From assembly GCA_036626215.1 (NCBI GenBank), contig JAZKSG010000002.1, positions 1 through 59,597 on the forward strand: a stretch of DNA of 59,597 nt, in the 5' to 3' direction. The stretch's first letter is position 1. Every line of letters starts with the position of its first letter. The notes beneath the pieces are model-generated. The model saw nothing but the letters and a program-made list of their open reading frames with translations. It searched no databases and had not been told where the DNA came from. The position numbers were made by a program, and so were the translations under genes. Origin of the DNA: Thermoplasmatota archaeon (GTDB taxonomy: Archaea; Thermoplasmatota; E2; DHVEG-1). Below, piece by piece: positions 1 through 59,597 of this stretch.

Positions 1-2510
1 TGGTTTACAACTTTAACTTCTCCACTAAAATCTTTGTCTTCTTCATCAGGAGCATTTACAGTTACGTCTACTGTAAGTTTTCCATCTTCTGGAGTTAGGT
101 CAGTGCCAAAGGAAGGGGAGAAACTCCATGTCCCCCAATCCGGATGTTCAGCTATCATCCAATGCAGCTCTGATCCAGACTCTCCTACGTTCATAACTTT
201 AAAACTATCTGAGACTGTATCACCAGGGTCAACACTATTCCAATTTAGGGAGCCTTCAGCATCAAGGTCTGTGTTAATCTCAATTGGAATGTTTACAGGT
301 TCAATGCTGTATGTGTTACCTGCCTGGTCTGCAACATAAGCTTCAACTGTATATGTACCGCTGCTTCCGATGGTGAATGGATCTGTATATGTTTTCCATT
401 CTCCGTTATTAATCCGGTATTTGATTACATCAACGCCAGATGGTTCGTCGCTACCTGTTAGTTCTACCGTAACAGCGTGATGGTACCATCCGTTTTCTTT
501 CTCCTCATCTATGTTTATATCGAGAGAAGGCAGAGTTTTATCTATTTTGATTTCTCTCGTTCTAATGTTTTCTTCATTACGATAGTAGTCTACCGAGTAG
601 AAATCAAGAGTATGAACGCCTTCCTCTCCAAACCGAATGATCTCTTTTGTTGATGGATACTCTTCCCATTCTCCACCATCAACTCGATAATAGGTGTGAA
701 TGACACTCGTCCAATCTGTAGCTTCCAAATATACCCCTCTAGTTGAATCATACCATTCTCCCCATTCTGATCCAGGGGTAGAGAAGTATGCTTCGGTGAC
801 AGGTGGAACAGTTTGATCAATTTTTACAACACAGTTTGTTGAACCTGAAACTCCAGCATTGTCTGTTACGGTTAAAGTCACATTGTAAATTGTATCTGGT
901 TCCGGGAAAGTATGCCAGAGGTATCTTCCTTCAGCTGTAGAGCCGTCATCGAAATCCCAATGCCAACTATTTATTTTGCCATCTGGATCATATGAGTAGC
1001 GGCCATCAAAATATATCTCCAGTTCGTTATCTCCAGGTTCTTCTGGATATTCTGAAGGGCTACAGATGGCTACAGGCGGCCAATTTTCTTTAACTTCAAC
1101 AGATTTGGTGATGTTGCTGCTCAAACCAAATTCACTCCAAGTAGTCAAATGTACAGAGTATTTTCCTTCTTGGTTGTATGTCCATGTAGGATTTTGTTTC
1201 ATGGAATCAACTTCTCCGTCTCCGTCAAAATCCCATTCCCACTGAGCAACATTTCCCTCAGTGGTGTCTGTAAACTGTATCTCTTCTCCAACATGTGGAT
1301 ATTCCGGAGAGTATTCAAAGTTTGCAAAGACACTCATGTCATAATCTGGATGAGGGCCTTCTTCCTCGGGCCAACTTTCAGCTGTAACCCAGAGACACTC
1401 AGAACAAGCAACTTGGTTACATCCATATGCTATATTTACATATCCATTGTATCCGCAGTCTGTTCCGTGGCTGTTTTTAATAATCCAATAACCACCGTTT
1501 AATATGCTACTATCATCTACCCATCCGACAAGGGTAACCAAGTGATTAGTATTGTCAGAACTATCCTGTTCGTAAACATCATCAGGATCATGATGGGTGT
1601 CGGCCCATTGGCTTAAACTGCTGTCCCAGGCTATAGATGCAGCCAGTGGCCCTCTGTTAAACAACCATGTTTTTATCATCTGCCAGTCGCTTTCGCTATT
1701 CTCTGAAGTCTGAGTCCAACCCCAGTCTTCTATCTGCCAGAGTTTATCATCTTCAGCAGGTGGATCAGTATGTTGATCCCAATCATTACACTTGTCTGAG
1801 CAGGGAACTGTGTCATCTGCTTCATATGGCATACATGATTCAATTGTTATACCGTTTACTCCATTACCCGATTGTCCAAGCTCTGTACTTTGTGCGTTAT
1901 CTATCATGTATCGACCCCAACCGCCGTCGCATCCGTAACATCTATCGTTTATACAAGATAGACCATATTGTTCAGAGAGATCAATATTTGTGCCTGGGTC
2001 TCCTGACGCTATATCTATAGCGGCTTCAAAAGGCCCCCAGGCGCCGAATATGTAACAACTGCCACAATATCCTTGATCTTTTGCAGGTGTCATCCAGTTT
2101 CCATTATAGTCTCTCCAGCTGAAATGAGATGGAAGATCGTCCCCTGTTCTCATACCCTCTCCAAGATTTGGATTAGGGTCATATTCGGGCATCTGATAAT
2201 CTTCCTTTGTTACTGGAGGCATATCGCTCATAACCTTGAGGTTGTTGTTTTCTTCTCCACAGTTTTTACAACTATCGTCATAGTCATCACTAGTGATTTC
2301 ATCTCCACTCTGATCGTCATAGGTGTCTCGTGTATAGGTGGTGTCACTATCGCTTGTATATGTGGTTTCTTCATCAGTTGTTTTACTAATTATTTTATCA
2401 TCAGAGGACTCTTGGACAGAAAATACGTCTCCTGAGCTGGCTATAGCTGTTACTGCTGTTCCTATCATCACTAGCATTACAAAAATAGATACAATTTTTC
2501 TTTTTTTCAT
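1..2510 (-). CDS. Secreted papain-family (C1) cysteine protease with PKD/Ig-like repeats; 3' end runs off the window (partial)
   Basis: Absent from the supplied ORF track because there is no stop inside the window. My minus-strand translation from the ATG at 2510 stays open to position 1 (836 codons). N-terminus is signal-like (MKKRKIVSIFVMLVMIGTAVTAIA). Catalytic motifs present: Cys DQGYCGSCYIFGAWG, His NHLVTLVGW, Asn WIIKNSHG. These are followed by PKD-like repeats (WEWDFDGDGEVD, WHWDFDDGST) and Ig-like modules (YYRVDGGEW, KYRINNGEW). Confidence 0.85.
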   Translation of the reverse strand, partial: MKKRKIVSIFVMLVMIGTAVTAIASSGDVFSVQESSDDKIISKTTDEETTYTSDSDTTYTRDTYDDQSGDEITSDDYDDSCKNCGEENNNLKVMSDMPPVTKEDYQMPEYDPNPNLGEGMRTGDDLPSHFSWRDYNGNWMTPAKDQGYCGSCYIFGAWGPFEAAIDIASGDPGTNIDLSEQYGLSCINDRCYGCDGGWGRYMIDNAQSTELGQSGNGVNGITIESCMPYEADDTVPCSDKCNDWDQHTDPPAEDDKLWQIEDWGWTQTSENSESDWQMIKTWLFNRGPLAASIAWDSSLSQWADTHHDPDDVYEQDSSDNTNHLVTLVGWVDDSSILNGGYWIIKNSHGTDCGYNGYVNIAYGCNQVACSECLWVTAESWPEEEGPHPDYDMSVFANFEYSPEYPHVGEEIQFTDTTEGNVAQWEWDFDGDGEVDSMKQNPTWTYNQEGKYSVHLTTWSEFGLSSNITKSVEVKENWPPVAICSPSEYPEEPGDNELEIYFDGRYSYDPDGKINSWHWDFDDGSTAEGRYLWHTFPEPDTIYNVTLTVTDNAGVSGSTNCVVKIDQTVPPVTEAYFSTPGSEWGEWYDSTRGVYLEATDWTSVIHTYYRVDGGEWEEYPSTKEIIRFGEEGVHTLDFYSVDYYRNEENIRTREIKIDKTLPSLDINIDEEKENGWYHHAVTVELTGSDEPSGVDVIKYRINNGEWKTYTDPFTIGSSGTYTVEAYVADQAGNTYSIEPVNIPIEINTDLDAEGSLNWNSVDPGDTVSDSFKVMNVGESGSELHWMIAEHPDWGTWSFSPSFGTDLTPEDGKLTVDVTVNAPDEEDKDFSGEVKVVN

Positions 2511-2794
2511 ATTCCTACCTTTCTCCCCCTTAATTAAAAGGCTTCTAATGTTTTTATTATAGTGGTTGTTTAAAAAGTTTTCCTCCGGATTAATTTTTTT
2601 GTTAACTGTTAAAGCGTGTTTGTTTAGTAGGGTTGATGTTTTTTGATGGTTTTACTTGGTAAAGAATGTCTTTATACCGTTGTGTGGTTTATTTCGAAAA
2701 ATTATTTAACATGTTGTCGATGTATCTATCGACGCTATCTGAATTGGTATATAACCTTAAAAAAAATCTCATACAAATGATTTAGAGTAAAAAT

Positions 2795-3493
2795 ATGGAT
2801 ATAAAAAACGTTTTAGCGGAGAAAATAGCAGGAGAAATAACTCTTAGCCCTACCCCTGGGCGTACCATCCGTAAATGGAGAAATGTCTTTGAGATAAACC
2901 AGACGGATCTAGCTAAAACATTAGATATGTCTCCCAGCGTTATAAGTGACTATGAGAGTGGTAGACGTAAATCACCAGGCATCCAGACAGTAAAAAAGAT
3001 TATTGATGCTTTGATTGAAATCGATGAAAAACGCGGTGGAAAAACACTCAACCGTTATGATTCTCTTATGGAAACACATGAAGGAATTATAGATATCATG
3101 GAGTATCCATTTTCAATTACAGCAAAAAATTTTGTAGAAAAAATTGATGGAAACGTAGTAACCTCAAACGAGAAAAGTCTGAATAAAAATATCAAAGGTT
3201 TCACTCTGGTGGATAGTGTTAAAACTATTAAAAATATAAATTCCAAAGATTATGTCCATCTCTATGGATGGAGCACTGAGAGAGCTATAATTTTTACTGG
3301 TATAACATATGGCCGTAGTCCCATGATAGCGGTTCGTGTACATCCTGTTAAACCATCTATGGTTGTATATCATGACCCTGGTGGGGTTGATCCTTTAGCT
3401 ATAAAACTGGCTGATCAAGAAAAAATTCCTTTAGTGGTTTCTAACATGCAGTTACAAGACTTGAAAAAGAAACTGAGGAATATAGAAGAATAG
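2795..3493 (+). CDS. XRE-type helix-turn-helix transcriptional regulator with an uncharacterised C-terminal domain
   Basis: The N-terminus (RKWRNVFEINQTDLAKTLDMSPSVISDYESGRRKSP) is a classic XRE HTH. ATG start with a TATA-like box about 45 nt upstream. Confidence 0.7.
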   Translation: MDIKNVLAEKIAGEITLSPTPGRTIRKWRNVFEINQTDLAKTLDMSPSVISDYESGRRKSPGIQTVKKIIDALIEIDEKRGGKTLNRYDSLMETHEGIIDIMEYPFSITAKNFVEKIDGNVVTSNEKSLNKNIKGFTLVDSVKTIKNINSKDYVHLYGWSTERAIIFTGITYGRSPMIAVRVHPVKPSMVVYHDPGGVDPLAIKLADQEKIPLVVSNMQLQDLKKKLRNIEE

Positions 3494-3546
3494 AAAAAAG
3501 TTTATGAATACGGAATCTTTATTTTTTTAGCTGAGAGTGTTCTTTC

Positions 3547-3705
3547 ATGGAAATGATGGGGTTATGTAGCATCTGTGGTAAACCCAGAGCGCGACATACA
3601 TGTCATCTTTGCGGTAGATTGGTATGTAGTAGTTGTTTTGATTCTGCACATGGAGTATGTAACAGATGTAAGAAAACATCTTCTTCAGATGATTTACTAA
3701 GCTGA
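3547..3705 (+). CDS. Small (52 aa) Cys-rich zinc-finger protein with four CxxC pairs in a HIT-like arrangement
   Basis: Below the ORF-track size cut-off. Translation: MEMMGLCSICGKPRARHTCHLCGRLVCSSCFDSAHGVCNRCKKTSSSDDLLS. The regular CxxC spacing is unlikely by chance in AT-rich DNA. Confidence 0.55.
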   Translation: MEMMGLCSICGKPRARHTCHLCGRLVCSSCFDSAHGVCNRCKKTSSSDDLLS

Positions 3706-3813
3706 AGAAAATAATTTATCCTGCTTTTTGTATCTAAATTTTTTTCAGAAAAGGAAAAGAAATAAGTAATGTGTTCAAAAATAGTTTTTTGGGTAGATGG
3801 AGGAAAAAGGATT

Positions 3814-4311
3814 ATGGCTTTGGAAAAATGTCCGGAATGTGATGAGGAGCTACCAAAGAAAGCAAAGTTTTGTCCTAACTGTGGAGCAGAAATTGAGGAA
3901 AAAACTGAGGAAGAAAAAGCAAAAAATCAGGGTGAATCAACAACTCATAAGGCTACGTTGCAGAAGGTTGATTCAGTTATGAAGCTTGGAGGTAAACTGT
4001 TTTCAAAAAAGTTTATTTTGATAGGTGTCTGTATAGGTCTCTTTTTGATATTTATAGCGTCGTTGACATGGAACTTTGGATATCCTATGACGCCTACAAA
4101 AGAAGGGGATTTTAATATTGTTAGGATAGCTACAACTCTGAATGATTTGGGTATACTCGCTATTGGTGGATTCCTTCTTACCGGTGGATTAGCAAATAAA
4201 AAAATAAATCAGTTTGTAAGGCTTGCAATGATTTTAATGGGATGTTTCGTGATAGTAATAGCTATAGGGCATAGCATACCAGTTCAGACGAGTTTTTCTC
4301 TGTTTGGCTGA
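3814..4311 (+). CDS. Zinc-ribbon membrane protein
   Basis: Internal ATG chosen as start (MALEKCPECDEELPKKAKFCPNCGAEIEE is a zinc ribbon). It is followed by 3-4 hydrophobic helices. Confidence 0.55.
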   Translation: MALEKCPECDEELPKKAKFCPNCGAEIEEKTEEEKAKNQGESTTHKATLQKVDSVMKLGGKLFSKKFILIGVCIGLFLIFIASLTWNFGYPMTPTKEGDFNIVRIATTLNDLGILAIGGFLLTGGLANKKINQFVRLAMILMGCFVIVIAIGHSIPVQTSFSLFG

Positions 4312-4466
4312 AGTAATTTGTTTTGAGAGCCTTTACTTCTATTTTTTTATTTTCAACTATTTTTCTGTTACTACTTTTTCCCGATATATCTATAGATACA
4401 CATAAAGATATATCTAAATATGTTTATCTATGTTGGAGTTGTCAAAAGATTAGCTATAAATATAGG

Positions 4467-4540
4467 GGCCCGGGCCGGGATTTGAACCCGGGACAGAGGA
4501 TCCACAGTCCCATATGTTACCAGGCTACACCACCCGGGCC
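4467..4540 (-). tRNA. tRNA-His (anticodon GTG) with genome-encoded G-1
   Basis: The reverse complement GGCCCGGGTGGTGTAGCCTGGTAACATATGGGACTGTGGATCCTCTGTCCCGGGTTCAAATCCCGGCCCGGGCC folds as a cloverleaf. Acceptor stem GCCCGGG/CCCGGGC, anticodon loop CTGTGGA, T-loop TTCAAAT, plus an extra 5' G. Confidence 0.9.
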
Positions 4541-4751
4541 ATATAAAAAATAGGTGAAAATGAGTAGCCTTTTAGGATTTGGTGAAATATTTGAAGAGTT
4601 ATTTAAAACTATTTGCCGATTTTTGAACTAAAACTTTTTATTCTATTAACAAGATTTCTTAAATAATTTGTATATATCACCAGAAAAACATCACTCTTCA
4701 TAAAAAGATATTTATAATAAAAGATTAAATATTATATTGTAAGAAGATAAA

Positions 4752-5198
4752 ATGATTAAAACCCCTAAACTGTCGAACAACATCGCTGTTTCAGAAGTAT
4801 TAGGTACTGTACTACTTCTAGGTATTTCAACTATAGTTGTCAGCGGGGTGTATATCGCTATTCTTTCAGCTGAACCTCAGATAGACGATGCAAAACATGT
4901 TGATATAAGAGGAAAAATTGAGAAAAACAACCTAATTTTGGAACATGCCGGCGGGGAAAGTCTTCCAGTTGAATCAAAGATTGTTTTAACCAATGAGTCA
5001 GGTAGTACAAAACAGATAGTAGTGGATGACTATATCGATGATAAAGGCCCCAAAGACAGTGAATGGGAAATCGACGAAAAAGTGAATTATGAGTTGAGTG
5101 ATGACTACTTCAATAGATATGAAAATCTCTCTGTTTCGATTATAGACCCAAATTCTAACTCAGTTATAGTAGACACATATTTCAGAGAGGAGGAATGA
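4752..5198 (+). CDS. Archaeal type IV pilin-like protein (class III signal peptide)
   Basis: The N-terminus KLSNNIAVSEVLGTVLLLGISTIVVSGVYIAIL matches the archaeal prepilin/DUF1628-type signal. First of three such genes in a row. Confidence 0.7.
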   Translation: MIKTPKLSNNIAVSEVLGTVLLLGISTIVVSGVYIAILSAEPQIDDAKHVDIRGKIEKNNLILEHAGGESLPVESKIVLTNESGSTKQIVVDDYIDDKGPKDSEWEIDEKVNYELSDDYFNRYENLSVSIIDPNSNSVIVDTYFREEE

Positions 5199-6817
5199 TA
5201 ACGATGAATAAGATAACTAACAGGGGGAATAACTATGCGGTCTCTGAAGTTGTTGGAACTGTTTTATTGTTAGTTATATCTATCACAATTTTCAGCAGTG
5301 TATATATTTCTCTTTCAACCGTCGACCTTGGTGAGTCTACCCCTTCTGTTCATGTTACTGCTTCACTTAATGATACAACATTGACTTTGGAACACTGTGG
5401 TGGTGAAAGTTTAGAAAATGATACAAAAGTTGTTTTGAGAAATGAGAACAATGAAGTTGAAAAAATCAAGATTGATAAATATCTAGATGAGGATGAAGAG
5501 GAAAACAACGTTTGGGATATCGGAGAAAAAGTCGTAATAGATGTATCTGACAATTTTCCTTTTAGTCGTTACGAGAAGCTCTCTGTCCAGGTGGTTGACT
5601 CTAACAGTAGATACACCATGATGATTGCAGATTTAAAAGAGGAACGTCATTCAGATTTAAAGATTTTTGTAAAAGATGAAAAGATAGAGGGTGAAACCCT
5701 CTGGTGGATTAACACAACTGTTACCAATCTTGGTCCATCCGAAGCTGAAAACGTAGTAGTTGAAATACCTCTATCACCAGGTTTAAAATTTGAAGGCAAC
5801 TCTGAGGATAGTGATGGCAGTTTTAATGATGGTACAGGTTTATGGAATGTAGGATCAATTTCTGAAGGAGTCTCTAAAAAGTTGAATATAAAGGTTAATC
5901 TATCAGCAGAGGTAAATCCTTCCGCCCAGTTAGCCATAGTTCTAGATGGAACAATGGAAAGCGGTTACTTCTCTGATGTATTAACAGGATTATCTGATGC
6001 TCTTAATATGTCTACTATTCCTCATAACGGGCAAATAGAGATGACTGTTATTCAATATGGTGCAATAGATGATGAAGATTATGATGGGGATGCTCGAGTT
6101 GAAGAATATGGTGGTGGTAAATCTTGGGTTGTTGATGAGAGTAATTATGAAAATGTAGCCGATTTCATGGTTAACGAAATAGATAGGATGGGTGCAGGTT
6201 CTAGTCTGGATTATGCTGTTCCTATGTCTTCGGGTGTCAAGCTTGCTCGTAAAACCCTTGAAAACCGATACAATGTCATCAACCAGCCAGAGCAGAGACA
6301 GGTTATTGTTTTGATAGCATCTCACACACCGAACTGCTATGTAGAGGGCTCTCATACAGGAGTTGAAGCAAAAAAATTTCAATTAGCTGATCATCAGTAC
6401 GATATTGGTAAAGCTGATGCAGTATTAAAAAGAGACAATTTGTTGGATGCTTTAAAGATGCATGACCGTTTTGAGTATCCAGAAGGACCAGATGAGATAG
6501 ATTTAGCGATAATAGATGGAGAGACTTCACTTGAGAAACTTATCTATAGTTGGCGTTGGAGTTTGTACCACCTAGTTTTCCCGCAGCCAGGCTACGAATA
6601 TCCTGAAGGGAGAGGATATCCAGAGGACGCAGGATGGGTCCTTAATATAACGACAAGCTCCATGGATCTATCGGATTCAATAAAAGATATGTTTAGACCG
6701 ATATTTCAACTTAAAAGAGATATACCGATAAGAATTATTTCTTCCAAGTATTCAGATCCTAATCCTGAAAACGATTTATCTTCTGTTTCAATTTCGGTTT
6801 TACCAGAAGAGAGATGA
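5195..6817 (+). CDS. Large pilin-like protein: class III signal peptide, DUF11-like repeat and vWA-like domain
   Basis: N-terminus is NRGNNYAVSEVVGTVLLLVISITIFSSVYI. A DUF11-like segment follows (TVTNLGPSEAENVVVEIPLSPGLKF...GLWNVGSISEG), then a possible degenerate MIDAS motif (IVLDGTMESG). Its start overlaps the upstream stop (ATGA). Confidence 0.65.
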   Translation: MITMNKITNRGNNYAVSEVVGTVLLLVISITIFSSVYISLSTVDLGESTPSVHVTASLNDTTLTLEHCGGESLENDTKVVLRNENNEVEKIKIDKYLDEDEEENNVWDIGEKVVIDVSDNFPFSRYEKLSVQVVDSNSRYTMMIADLKEERHSDLKIFVKDEKIEGETLWWINTTVTNLGPSEAENVVVEIPLSPGLKFEGNSEDSDGSFNDGTGLWNVGSISEGVSKKLNIKVNLSAEVNPSAQLAIVLDGTMESGYFSDVLTGLSDALNMSTIPHNGQIEMTVIQYGAIDDEDYDGDARVEEYGGGKSWVVDESNYENVADFMVNEIDRMGAGSSLDYAVPMSSGVKLARKTLENRYNVINQPEQRQVIVLIASHTPNCYVEGSHTGVEAKKFQLADHQYDIGKADAVLKRDNLLDALKMHDRFEYPEGPDEIDLAIIDGETSLEKLIYSWRWSLYHLVFPQPGYEYPEGRGYPEDAGWVLNITTSSMDLSDSIKDMFRPIFQLKRDIPIRIISSKYSDPNPENDLSSVSISVLPEER

Positions 6818-6830
6818 GGTTAGATAACCT

Positions 6831-7694
6831 ATGCAAAAAAAATATATGTTTAGAAGTTTGGCAGACCAAAAAGCGGTTACAGGTATAATAGTAGCGATTC
6901 TGCTGTTGGGTTTGTTCCTATCAATTATTGCTTTTATACAATCGGTATATGTTCCTCAATGGATGGAGAACAAAGAGGCAGAAAACACCGACGAAGTCTT
7001 AAATAAATTTACAAATTTGAAATCATCGATTGATGTTTTAACGGTGATGAATCAAAAACGTAAACCGATTTCTACTCCTATAAAAGTTGGGACTAAAGAG
7101 CTCCCCTTCCTTGTCTCCCAGAGAGCCTATGGATCTTTACAGGTTTTACCCAATGATTTTAAAATAAATGTAACCTATAATACTGAGGGAGAAAGCATTT
7201 ACAGGGTTTTTAATCTGGGTTCAATAAAATATACAGCGAACAACAACTACTACATGAAAAAATCTGTTACCTATGAAAATGGAGCGGTGATAACGACCCA
7301 AGACTCTGGATCATATATGTCGATGACACCTACAGTCTATGCAACTACAACCTCAGAAGAATCTTCAAAAAAAATAAGTTTTAGTTTAATAAGAATATGT
7401 AATTTTAAACCCCAATCCATAAGTGGCTTCGGGACATACTCCATCAAAACAGAGTTGATCTCTAATGAAAGCTGGAATACATCTACAGCAACCGAGCTTG
7501 ATTTTGAAACCTCCCATCCTAAAAACTGGAAAAAATCTATCAATGGAACTTTGGAAGAAGCAGGACTAATCTATGGTAGCAGTGAGGATTATATATTTAC
7601 AGATACTGAAGACGGTTTTAAACTAGAATTTCATAGTGAGTTAGAAGTTGATGTAGAGATCTACAATATCAAAACCACGATTACCTCAGGATAA
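6831..7694 (+). CDS. Pilin-like protein (class III signal peptide)
   Basis: N-terminus is SLADQKAVTGIIVAILLLGLFLSIIAFIQSVYVPQW. Position in the pilin operon supports the call. Confidence 0.6.
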   Translation: MQKKYMFRSLADQKAVTGIIVAILLLGLFLSIIAFIQSVYVPQWMENKEAENTDEVLNKFTNLKSSIDVLTVMNQKRKPISTPIKVGTKELPFLVSQRAYGSLQVLPNDFKINVTYNTEGESIYRVFNLGSIKYTANNNYYMKKSVTYENGAVITTQDSGSYMSMTPTVYATTTSEESSKKISFSLIRICNFKPQSISGFGTYSIKTELISNESWNTSTATELDFETSHPKNWKKSINGTLEEAGLIYGSSEDYIFTDTEDGFKLEFHSELEVDVEIYNIKTTITSG

Positions 7695-7801
7695 AAAAAC
7701 AGCAAAAAAGCGAAAATAATAGCGTTATCCACTTTTTTTATTTGAAAAAATACTTTATTTACCCTATTGTTATTCTTTTTCAGAAAAAGATAAAAAAATT
7801 T

Positions 7802-7886
7802 GCAGGGGTAGCCAAGCATGGCCAACGGCGCAGCGTTCAGGGCGCTGTCCTGCAGAGGTCCAAGGGTTCAAATCCCTTCCCCTGCA
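7802..7886 (+). tRNA. tRNA-Leu (anticodon CAG), long variable arm
   Basis: Sequence GCAGGGGTAGCCAAGCATGGCCAACGGCGCAGCGTTCAGGGCGCTGTCCTGCAGAGGTCCAAGGGTTCAAATCCCTTCCCCTGCA. Acceptor stem GCAGGGG/CCCCTGC, anticodon stem CAGCG/CGCTG with loop TTCAGGG, T-loop TTCAAAT. Confidence 0.9.
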
Positions 7887-7965
7887 CTATCTATTTAACA
7901 AAAAAATGAGTATAAACCACTATCAGTTACACATGCAAATGAGGAAGACAAATAGCACATAGCTA

Positions 7966-8967
7966 TTATTGATTTATTTCTTCACTTCCAAAATATGAAA
8001 AACAAGGAGGATTTGCTGAATATTTTCCTATTCTTATTAAATCAACATAATGAATATCTCCTTTACCAACTAAAAACCCAAATTTTATTGGTGGGTTGGT
8101 ATCAACCTTACTAACAAAGCCGGGTGTTATATTTACTTCATCACAAGTTAATTTGTAATGGGTTTTATTCATACATAAAATCATATTGTGCCATTTGGAA
8201 TAATTAATATTGCCATACACTTCATTTTTTCCATTTGCATCCCAATATGCCCAATCATTAAACATCCAGTAATAACCTGCTCGAGCAACTTTTCCAGTTA
8301 AATTACTTGAAGAGTTATAAATACAAAGATGGTAGTTGTCATTATTACCATATTTTGTTCTTACAAAAAATTTAAAACTATCAATAATTGGAAGATTAAG
8401 ACCAATATCATGATGTTTCCCATAATCATTATTTATAAACTTACCACCGACTGCCCCTTCATATTTTTCTGAATTGTTTGCCTTTAAAGTTAATTCTTCA
8501 GAATCGGAAGTCCAACCTGAAACAACTTCATTGTCAAGATATGATTCAAAATTTTCGAAGTAATCCCAAGTAGAAAAACCATCACTCGTAGTTATTGCAT
8601 CTACGTTACCGTAATACATCCAAATATTGCTATCGTTATATACATTATTAATCCAAAAAGTGGCATGATCATCAACTGAATAATTTTCTATCCAATAAGG
8701 TAATTCTTTACCAACACTGCAACTAACAAATCTAATATCGTCAAAATCATCTTGTGAATTTCCATTACAATTAATGTCTCCTTGGGAATTTTTACCAACC
8801 ACAAGTTTCATCTGATAATCATCTATATTATTTTTTATCTCAATTTTTTTTCTGAAATTCCAATTTGAATTCCACCAATCTTTTTTTTTGTTGTTTTCGT
8901 TGCATCCACTCAATATCAACGTTATAAATAAAAAAGCAATTAACAATCCAAACAATTTTCTTTTCAT
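7966..8967 (-). CDS. Lipoprotein with DUF2341/LamG-like (concanavalin-type) domain
   Basis: Signal peptide plus lipobox-like LILSGC. The WWNSNWNFRKKIEIKN motif is typical of the DUF2341 N-terminus. The body is Trp/Asn-rich and beta-type. Confidence 0.55.
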   Translation of the reverse strand: MKRKLFGLLIAFLFITLILSGCNENNKKKDWWNSNWNFRKKIEIKNNIDDYQMKLVVGKNSQGDINCNGNSQDDFDDIRFVSCSVGKELPYWIENYSVDDHATFWINNVYNDSNIWMYYGNVDAITTSDGFSTWDYFENFESYLDNEVVSGWTSDSEELTLKANNSEKYEGAVGGKFINNDYGKHHDIGLNLPIIDSFKFFVRTKYGNNDNYHLCIYNSSSNLTGKVARAGYYWMFNDWAYWDANGKNEVYGNINYSKWHNMILCMNKTHYKLTCDEVNITPGFVSKVDTNPPIKFGFLVGKGDIHYVDLIRIGKYSANPPCFSYFGSEEINQ

Positions 8968-9083
8968 CCTTTTCTCCTCAAAAAATATAAAATAAATTGT
9001 TTATTTATAAACTTGTCCTATTTTATCGTCAATAGGTGTAACACATATTTTTTTATAGGAAATTATGAATTCAGATTTTATCC

Positions 9084-9677
9084 TCATTGTATAGCTAAAT
9101 TCTCTATTTGGTCGTTTGCACAAATCAAAACGTATTTTGTATCATCTTTTTTAACCAGTTCAAAAACAATATTGGTTTTACCATTATCTTTCAGAATAAA
9201 TCCTTGACTGGGGCTATTCATATACCATCCATTTTGGTATATTTTTCCTTCTCTAAACCTAAAATTTTCATCTAACCAAATAGATTTTTTACTACCTCCT
9301 TCTACTCTGTAAAAAATCATAGATCCATCGTTGGTTAAACCTGTCTCAACTCGGCCGTCATTATCTTCATCTGCATCTACACCAAAAGATAAATAGATAA
9401 GATTTTCTGGTAGATTAAAACTATATACTCTTAAAGAACCTCTATCCGCATTTTTCTCATCTAAATCTCTAGCTACACCACCGAAATATAATGTGTTTAA
9501 CTCAGCTACCAGTTCATCACACTGAACTTCCATCTTATTTTCTGAAGAAACAACACCCATCGTCTGATAACCCCATCCTACGACTCCAGTTATAGCTACT
9601 ATGACAGCGATACTTACAATCAGACGCATCGGGAGGAAATCCACTGCAAAATCGTCCAACTTTCTCAACATCATCAT
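9084..9677 (-). CDS. Single-pass membrane protein, beta-rich ectodomain (unknown function)
   Basis: Start moved to MMMLRKLDDFAVDFLPMRLIVSIAVIVAITGVVGWGY, just after the stop of the upstream ATPase gene. The track ORF start at 9773 lies inside that gene. Confidence 0.45.
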   Translation of the reverse strand: MMMLRKLDDFAVDFLPMRLIVSIAVIVAITGVVGWGYQTMGVVSSENKMEVQCDELVAELNTLYFGGVARDLDEKNADRGSLRVYSFNLPENLIYLSFGVDADEDNDGRVETGLTNDGSMIFYRVEGGSKKSIWLDENFRFREGKIYQNGWYMNSPSQGFILKDNGKTNIVFELVKKDDTKYVLICANDQIENLAIQ

Positions 9678-9681
9678 ATTT

Positions 9682-10947
9682 TTATGGTTTGAAAACAAGT
9701 GATTCAGCTCCTCCATGCCAGCTGAGACGAGGACGTATCTTGATGATATGTGATGACTCAGATGTATCATCAACTATCAAAGCGACACCTTTCTCATCTC
9801 CTATTTTTCTGATAGCTTCCTCTATAGAACTATGCATATATGTAGGCCGAATTCGTCCAAGAGATTCGATATCTTCATGGGAGGTAAGACGATGACAAAT
9901 AATTAAATCACTATGAGATAAAACTTCAGAGTCAACAGAGCTAGGTCGTTGAGTAGCTAAAATCAAAGATAAACCAGGTTGACGGCCTTGACGCATCCAT
10001 TCATTTATCAAAACCTTTTTACTCAAATTTTTTTTATCATGGGGTAAAAAAATATGTGCTTCATCGATAGCCATCCACACCATAGGCATCTCTTCATCTT
10101 TAACCGTTATACCCATTTTTTTCTGCTCATGTATCTTTCTTGCTTTTACTCGTTCTTCAAAGATTTTTTCTCCTACAACTGATACCACAATATCTTTTAG
10201 TTCCTCTGTAGGTAGATGGCTGATATCTAAAACGGTGATAGCTCCTCTTTCTATTAACCGTTGAACTGAAATTCCGTTTTTATCGAAAATGCTCCATAAT
10301 TCTGCGGTTTTCAAAAAGTTTTCAGCTGCAGCTTTAACTGTTTCATCACATCGTCTATCATTTTTGATATAATCCGTTAAGTCTTGAAGTGAGTAAGCAG
10401 GTTTTTGTTCTTTTAATTTTAAAACTGCTCTAGTCAAAGCGATTCCTAATGGATCTGTAGGTTTAATATTGAAAAGTTGACACCAATGGAAAGGAGTGAG
10501 TTCTGATGCGGGTATGGAGAAACTCTTCGCTTCGATATTGTTTTCTTTATATGTTTTTATATGTTTATTTGGAACTAAGAGGTTTATATCAAAGCTTTCT
10601 GGTTTGAGATTCCATTTTTTCAAAATGTTTTTTTCTTGGTTTGTTTTAATAGTTGTCCAGTAGATGCCTAGTGTGTCAATGATGATGACGCCGAGGTTGT
10701 CTTTGATCTTTTTTTCAAGTCGAGCGATTTCTTCGATGAGAACGCCTATAGTATAGCTTTTTCCGTATCCTCTTTTACCACATATCGTCATTACGTGTGG
10801 TCTTAATATGTCAACATATACATTTGATCCAAGAGAGGAATCCAGGGCGTAGTATCTCCCAATGTTTAAAACGCCTTCAGGTTTTTTGTCTTTTCTACCT
10901 AAAACATAGATTCTCTCTGTAACTCCTTCTTTATCGATATTTTTCAT
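9682..10947 (-). CDS. HerA/FtsK-superfamily ATPase (DUF87 / COG0433 type)
   Basis: Walker A CGKRGYGKSYT, Walker B MAIDEAHIFLP, and the LILATQRPSSVDSEVLSHSDLIICHRL motif typical of HerA-like P-loop ATPases. Confidence 0.8.
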   Translation of the reverse strand: MKNIDKEGVTERIYVLGRKDKKPEGVLNIGRYYALDSSLGSNVYVDILRPHVMTICGKRGYGKSYTIGVLIEEIARLEKKIKDNLGVIIIDTLGIYWTTIKTNQEKNILKKWNLKPESFDINLLVPNKHIKTYKENNIEAKSFSIPASELTPFHWCQLFNIKPTDPLGIALTRAVLKLKEQKPAYSLQDLTDYIKNDRRCDETVKAAAENFLKTAELWSIFDKNGISVQRLIERGAITVLDISHLPTEELKDIVVSVVGEKIFEERVKARKIHEQKKMGITVKDEEMPMVWMAIDEAHIFLPHDKKNLSKKVLINEWMRQGRQPGLSLILATQRPSSVDSEVLSHSDLIICHRLTSHEDIESLGRIRPTYMHSSIEEAIRKIGDEKGVALIVDDTSESSHIIKIRPRLSWHGGAESLVFKP

Positions 10948-11080
10948 CTACCTTTTCCTCTCGTTTTTTTTGTAGAATTTGCTAGAAATAATTTTTTATA
11001 TCTTTTATTTAATTAACGGTTATTTATATATAATATTTCATACATTTAGTTTTTGGTTAAACATAGGAGCAAAGAAAGAT

Positions 11081-13300
11081 TTGAATAAAAAAACATGTAG
11101 ATACAACGCCATCCGTAGAAAAAGCAGCAAAACAATAATCATAAACTGCAGAAAATGCAGACAAGGACACTCCACAATTTTCGATAAAACCTGCAGAAAA
11201 AACATTTTTCATATACTACAAAACGAACACGGTGCAACACGGCTAATACTCAACCATGCCTTCGTAAAAGTATTCACCGGTAAAGAACTACAAACCCTCA
11301 AAAAACTAACCGACTTTATCGAAATACTGAAAACATACAGCCATATAGAAACACCTACAAAAAACTATGCTGAATGCAGAAACTGCTCACAAAAAAGAGA
11401 GAAAGAAATAAAAAAATTGATAAACATAGCAGAAGAAGACCCAGTTTCTGCTTTTCTTAAAACATCAGAGTTAAAAGATAGAGAAGAAAACAAAATTCAT
11501 CCGGAATGTGAAACATGTAACAAAAAATTTAAAAAATTGATTTCAAAAATACTAGAAAAAATTGGGCAAAAATTTCTAAAACCAGAAATCAGTAGAGATG
11601 AATTCTACACTAATTATATTCAACCTTATGTAAGACCTGGTTTTGTAGATTCTTTCATACAGCTGCAGCCTCCCCCAGATGCAGTTTTTTTGGAGTCATA
11701 TGAGGTAAAAAGAGGGAATCGCCGCCCTATGAATGTCTCTCTTTACATGTTGAAAAGTCGCCCTGAGAAACTATATTTTGTTTCCCCTTCTGAATACAGT
11801 TTACCTCGTAATGAGATATACTTGTTAGAAAAAGTTAGAGATCATCTCTCTCAACATAGACCATCAGATACTTCTTTTATGGATAGTGAAACTGCTCGTG
11901 AATATTTTCGTCATTTCGCCAGAGATATAATATCAGGTTTTGTTGAACAGGGTTTGATTGATCTTAAAGCTGATCGTATAGAGTATCTATCTGATGTTTT
12001 CTCCAGATATACAGCAGGTTTCGGTATTCTTGAAGATCTACTTCTTGATCAACGTATACAGGATGTATATGTCAATGCCCCTGTGGTAAATAACGCTCTT
12101 CATTTAGTGGTTGACGGCGAGGAATATACTTCTAATATTTTTTTGTCTAACGCTGATATTGATGCTTTGGCTTCTCGTTTCCGTACTCTTAGCGGCCGTG
12201 CTTTCTCTGAAGCTTCACCTACTTTGGATATGGATTTGGAGGAGTATAAAACACGTGTTGCCGCTATTTCTAATCCTTTGACTCCAAAAGGTATAGCTTT
12301 TGCACTCAGACGACATCGTCAAAAACCGTGGACTCTTACCCGTTTTATAAGTAACAAAATGTTGTCTCCTTTGGCAGCTGGTTTCCTTAGTTTTTTAGTG
12401 GATGGACAAGCCTCTCTGTTGATAGCGGGTAGTAGAGGCGCTGGTAAAACATCTCTGCTTGGTTCTTTAATATTGGAGATCCCTCAGCGTTTCCGGATAT
12501 TAACTTTAGAGGATACAGCTGAGATACCTGTCGATGACCTACAAAACATTGGTTACAAAATACAGTCGTTGATAACGAAATCTATTTCCTCAGGAGCAAG
12601 TTCAACAGAGGTTAGTCCCTCTGATGCTTTACGTACAGCTCTTCGTCTAGGTGAATCAGTGTTGATACTGGGAGAAGTACGTGGCGTAGAAGCAAAAGTA
12701 CTTTTTGAGGCTATGCGGGTAGGTGCAGCGGGAAACCTGATAATGGGTACCATCCATGGCTCAACAACCCGGGATGTATACGAACGAGTAGTTTATGATA
12801 TAGGTGTACCAGCTACTTCTTTCAAAGCAGTAGACGCAATAGTTATAGCCGCCCCTATACGAATGGAAGGAGGTATAGATAGAAAAAGGAGAGTAGTAGA
12901 AATCTCTGAGATTACCAAAACCGGATGGAAAGCAAAAAATCATACCGATAAAGTGTTCCAAGATGTCATGGTATACAACACCGCAAGAGACACCCTGGAA
13001 TCTACTGATTTGTTAGATATGGGGCAATCGCAACTTCTTGAAGACATCGCCCGTAAATGGGGTATCACAGTCGAAAAAGCTCTTCAAAACATACGTCTAA
13101 GAGCAAAAATCAAAAAAACAATTGCAGAGAAAGGAAAAGAAAAAGAGTTTCTCTTAGAGGCAGATGCCAATAGAGATTGTAACAACGCCTTATGGATGTT
13201 TATAGAGGAAAACAAGATAAGAAACAGAAAGGTGGATTATCGACAGGTTGAGAAACAGTGGTATGAATGGTTTGAAAACTATGTTGGAAGATTACCATGA
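11081..13300 (+). CDS. Type II/IV secretion-family ATPase (FlaI/ArlI/PilB-like) with a Cys-rich N-terminal extension
   Basis: Walker A LIAGSRGAGKTSLLGS, Walker B-region ILTLEDTAEI, LILGEVRGVEA and GTIHG motifs. There is no in-frame ATG near the 5' end. I propose the TTG at 11081, which follows AGGAG at 11065-11069. The track start at 10979 lies in AT-rich promoter DNA. Confidence 0.85.
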   Translation: MNKKTCRYNAIRRKSSKTIIINCRKCRQGHSTIFDKTCRKNIFHILQNEHGATRLILNHAFVKVFTGKELQTLKKLTDFIEILKTYSHIETPTKNYAECRNCSQKREKEIKKLINIAEEDPVSAFLKTSELKDREENKIHPECETCNKKFKKLISKILEKIGQKFLKPEISRDEFYTNYIQPYVRPGFVDSFIQLQPPPDAVFLESYEVKRGNRRPMNVSLYMLKSRPEKLYFVSPSEYSLPRNEIYLLEKVRDHLSQHRPSDTSFMDSETAREYFRHFARDIISGFVEQGLIDLKADRIEYLSDVFSRYTAGFGILEDLLLDQRIQDVYVNAPVVNNALHLVVDGEEYTSNIFLSNADIDALASRFRTLSGRAFSEASPTLDMDLEEYKTRVAAISNPLTPKGIAFALRRHRQKPWTLTRFISNKMLSPLAAGFLSFLVDGQASLLIAGSRGAGKTSLLGSLILEIPQRFRILTLEDTAEIPVDDLQNIGYKIQSLITKSISSGASSTEVSPSDALRTALRLGESVLILGEVRGVEAKVLFEAMRVGAAGNLIMGTIHGSTTRDVYERVVYDIGVPATSFKAVDAIVIAAPIRMEGGIDRKRRVVEISEITKTGWKAKNHTDKVFQDVMVYNTARDTLESTDLLDMGQSQLLEDIARKWGITVEKALQNIRLRAKIKKTIAEKGKEKEFLLEADANRDCNNALWMFIEENKIRNRKVDYRQVEKQWYEWFENYVGRLP

Positions 13301-15288
13301 AAAAAAGATTTCATTGGTATGAAAAAGCCTCTTTTTTCGCTGAAAAATATTTTTCATGGATGATCAAAGAAGACAAAAAAACTAGGGGAAAAATTGAGGA
13401 AAAATTTGATGCAGAATATGTCAACAATCTAAATTTTACAGGGTTACAACTATCGACTTTTGACATTGTCCGGTTGTCCTATGCCGGTGCCTTCCTATTT
13501 TTTGTATTATTTTTACTGTTGGATTTGATAATTCTTCTGCTTCACTGGTTTAATTTTTTTAGTATAGATTTTTTGACTCTTTTTCTGATGGCGCTGGTTT
13601 TATTTGTGGTGCCTTTTTTTGTGTTGAATCTTTTGGTTAACTATCCTAAGACTTATGCTCGTTTTATTAAAATTCATTCTTTGGGTGACATCCCGGAGGT
13701 GTTGAGTTATCTGGTGATGTATCTTAAGTTGGTGCCTAATCTTGAGAACAGCGTTAAGTTTGCTGCTTCTGAATCCTCTACTTCTCTGGCTCGTGATCTA
13801 CGTAAAATGCTTTGGGATATGGAGATACGTATTTATCATGGTGTAGATGACGCTTTAGGAAATTTCGCTACACTTTGGGGTGAATGGAGTGATTATTTTA
13901 AACGTTCTCTGCATCTGGTGAGGAGTTCTATTCATGAACGAGAGGAGGCTTCACGTTTAGTTACCCTTAATCGTTCTTTGGATGTCGCTTTAGATGGTAC
14001 ACGCGACCTTATGAACAAGTTTGCTAGTCGGCTGCATCAACCTACTATGTTTATTTATTCAATTGGGATTATGATACCTTTGGCGTTAGTGGCAATGCTT
14101 CCTGCTGCAGGTCTTGTAGGTTTGCAGATAAATATTCTCCAAGTTTTTTTTATATATGATGTTTTGTTGCCGTTGTTTATTTTTTATTATACTCGACGTG
14201 TTTTGTTGACTCGACCTGCTACTTTTAATCCACCTGTGATACCTGAGGATCATCCTGATCTGGTTGATTTAGATAAAAACAAGTTTAGATTTCTAGCTTT
14301 TTTGATTGGTGGATTAGTTGCTTTACCCGGCGTTATTTTTATTTTTCTACCGGTTTTGTTTCCAGATGGTTCTTCTGTTGGTTTCTTAGATTTTGTTGTT
14401 GATAGAAACGGTTTAAACAGTTTCTTCCCTGTAACGTTGTTTTTGATTTGGGGCTTTAGCCTAGGTTTTAGTTTTTATTGTTTAAGTGTTTATCGGCCTT
14501 ATAAGAAGATTCGTGATGAAATCCGGAAGATCGAGACAGAGTTTAGCGATGCATTGTACATTCTTGGTAAAAGAGTCAATGAGGAGAAATCACCTGAGGA
14601 GAGTTTTTTGTATGCCGCTGAGACTATGGAGGGATCTGAGATAGCTAAGGTTTTCAGTCAAACCGGTTATAATTTAACTGCTATGCATACTAGTATAGAT
14701 GAAGCTTTGTTTAACGACGATTTTGGTTCTTTGAAACATGTTTATTCTGATCGTGTTAAGGCTATTATGCGTCTTTTTGTAGAGGGTATTAAAAAGAGTC
14801 AGAAGGCGGTTAGTGTTTCAATTATTCGTATAGCGGATCATCTTAAACATCTTCAGGAAGTTGAAAATAAAATAAGGGATCAATTGTATTCTTTGACTTC
14901 TACGTTGAGAGGCACAGTAGCTGTTTTTGCTCCAATTATTGGTGGTATTACTCTTTCTATAACTAAGCTTATTACTAGTATCCTTTCAGATATGTCTGGG
15001 AAGGTTCCAACTGAGACGGATCTTTCATCTGCTGGTGTCTCTATGCCTACTGTTAATACTTCTTTTTCGGTTCAGAATATTAGTCCAGAGTTTTTTGTAT
15101 TAGTAATCGGTATATATCTGATAGAGTTGATTTTTTTGATGGTTCATTTCACCAATGGTATAGATGAAGGTGATGACAAAGCTACTTATATGTATTCGTT
15201 GGGTAAAACCATCCCTATATCGATAATGGTTTTTACGTTAACCGTTATACTCGGTCAGTTTCTATTTTCATCTATCGTACAAGTATAA
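13297..15288 (+). CDS. Polytopic membrane platform protein (FlaJ/TadC/PilC-like)
   Basis: Overlaps the ATPase stop (ATGA). Multiple TM helices are arranged in two blocks separated by soluble domains, the usual architecture and position of the archaeal T4P platform protein. Confidence 0.65.
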   Translation: MKKRFHWYEKASFFAEKYFSWMIKEDKKTRGKIEEKFDAEYVNNLNFTGLQLSTFDIVRLSYAGAFLFFVLFLLLDLIILLLHWFNFFSIDFLTLFLMALVLFVVPFFVLNLLVNYPKTYARFIKIHSLGDIPEVLSYLVMYLKLVPNLENSVKFAASESSTSLARDLRKMLWDMEIRIYHGVDDALGNFATLWGEWSDYFKRSLHLVRSSIHEREEASRLVTLNRSLDVALDGTRDLMNKFASRLHQPTMFIYSIGIMIPLALVAMLPAAGLVGLQINILQVFFIYDVLLPLFIFYYTRRVLLTRPATFNPPVIPEDHPDLVDLDKNKFRFLAFLIGGLVALPGVIFIFLPVLFPDGSSVGFLDFVVDRNGLNSFFPVTLFLIWGFSLGFSFYCLSVYRPYKKIRDEIRKIETEFSDALYILGKRVNEEKSPEESFLYAAETMEGSEIAKVFSQTGYNLTAMHTSIDEALFNDDFGSLKHVYSDRVKAIMRLFVEGIKKSQKAVSVSIIRIADHLKHLQEVENKIRDQLYSLTSTLRGTVAVFAPIIGGITLSITKLITSILSDMSGKVPTETDLSSAGVSMPTVNTSFSVQNISPEFFVLVIGIYLIELIFLMVHFTNGIDEGDDKATYMYSLGKTIPISIMVFTLTVILGQFLFSSIVQV

Positions 15289-15475
15289 AAATGGCTTAGA
15301 AAAAACTATAAACCGCCATAGATTTTTTAGTTTGCGCTTTTTCCTTTGGATATATTTCAAGTCTGGCAGAAATATTTTTGTATAAATTTTAAATTTTTAA
15401 TGGAATTAAATTATGTTATTACCTTTGTATAAACACTTATAGTGAATAAAGCATATTTATTGTGGGATAGAAATT

Positions 15476-16030
15476 GTGAGAAAAACTTTAGTTGCTCATT
15501 TTGCTGATTGGATAGATAAAGCCGAAAATCTAATTCCTATTAAAGAGAAAGGTATATTTTATCCAACAAAAGAGCAAATAATTTCATTGCACGATTTTTT
15601 AATAAATAAATTTAGATCAGAAGGAGAACGAAATGTTTTTCCAGGAATTTTGCACGATGGAGATTTAGATTTTGTTTGTATTAGATGGTATGAAGATAAA
15701 AGCGAAAATAAATGGGAGGATATAATTTATAAAGGAGCTAGAATTTTTAATCTATTTCTTGAAGACGGACATCCTTTTGTTGATGGCAATAAAAGAACCG
15801 GTTTTGTTACTTTATGGATCTTTTTAAAAATAAATAATTTTGATGTAAAATTTGGATATTTAAATTATCAAATACATTATAGGAAAATTAAAGATTGGGC
15901 AGATGCGGGTAAAGACACAGATAATATTAAGGAAATAATGAGATGGATTATAAAAAACGAGACTTTTTATCAAAAAATTAAAAGATGTATTACCAATTTT
16001 TGGATTAAAATAAGAAATCTAAATTTTTGA
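15476..16030 (+). CDS. Fic/Doc-family protein (Doc-like)
   Basis: HPFVDGNKRTGF matches the Fic/Doc core HxFx(D/E)GNKRxxx. GTG start. Confidence 0.75.
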   Translation: MRKTLVAHFADWIDKAENLIPIKEKGIFYPTKEQIISLHDFLINKFRSEGERNVFPGILHDGDLDFVCIRWYEDKSENKWEDIIYKGARIFNLFLEDGHPFVDGNKRTGFVTLWIFLKINNFDVKFGYLNYQIHYRKIKDWADAGKDTDNIKEIMRWIIKNETFYQKIKRCITNFWIKIRNLNF

Positions 16031-16398
16031 AAGTTTTTTTAACAATTTTTTGTTTTTCTTTACAAATTTGTTAAAATCTTTAGAAATATCGAAGGCTACT
16101 ACTTTTTTGCCATTATGTTGTACGTATTTTTTTTTCATTTTTTCCCTTCAAACTAATATTTTTATCTCTATATTAATATATCCTCACAATAATATTTAAT
16201 ATTTTCCATAAAAACAACTTAATTAACTTGTTTTTTTCATCTCCACATCAATCTCTATTTAAAAGATAATATTTAAAGGTTTCTTGTTATTTTTACATTT
16301 CCCTCTTTGGATTGGTTGAAAAAAACCAAATCACAAAAGAGATTGGGCAATATTAAACTTTCTACAAATTTATTTTGTGCCCAAACTCTATAAATATA

Positions 16399-16905
16399 TT
16401 ATCTTTTGAGTTCTTCTAATATAATTTCTGCAGTCCACTTTGCTACATTACCTGAAACTTTTGGACATTTATCTACATGTGCACCAGCATCCTCAAAAGC
16501 CTGATACTCCTCCTTATCCATAAGATTATAAGACCGACCAAACAGTTTCTTCTGGACATCTTTACAAAGAATGGAATCATACTCTTCAATAAAACGATCA
16601 TAGAGTTTTTTAGCAAACTGAAAAACCCGTCTTTTCTTACGGCCCTCTGAAAAATCCTCATAGCTACGGCCAACCGCCGAACTTATACACATCAAACCTC
16701 CAGCAAGAGCACCACATGTACCTTCACTAGACAAAACAGTGCCACCAGCTAAAGCATCACCCGCTTTAACCAAAACAGGATCACCGACATCAACAGTTTC
16801 CATCAAAGCAGCTAACACACACTGTGGGCAGCTACCGCGTTCTGCTTCATATTTAAAAGCCAAATCATAGGCTTTATCGCACATTTTTTTCTGTTCTGAA
16901 TTCAA
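16399..16905 (-). CDS. C_GCAxxG_C_C family redox-active protein
   Basis: Family Cys pattern present: GSCPQCVLAAL ... GTCGALAGGLMCIS ... CKDV. Confidence 0.7.
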   Translation of the reverse strand: MNSEQKKMCDKAYDLAFKYEAERGSCPQCVLAALMETVDVGDPVLVKAGDALAGGTVLSSEGTCGALAGGLMCISSAVGRSYEDFSEGRKKRRVFQFAKKLYDRFIEEYDSILCKDVQKKLFGRSYNLMDKEEYQAFEDAGAHVDKCPKVSGNVAKWTAEIILEELKR

Positions 16906-16984
16906 AGCTTATACCCCGCAACAAAATATTTTTTAACCGATCCAACAAAATAATATCCCATCTTAATTAAACTTTTTACAAATG

Positions 16985-17578
16985 TTATAACTCTAAAATA
17001 TTTTTAAAATCAGATAATTTTTCAACCCTATAATCTGCATCAATTTTAATACCAACCACTTTACAACCAGCAGCGTGGCCTGCTTTAACATCACTATCTG
17101 TATCACCTACCAATAAACAGTTCTCTGGTTTGACATCAAGCTCACTACATGCTTTGAAAATCATTTCAGGATCCGGTTTACCCATACCTACATGGTCACT
17201 AGTAATAATTACATCAAAAAATTTTTTTAAACCAGTTATATCCAGAATTTGATTTGTACAGCCATTAGGAGTATTAGTGATTAAAGCCTTTTTGAAACTA
17301 TCTAAACTTCCCAATGTTTTTTTGGTGTCAGAAAAAACTTTCACCTTATCGATATGTTCACTATATACATTGTTACAGAAACTAACTACTTTTTTGTCTA
17401 TATCAAATTTTTCTAGGTTACTTCTTAAATCATGACCCCAAAAACGATCTTTGAACTCCTCTCTGCTAACTTTGTCATATCCATAGTTCTCTAAAGCATC
17501 ATTTAAAGCTGACCACCATGATTCAAGTGAATCAACCAAAACTCCATCCATATCAAATAGTATAGCATCGGGTTTCAT
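16985..17578 (-). CDS. HAD-superfamily hydrolase (phosphatase)
   Basis: Motif I FDMDGVLVDS, motif II ALITNT, motif IV VGDTDSD. Confidence 0.8.
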   Translation of the reverse strand: MKPDAILFDMDGVLVDSLESWWSALNDALENYGYDKVSREEFKDRFWGHDLRSNLEKFDIDKKVVSFCNNVYSEHIDKVKVFSDTKKTLGSLDSFKKALITNTPNGCTNQILDITGLKKFFDVIITSDHVGMGKPDPEMIFKACSELDVKPENCLLVGDTDSDVKAGHAAGCKVVGIKIDADYRVEKLSDFKNILEL

Positions 17579-17739
17579 AACGCCATCACACTAGACATCC
17601 ATATATTAAGGATAGATGAAAATAAACATATCATACAAAAAACTTATCAGAAAAAATAAAAAAACCTCTACTAATACATTCTCAACGATAAAAAAAAAAA
17701 ATATTTTTTATCTGGAAGGGAGGTTAGCTATAGGTTTTT

Positions 17740-18135
17740 ATGATAAAGTTAAAAGTTAAGACTAATAGTAGAACAGAAATGGCAGATATAACAGATAAAA
17801 TAGAGAAGGCTATTAAAGAAGAAGGATTTGAAGACGGAGAAATATCGATATATGTACCTCATACCACCGCTGCTGTAACTATTAATGAAGGAGCTGACCC
17901 TAGCGTACAGAGAGACATCATCACTACTCTTCAAAAACTGGTTCCAGAAAACGGTGATTATAAACATGCAGAGGGAAATAGTGACGCCCATATCAAAGCT
18001 AGTATTATTGGTTCCTCAGAGAGAGTAATCGTGGAAAATGGTAGATTGGTGTTGGGGACCTGGCAAAAAATATTTTTCTTCGAGGGGGATGGACCTAGAA
18101 GTAGAAAAATCTATGTTGAAATGTTTTCAAAATAA
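17740..18135 (+). CDS. YjbQ/UPF0047 family protein (secondary thiamine-phosphate synthase type)
   Basis: VPHTTAAVTINEGADPSVQRD and GNSDAHIKASIIG are family hallmarks. Confidence 0.8.
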   Translation: MIKLKVKTNSRTEMADITDKIEKAIKEEGFEDGEISIYVPHTTAAVTINEGADPSVQRDIITTLQKLVPENGDYKHAEGNSDAHIKASIIGSSERVIVENGRLVLGTWQKIFFFEGDGPRSRKIYVEMFSK

Positions 18136-18140
18136 TCGAC

Positions 18141-18746
18141 TTAGACAGGTTTAACATTTTCATAGATTCCTATGAATGAAAATCTTGCTGGTTTGAAAAG
18201 TTTAAATTCGGGTTTAAACTGTAAAATTTTTGTTCTTCGGTATATAAAAAGACCTGTAAAGTTTTCTACCTGGAGAGAATGCGGTTTATTTATGAAAAAA
18301 GTTATGTTTCCACTACGGTTTATACTCTCTGTGATATTGCCAAGATCTGGTGTGAAACTCTTGTTGACGCTGCCATATATAGTGGTGTAGGAAAATTTTG
18401 ATCCTAATATAGAAGGTGTCCTATATGTCAACGTGAATGTAGCGTTTTCTAGGAAGGCAATAGGTATTAGTGGTGCTATTCTTATTCTTCTGAGGCAACG
18501 ACTGATTCTGTTTATTTTTCTAAGTTTTGCATCTTGGATTTTTACTTTGGAAAACAGATGAGCGGGACCGACAGTGAAAAATAAATTTTTCGTCTTATTT
18601 TCAGTCGTATCGTTGTTTAATGAATTATTGATATAATTTGTTTTAATAGTTGGATCAATTGTTTCGTTTTCTACTGCATAGGCTGGAATTGAAGTAGCTG
18701 TTAATATTAAAACGCATATTATCGCTATAAGAGTTGTTTTTTTCAT
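18141..18746 (-). CDS. Secreted hypothetical protein
   Basis: Signal-like N-terminus MKKTTLIAIICVLILTATSIPAYA. No recognisable domain. Confidence 0.4.
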   Translation of the reverse strand: MKKTTLIAIICVLILTATSIPAYAVENETIDPTIKTNYINNSLNNDTTENKTKNLFFTVGPAHLFSKVKIQDAKLRKINRISRCLRRIRIAPLIPIAFLENATFTLTYRTPSILGSKFSYTTIYGSVNKSFTPDLGNITESINRSGNITFFINKPHSLQVENFTGLFIYRRTKILQFKPEFKLFKPARFSFIGIYENVKPV

Positions 18747-18858
18747 TGTTACTCTACATATAACATTATATAATTCATTATATATAATTTTATTCTATTA
18801 TATCGGTGGTTAAGTTTTTTGAAAGCATATTAATAACACAATCTACATTCAATCAGAA

Positions 18859-19413
18859 GTGATGTTATATTATATACACGGATATCTTTCCAGCCCTAAC
18901 AGCACAAAAGGTAGTCTTTTTAAAAAAGAGTTAAACGCAGAAGCAGTTAAATATCGAGACTGTAAACCAGAGGAACTCGTTATTTCAGATTGCGTAAAAG
19001 AGATCAAAAAAGCTGTAGGTGATGACGAAAACGCGGTTTTATTAGGTTCCTCCCTAGGTGGATTTCTATCCGCGCAGGTAGCCTACGAAAAACCAGAGAT
19101 AAAACAACTCGTACTTTTCAACCCTGCTATAATACCACCCGACGTAAATATAGAAAACATAGAAGGTATGCCTCAGAGGATACTAAGAGATATGAAAAAA
19201 CCAGCATTATTTGAAGAAAAACTCAACTGCAATATATTCCTAATCGTCGGCACCGAGGACTCTGTAGTTCCAAATGAATGGAGTATACAGTTTGCAAAAA
19301 AACAAGAAGCCACTATCCACTTTTTAGAGGATGACCATCGTCTGTCAAAGAACGTTAAAAAACTACCTCAGATGATACACTGTATATTAGACAAAAAAAC
19401 ATTAAACATGTAA
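18859..19413 (+). CDS. YqiA/UPF0227-like alpha/beta hydrolase (esterase)
   Basis: LYYIHGYLSSPNSTKG N-terminus, GSSLGG nucleophile elbow, and a C-terminal DDH. Confidence 0.6.
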   Translation: MMLYYIHGYLSSPNSTKGSLFKKELNAEAVKYRDCKPEELVISDCVKEIKKAVGDDENAVLLGSSLGGFLSAQVAYEKPEIKQLVLFNPAIIPPDVNIENIEGMPQRILRDMKKPALFEEKLNCNIFLIVGTEDSVVPNEWSIQFAKKQEATIHFLEDDHRLSKNVKKLPQMIHCILDKKTLNM

Positions 19414-19443
19414 TACTATTCCCTAAGGTGTGAAAAACAAACT

Positions 19444-20403
19444 ATGGAAGATATCTGGATCGAAAAATATCGCCCTAAAAAACTAGATGACATAGCTGGT
19501 CAGAATGAAATAGTGGAACGGCTAAAAGCATATGCCAAAACCAGAAATGTTCCTCATTTAATCTTCGCTGGACCAGCCGGAACTGGTAAAACTACTTCAG
19601 CTTTAGCATTATCAAAAGAACTTTTTGGAGAAACCTGGAAACAAAATTTCCATGAACTTAACGCTAGTGATGAAAGAGGAATAAAAATTGTGAGAGGAAA
19701 AATCAAAGATTTTGCAAGAACAGCACCCATAGGAAAAACTAGTTTCAAAATAATTTTTCTAGATGAAGCAGATTCATTAACACCTGACGCCCAAGCAGCT
19801 TTAAGGAGAACAATAGAGAAATACACCCATATATGTCGTTTCATTCTCTCTGCGAATTATTCATCTAAAATAATTGAGCCTATTCAATCTCGTTGCACCC
19901 TCTTCCGTTTTAACCCCATAAAAGATGAAGATATCAAAAAATATATCAGGAAGATTGCCACGCAGGAAAAACTTGAGATAACACAGGATGGATTAGAAGC
20001 TCTTATCTTCATTGCAAAGGGAGATTTACGTAAAGCTATCAACGTTTTACAGGTAGGTGCTTCGATGAATAAAAAAATCACTGCTGAACTGCTATATGAA
20101 ACTAGCGCTACCGCCAAACCCGAGGATATAAAAAATCTTATCGACACAGCCCTTGGAGGAAACTTTATGGCTGCACGAAATCAACTATATGATTTACTGA
20201 TAAAATATGGTTTGAGCGGAGAAGATGTAATTAAACAGATCCATCAAACTATCTATGATTTATCTATTCCTGATACAAGCAAAGTAAAGTTGATAGAGAA
20301 AACAGGTGAAATAGAGTTTCGCCTTACTGAAGGAAGCAATGAACATGTGCAATTAGAAACATTGTTATCTCAGTTTGCTCTTGAAGGAGGAAAACTCAAA
20401 TAA
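19444..20403 (+). CDS. rfcS: Replication factor C small subunit
   Basis: WIEKYRPKKLDDIAGQ, Walker A GPAGTGKTT, DEAD-type FLDEADSLT, SRC motif IQSRCTLFRF. Confidence 0.92.
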   Translation: MEDIWIEKYRPKKLDDIAGQNEIVERLKAYAKTRNVPHLIFAGPAGTGKTTSALALSKELFGETWKQNFHELNASDERGIKIVRGKIKDFARTAPIGKTSFKIIFLDEADSLTPDAQAALRRTIEKYTHICRFILSANYSSKIIEPIQSRCTLFRFNPIKDEDIKKYIRKIATQEKLEITQDGLEALIFIAKGDLRKAINVLQVGASMNKKITAELLYETSATAKPEDIKNLIDTALGGNFMAARNQLYDLLIKYGLSGEDVIKQIHQTIYDLSIPDTSKVKLIEKTGEIEFRLTEGSNEHVQLETLLSQFALEGGKLK

Positions 20404-20426
20404 AAAAAATTTTGAAAATATAATTT

Positions 20427-21674
20427 TTAGATATCCTCCCATTCTTTCAACACAGATTCCCATTTATAGCTATCTATCCCCTGTATTTTTTCTAAATTTT
20501 TTATCACTCGTTCATATCCTTTAACCAAAGTGCGGACATGTATTTTTACGATGAAATCATATGGCCCCGCGGTGGCTGTAACTCGATTTACTCCTCTTAT
20601 CTTCCAGAGTTTATCCATGGTTTCTTCTATAGGATAACCAGGTTTTGATTTTATGAAAACATATCCTTTCACCAAGGTTAAAGCATAGGAGGCTATACCC
20701 AGCAATATCAACGTTGTACCGATGAATTTAATAACAAGTAGAGTGGAGTCGAAGGGGAATGCTGGTGATATCCCAACATGTGCTAAAAACAGGGTAACAG
20801 GTATAGCAAATATTATCACTGAGGCTCTGACAGCCTGAGTAACACTGGCTTTTCCGATACCAAGAGCTCGGATATAGAATACATATGAGAAAAATGTTAA
20901 AAACATGCTAAGAAAGATCCATTTGAAATGAACTATCGAGGCTGTTAAACCAGCTATGAGATGGTTACTACCAAATAACATATCTATGAAAAACACGAAT
21001 ATTATCGTGAAAAGACAAGAAAAAACTACATTCCAAAAACGGATGTTGATGGAGTCATTATACTTGTTTTTAAATTTCATCAACTTAAGTTTACGTTGAT
21101 AAATAGAAAATACAACCCATGCAGGATTAATAACAAGAAAAACGATTACAAGTGGTTCCAGACCTATAGACCCGGTTAGAGTTAGAGACCCTAGTATTGC
21201 ACCAAAAGTAACTATAACCGCTGACTGCACCTCAGACAACGTGGGGAATCCTTTTCCAATAGCTGATTCAAAAACAACTAGATAAAGAATAACAATCTGA
21301 GTAAAAGGCAAAACAACAGAGGGATCACCTAAGTCAGACAATAAAGCGAAGTATCCTGCCGTTAAAACAGCGTTACCTACACCTGCTATTAAATGATATT
21401 TTAACTCGTTTTTATCAATTAGACGCAATCTATCAAAAGAGGGATCAATAAAACGGCCACCTAGGCTTTCTCCTTTTACTTTTATCGAAAGAAAAAGAGC
21501 CAAAATGAGGGCCACTAATATCCCTATTAGAAAAGCAGCTACACCAAAAGCCCAAGAATCCTCGATGTAGATATTGGAGATAGCAGTATCCAAACCTGAT
21601 GTTATAGCTGCCACTACCGCAGATCCAAAGGCAAGGACATAGAATAAGTACTTTTTTCTGATTTTTATATCCAT
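20427..21674 (-). CDS. EamA/DMT-like 10-TM transporter fused to a C-terminal Lrp/AsnC-type ligand-binding (RAM-like) domain
   Basis: About 330 aa of TM helices, then VNRVTATAGPYDFIVKIHVRTLVKGYERVIKNLEKIQGIDSYKWESVL, which resembles the AsnC C-terminal domain. Confidence 0.55.
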   Translation of the reverse strand: MDIKIRKKYLFYVLAFGSAVVAAITSGLDTAISNIYIEDSWAFGVAAFLIGILVALILALFLSIKVKGESLGGRFIDPSFDRLRLIDKNELKYHLIAGVGNAVLTAGYFALLSDLGDPSVVLPFTQIVILYLVVFESAIGKGFPTLSEVQSAVIVTFGAILGSLTLTGSIGLEPLVIVFLVINPAWVVFSIYQRKLKLMKFKNKYNDSINIRFWNVVFSCLFTIIFVFFIDMLFGSNHLIAGLTASIVHFKWIFLSMFLTFFSYVFYIRALGIGKASVTQAVRASVIIFAIPVTLFLAHVGISPAFPFDSTLLVIKFIGTTLILLGIASYALTLVKGYVFIKSKPGYPIEETMDKLWKIRGVNRVTATAGPYDFIVKIHVRTLVKGYERVIKNLEKIQGIDSYKWESVLKEWEDI

Positions 21675-21992
21675 CTGATTGCTACCCTTTCTTTGTTTTT
21701 AAATTAAGATATACTTTGAAATAGAATGATAGTGTGAAATATATTTAGTTTAAAAAAGTAATCATATAAAAAAGGAGTTGATGATGAATCTATTCTATAA
21801 GGGAAAAACTCGTTATCAGCTTCTAACACCGTGACGATTTCTTCATCCTTCAAACCCATTGGGATTATCTGTTTTAAAAACTTTTTTTTATTTTTTTTCT
21901 ATATCATAATTATGAATCGACATAGTCTTTTCAATCATGTTATAGATTAAAAAATTAAAAAAGGTTACTAGGGAATTGAATAATAAATACTG

Positions 21993-22064
21993 AAGCCGCT
22001 GGCGGGAATTGAACCCGCGACCTATTCCTTACCAAGGAATCGCTATACCTCTAAGCCACAGCGG
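21993..22064 (-). tRNA. tRNA-Thr (anticodon GGT)
   Basis: Reverse complement GCCGCTGTGGCTTAGAGGTATAGCGATTCCTTGGTAAGGAATAGGTCGCGGGTTCAATTCCCGCCAGCGGCT. Acceptor stem GCCGCTG/CAGCGGC, anticodon loop TTGGTAA. Confidence 0.9.
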
Positions 22065-22186
22065 CATCATATACTTTTCACCGGTGAAATAAGGCAGGGT
22101 TTATTTTTAGTTTTTTGTTAAAAAAATTTATGATGAAAATTCAGAAAAATATTTAAATAAAGAATAATAATGTTTTTTTTTTGTTA

Positions 22187-22348
22187 GAGGGTTGTACACT
22201 AACAAAAATTTTTATGTTTCAACCGCTTTTTGGCCCCTCTTATCTTTTGGGGAGGGATACCTGGATACAAAGCAGGGTGCATATCGCCCGGTGTATGAAA
22301 GGTATTAATTGGGTAATAAGAGGGTACAAAAAAAACAAGTCAACCCTC
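22187..22348 (+). ncRNA. Candidate structured ncRNA or 5' leader of unknown class
   Basis: A GC-rich island in an AT-rich spacer. The ends pair perfectly (GAGGGTTG 22187-22194 with CAACCCTC 22341-22348). There are internal hairpins, a TATA-like ATTTAAATAA at 22151-22160 and a T-run at 22351-22368. The track ORF 22181..22417 does not look protein-like. Confidence 0.3.
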
Positions 22349-22430
22349 CATTTGTTTATTTTTTTTGAGTTGAAACCGAATGTTAATATGTTACATCTTG
22401 TTTTTGGTTTTCTCTGAGGTAGAATTAATT

Positions 22431-23312
22431 ATGGTGAAAACAGTTGATCTACCAGATGTCCAATCTGGCCCCTCTAAGTTAAACTTCAAAATCAACCGTG
22501 TAGGTGTCACCGGTGTAAAAAAACTGGTTCATATTAAAAGACCAAACAAAGAAAACGTGATACCATTAGTAGTTAAAATGGATCTTTTTGTTGATCTTCC
22601 CGCTGAGCAGAAAGGTAGCCATATGTCTCGTAATTTAGAATTGGTAGATGAAATAGCCGATATAAACGTTAAGAAACCTGTTTCAGATTTAGAATCTTTT
22701 TGTGCAAAAGTGGCAAAATTTCTACTTAAAAAACATGATTATGCTACTTTTGCTGAGGTGAAAGCTGAAGCTGACTATTTCATGGAGAGGAAGTATCCTT
22801 CCGGTAAAAAAGGGCTGGAACCTTTCAAACTGGTATCTGAGGCGCGTGCTAACCATTCTGGTGAAATTAAAAAATTGATAGGGGTAAAAGCGATAGGTAT
22901 GACTGCCTGCCCCTGTGCGATGGAAGTAATAAGAAAAATAGGAGACTACAAAAAAGATGAGGTGCCTCCATCACATAATCAACGTAATATAACTACTTTG
23001 ATGGTTGAGATACCTGGGGAGAGCAAAAATGTTGATGCTGATGACTTAATAGAGATAGTAGAGAAATCATTCAGCAGCCCAACATATAGTATTCTTAAAC
23101 GTGGTGGAGAAGGAGAACTAGTATATGATGCGCATAAAAAACCTAAGTTTGTAGAAGATGTAGTAAGAGATATACTCAGCTCTGTTTTAAAGAAATACGA
23201 AGATCTACCAGATGATGTAACTGTGATGGTGCGAAGTGAAAGCGAAGAGAGCATCCATAAACACAACGCTTTTGCAGAAAGAGCTACCACGTTAGGTGAA
23301 CTCAGAAGATAA
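22431..23312 (+). CDS. mptA: GTP cyclohydrolase MptA (FolE2/type IB family)
   Basis: VDLPDVQSGPSKLNFKINRVGVTGVKK N-terminus and GSHMSRN motif. Start moved to the ATG at 22431, which has GAGGT 10 nt upstream. Confidence 0.8.
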   Translation: MVKTVDLPDVQSGPSKLNFKINRVGVTGVKKLVHIKRPNKENVIPLVVKMDLFVDLPAEQKGSHMSRNLELVDEIADINVKKPVSDLESFCAKVAKFLLKKHDYATFAEVKAEADYFMERKYPSGKKGLEPFKLVSEARANHSGEIKKLIGVKAIGMTACPCAMEVIRKIGDYKKDEVPPSHNQRNITTLMVEIPGESKNVDADDLIEIVEKSFSSPTYSILKRGGEGELVYDAHKKPKFVEDVVRDILSSVLKKYEDLPDDVTVMVRSESEESIHKHNAFAERATTLGELRR

Positions 23313-23378
23313 AAAAAAGTGTTTTTTTAGATGTTGTTAACAAAATTTTAAAAACAAGGTTTCGTTTACATATTTTCC

Positions 23379-24503
23379 ATGTCAAAATATAAAATAGCTT
23401 GGCTTCCTGGAGATGGTGTCGGCCATGATGTAATGGAAGCCGCAAAAACTGTTTTAGACACCATAGATCTTGATGCTGAATATATTCCTGGAGATGTCGG
23501 TTGGAAGTTTTGGAAGAAAGAAGGAAACCCTCTGCCAGATCGAACCATTGATTTGTTGAAAGAAACTGATTGTTGTCTCTTTGGAGCTATAACTTCTAAA
23601 CCTAACCAAGAAGCTCAGAAAGAACTAGACCCAAAGTTAAGAGATAAAGGATATGTTTATTCAAGTCCTATAGTACGTCTTAGACAGCTTTTTGATCTCC
23701 ATACAAATATGCGGCCGTGTAAAGCCTTTAAAGGCAACCCGTTAAACTACCGAGATGATATAGACCTGGTAGTATTCAGAGAAAACACTCAGGGGCTGTA
23801 TTCAGGTGTAGAATTCCATCCGGTTTCACAACAAGTTTTTGATGCATTATCTGAAAATGAAAACATGGAGAAATTTAATGACATCTCTTTGGACGAGATG
23901 GCGATATCCTGCCGTATTTTTACAAGGTCGGCATGTCAAAAAATTATAACTCAAGCCTTCGAATATGCCAGTGAACATAACCGTAAAAGTGTAACCCTAG
24001 TAGAAAAACCAAATGTTATCAGGGAAACTAGTGGTATGATGGTTGATGAAGCTAGAAAAATTTCGGAAAATTATCCTGATGTTGAACTCTGGGAGACCAA
24101 TGTTGATGCGATGTGTATGTGGCTTGTGAAAAACCCGCAGGATTATTCTGTTTTAGTAGCTTCAAACATGTTTGGTGACATTGTTTCTGATTTATCTGCT
24201 CAACTAGTAGGAGGGTTAGGTTTTGCTGCCAGTGGAAACATTGGGGATGACTATGCCCTATTTGAACCAACTCATGGAAGCGCCCCGAAATATGCCGGTG
24301 AATACAAAGTAAACCCTACAGCTATGTTGATCTCTACAAGTTTAATGCTTGACTGGCTGGGAGAAAAAGAAGATGCAGGTAAATTAAGAAAAGCTATAGA
24401 AAAAGTGATTGAAGAAGGAAAGATTAAAACATATGATCTTGGTGGAGACAACACTACGCTTGAGGTAGCAGAGGCAATAGCTGAGAAATACAAAGAGCAA
24501 TAA
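23379..24503 (+). CDS. Isocitrate/isopropylmalate/homoisocitrate dehydrogenase family protein
   Basis: IAWLPGDGVGHDV, VVFRENTQGLYSG, NMFGDIVSDLSAQLVGGLG, EPTHGSAPKYAG. Confidence 0.85.
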   Translation: MSKYKIAWLPGDGVGHDVMEAAKTVLDTIDLDAEYIPGDVGWKFWKKEGNPLPDRTIDLLKETDCCLFGAITSKPNQEAQKELDPKLRDKGYVYSSPIVRLRQLFDLHTNMRPCKAFKGNPLNYRDDIDLVVFRENTQGLYSGVEFHPVSQQVFDALSENENMEKFNDISLDEMAISCRIFTRSACQKIITQAFEYASEHNRKSVTLVEKPNVIRETSGMMVDEARKISENYPDVELWETNVDAMCMWLVKNPQDYSVLVASNMFGDIVSDLSAQLVGGLGFAASGNIGDDYALFEPTHGSAPKYAGEYKVNPTAMLISTSLMLDWLGEKEDAGKLRKAIEKVIEEGKIKTYDLGGDNTTLEVAEAIAEKYKEQ

Positions 24504-24611
24504 AAAAAGGGTTGTTATCCTATTTTCCCATTTTTTTTTTGAAAAATCTTTAAAAAGGGGTTAGATTATACCGGGAACCACCATCTTTATTGGGAGGCTT
24601 AAGAGAAGATT

Positions 24612-25949
24612 ATGACAGAAAAGAAAAAAGTAATTATAATGGGCGCAGCAGGACGAGATTTTCATAATTTTAACACTGTTTTTAGGGATAACGAGGAATA
24701 CGAAGTAGTATGTTTTACAGCTACGCAGATACCAGATATATATGGGAGAGAATACCCTTCGGAGTTGTCTGGAGAGCTTTATCCTGATGGCATCCCTATT
24801 TATCCTGAAGAAGAAATAACTGATTTGATTAAAAAACATGATATAGATTTGGTGGCTTTTTCTTATAGCGATCTTTCCTATGAGTATGTGATGCGTCGAT
24901 CTGCTATGGTTAATGCAGCTGGAGCTGATTTTGTTTTGTTAGGTCCAAATAGCACTCAGATAGAATCAAGTAAACCTGTTATCGCTGTTTGTGCAGTTCG
25001 AACAGGCTGTGGGAAATCACAGGTTTCAAGAAAAATATTTGAAATACTTACTGACAAAGGTTTAAAAGTAGCAAGTATCCGTCATCCTATGCCCTATGAC
25101 CCAGATTTAACTACTCAGATCTGTCAACGTTTCGCCAGTTATGAAGATCTAGATAAATACAACTGTACTATTGAAGAAAGAGAAGAATATGAACCATATA
25201 TCGACATGGGTGGAGTAGTCTACGCAGGCGTAGATTACAAAAAAATATTACATGAAGCCGAGAAAGAGGCAGATGTAATTATATGGGATGGAGGAAACAA
25301 CGATTTCTCGTTTTATAAACCAGATATGTTGATAACGTTAGCTGATCCACATCGACCAGGACACGAAATAAGCTACTACCCTGGTGAAATCAACGCTCGT
25401 AACGCAGACATAGTGTTGATAAACAAAGTAAACACCGCTGAAAGAGAAAACATCGAGAAAGTAATTCAAAACATAAAAGAGATAAACCCTGATGCAGAAA
25501 TCATACATGGAATTTCAACAGTAACCGCCGAAAACAAAGAAAAAATCAAAGGGAAAAGAGCTCTAGTAATTGAAGATGGACCAACTGTCACCCATGGAAG
25601 CATGGAATACGGTGCAGGAACCGTAGCGGCAAAAGAAAACAACGCCGGTGAACTCATTGATCCAAGAAGTTTTGCTGTTGGCTCTATAGTAGAGACTTTT
25701 AACAAATATCCACATTTAACCAACGTTTTACCAGCGATGGGATATGGAAAAAAACAGATGGAAGAACTACAGGAAACTATAAACAAATCAGACGCAGAAG
25801 TAGTAGTTAGCGGTACACCTATCGATATAACCAGAGTACTCAAAACAGACAAACCTATAGCGAGAGTGAAATATGCTGTAGGTGAAGAAACAGCGGAAGA
25901 AATCAAGAAACATTTAGAAAAGTTTGTTCAAGACAAAAATCTAAAATAA
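24612..25949 (+). CDS. COG2403-type predicted P-loop GTPase (often annotated as cyclic 2,3-diphosphoglycerate synthetase-like)
   Basis: VIIMGAAGRDFHNFN N-terminus and P-loop-like AVRTGCGKSQV. Function is uncertain. Confidence 0.55.
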   Translation: MTEKKKVIIMGAAGRDFHNFNTVFRDNEEYEVVCFTATQIPDIYGREYPSELSGELYPDGIPIYPEEEITDLIKKHDIDLVAFSYSDLSYEYVMRRSAMVNAAGADFVLLGPNSTQIESSKPVIAVCAVRTGCGKSQVSRKIFEILTDKGLKVASIRHPMPYDPDLTTQICQRFASYEDLDKYNCTIEEREEYEPYIDMGGVVYAGVDYKKILHEAEKEADVIIWDGGNNDFSFYKPDMLITLADPHRPGHEISYYPGEINARNADIVLINKVNTAERENIEKVIQNIKEINPDAEIIHGISTVTAENKEKIKGKRALVIEDGPTVTHGSMEYGAGTVAAKENNAGELIDPRSFAVGSIVETFNKYPHLTNVLPAMGYGKKQMEELQETINKSDAEVVVSGTPIDITRVLKTDKPIARVKYAVGEETAEEIKKHLEKFVQDKNLK

Positions 25950-25980
25950 AAAAAAATTTGAGAGAGAAGAAAGAATAAGG

Positions 25981-26550
25981 TTACTGTATGTCTACATGGT
26001 AGCCATCATCTGACTTCTTTTTCTCTTTTTTCTTAATAGCTACGTCGAGTACACCGTTTTTGTAGGTGGCCTCTGTTGTTTTTGGTTTCACCTCACATGG
26101 TAGATCCACAGTTTTATGGTATTTCCGTTGGGGTGTATTAACATGGATTTCTAGGTTTTCTTCGGTGGCTTTAAGATCTATATCGTTTTTTTCTACACCG
26201 GGAAGTTCAACCGTGATAGATACTTCTTCATCGCTCTCCATTACGTCGGTGAGAGGTTCTCTTTCCTCTGAAAATGGTTGTTCATCTTTGGATTTTCGGC
26301 TACGTGAACGATTGCCGAATTCTTGGACACGTGGTTTACCATCTGGACCGATATGGATGTTGAAACCATGTACAAAGGATTTACCTGGTTTCATATTTTG
26401 AGGAGAGAAATCTCTGAATGCTCTTTCCATCATCCGTTCCATTTCTCTAAACATTCGTTCGATGTCATCGTCCATACCGAAGAAACCAAAGGGGTCTCTT
26501 TTCCATGGTTTTCTTTTGTCATCATCTTTATCTGCATCATGGTTGGTCAT
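25981..26550 (-). CDS. Small heat-shock protein (Hsp20/alpha-crystallin)
   Basis: VSITVELPGVEKNDIDLKATEENLEIHV ... ATYKNGVLDVAIKK. Confidence 0.85.
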   Translation of the reverse strand: MTNHDADKDDDKRKPWKRDPFGFFGMDDDIERMFREMERMMERAFRDFSPQNMKPGKSFVHGFNIHIGPDGKPRVQEFGNRSRSRKSKDEQPFSEEREPLTDVMESDEEVSITVELPGVEKNDIDLKATEENLEIHVNTPQRKYHKTVDLPCEVKPKTTEATYKNGVLDVAIKKKEKKKSDDGYHVDIQ

Positions 26551-26657
26551 ATTTTCATTACACCTCCATATTAAGTTGATTTCTAAAGCTATATCTTTTT
26601 TACTGAAAACTTATATTTAAACTTTATCGAAAAAATAAGGAACAAAGAAAAAAAAAA

Positions 26658-28094
26658 TTATTTTTTGGCTTCAACTGATCCAAAATTTTGTAACTCATAC
26701 TTAGTTCTGACACATCCGGGATCAGGGTTTAGGTAATCATCGGTATAGCTATAAGCTCGAGCGCGGCATCCTCCACAGTAGTAACGATAACGGCAATCCC
26801 CACATTTACCTTTTAAAATGTCTTTATCTCGAAGTTCCTTCAACGTTTGGTTGTTTCTCCATAGTTTCTGGAGGTTGTCGTCTTTTATATTCCCAATTTT
26901 TAATGGGAAGAAAACACAAGGTTCAATGTTTCCGTTGGGTCTTATAGCGCAGTAAAACCGTCCGCAACCACATCCTCCTATAAACTCAGCGAGATTAACC
27001 AGTTTGCCAGAAAGAGAAGAATTATAGAAATGGGTAGGAACAATTTTTTTATTTTCACTCAACTCTGATTGTAGAGCTACGCGTGCAAACTGTGGAGCGG
27101 TAGACAAAACATTTACCTTACTTTCTTTATTTTTTAACTTCTCCCATAGATTTTTGAGGATTTCTTCTCGCTCTTTGGGTGTTAAATCATTTTTTGAGAT
27201 AAACTCTCCACGTCCAGTTGGTACGAAATTATAGAGCATAAACCAGTTTACATTGAGTTCTTCACAAAGATCTATGATGTCGGGGATTTCATCTTTATTG
27301 TAGCTGGTGGCAGTAGAGGCAATGTTTACAAAGAATCCTTCGTCAACCGCGTTTTTAATTCCTTTTATGGTTTTATCGAAAACTCCATCAATTCCTCTGA
27401 AACTGTCATGAGTTTCGGCGTCAGCGCTATCTAGACTTATCTGGATGAATTTAACGCCTGCCTCTTTCATTTCTTTGGCTTTTTCTTTGGTGATTAGTGT
27501 GCCATTGGTAGCCATAGCGATATAGATACCTTTATCAGCCGCATAGCGAGTTAGTTCTAGGATATCATCGCGAACTAGAGGTTCACCGCCAGAGAAAGCA
27601 ATGATTGGTACAGAGGCATGATCTAACTCATCTATAACTTTTTTAGCTTCTTCGGTGGACAACTCATCTTTACCAACTTTGCCGGCGTTAGCATAACAAT
27701 GTTTACAGTTAAGGTTACAACCATAGGTTATATCCCATACAACCAAAAATGGGGCTCCAGGAACAAAAGGTCGGTTAACTCCAAAATGGGCGATACCTGA
27801 TAAAACGTTAGATAGTCCTTTACGCCAGGAGGGTTCACTAAACTTCTTTCTTAACTGTTTACTACTTACTCCAAAAGCTCTACCGCCGGCAGCAAGTATG
27901 CCAGACAATGTTTTTTCAGCAACTCTACATTTGACACAGGCATCATTACGGGTGCCGGTGTAAAGCTCAAGAGCTATCTCAATACGGTTCTTACCGCAAT
28001 CAGGACAGTAACCAAGGCTAGACAAAAATTTTCTACTAACGGGATTACCAATCGTTGATCGTAATATTTGAACAGTATCAGTAGTTTTTATCAT
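26658..28094 (-). CDS. Radical SAM/SPASM-domain protein with an N-terminal Cys-rich extension
   Basis: CNLNCKHC (CxxxCxxC). SPASM region GGCGCGRFYCAIRPNGNIEPC ... CGDCRYRYYCGGCRARAY. N-terminal CPDCG...CVKC pairs. Confidence 0.8.
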   Translation of the reverse strand: MIKTTDTVQILRSTIGNPVSRKFLSSLGYCPDCGKNRIEIALELYTGTRNDACVKCRVAEKTLSGILAAGGRAFGVSSKQLRKKFSEPSWRKGLSNVLSGIAHFGVNRPFVPGAPFLVVWDITYGCNLNCKHCYANAGKVGKDELSTEEAKKVIDELDHASVPIIAFSGGEPLVRDDILELTRYAADKGIYIAMATNGTLITKEKAKEMKEAGVKFIQISLDSADAETHDSFRGIDGVFDKTIKGIKNAVDEGFFVNIASTATSYNKDEIPDIIDLCEELNVNWFMLYNFVPTGRGEFISKNDLTPKEREEILKNLWEKLKNKESKVNVLSTAPQFARVALQSELSENKKIVPTHFYNSSLSGKLVNLAEFIGGCGCGRFYCAIRPNGNIEPCVFFPLKIGNIKDDNLQKLWRNNQTLKELRDKDILKGKCGDCRYRYYCGGCRARAYSYTDDYLNPDPGCVRTKYELQNFGSVEAKK

Positions 28095-28233
28095 TCCTTA
28101 CCCCCACAGAGTAGACTCCGTGTTTATTAAGTAAACTAGGATATAAAATTTATCCTGAAAAGTGGGAAATGCAACATATACCGGCTATAAACTATCTATT
28201 TGTGAAAAAATAAAGATAAAGAATTTATTTAGC

Positions 28234-29715
28234 TCATAGTTTTTCAAGAGCCATATCTAATTTATCTAAGAAATACTCGACTTCACCTCTACTGATAACT
28301 GTAGGGGGCAATATCCTTAGATATTTATCTGTAGACAAACTACTTTTAACGCCCAGTTCTCTAAGAGAATCCTGTGTTTTAGACACGTTTTCTTCGCTGC
28401 CTAGAGAAAAAGAAATCATCAGTCCTCTTCCACGTATCTCTTCTATGACTGAATGTTTTTCTTTTAACGACTTCAAACCTTTTCTAAATTGTTTAGATCT
28501 TTCTACTACATTGGCAGTAACATCTCTTTCTCTCATCTGACGTGTGGCAATCAAAGCAGAGGTCATAGCCATAGGGTTTCCACCAAAAGTTGAGCCATCA
28601 TAACCAGGTTTCATAGCGTTAGATATTTCATCATTTGTAACTACTGCCGTTACAGGATAACCTCCTCCGAAAGATTTACCGATAACCATTATATCTGGAA
28701 CAACATCATAGCTGTCACATGCAAACCAATCTCCTTTTTCTACTGCTGTACGGCCAAAACCAGCCTGAACTTCGTCATCAATTATAATCAGGTTTCTCTC
28801 CTCTTTAAGATACCACAATTGCTCTATAAACTCAGGATCCGCAGGGAGATTTCCTGCTTCTTCACCCTGAATTACTTCCATGATTATGATCCGAGCGTCA
28901 GTTTCATCTAAAACTTTACGTACAGAATCAATGTCGTTAAAATCTGCGAAGTGAACCCAATCTTCGTCATCTAAAAGGAAAGGTTTTCGATAATCTTTGT
29001 TCCAAGTCACCGCAACAGCACCATGAGTACGACCATGAAAACCATTTTTGAAAGCAACTACATCTTTGCTGTTGGTGTAGGCCTTAGCTATTTTAATGGC
29101 TTTATCTACAGCCTCACCACCAGAATTCTGCCAATAAAAATAGTTTAAACCAGTGGGCATCATCTGTTCGATTTCTTTTAGAAATCTTGTTCGAGCAATT
29201 TGAACACGGTCCTCTTTCATAGAAATTAAAAGATTTGCTTGATTGTACAGTCCTCTAGCTAATTCTTTGTTGTCCATACCTAGATTGGTGGCGCTATAGT
29301 TGCTATCCATATCTAAAAACCATCTGCCTTTTGTGTCAAGTATCCAGCTTCCTTCTCCCCTAACAGGGACTATATCTTTCTCAAGTTTCGAAACCGGGAT
29401 TTTGTATTTTTTATGAATCTCTATTGCTTCATCTGTAGAAATCTCAGAATAATTAAGTTGATCAATAATTTCTTGAATTATGTCACGGGGCAGATGTAGA
29501 GTATCTATATAGTTAACTATTTTATCCGCTTCAGAAATACTGATGGGTTTTCTTAGATCAGTTATCTCTACGTTTTCTTTTAAACCCTGTATAATTTTTT
29601 GATCATCTATAACATTTTCAAAAACTTCAAGGATTCTTTCTAGGGTAGCGTTCGTTCTCTCAGGGTTCAAAGATCTTTCATATACTAACGCGTTTTTTAA
29701 TTTATTTATATCCAT
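28234..29715 (-). CDS. Class III (ArgD/ornithine-type) PLP aminotransferase with an N-terminal extension of about 120 aa
   Basis: NSGGEAVDKAIK, DEVQAGFGRT, and IGKSFGGGYP carrying the PLP lysine. Confidence 0.8.
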   Translation of the reverse strand: MDINKLKNALVYERSLNPERTNATLERILEVFENVIDDQKIIQGLKENVEITDLRKPISISEADKIVNYIDTLHLPRDIIQEIIDQLNYSEISTDEAIEIHKKYKIPVSKLEKDIVPVRGEGSWILDTKGRWFLDMDSNYSATNLGMDNKELARGLYNQANLLISMKEDRVQIARTRFLKEIEQMMPTGLNYFYWQNSGGEAVDKAIKIAKAYTNSKDVVAFKNGFHGRTHGAVAVTWNKDYRKPFLLDDEDWVHFADFNDIDSVRKVLDETDARIIIMEVIQGEEAGNLPADPEFIEQLWYLKEERNLIIIDDEVQAGFGRTAVEKGDWFACDSYDVVPDIMVIGKSFGGGYPVTAVVTNDEISNAMKPGYDGSTFGGNPMAMTSALIATRQMRERDVTANVVERSKQFRKGLKSLKEKHSVIEEIRGRGLMISFSLGSEENVSKTQDSLRELGVKSSLSTDKYLRILPPTVISRGEVEYFLDKLDMALEKL

Positions 29716-29927
29716 AATTTTTTTGACACCTTTTTTTACAAAAACGTTATATCAGATAATAGAGTACCGCACGGCATTATTTCTCCTCATTGATTATTTT
29801 TATAATCTGAGTTTATAATGAGCATCTGTAAAAAGGTTTCCTTTGTGTTAAAATCAAAAGTTTAATAAACTCCTTACCTTAGTTGAATAGAGAAGAGCTA
29901 AACTAAAATTAATATTGGTGGTAATCT

Positions 29928-30161
29928 TTGGATCGTGAAGAAATAGAAAAACTGTGGTCGTGCCCCAATTGCGGGTCACAAATGAGGAAAATAGCTAACG
30001 ACAGTACACCGTATAGAGTTTGTACACAATGTGGATGTTCAGTAGAGGCAGAAGAAAAAACTTTCAATCCGGGTACTTTATGTCCCAACTGTAAGCAGCC
30101 ACTTGGGGACAATATGGAATGTCCTTATTGTGGTTATGATTTAGGTTCAGATTTTGATTAA
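29928..30161 (+). CDS. Small multi-zinc-ribbon protein
   Basis: CPNCG, CTQCGC, CPNC and CPYCG pairs. TTG start. Confidence 0.5.
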   Translation: MDREEIEKLWSCPNCGSQMRKIANDSTPYRVCTQCGCSVEAEEKTFNPGTLCPNCKQPLGDNMECPYCGYDLGSDFD

Positions 30162-30327
30162 AAAAACCAATAATTTTTAATTCTTTTTTTTTTGCAACCA
30201 TCCGCTCTATTTTATAGGTTTTAACAGACTATATGAAACAAAAAAATATATTTTATTAGGATATTTATCATGCAATCAAAAACCTTATATAACGTTTCAA
30301 GCTAAAAAAAGAGTGGAGGAGGTAAAA

Positions 30328-31443
30328 ATGTCAATAGAATCTCTGGTTGATCGGGATTATCTTTATCTTGGCTCAAATGAGTCCATCTCAAAAGCATTAC
30401 CAAAATTTGAATCAACAGACACCCTGATAATCAAAGATGGAAACAAATATCAAGGCGTCCTACTGGAAAAAGACATAGCTAGAACAAAAATATCGCTCAA
30501 TACAAAAGTAAAAACTTTTATGACACATGCACCTACATTAAAGATAAATCAGCCTGTAGAAGAAACAGCGCGGTTGATGTTGGAAAACAGAATGTACCAG
30601 CTACCTGTTTTAGAAAATAAAAAAATCAAAGGTGTAGTAACAGCAAATCAAATCTTAACGAGGATAGTGAAACAAGAAATCGGGAATAAGAAAGCCGAAG
30701 AATATATGACTTCAAAGCTAACCACTATTAAACCAGGTGATCCTCTAAGTAAAGCCATAAAGCTATTTCGAGGTAAAGATATAAACATCATACCAGCGGT
30801 AGAGGACAACAGAGTTATAGGTATTCTCGATATGCATTCTGTCCTCAAAAGAACTGTACATCCAGAAAACAGACCTGAGGGATTCAAAGAACATGGAGCC
30901 TATGTAGACGAAAAAGAAGGCTACATAAAAACACCTGTTCAAAACTATATGGAGACACCTCTGAAGATTTTTAATCCGGAAGATAAAATAAATGACATAG
31001 TTGACCACATGACAAAAAATAATCTCCATGGAGTACTCATCGGAAATGAAAACAAAGCAGAGGGGATTTTAACTAAAAAAGATCTGTTAGAGCCAATCGC
31101 GGTATACACAAAAAAAGAACCTATAATAGTTCAATTCGCAGGGGAACTAGATAAACTTACAGGGTTTAACAAAGAGGCAGCTAAAAAAGAGTTGTTTGAA
31201 GATTTTAGAAAATATGAAGATTATCTTAACGTGATACAAATATTTGTACATTTAAAACAACACAACGAAACCAGACGGGATTTACATCTTATACACTGCA
31301 GAATGAGGTTATCTTATCCGGGAGGGATGTTTATAGCTACAGAAGAAGGCTGGGGGTATATGCATGCTATCCGAGAGGCAGAGGCAGAAGTAGAACGGCA
31401 GATAAAAAGAAAAAAAGAGAAAGAAAGGGATAAGAGGCGATAG
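30328..31443 (+). CDS. Four-CBS-domain protein with a C-terminal HPF/RaiA (S30AE)-like domain
   Basis: Start moved to the ATG at 30328 after GGAGG. CBS repeats span about aa 5-255. The C-terminus (IIVQFAGELD ... IQIFVHLKQ ... HCRMRLSYPGGMFIATEEGWGYMHAIREAEAEVERQIKRKKEK) mirrors the HPF pattern (...V..A.E.G.DMYAAID...DKL.RQL.K.K.K). Confidence 0.7.
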   Translation: MSIESLVDRDYLYLGSNESISKALPKFESTDTLIIKDGNKYQGVLLEKDIARTKISLNTKVKTFMTHAPTLKINQPVEETARLMLENRMYQLPVLENKKIKGVVTANQILTRIVKQEIGNKKAEEYMTSKLTTIKPGDPLSKAIKLFRGKDINIIPAVEDNRVIGILDMHSVLKRTVHPENRPEGFKEHGAYVDEKEGYIKTPVQNYMETPLKIFNPEDKINDIVDHMTKNNLHGVLIGNENKAEGILTKKDLLEPIAVYTKKEPIIVQFAGELDKLTGFNKEAAKKELFEDFRKYEDYLNVIQIFVHLKQHNETRRDLHLIHCRMRLSYPGGMFIATEEGWGYMHAIREAEAEVERQIKRKKEKERDKRR

Positions 31444-31446
31444 AAG

Positions 31447-31752
31447 ATGGGAGAATACTGGATAACACACGTAAAGAAAAAAGATGACAAACACATTGAG
31501 CAAGTGAAGGCATTGATGAACACAGTTGAGGGGTTAACTAATCCAGTAAAATATAACCGAGATCAAGTAGTAGAAAGTATACAGAAAGGTGACGACTGGT
31601 ATACCTGTATGTTGAAAGAGAAGAAAAATGCAAAAAATGTATGGGAGAAAACATCAGAAGTACATACAGTAAAAATTGATGGAGACAAATTTATAAGAAC
31701 CGATAGAAATAAAAAGAAAGAAGATAACCTAGGAAAACTTCCTCAGCTCTAA
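31447..31752 (+). CDS. DUF3892-family protein
   Basis: YWITHVKK ... DWYTCM ... FIRTDRNKKKEDNLGKLPQL matches my recollection of DUF3892. It lies 3 nt after the upstream stop. Confidence 0.55.
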   Translation: MGEYWITHVKKKDDKHIEQVKALMNTVEGLTNPVKYNRDQVVESIQKGDDWYTCMLKEKKNAKNVWEKTSEVHTVKIDGDKFIRTDRNKKKEDNLGKLPQL

Positions 31753-31776
31753 AAAAAAGAAAAAAAACAATGTTTT

Positions 31777-32997
31777 TTATGCGCCAAATTTTTCGAGTCG
31801 TTCAGCGTTAGCCATAGCTAACGGCATTAAGTCTTCACCTGGAAAACGACATCCAAGGCCGCCTTTTGTGCAGCTACGTTCACCAAAAATTTTTACTTCA
31901 TCGACACGACAACGACCAGAATATAGAAGTACTGGTACAGGATGCCAACTATGATACTCTAGCTGGGATGGAGTAGAATGATCTCCTGTAACGATGAGTA
32001 CATCAGGGTTTAAATCAATAACTCTGGAGATTTGGTTATCTACTCTCTCTATTTCTTTCAATTTTTTGTTATAATCGCCGTCTTCCCCATAGCTATCTGT
32101 TTTTTTAATATGGACATAGAAGAAATCAAAATTATCCCAGTTTTTCTCTAATGTCTCGAATTCTTCAGCGATCTCTTCACCGGTCTCCAACACATTCATC
32201 CCTAAGAGACGGGAGATTCCTCGGTACATAGGATAGGATGCGATAGCAGCTGCTTTTAATCCGTATGTTTCATTCATGGTGGGCCAATCTGGTTTTTTAG
32301 AGAAACCACGTAGAAGTACCATGTTGGCAGGGTGTTGATCCTTCAATTTTTTCTGAGCTTGATTTATGAAACTATTAACGATTTCAGCAGTTTTTTTAGC
32401 TTCTTCTGAAAGAGGTTTAGGGTCTAGAGGTTTCTTTCCGATTTCTTGTGGATCGGTATCGGATATGTCGGCGGAAAGATTTTCTCCTCTTATAACTAGT
32501 AGAAATCTATATTCTTTTACTGTTTCTACATGTATTTCAACACCAGGTATCTCTATGTCTCTTAAGATTTCGCATAGTTGCTGGTTTTTTTCTGATGGTA
32601 TACGACCTGCTCTTCTATCTACTACTTCTTCATTTTTGTTTACTTCACAAAAGTTTCCTCTGGCTGATATGTCTCCTTTTTTTAGTTTGAAATCTATGCC
32701 TGCAGCAGATAGAACTCCTCTTCCAACTTGATATTTTATAGGGTTGTATCCAAAGAGTGATAGGTGGCCTGGGCCGCTGCCTGGTGTTATCCCTGGGGCT
32801 ACAGGTTGTTGAAGGCCACATATGCTTTTGGTTGCTAATTTATCAAGATTAGGTGTATGTGCGGCTTCCAGCTCGGTTAAACCGTTTTCGCCAGGTAGAC
32901 CGCCGAGGCCATCTATAACCATTAATACGATTTTAGTGTCGGATGGTTTTTTCAGTTTTTTTATAATATTTAAATCCATTTTGTGTGTTCTCTCCAT
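31777..32997 (-). CDS. apgM: Cofactor-independent phosphoglycerate mutase, archaeal type
   Basis: VLMVIDGLGG, GPGHLSLFGY, FFYVHIKKTDSYGEDGD, TGDHSTP. Confidence 0.85.
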   Translation of the reverse strand: MERTHKMDLNIIKKLKKPSDTKIVLMVIDGLGGLPGENGLTELEAAHTPNLDKLATKSICGLQQPVAPGITPGSGPGHLSLFGYNPIKYQVGRGVLSAAGIDFKLKKGDISARGNFCEVNKNEEVVDRRAGRIPSEKNQQLCEILRDIEIPGVEIHVETVKEYRFLLVIRGENLSADISDTDPQEIGKKPLDPKPLSEEAKKTAEIVNSFINQAQKKLKDQHPANMVLLRGFSKKPDWPTMNETYGLKAAAIASYPMYRGISRLLGMNVLETGEEIAEEFETLEKNWDNFDFFYVHIKKTDSYGEDGDYNKKLKEIERVDNQISRVIDLNPDVLIVTGDHSTPSQLEYHSWHPVPVLLYSGRCRVDEVKIFGERSCTKGGLGCRFPGEDLMPLAMANAERLEKFGA

Positions 32998-33157
32998 TTA
33001 TAGCGATTTTTAAAAGGTTTTTAAAAGTTTTGAGAGAGTAAATCTTTTTTGTTTTATAGAAAAAAATAGGAGACAAAAACCGAAACCTTTAAATACCATA
33101 TTAACACAACTTGTGGTGCCGTTATAATCTAAGGGTAAACCATGGTGTAAAAATAAG

Positions 33158-33478
33158 ATGCAAGATAAAAATAGAAACGAAGATCAGGTAAGAATGCCTC
33201 TACCTAAAAGAGAAAAAAACCAAATGTTTGCAGTAGTAAACCGAAGGTTAGGTGGATCAAGAATGAACGTAGCTTGTGAAGATGGAAAAACTAGGATAGC
33301 TAGAATACCTGGGGGAAAAAAGAGAAGTATTAAAAAAATCCATAACGGCGATTTAGTAATAATTGCACCATGGGATATACAAGACGAAAAAGCAGATATC
33401 CAATATAAATACAGAAGAAGTCAAGCTAAAATATTAAGTAAAAAAGGCATTCTGCCAGATGAATTAAAAGTGTTTTAG
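33158..33478 (+). CDS. eif1A: Translation initiation factor aIF-1A
   Basis: S1-like core GGSRMNVACEDGKTRIARIPGGKKRSIKKIHNGDLVIIAPWD. Confidence 0.85.
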   Translation: MQDKNRNEDQVRMPLPKREKNQMFAVVNRRLGGSRMNVACEDGKTRIARIPGGKKRSIKKIHNGDLVIIAPWDIQDEKADIQYKYRRSQAKILSKKGILPDELKVF

Positions 33479-33549
33479 TAAAAACATAACTCAAAACATG
33501 ATTTTAACATAGTAAATATTAAAATGAATTATTATAAGGGGGAAATTGT

Positions 33550-34497
33550 GTGCCTCGAAAAGAACAAAATAAAGAAAATGCAACGATTGAATATACAAAA
33601 AAATGTTCAGAATGCGGAAGTAAAAACATCTCCCGTGATAACAAACGTGGAGAAATAGTCTGTCAGGATTGCGGACTAGTAATAGATGACGACATGATTG
33701 ACCATGGGCCGGAATGGCGAGCTTTTGACCAAGAACAAAAAAAGAAGAGAGCAAGAGCTGGTCCCCCAACTAAATATACTTTGCATGATAAAGGTCTTAG
33801 TACCACTATCAGCTGGAAAAACCGTGATTCATATGGACGAACCATCCCTACAAAGATGAGGGGACAGATATATCGTCTGAGGAAATGGCAACGACGTACA
33901 CGTATAAGTAACGCAAGTGAAAGAAGCCTAGCAGTAGCTTTCGCAGAGCTGAATAAAATAGCTTCAATTTTGAATCTACCAAGAACTATAAGAGAACAAT
34001 CAGGAATGCTATATAGAAAAGCAGCAAAGAAAAACCTGATAAGAGGACGAAGCGTGGAAGGAGTAGTAGTGGCAAGTGTCTATGCTGCTTGTAGACTTGC
34101 TGGTATGCCTAGAACTTTAGATGAATTGAGTGAAAAATCTCAGATAAAGAGAAAAGAAATAGGGCGTACCTATCGTTTTATTGTAAGAGAACTTGGTTTA
34201 AAAATGCCTCCTAGTAGTCCAGTAGACTACGTTTCTAGATTTGGAAGTAAACTAGGTTTAGATCAAGATGTTAAAAGAAAAACAGTTGAAATCCTTGAAA
34301 GAGCTATTGAAAACGAGTTAACTAGTGGACGTGGACCAGTTAGCCTAGCTGCAGCAGCTATATATATTGCATCTGTTCTATGTAAAAAACGTGTAACACA
34401 GAGAGAGATAGCCGAGGTCGCTGGTGTAACTGAGGTGACTATACGTAATCGTTATAAGGAGCTCGCTGAAAAACTAGATATAGAAATAAACATTTAA
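33550..34497 (+). CDS. tfb: Transcription initiation factor TFB
   Basis: Zn ribbon CSECGS...CQDCGLV, B-reader DHGPEWRAF, and two cyclin repeats ending in [17 protein letters not shown]. Confidence 0.92.
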
Positions 34498-34608
34498 AAA
34501 CAATTAACATATAGTACTTTCAAAAAAATTTAGGCTAAAAATTTTTAAAAACATATAGAGGGCAGAATGAAATTTTTCAGATGAGAAAAGAGTAGTGGTT
34601 TAAAATAT

Positions 34609-36018
34609 ATGGATGAGATATTAAAAAAACGAGTGGGGAGAACTCCACTTATAAGAGCTAGAAAGTTAGAGAAAGAATTAGGGATAAAAAAGATTTTTTT
34701 AAAACTGGAGGGAAACAATCCTTCTGGACATAGTGAAGACAGACTTGCATATCTAATTATTCGTGATGCTTTGGCGCGTGGTAAAAAAACTATTTGTATG
34801 GGGACATATGGAACAATAGGTGGCTCTCTTTCATATCTTTCTCGTTATTATGATATAAACTTGGTTTTTTATGTACCTGATGAAGACAAAATTTCACGTA
34901 AAGATCTACTTGATTCAGATAAAGTTGAGATAAGAGAAAACGGTGGAACATATGAGGAATGTGTAACTGAGAGTCGACGTGTTGCACAAAAAAACAACTG
35001 GTATGATGCAAATTTTGGTTATGCTAACAGCGTTATGAATATGTATGCTTTTTCTTATATTGCTAAAGAGATAAATAATCAGCTAAATGGTGAAGTTAAC
35101 ACTATTTTTTGTCAGACTTTTAATGGTTCTTCTATAGCGGGGATACATCTTGGTTTGAAAGATTTATGGATAGATGAGACTATTGAAAAACTACCAAAGA
35201 TCTGGGCGGTAAGCACAGAAAATGGTAATGCAATCATTGAATCATATGAAAAAGGGAGTAAAGAAATTTTGACTTTAGACGAAAATGATACAGTGAAAAC
35301 TGAGCATAGTAGGCATATGGTTAATACAAACTGCTATAACGGCCAGGATGCGCTCAACGCGATACATGATACATATGGTGGTGCAGTAGGCGTCCAGGAT
35401 GAGGAACTTACTAAAAATGATAAAAAAGTGAAAGATTTAGAAAACATTGATATGAGTACTGCAAATTCTTTTGCTATAACTGGTTTTATCAAAGCAGCTA
35501 AAGAAGGAGAAATATCAGATGGAAACCATGTTATAATTCTTCCTGATGGAACTATAGAGTTAGATGTCAGAGTTTTATCTAAAAGCGACCTAAATATTTC
35601 TTATGAAGAGATGTTAGAAAGGCTTGATGAATGGCTTCTGGAATTTTCTGATCCGATGTGTGAGATGAGAGAGGCAGTGGAGAACGCTTTTGAAGATGGA
35701 TATGTTTTAGGTGCCTTTGATCATAACACCTTAGTAGGTTTATCTATAGTATCTCGATCTGGTTTCGATACTTTTTTCCCGAAATATCATCTTTCGTATA
35801 TAGCTACGAAGAAAGATGTTAAGGGGAGAGGTATAGCTACCCGTTTGATTCAGGAGGCTCTTCAGGCGGCTAACGGTGATTTATCGTTGCATGTGGAGAC
35901 TAACAACAAAAAAGCGATAAAGCTTTATGAGAAAATGGGTCTACGGAAGAAGTATTACAGGATGATTTATGAAGGTGAGGAGCATGGATCAAAGGAAGAA
36001 AATTCTGACGAGGGATGA
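34609..36018 (+). CDS. Threonine-synthase-like (fold type II PLP) domain lacking the Schiff-base lysine, fused to a C-terminal GNAT acetyltransferase domain
   Basis: GRTPLI...LKLEGNNPSGHSEDR aligns to the canonical E..NPTGSFKDR, with Glu (codon 34735-34737) in place of Lys. C-terminal GNAT motif: KDVKGRGIATRLIQEAL...NKKAIKLYEKMG. Confidence 0.65.
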   Translation: MDEILKKRVGRTPLIRARKLEKELGIKKIFLKLEGNNPSGHSEDRLAYLIIRDALARGKKTICMGTYGTIGGSLSYLSRYYDINLVFYVPDEDKISRKDLLDSDKVEIRENGGTYEECVTESRRVAQKNNWYDANFGYANSVMNMYAFSYIAKEINNQLNGEVNTIFCQTFNGSSIAGIHLGLKDLWIDETIEKLPKIWAVSTENGNAIIESYEKGSKEILTLDENDTVKTEHSRHMVNTNCYNGQDALNAIHDTYGGAVGVQDEELTKNDKKVKDLENIDMSTANSFAITGFIKAAKEGEISDGNHVIILPDGTIELDVRVLSKSDLNISYEEMLERLDEWLLEFSDPMCEMREAVENAFEDGYVLGAFDHNTLVGLSIVSRSGFDTFFPKYHLSYIATKKDVKGRGIATRLIQEALQAANGDLSLHVETNNKKAIKLYEKMGLRKKYYRMIYEGEEHGSKEENSDEG

Positions 36019-37252
36019 AGAAGAGGAATTGATTTATCTCACCAAAGAATTAATTAAAATCCCTAGTTCAGTTAAAGATGGAGATGAAGTTTATCATTTT
36101 ACTCATCAATATCTTAAGGAGAAAGGTTTTGATGTAAGTTTCCAAACGGTTTCTAATCCATATATCGATTATTATGAGTTTTCTAATTTGTATTTGAAAG
36201 TTGGAAATGGTAATGGCCCAAAAATTATGTTGAATGGTCATTTAGATACAGTTAGTGTTGAAGATGAGCAACAATGGGTTCATCCTCCTTTTGAAGGTGT
36301 AGAAGAGAAAGGGAGGATATATGGTCGTGGAGCTGCAGATATGAAAGCTGGTTGCGCCGCGGAGATCATAGCTTTGTTGGGTTTAGTTGAACGGAAAGAA
36401 GAGATAAATGGAGAATTGTTTCTAAGTTGTGTATTTGGAGAGGAAGCCCCGTTTTCTCTGGGTGCAGATACTCTTCTGCGTGAATTTCCGCTTGATGACT
36501 ATAGCTTGATTGTTGTAGCTGAACCTTCTCCTTTGTTAGCGATAGATGATTATTGTTTTACACATGAAAGGATACATGAAGGAAAATTTCCAGTTACGAT
36601 AATTGGGGCAGAAGGACGTGTATTACTTGAAATAGAGTTTTTTGGTAGAGCCGCTCATGCATCTCATCCTTCAATAGGGGTCAACGTTTTACATGATGCT
36701 TCTAATTTGATTTCTGAGTTAGCGCGATTTGACATTTTTACTCATATAAAAAGAGGTAGAGGTCATTATGTAGTGTTAAACATTGATGGTGGAGATTATT
36801 CTTTTACTGTTCCAAGTTTTTGTAAAGTACTTGTAAACAGGCAGGTTATGCTTGGGGAGAGTACTGAATCAGTTATACGTGAAGTTAAAAAGATTGTTAA
36901 TGCTTTAAATTTGAAATCTAAAGTTAATATTTATCGTAGGCATTCACCTGGCCCCGAGTTAGAATATAAACCTTTTTTGAATGAGGAAGATGAGTACATT
37001 GATCTTTTTATGGATAAGGTGAACGATATGAGACCCAAGGAAGATGATGTTGAGGGAGAAAAAAAGACGCATTGTAAGTTTTCTACGAAAAGTGTCGGTG
37101 ATTTCAACCTGTTTGGGACTCGTACTGATGCTCCTACTATCATTTTTGGTCCAGGTGGCGGAAATATACATGCGCCAGATGAATTTGTGAATAAAGATGA
37201 AGTGATTGATACAGCAAATTATCTTTTAAACTATCTAATGGAGGTTTTTTAG
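35984..37252 (+). CDS. M20-family metallopeptidase/deacetylase (ArgE/DapE-like)
   Basis: LNGHLDTV, GRGAADMKAG, FGEEAP. Start taken at the internal ATG at 35984. Confidence 0.8.
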   Translation: MDQRKKILTRDEEEELIYLTKELIKIPSSVKDGDEVYHFTHQYLKEKGFDVSFQTVSNPYIDYYEFSNLYLKVGNGNGPKIMLNGHLDTVSVEDEQQWVHPPFEGVEEKGRIYGRGAADMKAGCAAEIIALLGLVERKEEINGELFLSCVFGEEAPFSLGADTLLREFPLDDYSLIVVAEPSPLLAIDDYCFTHERIHEGKFPVTIIGAEGRVLLEIEFFGRAAHASHPSIGVNVLHDASNLISELARFDIFTHIKRGRGHYVVLNIDGGDYSFTVPSFCKVLVNRQVMLGESTESVIREVKKIVNALNLKSKVNIYRRHSPGPELEYKPFLNEEDEYIDLFMDKVNDMRPKEDDVEGEKKTHCKFSTKSVGDFNLFGTRTDAPTIIFGPGGGNIHAPDEFVNKDEVIDTANYLLNYLMEVF

Positions 37253-37272
37253 TTATCAACAGATTTCCAAAG

Positions 37273-38325
37273 TTGCTGATAGATCTTAGAAAAATCAGGA
37301 GGAACACTGGAAGTATTGTTGATCTATGTCAAAGTTTTGATATAGATGTTTTTGGTGTAACCAAAGCAACCTGTGGAGATAGAAAAATTGCTGAGGCTAT
37401 GATAGCTGGTGGCGCCAGAGGGATAGCTGATTCCAGGATAGAGAATATTAAAAAACTTCAGGAGGCGGATCTAGGGGTTCCTCTGATGCTTCTTAGGACA
37501 CCTATGTTGAGTGAGACAACTGAAGTTGTAGAACATGCAGATATATCTTTGAATACTGAGATAAAAGTTTTAGATAAACTTTCCAAGGATGCAAAAAAAG
37601 CTGGTAGAGTCCATAAAGTTTTGTTGATGGTGGAGATGGGTGATCTAAGAGAAGGGATGACAACTGATCAGATACAAGATGCTGTAGAAAAAGTTGTTGA
37701 ATCTCAGAGTTTAGATCTATATGGTATAGGTATGAATCTTGCTTGTTTTGGTGGTGTAGTTCCAACAGAAGAAAAAATAAAAAAATTTTCCGACATAGTA
37801 GAAAAATTAGAAAAGAGAAACAATATGGAGATTAATGTTGTAAGTGGTGGAAACTCAGCTAATATACCATCCTTACTCAACGATGTTGAACAACGACGGA
37901 TCAACAATCTCCGGCTTGGTGAAAGCATACTTTTGGGGTTGGAAACGGTTAATCGTTCTCCTATACCTAACACATTCCAAGATGCTTTTAAAGCTGAAGC
38001 AGAAATAATAGAGTTGAAAAAGAAACCGTCTGTACCGGAAGGAGAAATCAGTCAGAATGCTTTTGGTGAAACACCTAGTTTTAAAGATAGAGGTGAGGTA
38101 TTGAGAGTCGTTGTAGCTTTGGGGAAACAAGACGTCATAGTAGAGGATTTAAAACCTTTGGATTCTAATTTAGAGATACTTGGAAGCAGCAGCGACCATA
38201 TAATTCTTCATTCCAAAAAAACTGGTTTAAACGTAGGGGACAAAGTTGGTTTCATGATGAAATATGGAGCACTAGTACATCTATATACCAGCCCATATGT
38301 AAATAAGCAATATGTTGAAAGGTGA
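37273..38325 (+). CDS. Alanine-racemase-fold PLP enzyme (ornithine racemase/YhfX-like, COG3457)
   Basis: LIDLRKIRRNTGSIVDLC...VFGVTKATCGD carries the PLP Lys in VTK. Barrel plus C-terminal beta domain. TTG start (uncertain). Confidence 0.7.
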   Translation: MLIDLRKIRRNTGSIVDLCQSFDIDVFGVTKATCGDRKIAEAMIAGGARGIADSRIENIKKLQEADLGVPLMLLRTPMLSETTEVVEHADISLNTEIKVLDKLSKDAKKAGRVHKVLLMVEMGDLREGMTTDQIQDAVEKVVESQSLDLYGIGMNLACFGGVVPTEEKIKKFSDIVEKLEKRNNMEINVVSGGNSANIPSLLNDVEQRRINNLRLGESILLGLETVNRSPIPNTFQDAFKAEAEIIELKKKPSVPEGEISQNAFGETPSFKDRGEVLRVVVALGKQDVIVEDLKPLDSNLEILGSSSDHIILHSKKTGLNVGDKVGFMMKYGALVHLYTSPYVNKQYVER

Positions 38326-38816
38326 GAAGATTTATTTCTAAATCTGTTATTGAATCGGTTGACTATGACAACTTTGAGTTTTTTACAGATTTAATCAAAA
38401 AACTTGCACATTATGAAAAACAAAACCCGCCAGATAGAGATGCTTTGAAACGTCTGAAACAGGACTACTTTGACAATAGACGTTTTAAGGCTTTTTTAGC
38501 AAGATATGGTGAAGAATATGTGGGTTATGTAATTTTTTTTATGACTTATTCAAGTTATCTCGCCAAACCTACGCTTTATATCGAGGATATTTTTGTAGAT
38601 AAAGAGTATCGGCGGAGAGGTATCGGACAAAAAATGTTTGATTTCTGTGTAAAACAAGCAGAAAAACATGACTGCGGTAGGATGGAATGGTGTGTCTATA
38701 ATTGGAATCAGTCTGCTATAGATTTTTATAGGGAAAACAATGCAGAACTGTTAGACAAAAAATATTATAGATTAAACAGGGAACAGATAGAGAAACATAG
38801 GGAAACTCGGCGTTAG
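38322..38816 (+). CDS. GNAT-family N-acetyltransferase
   Basis: YIEDIFVDKEYRRRGIGQKMFDF ... NQSAIDFYRENN. Confidence 0.75.
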   Translation: MRRFISKSVIESVDYDNFEFFTDLIKKLAHYEKQNPPDRDALKRLKQDYFDNRRFKAFLARYGEEYVGYVIFFMTYSSYLAKPTLYIEDIFVDKEYRRRGIGQKMFDFCVKQAEKHDCGRMEWCVYNWNQSAIDFYRENNAELLDKKYYRLNREQIEKHRETRR

Positions 38817-38819
38817 GAT

Positions 38820-39813
38820 CTACTTTTGTTTTTTTAGGGTGTAACCAAAGTTTTCAAAATATTCCTTCATAGTTTTATAAATAAGTTTCTCTGTAATCTC
38901 TACAGATTTAACTGTCTTGGTATGACGAGGTTCTACGAATCTACTGGCATCAAAATTTGTTTTTAAATCTAGAAAATCCAAGATGGCGCCGATGGTCTGG
39001 TTTGGTTTATTACAAAGATCTTCATATTTTATTGATACATAGTCTTTCTCAGGTATTTTATCGATGTTTTTAAGATAGTACTCTACATTCTTAGAGGAAC
39101 GTCGTATAAGTTCAAGTAATCCTATTGGGATTTTAGTGGAGAAAAATAATCTTAGAAAGTATCTAGAAATAGGGTTGTTAAAAAGTAGTTTATATTTTTT
39201 ATACATTAAACCAAAATATTCGTTTTTCTCTGTAAACCCTTTTTCTAGCATTCTTATCAGGGAGTTCAATACATCGATTGGGTTTCTATGGATAAATATA
39301 AATTTTGAGTTTGGAAACATTTTTTTTATGAATAAGAAAGTTGAAAAATCAAAAGGGTTTTTGAGTAATATAGGTTTTTCATTTTCTGAGATGTATTTTA
39401 TTTTTTTACATAGTGTTTCTATATAGGGGAGGGTGTCTGAGTTTAGATACCATGGGAAAACATATTCTGCATAGACAAATACGTATTCAACCGGTGATTC
39501 AGCAGATATAGATATATGGTCTGATCCTCTGTTATCAATATTTTTCTTGTTTATCGTATTATTTATCCTGTTTATAGTTTCCTTTTCTAAGTTTTTAATA
39601 TGGTTATATAACAGTTTTTCGTATTCTAAGATATGATATAGCCTAACTACGTTGAACTGATTTGTTTTATCAAGTATTTTGTATAATATGCTGGTTCCTG
39701 ATCGATGTTGTCCTACTATAAAAATAGGTTCAAAAGAGGTATCTTTAATTTTGTTTAGATACTTATCATCTGGACTATTTTTTTGTATGATTAATTATTG
39801 CCCCCTTAACCAT
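38820..39813 (-). pseudogene. Sulfotransferase gene broken by two 1-nt frameshifts at homopolymer runs
   Basis: The track shows only the 3' part. Upstream, the 5'-PSB motif IVGQHRSGTSILYKIL is in frame with it, but no start codon precedes it. The N-terminus (MVKGAIINHTKK / NSPDDKYLNKIKDTSFEP) lies in two other frames. Frame changes occur at the T8 run (39777-39784) and the A4 run (39720-39723). Confidence 0.6.
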
Positions 39814-40085
39814 AAATGAAAATATGGTTTTTTTATATAAAACATTATCTTTCCTTATTCAGCAGGGAAAAATTATTCTAATTTTCATAGCCTAAAAACC
39901 GAAGAAAATACAATGTTTTAACTGTATCATAATAAGCTTCAAATTCTTCAAAATTTGAGGGCGACATACAATTTAATGAATTAGTAAGGATAGGTAATAA
40001 TAGAAAACTATTGCCGAGCTCTAAAATCTTTAATTTTTGGATATGAAAATTATATTATTTAGATTGTCAGTTTAATAGAATTTCT

Positions 40086-40625
40086 TTAAAGTTTTGATAA
40101 TACATTTTGGAGTGAAAACGGTTTATAGTTTAGTAGTTCGGCACTAACATTTATTGTTTTGTTCTCTCTGTTTATCAAAGGATAATTCTTCAAATCATTA
40201 TTATGTTTATGCCCATGAATACTCCATCCATCCCACCAGCTAGGTATATATTCTGGGTCATGAGTTAACAAAAACTTTCTGCCATTATAGTGTATAATTA
40301 ATCTTGGAAAAAATTCTCTCCTTGTCTCATCGTGATTCCCTTTGATAACAACAATCTCTCCATTTAATTTGTTCAGCCAGTAGTCAGTCACTCTATTTCC
40401 TCTTCCAAATGTTAAATCTCCTAGAAAATAAACAACATCGTCTTTTCCAACTGTTTCATTCCATCTCTTCAGAATAGTGTTATTCATCTCACTAATTCTT
40501 TCGAAAGGTCGATTACAATACTTTATTATGTTATAATGATCTAAATGTAAATCACCGATAAAGAAAACATTTCTCTCCAAAATCTTAGACGAAAAACTAC
40601 GTCTATCGTTTGGATTCTCCCCCAT
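40086..40625 (-). CDS. Calcineurin-like metallophosphoesterase
   Basis: FFIGDLHLDH, FLGDLTFG, IKGNHD and GHKH motifs. Start proposed at MGENPND. The track ORF continues upstream into a pseudogene remnant. Confidence 0.7.
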   Translation of the reverse strand: MGENPNDRRSFSSKILERNVFFIGDLHLDHYNIIKYCNRPFERISEMNNTILKRWNETVGKDDVVYFLGDLTFGRGNRVTDYWLNKLNGEIVVIKGNHDETRREFFPRLIIHYNGRKFLLTHDPEYIPSWWDGWSIHGHKHNNDLKNYPLINRENKTINVSAELLNYKPFSLQNVLSKL

Positions 40626-41529
40626 CTCTATCTCTTTTGTAAAAACCAGATTTTCCTTCTGATACCTCTTTAAAGCTCCAAAAGATTGTGAAAATAGACT
40701 CTTGTCTTTTCCTTCTCTTCTGCTAAGGATTCTATTCAGAAAAAAATCATACTCCTTCAAAATTCTACGGTTTTTCAAAAGAGTAACTCTCATCGTCAAA
40801 TGTCTAAATTCAAGTTCTTTTCTACCCGCAACAAAACCAAATATTTTACCCAGTTCCCCTTGATCAGAAGCGTTTACCTGCATATCAATCCAGCCAAGAA
40901 CCAATGTAAGATTATCTGATAGAGTAAACAATTTTTTGTCTCTAAAATATAGCCCATTTTTTGGATTTTCGATTGTAATCTGTGGTTTGAAACCTGGTCT
41001 ATCTTTTGTAGTGAAACTCCAAATGTCCGAAGTATTTGTCCGTTTGCCATCATCCACGACAGCATACCATGAGTAACTACAGCCATATTCTAAATTAGTC
41101 CAAGTAGTAAAAACGGAGATCCACTGTCGACATCATATACCGTGTCTATTACGCTGTCAGTAGATGCATCGTAGAATCTAACTGTCATTGTGTCTTCATC
41201 CATATCTGGAACATAAACACTTAAGACAGGGTTAACATCAACATCCTCCTCGGAGTCTTCAGGATTAGGATTACATGGTTCATCAGACATATGGTATGGT
41301 TTGTATCTTCGTCAATAATTGTCGCATAGTCATGATCTGATACATAGGCATCATATGTAGTATTTGCCTCGACAAAAACATTATTTTCAGCGTTGGAATA
41401 AACTGTTGCATTGAAACAAATTATAATCTGTTCTCCAGGAGAGAAAACATTTTCGTAAAACCAGTATATATTATTAACACTAATTTCATCGGGAGTAACC
41501 GTAAAATTCCTGACATCTTCAATTAACAT
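40626..41529 (-). pseudogene. Frame-shifted remnants of a surface protein (DUF11-like plus Ig/FN3-like modules)
   Basis: Three overlapping frames. (1) 41529-41221: ...EQIIICFNATVYSNAENNVFVEA. (2) 41290-41090: PCNPNPEDSEEDVDVNPVLSVYVPDMDEDTMTVRFYDASTDS...DVDSGS. (3) Open from 41132 downward: TTWTNLEYGCSYSWYAVVDDGKRTNTSDIWSFTT. Fragments 2 and 3 together form one module, split near 41110-41120. The N-terminal signal region is missing. Confidence 0.5.
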
Positions 41530-42514
41530 TTTGAATGATATCTTTGTAAAGATTGATGTGCTGCTCCGCGATCCGTTCTATATTGAATTTTTCAGCGTGT
41601 TTTAATGATTTTTTTCTATATTTTTTTCTGAGGCTATCATTCTTTTTAAGTTCTTTAATCATTTCAACAATTTCTTCCAGGTCCTCACATAGTATACCGC
41701 CTCCGGAGAAAATTTCTTCGAAAACATCAAGGTCTTTCATTATCACGGGAAGACCCGTACTCATAGCTTCCAAGGGGGTAAGGCCGAAGGTTTCAAAGTT
41801 ACTGGTCGTAAGAAATAAATCAGCGGCACAGTAGTAGTCCCTGGCCCTCTCAATAAAGCCGGGGAATGTTAAATTCTTGTATTTTTTATTCACGGTCTCT
41901 TTTATTTCACTGTGGCCAGAAGAAAATATAGAATAAGGTATCCCACCGACCCATATAAATTCAGCGTCAGGAACTTTCCTTGAGGTTTTTACGAAATCAA
42001 AAAAACCCTTTCTCGGTGTTTTTTGTCCGACATTAAGAATTAAAAAGTCATCCTCCTCAAGTCCGTGCTTTTTACGGATCCTGTTTCTGGCTTCCTTGCT
42101 AAATGAGAATTTTTCTCTATCAACACCATTGTAGATGACAGATATGTCTTTCCTTATTCCCATATCTATAAGCTCCCTTTTACTTGTCTCAGAAACCGCT
42201 ATTATATAGTTGAACTTATTGTAAATTTTTCTGTAAACTTTCCGCCAGAATCCCTCGCTTAGAGAGACATTCCCAGGATTAGCCTTGGGTGTAGAGTGGG
42301 CGGTTAAAACAGAAGGACAACTCCTCTTAAGGAGAATATACCATGCAAACGGTCCAAACGTATGAAAATGCGCCACATCAAAGATATCATCCGTTGAATT
42401 CCATTCCTTTTCTATAGAAAGATTTCTGTAGAGGTTCTTAGCCAAGGTTGAGCATCCAATGTATTTCATAGCCTTGAAATCTTCAACTATAAAGTTCGCT
42501 TTCATAGATTCCAC
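41519..42514 (-). CDS. Group 1 (GT4) glycosyltransferase
   Basis: C-terminal E-x7-E region TSNFETFGLTPLEAMSTGLPVI. Overall GT-B layout. Confidence 0.85.
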   Translation of the reverse strand: MESMKANFIVEDFKAMKYIGCSTLAKNLYRNLSIEKEWNSTDDIFDVAHFHTFGPFAWYILLKRSCPSVLTAHSTPKANPGNVSLSEGFWRKVYRKIYNKFNYIIAVSETSKRELIDMGIRKDISVIYNGVDREKFSFSKEARNRIRKKHGLEEDDFLILNVGQKTPRKGFFDFVKTSRKVPDAEFIWVGGIPYSIFSSGHSEIKETVNKKYKNLTFPGFIERARDYYCAADLFLTTSNFETFGLTPLEAMSTGLPVIMKDLDVFEEIFSGGGILCEDLEEIVEMIKELKKNDSLRKKYRKKSLKHAEKFNIERIAEQHINLYKDIIQNVN

Positions 42515-42535
42515 GATACCTAGTATATTTGTTTT

Positions 42536-42637
42536 ATTTCAATCCCACAATGGTCTTATTTTAACGAACTATAAGAGATTTGCGATACACCATTACCGCT
42601 AATAGCATTTCAATCCCATAATGGTCTTATTTTAACG
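42536..42637 (-). CRISPR. Orphan mini-CRISPR: two 30-nt repeats and one 41-nt spacer
   Basis: ATTTCAATCCCACAATGGTCTTATTTTAAC (42536-42565) and ATTTCAATCCCATAATGGTCTTATTTTAAC (42607-42636) differ by 1 nt. The reverse complement is GTTAAAATAAGACCATTGTGGGATTGAAAT, ending in the ATTGAAAN tag typical of archaeal type I/III repeats, hence the minus-strand call. A possible degenerate third repeat starts at 42670 (TTTTCAATAC...). No cas genes in the window. Confidence 0.55.
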
Positions 42638-42789
42638 TGTTAGTGTTTGTTGAATGCCACATGAGTCGCTTTTCAATACTCCTGCTGAAATTGCTAATAT
42701 AAATCTTGATCTATGTGTAAAGAAACAGGAGAATCTAATTTTAATTGGTGCAAAACAAAAAGATAATTGTAATAAAAACAAATTATAAT

Positions 42790-43524
42790 TTATTTTTTAA
42801 GATCTTTTTGAAATTTTATCACTATATAAAAAGCTGGTATCAATAAAAGCATCATAGGAATCCAAAGATAAAAATGATATTCTATTGGAATTTTAATAAT
42901 ATCAAAAGTGATTAACATTTGAAACAAAACAAAAATCAGAAAAATTACTGCAATTAAATTCAATATTTTTTTCCACTTATTAATCCTTTCTTTTTTTTCA
43001 GGCTGTAACTTTTCAAACCATTTTTTATCATCACGATGAATTGCCCAAAGAGATATTGCTAATACTGACCACCACGCTGCTAATGGTATCCCAACGGCAA
43101 TTAACACTTCAGTCTGTCCATAATTTTTTATTTGAAAAATACGCTCCATAAAAACATAAACAATAATGCCTGAAATAATTAAAGTAACAATAGATTTTGC
43201 CCAGGCTTTACCAAGCTTTCTCATCCTTATCTTCTGATATGAATCCCAATCTTCAGGGAGAGTTTCAGTATTTTCACTATCGAAATATAAAGTATTTTCT
43301 CTTTTTTTATCTATAAAAACACCAATAATAAGTATCGAAAATCCTATTAATACAAGTAAATAAGAAATATATGGAATATTAAAATGAAAATGCAACTCCG
43401 TAAAATTTAGCAGAAAGACTAAACCTAAAACTACTAAAAAAGTAATTAATTTTAATTTCCAATAACGAAACGGGACATATAAATCAGCAATAAATGTGCC
43501 CCAATCAAATTTTTTTTGCATCAT
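42790..43524 (-). CDS. Polytopic membrane protein, unknown function
   Basis: About 6 hydrophobic helices. No recognisable motif. Confidence 0.4.
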   Translation of the reverse strand: MMQKKFDWGTFIADLYVPFRYWKLKLITFLVVLGLVFLLNFTELHFHFNIPYISYLLVLIGFSILIIGVFIDKKRENTLYFDSENTETLPEDWDSYQKIRMRKLGKAWAKSIVTLIISGIIVYVFMERIFQIKNYGQTEVLIAVGIPLAAWWSVLAISLWAIHRDDKKWFEKLQPEKKERINKWKKILNLIAVIFLIFVLFQMLITFDIIKIPIEYHFYLWIPMMLLLIPAFYIVIKFQKDLKK

Positions 43525-43557
43525 CCCATCATAAGAATATCTATATTTTCCTCGGTA

Positions 43558-43794
43558 TTAATATTTTTTGTAGAAATTTATTTTATCTATATGCAAACTC
43601 AAAAGATGTTCTCTTAGCTTTTCATGGGAAGAAAAACTTTCTCCACCAACAGAAGACCAAACATAAGGGAAACCTATCATTAAAGCAAAGAGAACTAAAA
43701 ATATTCCTCCAAGGCCCATTGATAATAATCGTCTCCAATTTATTTCTATCTTAGAACCAAGCAACCGCCTTTTTAAATCCTCGTCCATAATCAA
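43558..43794 (-). CDS. Small membrane protein (hypothetical)
   Basis: One hydrophobic helix (LLSMGLGGIFLVLFALMIGFPYVW). Weak support. Confidence 0.3.
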   Translation of the reverse strand: MIMDEDLKRRLLGSKIEINWRRLLSMGLGGIFLVLFALMIGFPYVWSSVGGESFSSHEKLREHLLSLHIDKINFYKKY

Positions 43795-43904
43795 TTACAC
43801 CGACTTTAAAAACCTCTCTTTCTGTTATAACATTTTTGACTTAAACAGAACTTTTCATTTAGGAAATAAAAAAACCTTTGTGGGCTTTGAATAACTGTTT
43901 CATA

Positions 43905-43978
43905 AGCCGCCGGAGGGATTTGAACCCTCGACCTGCTGATTACGAATCAGCTGCTCCAGCCAACTAAGCTACGGCGGC
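43905..43978 (-). tRNA. tRNA-Thr (anticodon CGT)
   Basis: Reverse complement GCCGCCGTAGCTTAGTTGGCTGGAGCAGCTGATTCGTAATCAGCAGGTCGAGGGTTCAAATCCCTCCGGCGGCT. Anticodon stem GCTGA/TCAGC with loop TTCGTAA. Confidence 0.9.
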
Positions 43979-44201
43979 ATATCTATTGTTTTTTTTTAGA
44001 AAAGGTTGAATGAGTTGGATTATTAAAAAACTGACTGTAACTCTTATAACTTTTTTTAGTGAAAAAACATTGACTGTTTTAAAATTTAACTATCGTTCTG
44101 TAAGATAATCTGTCTTTATAACGTTTTTACAAAAAAAATAGCAAAAGTTATGAAAGCTTTATGTGATATCAAGACCACAGTTAAAGAGGTGATTGTTTTT
44201 T

Positions 44202-44911
44202 GTGAAAGATTCATTAAGCGGAGTCGATGAAGCGGGTAGAAAATAGGACTAAAAAAATAGGTTTTTTGGTTCTGTTTGCCTAGAGGTCCAGTCATCGGCC
44301 CATTGGTTGTTGCAGGTGTCAAAGTTAGAGATGATAAACTTCTCATTCAGAACAACGTACGTGATTCCAAAAAAATTGCTCCGAAGAGAAGAGAGTTTTT
44401 AGCTAAAGGAATAAAAAAAACTGCTCTGAAATGTGAAACTCTCGTTATCCCTGCATCAGATATTGACGATATGCGTAAAGTTATGACTATGAACGAGATT
44501 GAGGTAAATGCCTTTGTTAAAATTGTTAAAGGGTTGAAACCTGATATCTGTTATGTTGATTCTTCAGATGTTAACGAAGAGCGTTTCAAAAATGATATTC
44601 TTTCAGGTTTAAGTTTTAAAACAGAGATTGTCTCTAAACATAAAGCTGATGATATTTATCCTGTTGTAGGTGCTGCATCTATAATCGCTAAGACTACGAG
44701 AGATGCAAAAGTCAGAGAGATAGAAAAAAAACTTAGAAAAAAATTGGATAAACCCTTAGGTAGCGGATATCCCTCAGATCAGATTACACGAGAGTTTTTA
44801 GAGGAATGGATGAAAGAGTATGGTAAACTGCCGCCGTATACTCGTCGTTCTTGGAATACCGCAAAGAAGTTAGTAAAGAAATATAGTACAAAAAGTTTAG
44901 ATGAATTCTAA
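44202..44911 (+). CDS. rnhB: Ribonuclease HII, interrupted by a 44-nt intervening sequence (exon 1 is 44202-44239, exon 2 is 44284-44911)
   Basis: GTG at 44202 follows GAGGTGA and reads MKDSLSGVDEAGR, then hits TAG. The track ORF (44276..) starts at ...RGPVIGPLVVAGV in another frame. Removing 44 nt joins GVDEAG|RGPVIGP in frame (666 nt, 221 aa). Downstream motifs: DSKKI, YVDSSD, HKADDIYPVVGAASIIAK. Confidence 0.8.
44240..44283 (+). other. Candidate bulge-helix-bulge (BHB) intron within rnhB
   Basis: A 16-bp helix pairs 44241-44256 with 44262-44277 (loop ATAGG). A 3-nt bulge AGA sits at 44238-44240. A 4-bp helix pairs GGGU 44234-44237 with GCCU 44278-44281. A second 3-nt bulge AGA sits at 44282-44284 on the opposite strand. 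The outer exon-exon helix is weak (C44233-G44285), followed by 8 bp pairing 44223-44230 with 44292-44299. The exact boundaries can slide within the TAGA direct repeat without changing the product. Confidence 0.65.
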
Positions 44912-44918
44912 AAAAAAA

Positions 44919-44967
44919 GAAGGAAGGAGGGGATGGGATGCGAAAAATCCTTATGCCTTCTTTTTTT
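44919..44967 (+). terminator. Hairpin plus T7 run downstream of rnhB
   Basis: GAAGG (44919-44923) pairs with CCTTC (44956-44960). An inner stem pairs AAGGA with TCCTT. TTTTTTT follows at 44961-44967. Confidence 0.4.
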
Positions 44968-45409
44968 ATGCGAGGGATGAGGAAATTGAAAATTATATGG
45001 CAGAAATGCCCGAAAGGGGAACTGGGCATTTCCCCCGTATCTAAGTCGTCTTTCTAACAGCCAAATAGTTGTTCATCATTTAAATACCTAAACAGGAGGG
45101 ATCGTTGAAAGTATTCAAAATATATATATATTTTAATATATCCTAAAAGCAATTCTAAAAGATATATCCATAAACTTTTCTAAAAAATTAGAAGAAAGGT
45201 AGGGTCTGGAAAAATTGGGATTGGTGAAATTCCTCACGGAAAATCCAGACCCCTTTTTCTTATAACCTCAAGGATGGGATGTAAAATTCCTTCCTCTGAA
45301 GGCAAAAAACCAAATGTTTGCTTTTAATATTTAAACATAATTTGTAAAAATTACATTTTGACAAAATGTCAAAAAAAGAAGATGGGGTGGCCGATGTGAA
45401 TTAATTTTT

Positions 45410-45805
45410 TTATGCAAAAGTTTTCTTTTTTTCGAAATCCTGATAACACCGCTCAATGCTTTCTACCAGCTGTTTTATATCCAAAGGTTTTGTCTGGTAA
45501 TCATGTATATATGTTCCTAATACAGACATGTTTTGGCTGTTCCTTGTACCTTTTCCCGTAATTATCAGAATTGATACGTTTTCTGTATATCCTCTTTCCA
45601 CTATTTCTTTTATAGTTTCCCATCCATCCATACGGGGCATCATGAGATCCATCAAGATGATTCCTTCAAAACCCTCTTCGACTCTGTTTAAACAATCTAT
45701 TCCATTATCAACAGTCAGGACTTCATAATTCTCTCGCTCTAGAATGGTTTTCAATGACGACAGTACATCTTTTTCATCATCTACAACCATTATTTTCCTT
45801 TCCAT
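45410..45805 (-). CDS. Stand-alone response-regulator receiver (CheY-like) protein
   Basis: MVVDDEKD, phospho-acceptor ILMDLMMPRMDG, ILIITGKG. Confidence 0.85.
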   Translation of the reverse strand: MERKIMVVDDEKDVLSSLKTILERENYEVLTVDNGIDCLNRVEEGFEGIILMDLMMPRMDGWETIKEIVERGYTENVSILIITGKGTRNSQNMSVLGTYIHDYQTKPLDIKQLVESIERCYQDFEKKKTFA

Positions 45806-46014
45806 TTTTTACTCATCCACCCAGCATTGATAATCAATGCCGTGATACACTCTCTCAATAATTGTATTTAAAGCCTCCGTGACAGAATAACAATATGTAA
45901 AAAACAGGAGAAAAAAAAACGGATAACAACTGTAAAGAAAGCCGACAACACCTGTACAACAAACCCTTTTAAAAAAGAAAAACAAAAAAGATAACTGGCG
46001 AGGGAGATAACGCT

Positions 46015-46368
46015 ATGAAAAAACTATTAGTAAAAGCACTAAAAAACACTTATGACATGACCAAAGAAGATGCCTCAGAACTAGCCAAAACAGTAGAAAA
46101 CATATTCAACGGAAAAAAAGAAATCAAAGATGACGAAATAGACAAATATGCAAGATCACTATTCTACGAACTACAAAGAGAAAAACTACTAAAAACACGA
46201 AGAGAAGAATTCAAAGAAGAAGGAAGATACATAAGGAAATACTACTGGGCATTCAACAACAAAATGATTAAAGAACTTGCCAATAAAAAAAGAAAAAAAG
46301 AAGACAGATACAAAATCTACAAAAAAATACCGCACAACGCCTGGGTTACACACTCATACTGCACATAA
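46015..46368 (+). CDS. Hypothetical basic protein
   Basis: ORF with plausible composition. No motif recognised. Confidence 0.4.
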   Translation: MKKLLVKALKNTYDMTKEDASELAKTVENIFNGKKEIKDDEIDKYARSLFYELQREKLLKTRREEFKEEGRYIRKYYWAFNNKMIKELANKKRKKEDRYKIYKKIPHNAWVTHSYCT

Positions 46369-46392
46369 AAAAAAGATGAACTGTTATTTTTT

Positions 46393-46665
46393 TTAGTTGT
46401 TCCTCTCAGGCGGATTCAAAAAACGATAATAACGATACATATCTTTGACATTTTTTTCTTTATTTTTATTTTCCCTCAAATCATACTGAAACTCAAAATG
46501 TAACTTCCATAAATAGATAAACAGAAAATACGTGCTAACTGCAGATGCAGACAAAAAAACAAGGCTAAAAAACCAATCTATAAAAAACAAAAACAATGCA
46601 AAACAGACTACAGACAACGACGAAAAAAACAATAGAAACGCCATGAATCTTTTTTTGTCTTCCAT
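46393..46665 (-). CDS. Small two-TM membrane protein (hypothetical)
   Basis: Hydrophobic helices only. Confidence 0.3.
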   Translation of the reverse strand: MEDKKRFMAFLLFFSSLSVVCFALFLFFIDWFFSLVFLSASAVSTYFLFIYLWKLHFEFQYDLRENKNKEKNVKDMYRYYRFLNPPERNN

Positions 46666-46703
46666 AGATTTTTAACCTGTTAAAAAAGTTGTTTTATAGA
46701 TAC

Positions 46704-47291
46704 TTAAATCTTTTTCTTAAGAGCTTTCTGTAAACGCATAATTTTATCATCTGAACGATTAATCACCTCATTAGAAGCATCAATAAGAAAATCTAGATGC
46801 CGATCATCACAAAACAAACTATCATCGTTACCAATAGGGAAATCTAGACGCTCTGTACTCAAAATTTCAACTATTATCTTTTTACTTATTGATTTCAACC
46901 CAGAATGTTTAAAACCACTATCTACACATATCTTCAACAGTCTATCAGCATCATCCAGAGTTTTACATGCTACATGGAAAATAGGAGACTGCGCAATAAG
47001 CCATATCTGCCCCTTTTTATCAGAGCTACCAAGAGCAGATTTTAACTCTTCAAGTCCAATAGTTCTATGCCATTTAGACAACATTTCCGCGTTTTTTTTA
47101 TCACCAATCTCCGGCAGTACCAACAAAACTATACGGCCCGCGCAGCTACTAGTAGTATAAAAAGAGTCTACATTGTTTAAGAGCTCAACTATCGGTATAA
47201 TTTTTTGGTCGACTAAATCTCGTTTCTTTGCTTCATCGAGTTTTTCTAACACATTCTCTTTATTCTGAAGAAAATCTCTTTCCGAAATCAT
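46704..47291 (-). CDS. taw3: tRNA wybutosine-pathway methyltransferase Taw3/TYW3
   Basis: FYTTSSCAGRIVLL matches the TYW3 SSCSGRI signature. Size is about 195 aa. Confidence 0.75.
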   Translation of the reverse strand: MISERDFLQNKENVLEKLDEAKKRDLVDQKIIPIVELLNNVDSFYTTSSCAGRIVLLVLPEIGDKKNAEMLSKWHRTIGLEELKSALGSSDKKGQIWLIAQSPIFHVACKTLDDADRLLKICVDSGFKHSGLKSISKKIIVEILSTERLDFPIGNDDSLFCDDRHLDFLIDASNEVINRSDDKIMRLQKALKKKI

Positions 47292-47481
47292 AATTAAAAA
47301 TACCTATAATGTTTAACATTACATACCCTATATTTAAAAGATTTTTAACATAACGGTTTCTAACGGTTTCGCCAAGATCTCTTTCTACTAAGTTTTTTTA
47401 GAAATATCTCATCTATTTTTTCAGAAATTATTAAATAGCAATCTTTATTTTCAAGAAACCGGCGGGAGACTAAAACAGACT

Positions 47482-48774
47482 ATGACTCGAAAATATTGGG
47501 ACAAAAAATCAGAAACCATACCTCAAGCTGAGTTGAAAAAACTACAGCTTAAAAGGTTAAAAAAACTTGTTAAATATGTTTACAAAAACAATAAGTTTTA
47601 CAAGAAGAAGTTGAAAAACGCTGACGTTAAACCTGGCGATATAAAAAAATTGAAGGATATCGAAAAGATTCCTTTTCTCACTAAACAGGAGCTAAGAGAG
47701 TATTATCCTTTTGGGTTGCTATGCACTGAGATGGATGACGTCGTAGAGATTCATGCATCTTCAGGTACCACAGGTAAACCTGTAGTTGGGCCTTATACCC
47801 GGAACGATGAAAACCTTTGGGGTGAAGTTATGGCTCGGTCACTCTGGGCTAACGGCCTCCGGCCAAACGACATTATGCAGAATGCTTATGGATATAGTCT
47901 TTTCACTGGTGCACATGGTTTTGAGAAAGGAGCACAAAAGATTGGTGCAGCAGTTATCACTATGAGTTCAGGTAATACACGTCGTCAAATCGATGTCATG
48001 AAAGATTTTGGTACAACAGCTATAGCATGTACACCATCCTATTCTTTGTATATGGCTGAAGTGGCTGAAGAAAAAGGTTTTGATCCACGAGAAGATTTTG
48101 ATGTTAAACTTGGTCTTTTTGGTGCTGAAGCATGGAGTGAAGAGATGCGTGATAGTATCGAAGAGAGATGGGGTATCGATGCCCATGAACATTACGGTTT
48201 AACAGAAATTATTGGCCCTGGTGTAGTGTCGGAGTGTAAACATAAAAAATTACATGTTAATGCAGATCATTTTCTTACAGAGGTTATTGATCCTGATACA
48301 GGTGAGACTCTTGAACCTGGGGAGGAAGGAGAACTTGTTTTTACTACGTTGACTAAAGAAGGTTTCCCAGCTATTCGATTTAGAACTAGGGATCTTGCCT
48401 CTCTCACAGAGGGTAAATGTGAATGTGGTCGAACGTTGCCTATTCAATCACGGATTAAAGGCCGTAGTGATGATATGATGAAAGTTAAAGGAGTTATTGT
48501 ATTTCCTTCTCAAATTGAAGCAGCTTTGATGAAAGTAGATGGCGTAAGTGAACATTATCATATCGTTAAAACCAAGAAAGGCGAGATGACTACTCTTTCT
48601 GTTGAAGTCGAGCCAACTGAGGAAAGATGGAGAGAGGGACATGTTGACGATATAGCTGAGAAAGCTGAAGAGGAAATCTATAGTATTTTGAATCTTCATG
48701 TTCCAGTAAAAGTCATTGAACCTAAAACCATTCCGAGGAGTACAGGTAAAGCTAAAAGAGTGATTGAAAGATAA
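47482..48774 (+). CDS. Phenylacetate-CoA ligase / coenzyme F390 synthetase family adenylating enzyme
   Basis: HASSGTTGKPVV, YGLTE, TRDL...GRSDDMMKVKG. Confidence 0.85.
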   Translation: MTRKYWDKKSETIPQAELKKLQLKRLKKLVKYVYKNNKFYKKKLKNADVKPGDIKKLKDIEKIPFLTKQELREYYPFGLLCTEMDDVVEIHASSGTTGKPVVGPYTRNDENLWGEVMARSLWANGLRPNDIMQNAYGYSLFTGAHGFEKGAQKIGAAVITMSSGNTRRQIDVMKDFGTTAIACTPSYSLYMAEVAEEKGFDPREDFDVKLGLFGAEAWSEEMRDSIEERWGIDAHEHYGLTEIIGPGVVSECKHKKLHVNADHFLTEVIDPDTGETLEPGEEGELVFTTLTKEGFPAIRFRTRDLASLTEGKCECGRTLPIQSRIKGRSDDMMKVKGVIVFPSQIEAALMKVDGVSEHYHIVKTKKGEMTTLSVEVEPTEERWREGHVDDIAEKAEEEIYSILNLHVPVKVIEPKTIPRSTGKAKRVIER

Positions 48775-48809
48775 AAAAATAATAATTATTTTTTTGAGGA
48801 AAAACAACA

Positions 48810-49871
48810 ATGATAGATATACTAAAAGATATATTACCATATATATCAGGCCTCTATACCCTCCCCTGGATACTAATAGGATTCATCGTAACAATCATCA
48901 TCGCCCAATTCACCGGCAGAGAAAAAATCGACAAAATAATGAAAAAAATAGGACTAATAATCCTATACTTCTTCGTACCACTATTACTTTTCAGAATATT
49001 TCTAAATACACCATTTGGATCAAGTGAAATAGAATTCGCAGCAATAGTATGCGGAATAATAGCATTAATGTACCTAACAGCTTTCCTATACGCACGATAC
49101 CAAGCAAAAAAACAAAAACTATCCAAAAAGAAGAGAAACCTATACATAAAAACAGTTTTAACCAACCAAGGAAGAAGCTCAGCGTTTATAGGAGGAGCAA
49201 TGCTCGCAATAAACGCCTGGGCCGTACCAGCCGCAATATTCATGGCACCCGTAGGCATAGCACTATTCGCAATAATACCTTATCTTCTGTCACATCTACA
49301 TAAAAAAGAAGCAAAAAAAGAAAACACCGAGATAGAAGCACTACCCTGGTTCCTAAAAATCTATCCCTGGTATCTTATCACCTTTGTAATAGCAGCAATA
49401 ATCATAAATCAAACAACAAATATAACCACAGCCAGCTTCGGAAACATAGGAACAATACTAAAATTCTACACTGCTATAACCATACCCGCAGCGTTATATT
49501 ACGTAGGTGCAGGGATACACCCAACCGATCTAAAAAAATCAGAAATGAAAAAACTACTCGGTTTAGATAAAGAAAAAGAAGATAGCGACCATTGGAAATG
49601 GGTAAGAAACATATTTGTTTTAACAGTATTTATAACACCCATACTAATAGCAGCCATTTTCACACCATTACTACTACTCAACCTCATACCTAAAGCATGG
49701 TACCCAGTAATAATAATAAACGCAATACTCCCAGTAACCAGCACCAACATGTTTCTATTACCATACGGGATAGACAAAAAAACAACTGCACACATCATAA
49801 CATGGACAACACTAGTATGCGTCCCAATCGTAGTAGCCCTGATAGCTGTATTCGGAATATATTTCACATAA
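48810..49871 (+). CDS. AEC (auxin efflux carrier) family permease
   Basis: About 10 TM helices in a 5+5 arrangement with a central charged loop. Family assignment rests on architecture only. Confidence 0.6.
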   Translation: MIDILKDILPYISGLYTLPWILIGFIVTIIIAQFTGREKIDKIMKKIGLIILYFFVPLLLFRIFLNTPFGSSEIEFAAIVCGIIALMYLTAFLYARYQAKKQKLSKKKRNLYIKTVLTNQGRSSAFIGGAMLAINAWAVPAAIFMAPVGIALFAIIPYLLSHLHKKEAKKENTEIEALPWFLKIYPWYLITFVIAAIIINQTTNITTASFGNIGTILKFYTAITIPAALYYVGAGIHPTDLKKSEMKKLLGLDKEKEDSDHWKWVRNIFVLTVFITPILIAAIFTPLLLLNLIPKAWYPVIIINAILPVTSTNMFLLPYGIDKKTTAHIITWTTLVCVPIVVALIAVFGIYFT

Positions 49872-49880
49872 AAAAATGTT

Positions 49881-50663
49881 TTAAATTTTTTCTAATATTT
49901 TTTCTGCAGCTTTTTTACCAGACAAAAGCATACCGCCAAAAATAGGACCCATACGATGTGAACTAAACACTGCATTGGCACACATACCAGCTACAAACAA
50001 ACCAGGATACACCTCCCGGGTATTATCCACAACAGCCTGCTCACCTTGATCCGCCGACATAGAACGTTCAACAAGACTTTTCTCAATACTCAACGCCCCC
50101 TCCTCTGGACGTATTTTAGCTCTAACGATATTACATATCTCAGCGGGATGACCCGTAGCATCAATACAATATTTCGCCCTAATAGTAAGAGGATCTACAT
50201 GTAAACCAGCCACCTCAACACTACTCCAATTGATGACAAAACCGTTTACTTTATCCCTCTCAAGTAAAACATCCTCTACACTCATATTGTTAAAAAAAGA
50301 AGCACCTTCATCTATAGCAGACGCACAAAGCTTATTAACACATTCTATAGAATTAGCACTAAAATAACCATCATCTTCCTTTCTCAACTTAACATCTACA
50401 TCTTCTAACAACGATTTCGACCTATCCTGAACTACTACTACAGGGAAAGTCATACCGCCACCCCACATTCCACCACCAACAGACAATTTACGTTCAAATA
50501 CAACTACTTTTTTACCAGCTTCAGCAAGATATTTTGCAGCTATGAGCCCAGCTGGACCAGCACCAGCTATAGCTACATCTACATCAAAACAATCCTCAAA
50601 CTCTTTACAGAAACGATTAAAAATCGTTCTCGTAACAACAACATCATCAATACCCATATTCAT
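49881..50663 (-). CDS. thi4: Thiazole synthase Thi4 (archaeal type)
   Basis: DVAIAGAGPAGLIAAKYLAEAGKKVVVFERKLSVGGGMWGGGM and CIDATGHPAE. Confidence 0.9.
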   Translation of the reverse strand: MNMGIDDVVVTRTIFNRFCKEFEDCFDVDVAIAGAGPAGLIAAKYLAEAGKKVVVFERKLSVGGGMWGGGMTFPVVVVQDRSKSLLEDVDVKLRKEDDGYFSANSIECVNKLCASAIDEGASFFNNMSVEDVLLERDKVNGFVINWSSVEVAGLHVDPLTIRAKYCIDATGHPAEICNIVRAKIRPEEGALSIEKSLVERSMSADQGEQAVVDNTREVYPGLFVAGMCANAVFSSHRMGPIFGGMLLSGKKAAEKILEKI

Positions 50664-50792
50664 CTATTCCCCCTAAAACATAAAACAGGAGACCGTTGAT
50701 TGGAAACAGGAAATGAAAGAACAGGTTATTAAAAATACCGGCCTATTTACCAACAAATTTTTTATCAACACCAAATTCCATACATATTTTTT

Positions 50793-51230
50793 GTGTTAAC
50801 AATAAGATATTTTACACCACAGGACATGTTCGCCGTAATCAGATTATCCTCCCAGACGCTAACAGAAGAATACAACCCCAACATTTTCAACTACTTCTAC
50901 GAAACATTTCCACAAGGATTTCTTGTAGCAGAGCAAAACCACAAAATAATAGGATTCATAGTAGGACTAAAAATCGATGAGAAAAAAGCTAAAATTTTGA
51001 TGCTATCAGTACACCCTAGTTTTAGAAGAAAAAGAATCGGTACCATGTTACTGAAAAGATGGATAAAAGAAATCAAGAAAACACTTGTACAAAAAGTGGA
51101 TCTTGAAGTAAGAAGAAACAACAAAGAAGCCATTAAATTCTATCAGAAAAACGGTTTTAATATAACTAACACTATAGACCAGTTCTATCAAAACGGAGAA
51201 GATGGCTACACCATGGAAAAAAACATATAA
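50793..51230 (+). CDS. rimI: RimI/Ard1-type N-alpha-acetyltransferase (GNAT)
   Basis: ILMLSVHPSFRRKRIGTMLL ... NKEAIKFYQKNGF. Confidence 0.7.
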   Translation: MLTIRYFTPQDMFAVIRLSSQTLTEEYNPNIFNYFYETFPQGFLVAEQNHKIIGFIVGLKIDEKKAKILMLSVHPSFRRKRIGTMLLKRWIKEIKKTLVQKVDLEVRRNNKEAIKFYQKNGFNITNTIDQFYQNGEDGYTMEKNI

Positions 51231-51252
51231 AAAAAGAATTTGATTGTTTTTT

Positions 51253-51564
51253 TTAGTTTTTACAGAGCCTCAACAGTTCTTTTTCTTTATCAGTCATAAA
51301 ACGTTCAGACATATTGGTTAAACGACTAGAAACTTTTTCTAAGCTAGAACAGTTGTTTAGAGACATGAGTTCGGCGATACCTTGACTTAGAGTAAAAACA
51401 GCGAGTTTATGTTCTCTTTTTGATTTGTAGACCTGATAAGGTGTAACGTCGAGTTTCGTATATTTTTCGAATATCTCAGATCCATCGTTTTCAACGATGT
51501 CCTCCAAATGCGTCTTCAATTGTAACAAAAACGTATGTAGTTGTATAAGTTCGTCCTTCTGCAT
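51253..51564 (-). CDS. UPF0058-family protein
   Basis: The MQKDELIQLHTFLLQLKTHLE N-terminus resembles UPF0058. Start moved to the second ATG. Confidence 0.5.
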   Translation of the reverse strand: MQKDELIQLHTFLLQLKTHLEDIVENDGSEIFEKYTKLDVTPYQVYKSKREHKLAVFTLSQGIAELMSLNNCSSLEKVSSRLTNMSERFMTDKEKELLRLCKN

Positions 51565-51708
51565 AGTTAGGTTCTCCACCTGTTAAAAATTCAATAATCT
51601 GGAATTAGTCACGGGGTTTTTATGATTTTTCATTAAAATTTATATACCTAAAAAAATGAGTAAAGAATAGAAAACAAAAAAAAAATAAAGGTTTTTTTAT
51701 ATCTTATA

Positions 51709-52989
51709 TTACTCTAGTTGTTTCTTCGTTAAAACATTTACAGAATCAGGATTTTTTACAACGTTACCCATCTTCATACCAACGATTTCATCCACGTTTT
51801 TATTACTCGCTATATCCAGTAAACGCTGAGTTATTATACCATCAAATACAACAGTAGAAATATTTCCTTTTTTCTTCAATATGTTGGTTAATTTACGTAC
51901 AGGTATCTTATCAATCTCTTTACCTTTTTTATCGATTAGAACGGCTTTCAAAGACCCAGAGATATCATCTAGAATACTTTTGTACTTCTTCTGTTTCTCT
52001 GAAATCACTCGTTTATCTTCTTTGTCACTCCCTTTCTGTTTATCTTTTTTCTTCTTGTCAGCCCCTTTTTTCCCCTTGTCTTTCTTTTTATTTTGTTTAT
52101 TTTTGTTTTTTTTCGTCGGCTGAGGTTGTTTAGGTTTATCGGTATCTTTACCTAAATCTATGTCAAACATCTCAGCATATTGCTCAGCTGGAATCTTGTT
52201 TTTCAAAGCCTTCATGATTAATTTTTGAGGGATCTCTTCAACTTCACGTGTTTGTGGAGCACGAGAAACGAAATCTACATCAGCTGTTTGAAGAAGCTCT
52301 TTTAATATAAGTTCGCCACCCCGATCACCATCAACAAAAGCAGTAGTTATACGTTCTTTGGTGAGATCTTTAACTGTTTTAGGAACATTTGTTCCGCCGA
52401 CACCTATAACGTTTTTAATACCATATTTGAGAAGATTTAAAACGTCACGTCGTCCTTCAACCACTATCACTGCATCACTATTTTCTATATTTGGTCCTGC
52501 TGGGCAGTGATCAGAGCCATAATTAGTTATCTCTTCTATCTGTACAGCTTGACGAACATTTTCAGAGATACTTTCTCCTTCTATTCTTTCTTCTTCCATC
52601 ACTCGGTTAAGAAGTTGTTTTGCTCGTTCGATAACTTTTTTACGCCTTGCAACTCTGACATCCTGTACTTCTTCAACCTCTATTTTAGCTTTACAAGGAC
52701 CAACTCTATCAATGCTTTCAAAAGCAGCGGCTAAAATAACGGTTTCAACTTTATCGAGACTTGTTGGCAGAGTAATAGTTCCTTCACTTTTACCGTTCTT
52801 AGTGTTTAAATCAACTTCTATTCTACCAACTCGAGCCGACCTCTGCAGCTCTCTTAAATCTAATTCATCTCCAAGAAGTCCTTCCGTTTGACCAAATATC
52901 GCACCTACCACATCTGATTTTTCTACTACACCATCAGCCTTAATATGAGATTTAATCATGTATTTTGTTGTCGCGGGATCAATAACCAT
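51709..52989 (-). CDS. dnaG: Archaeal DnaG (Toprim-domain primase/exosome-associated protein) with a Lys-rich insertion
   Basis: KYMIKSHIKADGVVEKSDVVGAIFGQTEGLLG N-terminus. Toprim motifs VIVVEGRRDVLNL and FVDGDRGGELI. Confidence 0.9.
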   Translation of the reverse strand: MVIDPATTKYMIKSHIKADGVVEKSDVVGAIFGQTEGLLGDELDLRELQRSARVGRIEVDLNTKNGKSEGTITLPTSLDKVETVILAAAFESIDRVGPCKAKIEVEEVQDVRVARRKKVIERAKQLLNRVMEEERIEGESISENVRQAVQIEEITNYGSDHCPAGPNIENSDAVIVVEGRRDVLNLLKYGIKNVIGVGGTNVPKTVKDLTKERITTAFVDGDRGGELILKELLQTADVDFVSRAPQTREVEEIPQKLIMKALKNKIPAEQYAEMFDIDLGKDTDKPKQPQPTKKNKNKQNKKKDKGKKGADKKKKDKQKGSDKEDKRVISEKQKKYKSILDDISGSLKAVLIDKKGKEIDKIPVRKLTNILKKKGNISTVVFDGIITQRLLDIASNKNVDEIVGMKMGNVVKNPDSVNVLTKKQLE

Positions 52990-53295
52990 AAACTTTTTTC
53001 ACCTCACAGTCTAATCCATTGTTAATCATTTTTTTTGTTTGAAAAATAGCACTTTTCTCCCACATTCTCTATCCATTAACCAATCGATAGGTGTGGAAAT
53101 ATTCATCTTTTTGAATGTATAACAAATCCAATTCTTTTAAAGTGGGACATATTATTGAAATAGATTAATCCTAAGTTATGATTAATCTTGAAGTGCTATT
53201 TTTCATTATTCTTTAAATTTGAGATTAGATACAAATACATGAGGTTTGCGCCATATTTAAATGTTATGCCTGTATTCAGCTTAGGATGATATACC

Positions 53296-55452
53296 ATGGG
53301 TGAAACAATATATATCGGTGTAGCATGGCCCTACGCAAACGGCTCACTTCATCTGGGACATATAGCCGGTTGTTATCTACCAGCTGACATATTCGCACGA
53401 TTCAACAGACTAAAAGGAAACGAGGTCCTAATGGTTTCAGGTAGCGACGAACATGGTACACCTGTCACAATTACTGCAGAGAAAGAGAATACAACCCCCA
53501 AAAAGATCGTAGATAAATATAACAAACAGCACACCGAAAACATGGAACAATTAGGTATTTCTTTTGACTGTTTTACTCGCACTACTACTAAAAACCATAA
53601 AGAAGTAGTTCAAGATATTTTTTTAACTCTTTCCAAAAAAGGATACATCTATGAAAAACAAGTGGAATCTTTTTATTGTGAAAACTGCGACCGTTTTCTA
53701 CCAGATAGATATATCGAAGGAGAATGCCCCTATTGTGGATACGAAGAATCTCGCGGAGATCAATGCGACGAATGCGGGAAAATCCTTGAATCAGAAAATC
53801 TAAAAAATGTAAAATGTAAAATCTGTGGAGGTATACCAGAAATACGTAGTAGTAAACATCTATTTTTCGCTCTGAGTAAATTCGAAGATAAACTTTTAAA
53901 TTGGTTAGAAGAAAAAAATCATTGGAAAAAAAATGTTTTAAAATTTACTAAAAATTGGCTGAAAGAAGGATTAAAAGACCGAGGCATAACACGAGATATG
54001 AAATGGGGTATAGAGGTCCCAATTGAAGGATTCGAAGACAAAAGAATCTATGTATGGTTTGATGCAGTAATTGGTTATCTTGCCGCTAGTAAAGAATGGG
54101 CAAAAAAACAAGGTAAAGAAGATAAATGGAAGGAATGGTGGATTAACTCTGATGCAAAACATTATTATTTCCTAGCGAAAGACAACATACCGTTCCATAG
54201 CATCATCTGGCCTTCCATCCTAATGGGATACAACAAAGAACTAAATCTTCCACATGATATACCTGCAAATGAATACCTCCGTTTAGAAGGAAAGCAGTTT
54301 TCTAAAAGCCGTGGTTTAGCTATATGGGTTCCAGACATATTAAAAAAACTGGATGTCGACGCTGTACGTTACTATCTATCCATAAATATGCCCGAAAAAA
54401 GAGATAGTAACTGGATGTGGAAAGATTTTGTTAAGAAAAACAACAATGAACTAGTAGGCGCCTACGGCAACTTTATTCATAGAGTCTTAACTTTCACTTC
54501 TAAAAACTTTGAAGAAATCCCAGAACAACATTCCTTAAATCCTAGAGACAAAGAAGTTATAAATGAAATAAAAAAGGTTTCCAAGGAAGCATCTAACTCT
54601 ATTGAGAGTTGTGAGTTTAAAAAAGGACTCCGCAGCGTGATGAATCTCGCTCAGATAGGTAACAGCTATTTCAACGATATGGAACCATGGAATTTAATCA
54701 AAGATGATAAAGACAGATGTAAAACTGTACTAAATGTATGTTTGAAAATCGTGAAAGCCTTAGCTGTTTTTACGTCTCCTTATCTTCCTTTTTCATCTGA
54801 TAAAGTCTGGAAGATTCTAGGGGAACAAGGATCAGTTCATGATGCTTCATGGGATGATGCATTTGATGAGTTGCAGACTGGTTCTATACTTAAAAAACCA
54901 AAACCGTTATTTAAGAAACTTTCATTGGAAGATTTTATGCCAGAAGAGGAAGAAGCAGAAGAAGAAAAAGATCCATTCTCAAAAATAGATTTAAGAGTTG
55001 CAAAGATTCTGGATGTAAAAAATCATCCTAACGCTGATAAACTATATATCCTTCAAGTTGATGTCGGAATTCAGGGTAAAAAGGTATTAGTTGCTGGTAT
55101 GAAGCCATACTATTCCATTGATGAACTTAAAGGTAAAAAAATCGTTATTGTATCTAATCTTGCTCCAGCGAAGATTAGAGGTGTGAAATCCAACGGTATG
55201 CTTCTGGCTGCAGAAGACAAAAAAGAAGTTGTATCTCTCTTAGATCCAGGAGATGCTGAGGTGGGTTCAAAAGTTTATGCTGAAGGTATAGAACGGAAAC
55301 CAGTGAAAACATTGTCTTTTGATGAATTCCAAGAGATAAAAATGAAAGTAAACAAAGATCTTGAAGCTGTTTATAATGGAAAAAATCTAAAAGTAGAAGA
55401 CAATAAAATTGTTGCAGACAAAAAAGTTGAGGAAAACGCAGAAATTTTATAG
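53296..55452 (+). CDS. metG: Methionyl-tRNA synthetase with a C-terminal tRNA-binding (Trbp111/EMAP-like) domain
   Basis: PYANGSLHLGH, Zn knuckles CENC/CPYC/CDEC/CKIC, KQFSKSRG, and C-terminal LRVAKILDVKNHPNADKLYILQVDVG. Confidence 0.95.
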   Translation: MGETIYIGVAWPYANGSLHLGHIAGCYLPADIFARFNRLKGNEVLMVSGSDEHGTPVTITAEKENTTPKKIVDKYNKQHTENMEQLGISFDCFTRTTTKNHKEVVQDIFLTLSKKGYIYEKQVESFYCENCDRFLPDRYIEGECPYCGYEESRGDQCDECGKILESENLKNVKCKICGGIPEIRSSKHLFFALSKFEDKLLNWLEEKNHWKKNVLKFTKNWLKEGLKDRGITRDMKWGIEVPIEGFEDKRIYVWFDAVIGYLAASKEWAKKQGKEDKWKEWWINSDAKHYYFLAKDNIPFHSIIWPSILMGYNKELNLPHDIPANEYLRLEGKQFSKSRGLAIWVPDILKKLDVDAVRYYLSINMPEKRDSNWMWKDFVKKNNNELVGAYGNFIHRVLTFTSKNFEEIPEQHSLNPRDKEVINEIKKVSKEASNSIESCEFKKGLRSVMNLAQIGNSYFNDMEPWNLIKDDKDRCKTVLNVCLKIVKALAVFTSPYLPFSSDKVWKILGEQGSVHDASWDDAFDELQTGSILKKPKPLFKKLSLEDFMPEEEEAEEEKDPFSKIDLRVAKILDVKNHPNADKLYILQVDVGIQGKKVLVAGMKPYYSIDELKGKKIVIVSNLAPAKIRGVKSNGMLLAAEDKKEVVSLLDPGDAEVGSKVYAEGIERKPVKTLSFDEFQEIKMKVNKDLEAVYNGKNLKVEDNKIVADKKVEENAEIL

Positions 55453-55496
55453 AACAAAAGAAAAAATGTTTTGATATGTTAGGGAGGAAAAAAAGT

Positions 55497-56384
55497 ATGT
55501 TAGTTACAGAAACAGATTTGCCTTTTGAGGTTTTTAAGAAGGGAAAAGTTAGAGATGTATACGAGTTTGATGATGATAAACTTCTTTTGATGATAACCGA
55601 TAGAATTTCAGCTTTTGATTTTGTTCTACATGAACCGATTCCTAAGAAAGGTGTGTGTTTAACGCAGTTGTCTGCTTTTTGGTTTGATTATTTTGAAGAT
55701 ACTATACCCAGCCATATGATTTCGGCTGATGTTTCAGAGTTTCCAGAGGAACTAAAAGAATACAGTGAGGTCTTAGAGGGGCGTAGTATGCTTGTTAAAA
55801 AAGCAGAGGTTTTCCCAATTGAATGTATCGTCCGTGGATATATCTCCGGTTCAGCCTGGCGGTCTTATCAGAAAGATGGAACAGTTTGTGGTATTGAACT
55901 ACCAGAGGGGATGAAAGAGTCAGAGAAGTTTGAAGAGCCGTTATTCACTCCTTCTACTAAGGCTGAAGAGGGGCATGATGAAAATATTAGTTTTGAAAAA
56001 ATGAAAGAAATCATTGGTGAGGAAAACGCAGAGAAATTAAAAAATCTTAGTTTGGAGATATATAAACGTGGATCGGAGTATGCAAGGGAACGAGGTATCA
56101 TTATCGCTGATACTAAGTTTGAATTTGGTCGTATTGGCGATCAGATTATTCTTGTAGATGAAGTGCTTACGCCTGATAGTTCGCGTTTTTGGCCAGCGGA
56201 TGAATATGAACCTGGTAAAAAACAACCGAGTTTCGACAAACAGTACGTTCGAGATTATCTTAGTGAAACAGGTTGGGATAAAAATAGTAGTCCACCTCAT
56301 CTACCAAAGGAAGTCGTTGAAGGTACTAAAAAACGCTACCATGAAGCATATGAGAAGATAACTGGTGAAAAAATAGATATTTAA
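55497..56384 (+). CDS. purC: SAICAR synthetase
   Basis: KGKVRDVYEF, ITDRISAFD, IADTKFEFG. Start at the ATG after GGGAGG. Confidence 0.9.
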   Translation: MLVTETDLPFEVFKKGKVRDVYEFDDDKLLLMITDRISAFDFVLHEPIPKKGVCLTQLSAFWFDYFEDTIPSHMISADVSEFPEELKEYSEVLEGRSMLVKKAEVFPIECIVRGYISGSAWRSYQKDGTVCGIELPEGMKESEKFEEPLFTPSTKAEEGHDENISFEKMKEIIGEENAEKLKNLSLEIYKRGSEYARERGIIIADTKFEFGRIGDQIILVDEVLTPDSSRFWPADEYEPGKKQPSFDKQYVRDYLSETGWDKNSSPPHLPKEVVEGTKKRYHEAYEKITGEKIDI

Positions 56385-56391
56385 TATATTA

Positions 56392-56811
56392 TTATCCGTT
56401 TAGCCCCTCATAATAACAAATAGCTGAACTAGTTGGGAGGAAAATTATTGAAAACGAATTATTTAACATCTGATCTGGGACATATAATCTATCACCAACA
56501 CTTATACTTCCTTCTTTTTTATTTTCTTCCCCCACTCTTAAACCCATATCATCTTTTATATAAAACCTTCTTGTAGTGTAGTTCCCACAAGTTGACTGAA
56601 ATGCAAAGTCTTCATAATTTACTTTTTTTGCTTCTTCAACTATAAGTGACTTATTTGCCTCATCATAAGAAAAATATAATTTACCATCTCGATAATCAGG
56701 TATTTCCTCTTCGTCATCTTTATTAGTTGTAGAATATAAAATAAATGCAGTTATTATAAGGGTAAATGTAATGATTAATGTTAAAAATAATTGTTTTTTT
56801 GATTTCTTCAT
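56392..56811 (-). CDS. Membrane-anchored hypothetical protein
   Basis: N-terminal TM helix LFLTLIITFTLIITAFILY. No motif recognised. Confidence 0.4.
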   Translation of the reverse strand: MKKSKKQLFLTLIITFTLIITAFILYSTTNKDDEEEIPDYRDGKLYFSYDEANKSLIVEEAKKVNYEDFAFQSTCGNYTTRRFYIKDDMGLRVGEENKKEGSISVGDRLYVPDQMLNNSFSIIFLPTSSAICYYEGLNG

Positions 56812-56855
56812 TTCCCATCCCCAAGAATATTAATCCTATTTCGAATATAAAAGGA

Positions 56856-58041
56856 TTAGGGTGTTGAAAAATTAAATTAACTCTCCTGCTTTTCATTTAA
56901 AGCGGGATGCAATAAATGAAAAAACAGAGAGGGGTAACCCTCAGAAAGACCTTGAATATTTTAGATCTTTCTGATGCAAAGGATGTATTAGAAAGCAAGT
57001 ATAAATATACAACGGGTAAACCTGGAAGACCACCAATATCGCCCAAAGGACTCTTTCTATCTTTTCTCATAATGTTTCTAAGAATGGAATCCTACAGAGA
57101 CTACCAAACATTCTTAGAAAAAGACCACTTCTGGCGACGAACACTGGGATTTAAAAAAGTTCCAGATATAGGAACCTTCACCCATTTCCTAAAACGTATA
57201 GGAAAAAACACTTTCGAACAACTATTCCAAAACGTTGTACAACAACTTCTTGATGAAGGTTTTCTAAACCTTCACACCATTGCGATAGATGGAAGCATAA
57301 TACCAGCCCATCCAGATGACCCAGATGCAGAATGGGGATGGGATCATATAGAACAAAAACGTGTCTACGGATACAAAATACATACCAATGGTAGACACCA
57401 CTAGTGAACTACCAGTAGCAATCACAATAACCAAAGCAAAATGTCACGACAGCACACAGTTCAGGCCACTTTACAGAATAGTGAAAGAGTATAATACCCG
57501 TTTTCCCACCCGTTTTTTTCACTGCAGACAAAGGATATGACGCCGGCTATATCAGAAAAACACTACAGAAAGACAACATACAACCAGTTATCAAAGCAGC
57601 ACCTATTCCTTTTGAACCACACTATCCCAGCTGGTTCAAAGATAAATACCGAGAAAGAACTGGTGTCGAACGGTTCTTCTCCCGATTTAAACAACATCCG
57701 GATCTAAAAAAACAAAGAATCATAGGACGTAGAAATGTGGAAATCTACTGCAATATCATCTCTATTGGTATGCTCTTTGTTGGTTTTTTAAACAAACAAA
57801 ATGGTTTTTCACCACGTAGCGTAAAAACCTTTCTGAGAAACTATACCTAAAAACCCAAATGCTGGAAAAAAATGTTTTTCCGAGTTTTTGCTCCAATCTA
57901 TGATAGGAATATTTTCCAAAAATTCTAGAGATGGACAGTTTTTTTTATCTATATTTTGGAAGAATATACCAGAAATTGATTCTAAAGTTTGGAATCAATT
58001 ACAAAAAAATCATTTAGAACTATAATTTTTCAACAAGCTAA
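56856..58041 (+). mobile_element. IS4/IS5-superfamily insertion sequence (1186 bp) with inactivated transposase
   Basis: Terminal inverted repeats TTAGGGTGTTGAAAAATTA (56856-56874) and the reverse complement of 58023-58041, TTAGCTTGTTGAAAAATTA, match at 17 of 19 positions. Perfect 8-bp direct repeats TAAAAGGA flank the element at 56848-56855 and 58042-58049. Confidence 0.8.
56916..57850 (+). pseudogene. DDE transposase (IS5-like) split into three frames
   Basis: Frame 1 ends ...VYGYKIHTNGRHH*. The +1 frame from 57388 reads MVDTTSELPVAITITKAKCHDSTQF.... A third frame from 57521 reads TADKGYDAGYIRK...RTGVERFFSRFK.... The breaks are at CCAATGG (about 57386) and at the T7 run (57513-57519). Confidence 0.75.
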
Positions 58042-58074
58042 TAAAAGGATATCTTATTAAAAATTAGGAATTTA

Positions 58075-58177
58075 GGTACTTAGAAATTAATTGTTGATTT
58101 GAAGTTTTCTCTCCTTAAGCTTGATTTTCAAATCAAAGACCATCTTAAGGAGTATCAACAATTAACTTCGCAGTACC
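58075..58177. mobile_element. MITE-like element (103 bp) with 24-bp terminal inverted repeats and an 8-bp target-site duplication
   Basis: Left TIR is GGTACTTAGAAATTAATTGTTGAT. Right TIR (reverse complement) is GGTACTGCGAAGTTAATTGTTGAT, matching at 21 of 24. Perfect direct repeats GGAATTTA flank it at 58067-58074 and 58178-58185. Internal nested stems: CTCCTTAAG/CTTAAGGAG and TTGATT/AATCAA. Confidence 0.6.
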
Positions 58178-58234
58178 GGAATTTATTTATAAATCCTATA
58201 TTATGTGATTATTAAAATTATTGAGTGATGGGAA

Positions 58235-58582
58235 ATGGTTATATTTATAACAATAGCAATATTTTTCATTATTTCAATTATCCTTGGTATTTTATCTCTT
58301 TTAAAATACTCAAAGACAAAGGAAAAAAATTATCTCTGGATTGGGTTATTGCTAACTTTAGTTATCCCAGGTTTACTAACATATATTTTAATATGGTGGA
58401 TAAACTCACAAACGACTGCTGCCTGTTATGCTCCAACTGTTAATGCTCCTGATGTAAAAATTATAGGTTTATCTATAACTCCTCTTTTCATAAAGCAAAG
58501 AGATAATTTTATCAAAAAATTTGAAGAAAAGGTTCCAAGAGATGTACTTAAAAAAATTAATAAGAAAAAAACTAAACCTTAG
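58235..58582 (+). CDS. Small two-TM membrane protein with a basic tail (hypothetical)
   Basis: Helices VIFITIAIFFIISIILGILSLL and LWIGLLLTLVIPGLLTYILIWW, then a Lys-rich C-terminus. It overlaps the alternative ORF 58225..58443. Support is weak in this T-rich DNA. Confidence 0.35.
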   Translation: MVIFITIAIFFIISIILGILSLLKYSKTKEKNYLWIGLLLTLVIPGLLTYILIWWINSQTTAACYAPTVNAPDVKIIGLSITPLFIKQRDNFIKKFEEKVPRDVLKKINKKKTKP

Positions 58583-59555
58583 GAATTTTATTTTTGAATT
58601 AACTCAAAACTGCAACCAAAATTGCAATTATTGTTACAATGTTTGGAAACACAACGATTATCCAAAAGGAAATTTAGATGTTGATGATTGGAAAAAAATA
58701 GTTTTAAAACTAAAAGAAGAAACAAAAATTAAAAAAATTTCTTTATCTGGGGGAGAACCATTATTATATCCCAGAATATATGAACTTGTTAATTTTATTA
58801 AAGAACAAAACATAGTTATAAATTTACTAACAAATGGTAACTTAATCGATGAAAAAACGGCTGGAAAATTAAAAGACAAAATAGATATTTTTGAAATTCC
58901 CTTAATATCTTATGATAAAAAAATGCATCAGGAATTAAAAGGTGTAGATGATTTTGATAAAGTCATAAATGGCATTGTAAACATAGATAATATTGATGGA
59001 AAAATTATAACTGTTTTTGTTGCAACAAAAAAAAATATATACGATATAAAAAAAACAGTAGAATTTGGGATTGCATTAGGTAGCAAAGGTCTCATGTTTA
59101 ATCGAATTAATCCTGCCTGTAAAGAACACATAGAATTAATGCCTTCTAAAAAGCAAATTTCTGATGCTTTAATATTTTTAAACAATTTTTCAAAAAAATA
59201 TAATTACCCTGTATCTTGCTCGATACCAATGCAACCTTGTATTGTAAATATGGAATACTACCCTAAAATTTCACATGGTTATTGCCCTTCCGGAGATAAA
59301 AGATCATATTATACAATTGACTCAATTGGAAACGTACGTATATGTAACCATTCTCAAACAATCTTAGGTAACATTTTAAATGAATCTTTCTCAAAAATAA
59401 TTGAACATAATTTTGTTGACAAATTCAAAAAAGCAATTCCTAACTATTGTATTTCATGTAAATACTCAAGTGAATGCAGAGGGGGTTGCAAAGCATCAGC
59501 ACAAGTATGTTATAATAACCTATCAGAAGAAGAGCCTTTTTTAAAAGTAAATTGA
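58542..59555 (+). CDS. Radical SAM/SPASM-domain maturase-like protein
   Basis: CNQNCNYC (CxxxCxxC), SGGEPL, and SPASM region CPSGDKRSYYTIDSIGNVRICNH ... CISCKYSSECRGGCKA. Start taken at MYLKKL. Confidence 0.8.
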   Translation: MYLKKLIRKKLNLRNFIFELTQNCNQNCNYCYNVWKHNDYPKGNLDVDDWKKIVLKLKEETKIKKISLSGGEPLLYPRIYELVNFIKEQNIVINLLTNGNLIDEKTAGKLKDKIDIFEIPLISYDKKMHQELKGVDDFDKVINGIVNIDNIDGKIITVFVATKKNIYDIKKTVEFGIALGSKGLMFNRINPACKEHIELMPSKKQISDALIFLNNFSKKYNYPVSCSIPMQPCIVNMEYYPKISHGYCPSGDKRSYYTIDSIGNVRICNHSQTILGNILNESFSKIIEHNFVDKFKKAIPNYCISCKYSSECRGGCKASAQVCYNNLSEEEPFLKVN

Positions 59556-59597
59556 ATCGCCTGAAATCTGCTATCCCAATCGGAGCAAGCTCACGGG

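Follow-up and report, generated by a model that had tools for sequence, protein, structure and literature searches.

The question raised by this locus is whether an archaeal gene that joins CBS domains to a domain resembling bacterial HPF encodes a ribosome hibernation factor, and whether the small gene directly behind it is part of the same system. The gene (30328..31443, + strand; an intact open reading frame of 371 aa plus the stop codon) lies in a stretch of 59,597 nucleotides, hereafter the window, which is the whole stretch of DNA that was analyzed. A sequence-only reading had proposed four CBS motifs at the N-terminus of the protein and an HPF/YfiA-like fold in its last ~105 residues, and had suggested that the latter be compared with the PF02482 profile and with HPF structures. 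The N-terminal assignment was borne out. Pfam places four CBS stretches (E 5.6e-36) in the CBS tetrad (aa 1-261; 30328..31110, + strand), and the AlphaFold model of the whole protein (built on 24 homologues, pLDDT 84.8) folds this part into four beta-alpha-beta-beta-alpha units. Using the whole-protein model, Foldseek matched SriA, Dri, MJ1225 and AMPK-gamma (E 1e-20 to 1e-15), the CBS-tetrad matches spanning 265-306 columns. The 50 matches listed were CBS-tetrad proteins only, with no HPF-family chain among them, and thus the C-terminal domain was modelled alone.

This domain (aa 262-371; 31111..31440, + strand) is HPF/RaiA-like by profile as well as by structure. The Pfam family PF02482 (Ribosomal_S30AE) matches aa 289-366 with 26.7 bits when the whole protein is searched and with 29.8 bits when only the C-terminal 107 aa are used, both above the curated gathering cut-off of 23.7 bits. 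The domain model (aa 262-371, 37 homologues, pLDDT 93.3) consists of a strand (residues 5-11), a helix (21-39), three further strands (42-55, 58-69, and 72-81) and a terminal helix (83-109). Against the PDB, HPF/RaiA/pY-type factors made up 33 of the 35 Foldseek matches listed with E <0.01; the best was Listeria HPF (TM 0.75, rmsd 2.6 A), and E. coli HPF was found at E ~1e-4 with an identity of 23-25%. HPF-family chains lead both structure searches run with the domain. A sequence profile of the domain retrieved 9SR9_H, the HibA protein discussed below (E 4.5e-30), and after HibA only bacterial HPF/RaiA chains at E <0.1, among them those of T. thermophilus (4V8H, E 5e-4) and E. coli (6H4N_x, E 1.2e-3). 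The HPF/YfiA-like reading of the C-terminus is upheld by both of the comparisons that had been suggested for it.

The NCBIfam equivalog model for HPF/YfiA (TIGR00741) scores 22.6 bits on the whole protein and 26.3 bits on the C-terminal domain, below its cut-off of 40.9 bits; we therefore regard the domain as a homologue, and not as an equivalog, of bacterial HPF. Such a score is expected for a divergent archaeal branch, and in published trees the archaeal HPF domains form a separate deep clade (PMC13728122). Compared with bacterial HPF, the domain has longer hairpin strands and a longer terminal helix. Moreover, whereas the bacterial and plastid factors HPF, RaiA (YfiA) and pY are stand-alone or carry a dimerisation domain, the window protein has its HPF-like domain fused to a CBS tetrad. 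In a scan of the whole host genome (1.40 Mb in 90 contigs, 90% complete), PF02482 had one match only (29 bits at 31177-31425).

Taken as a whole, the protein aligns collinearly and from end to end with HibA of P. abyssi (PDB 9SR9 chain H; E 3.6e-49, aa 8-370 versus 12-379), and it also matches 9L96_a, another CBS protein from a deposited ribosome structure (E 5.7e-37). The architecture, the fold and the full-length homology to characterised proteins are established here. Given the end-to-end collinearity, we place the protein in the HibA/AHA family, and we are highly confident that the gene, called hibA in the following, encodes a ribosome hibernation factor of this type.

HibA was described by Madru et al. 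(Nat Commun 2026, after a preprint of October 2025) from P. abyssi (PAB0961) and Thermococcus barophilus, with the structures PDB 9SR9-9SRF and 9T7H, of which 9SR9 is given as HibA-ATP in the data-availability list (PMC13324472). By cryo-EM, HibA was seen on the P. abyssi 70S, where its C-terminal domain occupies the mRNA/tRNA channel of the 30S, as bacterial HPF does; on the 50S, three positions of its CBS module were seen, with the CBS3 loop extending to the peptidyl-transferase centre (PTC) (PMC13324472). Inhibition of translation in vitro requires the C-terminal domain, and deletion of hibA in T. barophilus lowered stationary-phase 70S by ~60% and doubled the lag (PMC13324472). AHA, encoded by HVO_2384 of Haloferax volcanii (Souza et al., EMBO J 2026), belongs to the same family; its HPF domain takes the place on the 30S where HPF binds in bacteria, its CBS3 loop 3 lies inside the PTC, and two AMP molecules are bound at the CBS3/CBS4 junction (PMC13728122). 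The abstract of that publication reports a reduced stationary-phase viability of the knockout (PMC13728122). The view of the sequence-only reading that HPF homologues are bacterial and plastid proteins is outdated, as HibA is found in 47% of archaeal genomes (PMC13324472) and AHA has 3160 homologues across 17 phyla, with the HPF domain argued to date to LUCA (PMC13728122). The CBS-tetrad/HPF fusion has thus already been published, in a family that has structures, knockouts and phylogenies, and the window gene adds an example from uncultured Thermoplasmatota.

With HibA, the window protein shares the CBS tetrad, the long CBS3 loop and the HPF/RaiA-like C-terminal domain, and with AHA the membership in the same two-module protein family. 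It differs from HibA in length (371 aa versus 392 aa, the last ~13 residues being absent) and in coming from an uncultured, AT-rich Thermoplasmatota lineage. Other ribosome-bound CBS-tetrad hibernation factors are SriA-D/ARC-P and ARC-A of Methanosarcina and Methanolobus, and Dri of Pyrobaculum, whose tetrads resemble that of the window protein (Foldseek E 4e-20 for 9ZNF_4 and E 3e-15 for Dri 9E6Q_3). However, an HPF domain is missing from Sri/ARC and Dri, which use other elements to block the ribosome; Dri consists of two tetrads, and the sequence matches of the window protein to Sri chains cover the CBS part only (E 6e-11 to 1e-5). With one tetrad and an HPF domain, the window protein falls outside both types. 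The same comparison bears on whether the protein could be a generic CBS-domain regulator, e.g., a transcription factor, that does not act on ribosomes. Several close homologues are labelled "predicted transcriptional regulator" by JGI, CM-3/HhpR, itself a CBS-tetrad family, regulates transcription, and pull-downs with Thermococcales HibA revealed ties to DNA replication and recombination proteins (PMC13324472). Yet HhpR, like Sri and Dri, lacks the HPF-like domain found here, the HhpR model scores 33.8 bits on the window protein versus a cut-off of 520, and the collinear partner of the window protein is a ribosome-bound HibA, so that a regulator of this kind is extremely unlikely.

Binding to the 70S and inhibition of translation have been demonstrated for HibA of P. 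abyssi and AHA of Hfx. volcanii (PMC13324472, PMC13728122), and by homology the window protein would be expected to bind ribosomes, arrest translation and bind nucleotides. Its HPF-like domain, a predicted blocker of the A and P sites and of the mRNA channel, would occupy the decoding centre and the channel of the small subunit, overlapping the A- and P-site tRNAs as well as the mRNA. The CBS tetrad, a predicted adenine-nucleotide-binding module, would be placed on the large subunit, with its long CBS3 loop able to enter the PTC. Since one polypeptide would span both subunits, the idle 70S would, under starvation or stress, be kept joined and inactive as well as protected, and the parked ribosomes would be freed once growth resumes.

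A long flexible CBS3 loop is predicted in the window protein (aa 178-197; 30859..30918, + strand). Its 20 residues have a pLDDT <50 and pair with P. abyssi residues ~190-207 in the alignment with HibA; among the 24 homologues, G190 does not vary and K196 hardly varies. Based on alignment and model, we read it as corresponding to the "PTC loop" of HibA and to "loop 3" of AHA. Adenine nucleotides would probably bind at the CBS3/CBS4 junction. There, the invariant CBS4 motif G246-x-x-T249-x-x-D252 is intact (GILTKKDLLEP). The CBS3 motif (30829-30849, aa 168-174), which follows G-h-h-T-x-x-D in the family, reads GILDMHS, i.e., the T..D of HibA is D..S in the window protein (T168D and D171S). These two positions are T and D in 85-88% of homologues, and the window copy is the only one among the fully aligned homologues in which both are changed. 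One of the two AHA-type nucleotide sites may therefore be altered, which, as judged from the motif, would set the window protein apart from AHA with its two AMP sites. The sequence-only reading had also put forward an energy-charge-controlled silencing of ribosomes. Of this, the silencing agrees with the role of the fusion as a hibernation factor in the homologues, but energy-charge control is not established there: the CBS module of P. abyssi binds AMP with a Kd of 12 uM, tighter than ADP or ATP, and neither AMP nor ATP clearly altered the ribosome binding of HibA (PMC13324472).

The window copy is a divergent one. Its nearest relatives, from uncultured Thermoplasmatota MAGs, are 38-47% identical, and in quick IQ-TREE runs, from which all HibA and DUF3892 trees used here were taken, its branch is long (0.74-1.24 substitutions per site versus a median of 0.1-0.3). 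The distribution of HibA in the class is patchy, with 69 of the 197 species-representative genomes and 38 of the 108 in the same family having the protein. In G002, the closest sampled relative and a member of the same genus, the zinc-ribbon, DUF3892 and apgM genes that surround hibA in the window follow each other in order with 95 nt in its place, and HibA was not found elsewhere in this 87%-complete genome either. The long terminal branch, the two CBS3 changes, the absence from G002, its syntenic site included, and the presence in only about a third of the class could all point to a relaxed or decaying copy that is en route to loss and no longer functions in hibernation. Against this, the frame is intact and preceded by a strong ribosome-binding site, 31 of the 35 positions that are conserved in at least 80% of cases among 80 homologues are kept (a mid-range score for the family), the structure model is confident, and the GC content of the gene (0.36) is close to that of the window (0.35). 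Decay is thus very unlikely, and a functional HibA/AHA-type factor is the reading we retain.

With respect to the surroundings, the zinc-ribbon gene is an open reading frame of 77 aa (29928-30161, + strand) with four CxxC pairs (double zinc ribbon), 166 nt 5' of hibA, and it keeps the same position in G002. The syntenic G002 locus (L083, G002:C16:11000-17000) corresponds at 3325-5219 to positions 29928-32997 of the window, and there the zinc-ribbon protein has 78 aa and apgM is likewise convergent.

The Shine-Dalgarno motif of hibA, GGAGGAGGT (30315..30323, + strand), is separated by 4 nt from the ATG at 30328. An alternative GTG at 30313 overlaps the first base of the motif, i.e., its 5' edge, and for this reason the ATG at 30328 is favoured as the likely true start. 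Further upstream, 36-43 nt 5' of the start codon, the TATA-like box TTATATAA (30285..30292, + strand) is a possible archaeal promoter. At the other end, the stop codon TAG (31441-31443) is followed after a gap of 3 nt by the ATG (31447) of a gene of 101 aa (31447..31752, + strand). As noted in the earlier reading, its product is a DUF3892 protein, matching PF13031 with 49.8 bits over profile positions 1-71 of 71 (gathering cut-off 22.3 bits). An apgM-like gene of convergent orientation terminates 24 nt further on, and this arrangement, together with the 3-nt gap, gives hibA and the DUF3892 gene the appearance of a two-gene operon. From their layout the two are probably co-transcribed, as had been suggested before, and this is compatible with the conservation of the gene pair. 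In a search of sequencing runs, no RNA run was listed as a match; the only DNA runs that matched came from salt-lake metagenomes and contained 0.30 and 0.16 of the sampled words.

The conservation of the pair was assessed from both sides. Among 80 species-representative HibA loci in all, the gene of a close DUF3892 homologue lies directly 3' on the same strand, with a gap of -4 to ~+10 nt, at 11 of the 28 loci of the Thermoplasmatota clade and at none of the 52 from other lineages, and in the IQ-TREE phylogeny the linked HibA copies form one clade. On the DUF3892 side, the 197 genomes of the class were searched with a custom alignment (membership at >90 bits), since the Pfam model missed some members of the subfamily to which the DUF3892 protein of the window belongs, e.g., in G001. 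The resulting 17 loci are distributed over 16 genomes of one family and seven genera; 15 of the loci, from six of these genera, have HibA as the next gene upstream. The two counts (11/28 and 15/17) are not independent, as the genomes overlap the contig set. The subfamily is set apart from other DUF3892 proteins by its scores (at least 98 bits versus at most 52 bits), shows 24 invariant columns and is basic (pI 9.1); in the host genome, DUF3892 has one copy only, at the hibA locus. The adjacency is an unreported feature and a modest lead: a DUF3892 gene follows hibA in the window, while the HibA publication (PMC13324472) contains no mention of DUF3892, nor does the AHA publication (PMC13728122).

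There is roughly an even chance that this adjacency is simply an inherited gene order within one family, with no functional meaning. A single origin would suffice, since the linked HibA copies all belong to one clade, and DUF3892 persists without HibA both in G002 and in G098, where a more divergent copy stands alone in other surroundings. In addition, bacterial DUF3892 proteins occur in defence-type operons. G029 has two hibA-DUF3892 pairs (L002 = G029:C7 and L010 = G029:C10), and of these the DUF3892 copies are close relatives, whereas the two HibA proteins lie far apart in the tree. The pair is therefore not strictly co-inherited, and the mismatch points to replacement or conversion of one partner. 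On the other hand, the overlapping or nearly abutting arrangement (-4 to ~+10 nt) has been kept at those 15 loci in six genera, although their HibA proteins are only ~40-47% identical to that of the window. Strong matches to the subfamily among the 197 genomes are all in one family, and its high conservation, seen in the invariant columns, also speaks against an adjacency without meaning.

A more specific possibility, which we put forward tentatively and consider doubtful, is that DUF3892 serves as a dedicated accessory of HibA hibernation in this one Thermoplasmatota family, either as a small ribosome- or RNA-binding factor or as a partner that sequesters or releases HibA. A second ribosome- or RNA-binding role is considered because the literature gives the DUF3892 fold as dsRBD/HPF-like: an Aravind-group preprint describes a three-stranded meander plus helix, as in dsRBD and HPF, and proposes that DUF3892 senses viral RNAs or modified ribosomes. 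Aligned by hhalign, the DUF3892 and HibA C-terminal domain alignments gave no relation (probability 0.3%). A DUF3892 profile found nothing at E <0.02 among PDB sequences, and an ESM Atlas search with DUF3892 returned other DUF3892 proteins or unnamed clusters only. If the accessory role were true, it would be the first function for any DUF3892 protein and would make this the first two-gene HibA system. The loading, release and sequestration of HibA were left open by both groups, and a conserved basic DUF3892 protein would be an obvious candidate.

Several observations concern the wider family. Members of the Thermoplasmatota clade end soon after the last helix, without the C-terminal tail of ~20 aa that is present in homologues of Bathyarchaeia, Thorarchaeota and Archaeoglobi. 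DUF3892 was considered as a substitute for the missing tail and rejected, as Thermoplasmatota homologues without DUF3892 are tail-less too. A contig of 729 kb labelled "uncultured Actinomycetota bacterium" (L047, CAVQRL010000018.1) encodes a Bathyarchaeia-type HibA nearly identical to that of L038, and is likely a mis-binned or mislabelled archaeal contig. In two cases the HibA homologue lies within a much longer open frame (702 aa in L081, 29-2137, + strand; 641 aa in G165:C72:3870-4178), which may reflect an N-terminal extension or a fusion, or may be an artefact that arises because the earliest start codon was chosen. Finally, at the Archaeoglobaceae loci L060, L067, L075, L076 and L077, hibA is followed at a distance of 1-9 nt by a gene of 393-397 aa in the same orientation, a conserved neighbour that differs from DUF3892.

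Follow-up and report, generated by a model that had tools for sequence, protein, structure and literature searches.

A candidate tRNA-type intron in the coding region of archaeal RNase HII genes

The rnhB gene described here lies in a 59,597-nucleotide stretch of Thermoplasmatota DNA (contig JAZKSG010000002.1, hereafter the window), which is archaeal by gene content, including TFIIB, the RFC small subunit, an archaeal type IV pilin, TYW3 and Thi4. A GTG at 44202 opens MKDSLSGVDEAGR, and the motif GVDEAGR is encoded at 44220-44240, after which the frame reads AAA TAG and stops at 44244-44246; RGPVIGPLVV restarts at 44282 in another frame. The interruption falls 13 codons after the start, with the break at 44239/44240. 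Removing 44240-44283 (44 nucleotides) in silico produces a single 221-amino-acid RNase HII ORF that has DEAGRGPVIGP intact and ends at TAA 44909-44911. On all three points, the split motif, the restart and the restored ORF, re-reading the sequence confirmed what an earlier sequence-only reading of this DNA had claimed. With TAGA at both ends of the insert, a deletion starting anywhere in 44237-44241 gives the identical product; the predicted spliced junction is ...GCGGGTAG/AGGTCC... (the slash marks the joint). Features of the locus are listed in Table 1.

Table 1. Features of the rnhB locus, in window coordinates
Feature	Coordinates	Strand	Remarks
tRNA-Thr(CGU)	43905..43978	-	Conserved upstream neighbor of the locus
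Probable remnant, 3' end of LAGLIDADG-winged-helix homing-endonuclease gene	44138..44197	+	Weak taken alone
Shine-Dalgarno-like GAGGTGAT	44186..44193	+	8 nt 5' of the rnhB GTG start
rnhB exon 1	44202..44239	+	38 nt, GTG through AG of Arg codon; encodes MKDSLSGVDEAG(R), including first catalytic Asp/Glu
Distal exon-exon helix h, 5' strand GUCGAUGA	44223..44230	+	Pairs with 44292-44299; present in MFE fold
Central helix H, 5' strand GGGU	44234..44237	+	Last base of Ala codon plus Gly codon
5' bulge AGA	44238..44240	+	3 nt; predicted cut between 44239 and 44240
Predicted BHB intron	44240..44283	+	44 nt; in-frame stop TAG 44244-44246
Intron hairpin h'	44241..44277	+	16 bp, 44241-56 with 44262-77; 5-nt loop 44257-61
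Central helix H, 3' strand GCCU	44278..44281	+	Pairs with 44234-44237
3' bulge AGA	44282..44284	+	3 nt; predicted cut between 44283 and 44284
rnhB exon 2	44284..44911	+	A of Arg codon through TAA
Distal exon-exon helix h, 3' strand UCAUCGGC	44292..44299	+	Codons GTC ATC GGC

Gene callers predict a 211-amino-acid fragment alone for this gene, and an ORF finder run on the unspliced window likewise returns just that fragment, starting at TTG 44276. With the truncated ORF as query, Pfam RNase_HII (PF01351) aligned over profile positions 8-198 of 199, identifying the host gene as RNase HII. An exact-protein look-up with the same ORF found no match, and no protein identical (100%) to the spliced form is present in a set of 5.8 billion proteins; the closest RNase HII proteins carry the name Thermoplasmatales archaeon.

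The insert and its flanks can be folded into a bulge-helix-bulge (BHB) structure. The central helix GGGU/GCCU (two G-C and two G-U pairs) and the 3-nucleotide AGA bulges are present as previously described, at 44234-37/44278-81, 44238-40 and 44282-84, and cuts after the second nucleotide of each bulge remove 44240-44283 in silico and rejoin AG with A. Two descriptions needed adjustment. The hairpin h', called perfect, has 16 contiguous pairs, but 13 are Watson-Crick and three are G-U, making it perfect only if wobble pairs are counted. The outer helix, called imperfect, calls for a fuller description: beside the 3' bulge stands one invariant C-G pair, followed by a 2x6 internal loop and then an 8-bp distal helix that is kept by selection, an arrangement that departs from the strict hBHBh' form. 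The 91-nucleotide region folds better than 200 of 200 shuffles (z = -4.1); its own minimum free energy (MFE) fold is not the BHB, and the exact BHB fold lies 1.1 kcal/mol above it.

A screen for hairpin-flanked, frame-restoring inserts, which the sequence-only reading had suggested for all genes, was run over the window. Searching for four base pairs, two bulges, a hairpin and frame joining returned 1390 matches in this AT-rich sequence, and the scan was uninformative about further mRNA introns, the motif being too simple without homology. By itself, the BHB motif is not beyond chance in the AT-rich window; the comparative evidence is far beyond chance. An Rfam scan of the window found only three tRNAs at the gathering score, and the intron matches no curated RNA family. 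Ribozyme introns of group I or II need far more than 44 nucleotides. Among other 5'-truncated genes in the window, a sulfotransferase remnant (38820-39320) has neither an upstream half nor a candidate insert. The region 5' of a GT4 gene in the window holds a CRISPR-like repeat pair.

To look at the same site in other archaea, we searched species genomes and metagenomes with a structure-blind DNA pattern of exon codons only (including GATGAA) and a 30-60-nucleotide gap. Genes for rnhB with an insert after the AG of the Arg codon made up 13 of 14 pattern matches in species genomes and 26 of 27 in metagenomes. In all, the pattern recovered 38 distinct rnhB genes with inserts of 29-50 nucleotides at the identical position; nine intron-less orthologs were compared with them. 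The insert-bearing genes are labeled Thermoplasmatota, Woesearchaeota and Nanoarchaeota. The intron is not confined to the window's lineage but is found across several archaeal phyla. Proteins from the intron-bearing genes are just 33-69% identical, with the insert at one nucleotide position. An assembly or sequencing artefact has next to no probability: nothing speaks for it except that the window is a single sequence, and inserts homologous to this one come from about 40 assemblies made independently in different studies.

Insert lengths cover all three residues modulo 3, and cuts placed by the tRNA rule give complete ORFs of about 215-240 amino acids in nearly all loci with a complete contig. 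An in-frame stop lies inside 35 of 37 introns, and exon 2 is an intact ORF in every intron-bearing relative. In most of the 41 tabulated loci, exon 1 counted from the closest in-frame start codon is 29-50 nucleotides long, and most copies have the intron 10-17 codons after the start. Short products at two loci were considered as signs of a second intron and rejected: at L019 the contig sequence instead diverges after about residue 150, and at L034 there is a single nonsense codon.

Pairing and covariation were assessed in an alignment of 37 distinct homologous insert sequences. For the central helix the tRNA rule predicts four pairs, and pairing is 100% at all of them; the 5' strand of this helix occurs as GGGU, CGGG, CGGU, AGGA, AGGG, UGGA, UGGC, AGGC or GGGG, and the complement matches each. 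At the synonymous third positions of the Ala and Gly codons, base changes go together with changes in the intron, with six pair types for each outer pair. In the relatives the 5' bulge always reads AG followed by A, U or C, and the 3' bulge is NN/A in 36 of the 37 sequences and NN/G in one (slashes mark predicted cuts). The first 6 bp of hairpin h' are 91% paired, with double changes at all six pairs, and the distal exon-exon helix is 88.9% paired. The covariation score was 0.575, versus 0.176 in shuffles (0 of 500 reached 0.575), and pairing was 92.5% at the predicted register versus 26-46% in slid controls. Energetically, constraining the fold to the BHB costs a median of 0.9 kcal/mol relative to the MFE. 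Of the 37 sequences, 12 have the central helix in their MFE fold, and 9 have the full BHB there (helix H with both bulges unpaired). Covariation across these 37 distinct inserts, together with ORF rescue under the tRNA rule, supports a BHB intron inside rnhB, as the sequence-only reading proposed.

Two other readings of the interruption were weighed and rejected. A MITE-like hairpin could have inserted with TAGA target duplication and inactivated rnhB, leaving a pseudogene or a truncated protein translated from TTG 44276. TAGA on both sides of the window insert, its inverted-repeat form and the 211-amino-acid fragment given by gene callers all fit. However, the insert is present as a single copy in the window, most relatives have no duplication (for example AG/U...UG/A), the nucleotide position is the same in genes with such divergent proteins and intact second exons, synonymous exon sites co-vary with the insert, and the product from TTG 44276 is without the catalytic DE; we regard such an insertion as very unlikely. 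Still less probable is translational bypassing of the phage T4 gene 60 type, with take-off at AGA 44238-40 and landing at AGA 44282-84 over the hairpin gap. The window does offer identical take-off and landing codons, a stop close behind the take-off (AAA TAG), a gap that opens with a hairpin and a gap length of 44 nucleotides, near the 50 of gene 60. Yet 14 of the 37 relatives carry AGU or AGC at the 5' site and NNA GGN on the 3' side, which leaves no matching landing codon, a hop from AGU or AGC would not yield Arg, and a covarying 4-bp helix with fixed 3-nucleotide bulges has no role in bypassing.

Codon usage points the same way as the pairing for the distal helix. At the helix site Val is encoded by GTC in 74% of cases versus 13% elsewhere in those intron-bearing genes, ATC is used in 77% versus 17%, and CTC in 9 of 10 versus 7%. 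Comparing intron-bearing genes with intron-less orthologs, xTC codons occur in 30/38 versus 0/9 (p = 1.8e-5) and in 30/38 versus 1/9 (p = 3e-4). The intron-less set consists of nine orthologs; eight belong to the window's clade, and the majority of these eight adjoin the same convergent response-regulator gene. This codon bias is specific to intron-bearing genes and, as a comparative signal, indicates that selection maintains the 8-bp distal exon-exon helix.

We conclude from sequence comparison that 44240-44283 is very probably a genuine archaeal BHB intron in the rnhB coding region. In the pre-mRNA, GGGU and the intronic GCCU would form the 4-bp central helix with an AGA bulge on each side, as they do in silico. 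The 16-bp intron hairpin would close the 5' bulge, and the invariant C-G pair together with the 8-bp helix would close the 3' bulge; the distal helix may also tether the very short exon 1, with its 38 coding nucleotides. EndA, the tRNA splicing endonuclease, would cut each bulge after its second nucleotide, and an RtcB-type ligase would join AG to A, rebuilding the Arg codon of DEAGRGPVIGP and a 221-amino-acid active enzyme, while the excised intron would probably be circularized. Read in silico, unspliced mRNA would end at the intron TAG or give a 211-amino-acid protein without the first catalytic Asp/Glu. The intron would occupy one rnhB position in Thermoplasmatota and DPANN archaea, with repeated loss. 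The presence and type of EndA and RtcB in this organism are assumed here; neither gene is among the window ORFs scanned.

The sequence-only reading had further supposed that an rnhB intron implies an endonuclease of relaxed specificity. This is not required, because the 3-4-3 core is canonical and homodimeric enzymes of Thermoplasmatales and halophiles already cut BHB motifs in mRNA contexts: a homodimeric euryarchaeal-type EndA cuts the BHB motif in the 5' UTR of Haloferax HVO_1309 mRNA (PMC7714728), and the homodimeric-type EndA of Ferroplasma is documented to do so in mRNA contexts (PMC8707768). The insert could alternatively be a conserved regulatory or processing element that stays unspliced, through which EndA or another RNase destroys the mRNA or the hairpin controls translation start. 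Its position in the translation-initiation region, about 20 nucleotides from the start codon, would suit such a role, and splicing is so far a prediction. Without exact excision, however, the first catalytic Asp and Glu would be missing in about 38 lineages, and the cuts are always placed so that AG/A rebuilds the Arg codon and reading continues in frame at every insert length; we consider an unspliced element very unlikely.

In form, the predicted intron resembles the canonical pre-tRNA intron at position 37/38, whose hBHBh' motif was reportedly set out by Marck and Grosjean in 2003. In both, a 4-bp helix formed between the 5' exon and the intron stands between two 3-nucleotide bulges, the intron makes a hairpin h', and cuts (predicted in rnhB) follow the second bulge nucleotide. 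Unlike pre-tRNA, the rnhB substrate is an mRNA, and its outer helix consists of one base pair, a loop and the distal 8-bp helix rather than a contiguous anticodon stem.

The literature searched reports no rnhB intron, and the mRNA BHB introns it reports are limited to those in the coding region of cbf5 and in the 5' UTR of Haloferax HVO_1309. The earlier statement that only cbf5 is known thus stands for protein-coding regions, with the Haloferax 5'-UTR intron as the exception. The cbf5 pre-mRNA intron is found in Crenarchaeota (Desulfurococcales and Sulfolobales), where splicing has been shown experimentally (Watanabe 2002, Yokobori 2009, PMC2738675). Like it, the rnhB intron is short, ORF-less, of BHB type and located in a coding gene, with a patchy distribution, gains and losses among relatives; the tRNA splicing endonuclease and ligase take out the cbf5 intron, and the same route is predicted for rnhB. 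With an RNase HII host gene and a Thermoplasmatota-like lineage, the rnhB intron falls outside the cbf5 intron family. Its hosts are Thermoplasmatota and DPANN archaea, whose endonucleases are not the crenarchaeal heterotetramer; it has the canonical 3-4-3 core, whereas relaxed motifs are common in cbf5; and, unlike the cbf5 intron, it is usually placed 10-17 codons into the gene and has a distal exon-exon helix kept by selection. The HVO_1309 intron of Haloferax volcanii, cut in vitro by a homodimer-type endonuclease, is also a euryarchaeal mRNA BHB intron and of similar size (46 nucleotides there, 44 here) (PMC7714728). That intron lies in an untranslated leader where frame is irrelevant, whereas excision from rnhB must be nucleotide-exact to rebuild the catalytic motif.

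Many relatives carry an I-DmoI-like LAGLIDADG homing-endonuclease gene directly 5' of rnhB. It adjoins rnhB in 11 of 11 contexts, about 30 nucleotides from the ORF-less intron, and is also found beside an intron-less rnhB; broken copies and remnants exist among relatives, and its tree conflicts with the RNase HII tree. Across 36 LAGLIDADG sequences, G-L-W-x-A-E-G and G-F-x-G-E-G are invariant or nearly so, with both acidic residues kept. Pfam LAGLIDADG_3 scores below the cut-off, and sequence comparison with the PDB gave only noise; fold comparison with an AF2 model (pLDDT 92.8), which has an alpha-beta-beta-alpha-beta-beta-alpha double-domain fold, found the matches, led by I-DmoI (TMt 0.64), I-Tsp061I and PI-SceI. 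I-DmoI and other LAGLIDADG homing endonucleases are encoded inside archaeal rRNA BHB introns. The upstream gene shares the predicted I-DmoI fold and both acidic residues but, unlike the I-DmoI type, this putative endonuclease gene lies outside the intron, upstream of rnhB.

The window probably retains a remnant of this gene, at 44138-44197: 20 amino acids are 50% identical to the C-terminus of protein P0160 (E = 0.005 in a very small search space). The Shine-Dalgarno-like element doubles as K-E-V-I codons of the lost gene, the junction AAAGAGGTGATTGT..GTGA is conserved in relatives that still carry the upstream gene, and in two of them (L008 and L010) the same tRNA-Thr lies 5' of the LAGLIDADG gene, which precedes rnhB. 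The remnant hints at how the intron spreads. Tentatively, and with the balance of probability against it, the mini-intron in rnhB and a free-standing I-DmoI-like LAGLIDADG homing endonuclease gene may be the two halves of one composite mobile element. The endonuclease gene would insert between the rnhB promoter and start codon, and its product would act on the ultra-conserved DNA coding for DEAGRGP in empty alleles, while the BHB intron, some 30 nucleotides away, would split and so protect the target, or hitch-hike by co-conversion. If true, such an element would explain the site common to archaeal phyla, the patchiness among close relatives and the endonuclease scar in the window. It would be an archaeal counterpart, spliced by protein enzymes, of phage 'collaborative homing', in which ORF-less group I introns are said (Zeng, Bonocora and Shub, 2009) to rely on a neighboring free-standing endonuclease. 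The neighboring gene makes the movement of ORF-less BHB introns directly testable.

For more than 20 years coding-sequence BHB introns have been a matter of one gene, cbf5, in one phylum, and have been tied to the relaxed heterotetrameric endonuclease of Crenarchaeota. The rnhB gene would be the second protein-coding gene known with a tRNA-type intron, and the conservation of this intron in Thermoplasmatota and DPANN archaea would widen both the range of lineages and the range of enzymes in which the tRNA machinery splices mRNA. The intron would also account for a recurrent annotation error in these genomes, where RNase HII is called N-terminally truncated (MP[RK]GPV...) or with a false N-terminus, and it provides a small substrate for tests, about 100 nucleotides long, of which natural variants with compensatory changes exist.

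The RNase HII gene (rnhB) of the window opens with MKDSLSGVDEAGR, after which the same frame reads AAA and then TAG, and the RNase HII frame picks up again, in a different frame, at AGA 44282. Deletion of 44240-44283, which the sequence-only reading had proposed as a bulge-helix-bulge (BHB) intron of 44 nt, restores an unbroken catalytic motif, DEAGRGPVIGP, in a protein of 221 aa, and all that it had reported of the gene's sequence agreed with our re-reading, except that its 'perfect' intron hairpin does have 16 pairs, but three of them are G-U. The ORF finder and the public gene callers detect only a 211-aa fragment (MPRGPVIGP...), matching the Pfam RNase_HII profile from position 8 on. Intron-bearing rnhB is mis-annotated by gene callers, as seen in P0001, P0119 and L053-L055 (3563-4240); the calls are either a 211-aa shortened ORF (MP[RK]GPV...) or a 225-aa ORF with an out-of-frame start that reads across the intron (MRRVESKNKK...SPRGPVIGP).

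Coordinates of rnhB, its candidate intron and other features of the window
Feature	Position	Strand	Remark
Shine-Dalgarno-like GAGGTGAT	44186-93	+	upstream of rnhB start
rnhB start GTG	44202		
Stop TAG in exon-1 frame	44244-46		
Start TTG of 211-aa fragment	44276		
rnhB stop TAA	44909-11		
Central helix	GGGU 44234-37 with GCCU 44278-81	+	
Bulges AGA and AGA	44238-40 and 44282-84	+	
Hairpin h'	44241-56/44262-77	+	16 pairs
Distal exon-exon helix	GUCGAUGA (44223-30) with UCAUCGGC (44292-99)		8 bp, in MFE fold
CRISPR-like repeat pair, GTTAAAATAAGACCATT(A/G)TGGGATTGAAAT	42536-42565 and 42607-42636	-	30-nt repeats, 41-nt spacer
Sulfotransferase ORF	38820-39320	-	Pfam profile positions 121-213 of 216 only (C-terminal part)
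tRNA-Leu(CAG)	7802-7887	+	86 nt, ARAGORN
162-aa ORF	56916-57404	+	DUF772 transposase N-terminal domain only

The insert region folds more stably than 200 of 200 shuffles (z = -4.1), with the exact BHB fold 1.1 kcal/mol above the MFE. By itself, the BHB motif in the window is not beyond chance: a scan of the whole window (35% G+C) that required a 4-bp helix, a hairpin, a pair of 3-nt bulges and at least some reading-frame gain returned 1390 matches. The case for an intron depends on comparison with relatives.

The closest RNase HII proteins found by protein search ('Thermoplasmatales archaeon', 65-72% identity, 218 aa) are uninterrupted, with the exception of P0119, which also begins MPKGPVIGP; on its contig the very same site is occupied by an insert of 50 nt, with conserved ends and a different middle. 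Species-genome and metagenome collections were searched with a pattern of exon codons and a 30-60-nt gap only (GATGAAGCNGGNAG-N{30,60}-GGNCCNRTNNTNGGNCC). The matches were rnhB with an insert after the AG of the Arg codon in 13 of 14 cases among species genomes and 26 of 27 among metagenomes, and an additional intron-bearing copy, with GAT GAG, is found at L053-55. The inserts are 29-50 nt long, with every class modulo 3 represented, and their presence in about 40 independent assemblies excludes an assembly or sequencing artefact. Record labels are Thermoplasmatales/Thermoplasmata, Woesearchaeota and Nanoarchaeota; a few others ('bacterium', 'Methanosarcinales') cluster with DPANN sequences and are probably mis-binned.

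In the canonical pre-tRNA motif, as Marck and Grosjean reportedly set it out in 2003, a 4-bp helix ends 2 nt before each cut and cutting occurs after the second bulge nucleotide. When this rule was applied to the 37 distinct insert-bearing rnhB sequences, all four central-helix pairs formed in every one. The 5' strand, made of the third base of an Ala codon and a Gly codon, varies (GGGU, CGGG, CGGU, AGGA, AGGG, UGGA, UGGC, AGGC, GGGG), and the intron carries the complement of each; in a fixed-register alignment the outer two pairs show six pair types apiece, and pairing reaches 91% over the first 6 bp of the intron hairpin, where 6/6 pairs show double changes. The covariation score of 0.575 (0.176 in shuffles) was reached by 0/500 shuffles, and pairing falls from 92.5% in register to 26-46% when the partners are slid. 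The search pattern demanded no pairing, which rules out circularity here. When cut by the rule, nearly all loci with a complete contig give complete ORFs of ~215-240 aa (taking the in-frame start that lies nearest); 35 of the 37 introns contain an in-frame stop. The median cost of imposing the BHB fold is 0.9 kcal/mol relative to the MFE, which itself contains the central helix in 12/37 sequences and the full BHB in 9/37.

That the insert is a MITE, or this rnhB copy a pseudogene, fails on this exon-intron covariation, and also because the insert is single-copy in the window, most relatives lack a target duplication, and the exons are intact though the proteins are only 33-69% identical. Translational bypassing of the T4-gene-60 type across the insert would suit the window taken by itself, with its AGA/AGA, stop and hairpin, but fails on 14 relatives that have AGU or AGC as the 5' bulge. 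On sequence grounds, the best explanation is cleavage of the rnhB pre-mRNA by the tRNA splicing endonuclease EndA, predicted to cut at 44239/40 and 44283/84, after which the exons would be ligated by RtcB. An endonuclease of relaxed specificity, which the sequence-only reading had called for, is not required, because the core is canonical and other enzymes cut BHB motifs in mRNA: in Haloferax, an mRNA leader contains a BHB intron of 46 nt that the endonuclease cleaves (PMC7714728), and the homodimeric enzyme of Ferroplasma cleaves minimal BHB substrates as well as BHB introns inserted into mRNAs (PMC8707768).

The 8-bp distal helix had been overlooked in the earlier account of the outer exon-exon pairing. 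Adjoining the 3' bulge is a single invariant C-G pair (C of GCN, G of GGN), since coding constraints forbid more; a loop and then the distal helix follow. The 3' strand of this helix is built of codons that are uncommon in the rest of these genes: at this site GTC makes up 74% of Val codons (13% elsewhere), ATC 77% of Ile codons (17%), CTC 9/10 Leu codons (7%) and GGC/GGT 37/37 Gly codons (58%). Nine distinct intron-less orthologs do not show the bias; eight of them belong to the Thermoplasmatota clade of the window, and the majority of these eight are neighbours of the convergent response-regulator gene that also adjoins the window rnhB. xTC codons occur in 0/9 and 1/9 of intron-less genes versus 30/38 of intron-bearing ones (p = 1.8e-5 and 3e-4). 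The exon-exon helix is thus selected only where the intron is present. We infer that the distal helix closes the 3' bulge and holds the short exon 1 for ligation. In most copies this exon measures 29-50 nt when counted from the start codon that lies nearest.

In a neighbour-joining RNase HII tree, genes with and without the intron intermingle within the Thermoplasmatota clade, forming sister pairs (for example L016/P0034, 87% amino acid identity; L008/P0120, 86.5%), and the introns of this clade have common ends, AGA(A/G)AAUA(G/A)G...(C/U)UAUU(U/C)GCC(U/C). Together these patterns speak for recurrent losses, or for polymorphism within populations, superimposed on shared ancestry. DPANN introns occupy the same site with unrelated hairpin sequences.

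In the relatives L006/L024 and L036 the exon-1 frame is open for ~340 codons upstream, and the upstream product has two LAGLIDADG motifs and tandem C-terminal winged helices. Complete copies immediately precede rnhB, their stop overlapping or abutting its start, in L006/24, L036, L007, L038 and L008; L010 has a broken copy, L032 and L002 remnants and L030 one truncated where the contig ends. The gene also occurs just before rnhB in L053-L061, and many DPANN and Thermoplasmatota genomes share the arrangement. The family (378 members, ~340 aa, DPANN and 'Euryarchaeota' records) conserves the acidic residues of both motifs. An AF2 model (pLDDT 92.8) best matches I-DmoI, an endonuclease encoded within an archaeal rRNA BHB intron, with further matches to I-Tsp061I, bI3 maturase and PI-SceI. 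Endonuclease and RNase HII phylogenies conflict: L006 and L007 share 75% identity in RNase HII and only 40% in the endonuclease, whereas L007 (Woesearchaeota) and L008 (Thermoplasmata) share 38% and 49%, respectively. Two family members picked independently of rnhB both adjoin it, one beside an intron-bearing copy on a 961-kb contig, the other beside an intron-less copy with the motif DEAGKGP. The association is non-exclusive, as L003 has the intron with a native upstream region and L056 the endonuclease without the intron.

In L008 and L010 tRNA-Thr comes first, then the promoter CCGCAACATCTTTTTA, the endonuclease gene and finally rnhB; in the window the same tRNA-Thr is followed after about 220 nt by rnhB. 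The last 60 nt before rnhB (44138-97) resemble the endonuclease C-terminus (20 aa, 50% identity; weak alone), and the junction AAAGAGGTGATTGT...GTGA is retained as rnhB ribosome-binding site and start. Given these three features, 44138-44197 appears to be the scar of a deleted endonuclease gene. In L003 and the intron-less L043-L052, ATG ATT TGT is preceded, at a distance of ~24 nt, by a conserved CCGCAACATCTTTTTAC box, which suggests a leaderless rnhB mRNA; copies with a LAGLIDADG gene or scar use a Shine-Dalgarno sequence instead, and their GTG start lies upstream of that ATG by three codons. The two intron-less rnhB genes of L052 (501-1157) and L056/L061 encode DEAGKGP, with Lys (AAA or AAG) in place of the otherwise invariant Arg whose codon the intron interrupts in relatives; they may be resistant alleles, or the substitution may simply be tolerated.

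Elsewhere in the window, the CRISPR-like repeat pair lies upstream of a GT4 glycosyltransferase ORF and may be an orphan mini-array; no cas genes were found among the scanned window ORFs. The sulfotransferase ORF is probably a decaying gene remnant, with no long ORF in the ~760 nt upstream of it (39320-40086), and the 162-aa ORF is likely an IS-element fragment. At gathering score the Rfam tRNA model does not report tRNA-Leu(CAG); ARAGORN and Rfam agree on the three remaining tRNAs.

The open full-text literature searched, which reaches to 2025-26, holds no mention of a BHB intron in rnhB, although one may have been described elsewhere. The statement of the sequence-only reading that essentially only cbf5 was known holds in that cbf5 is the sole coding-region case cited in this literature, but there is also the Haloferax case in a 5' UTR. 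The rnhB BHB intron and the free-standing homing endonuclease possibly form a composite, in which, we infer, the endonuclease would target the intron insertion site and the two might move together.
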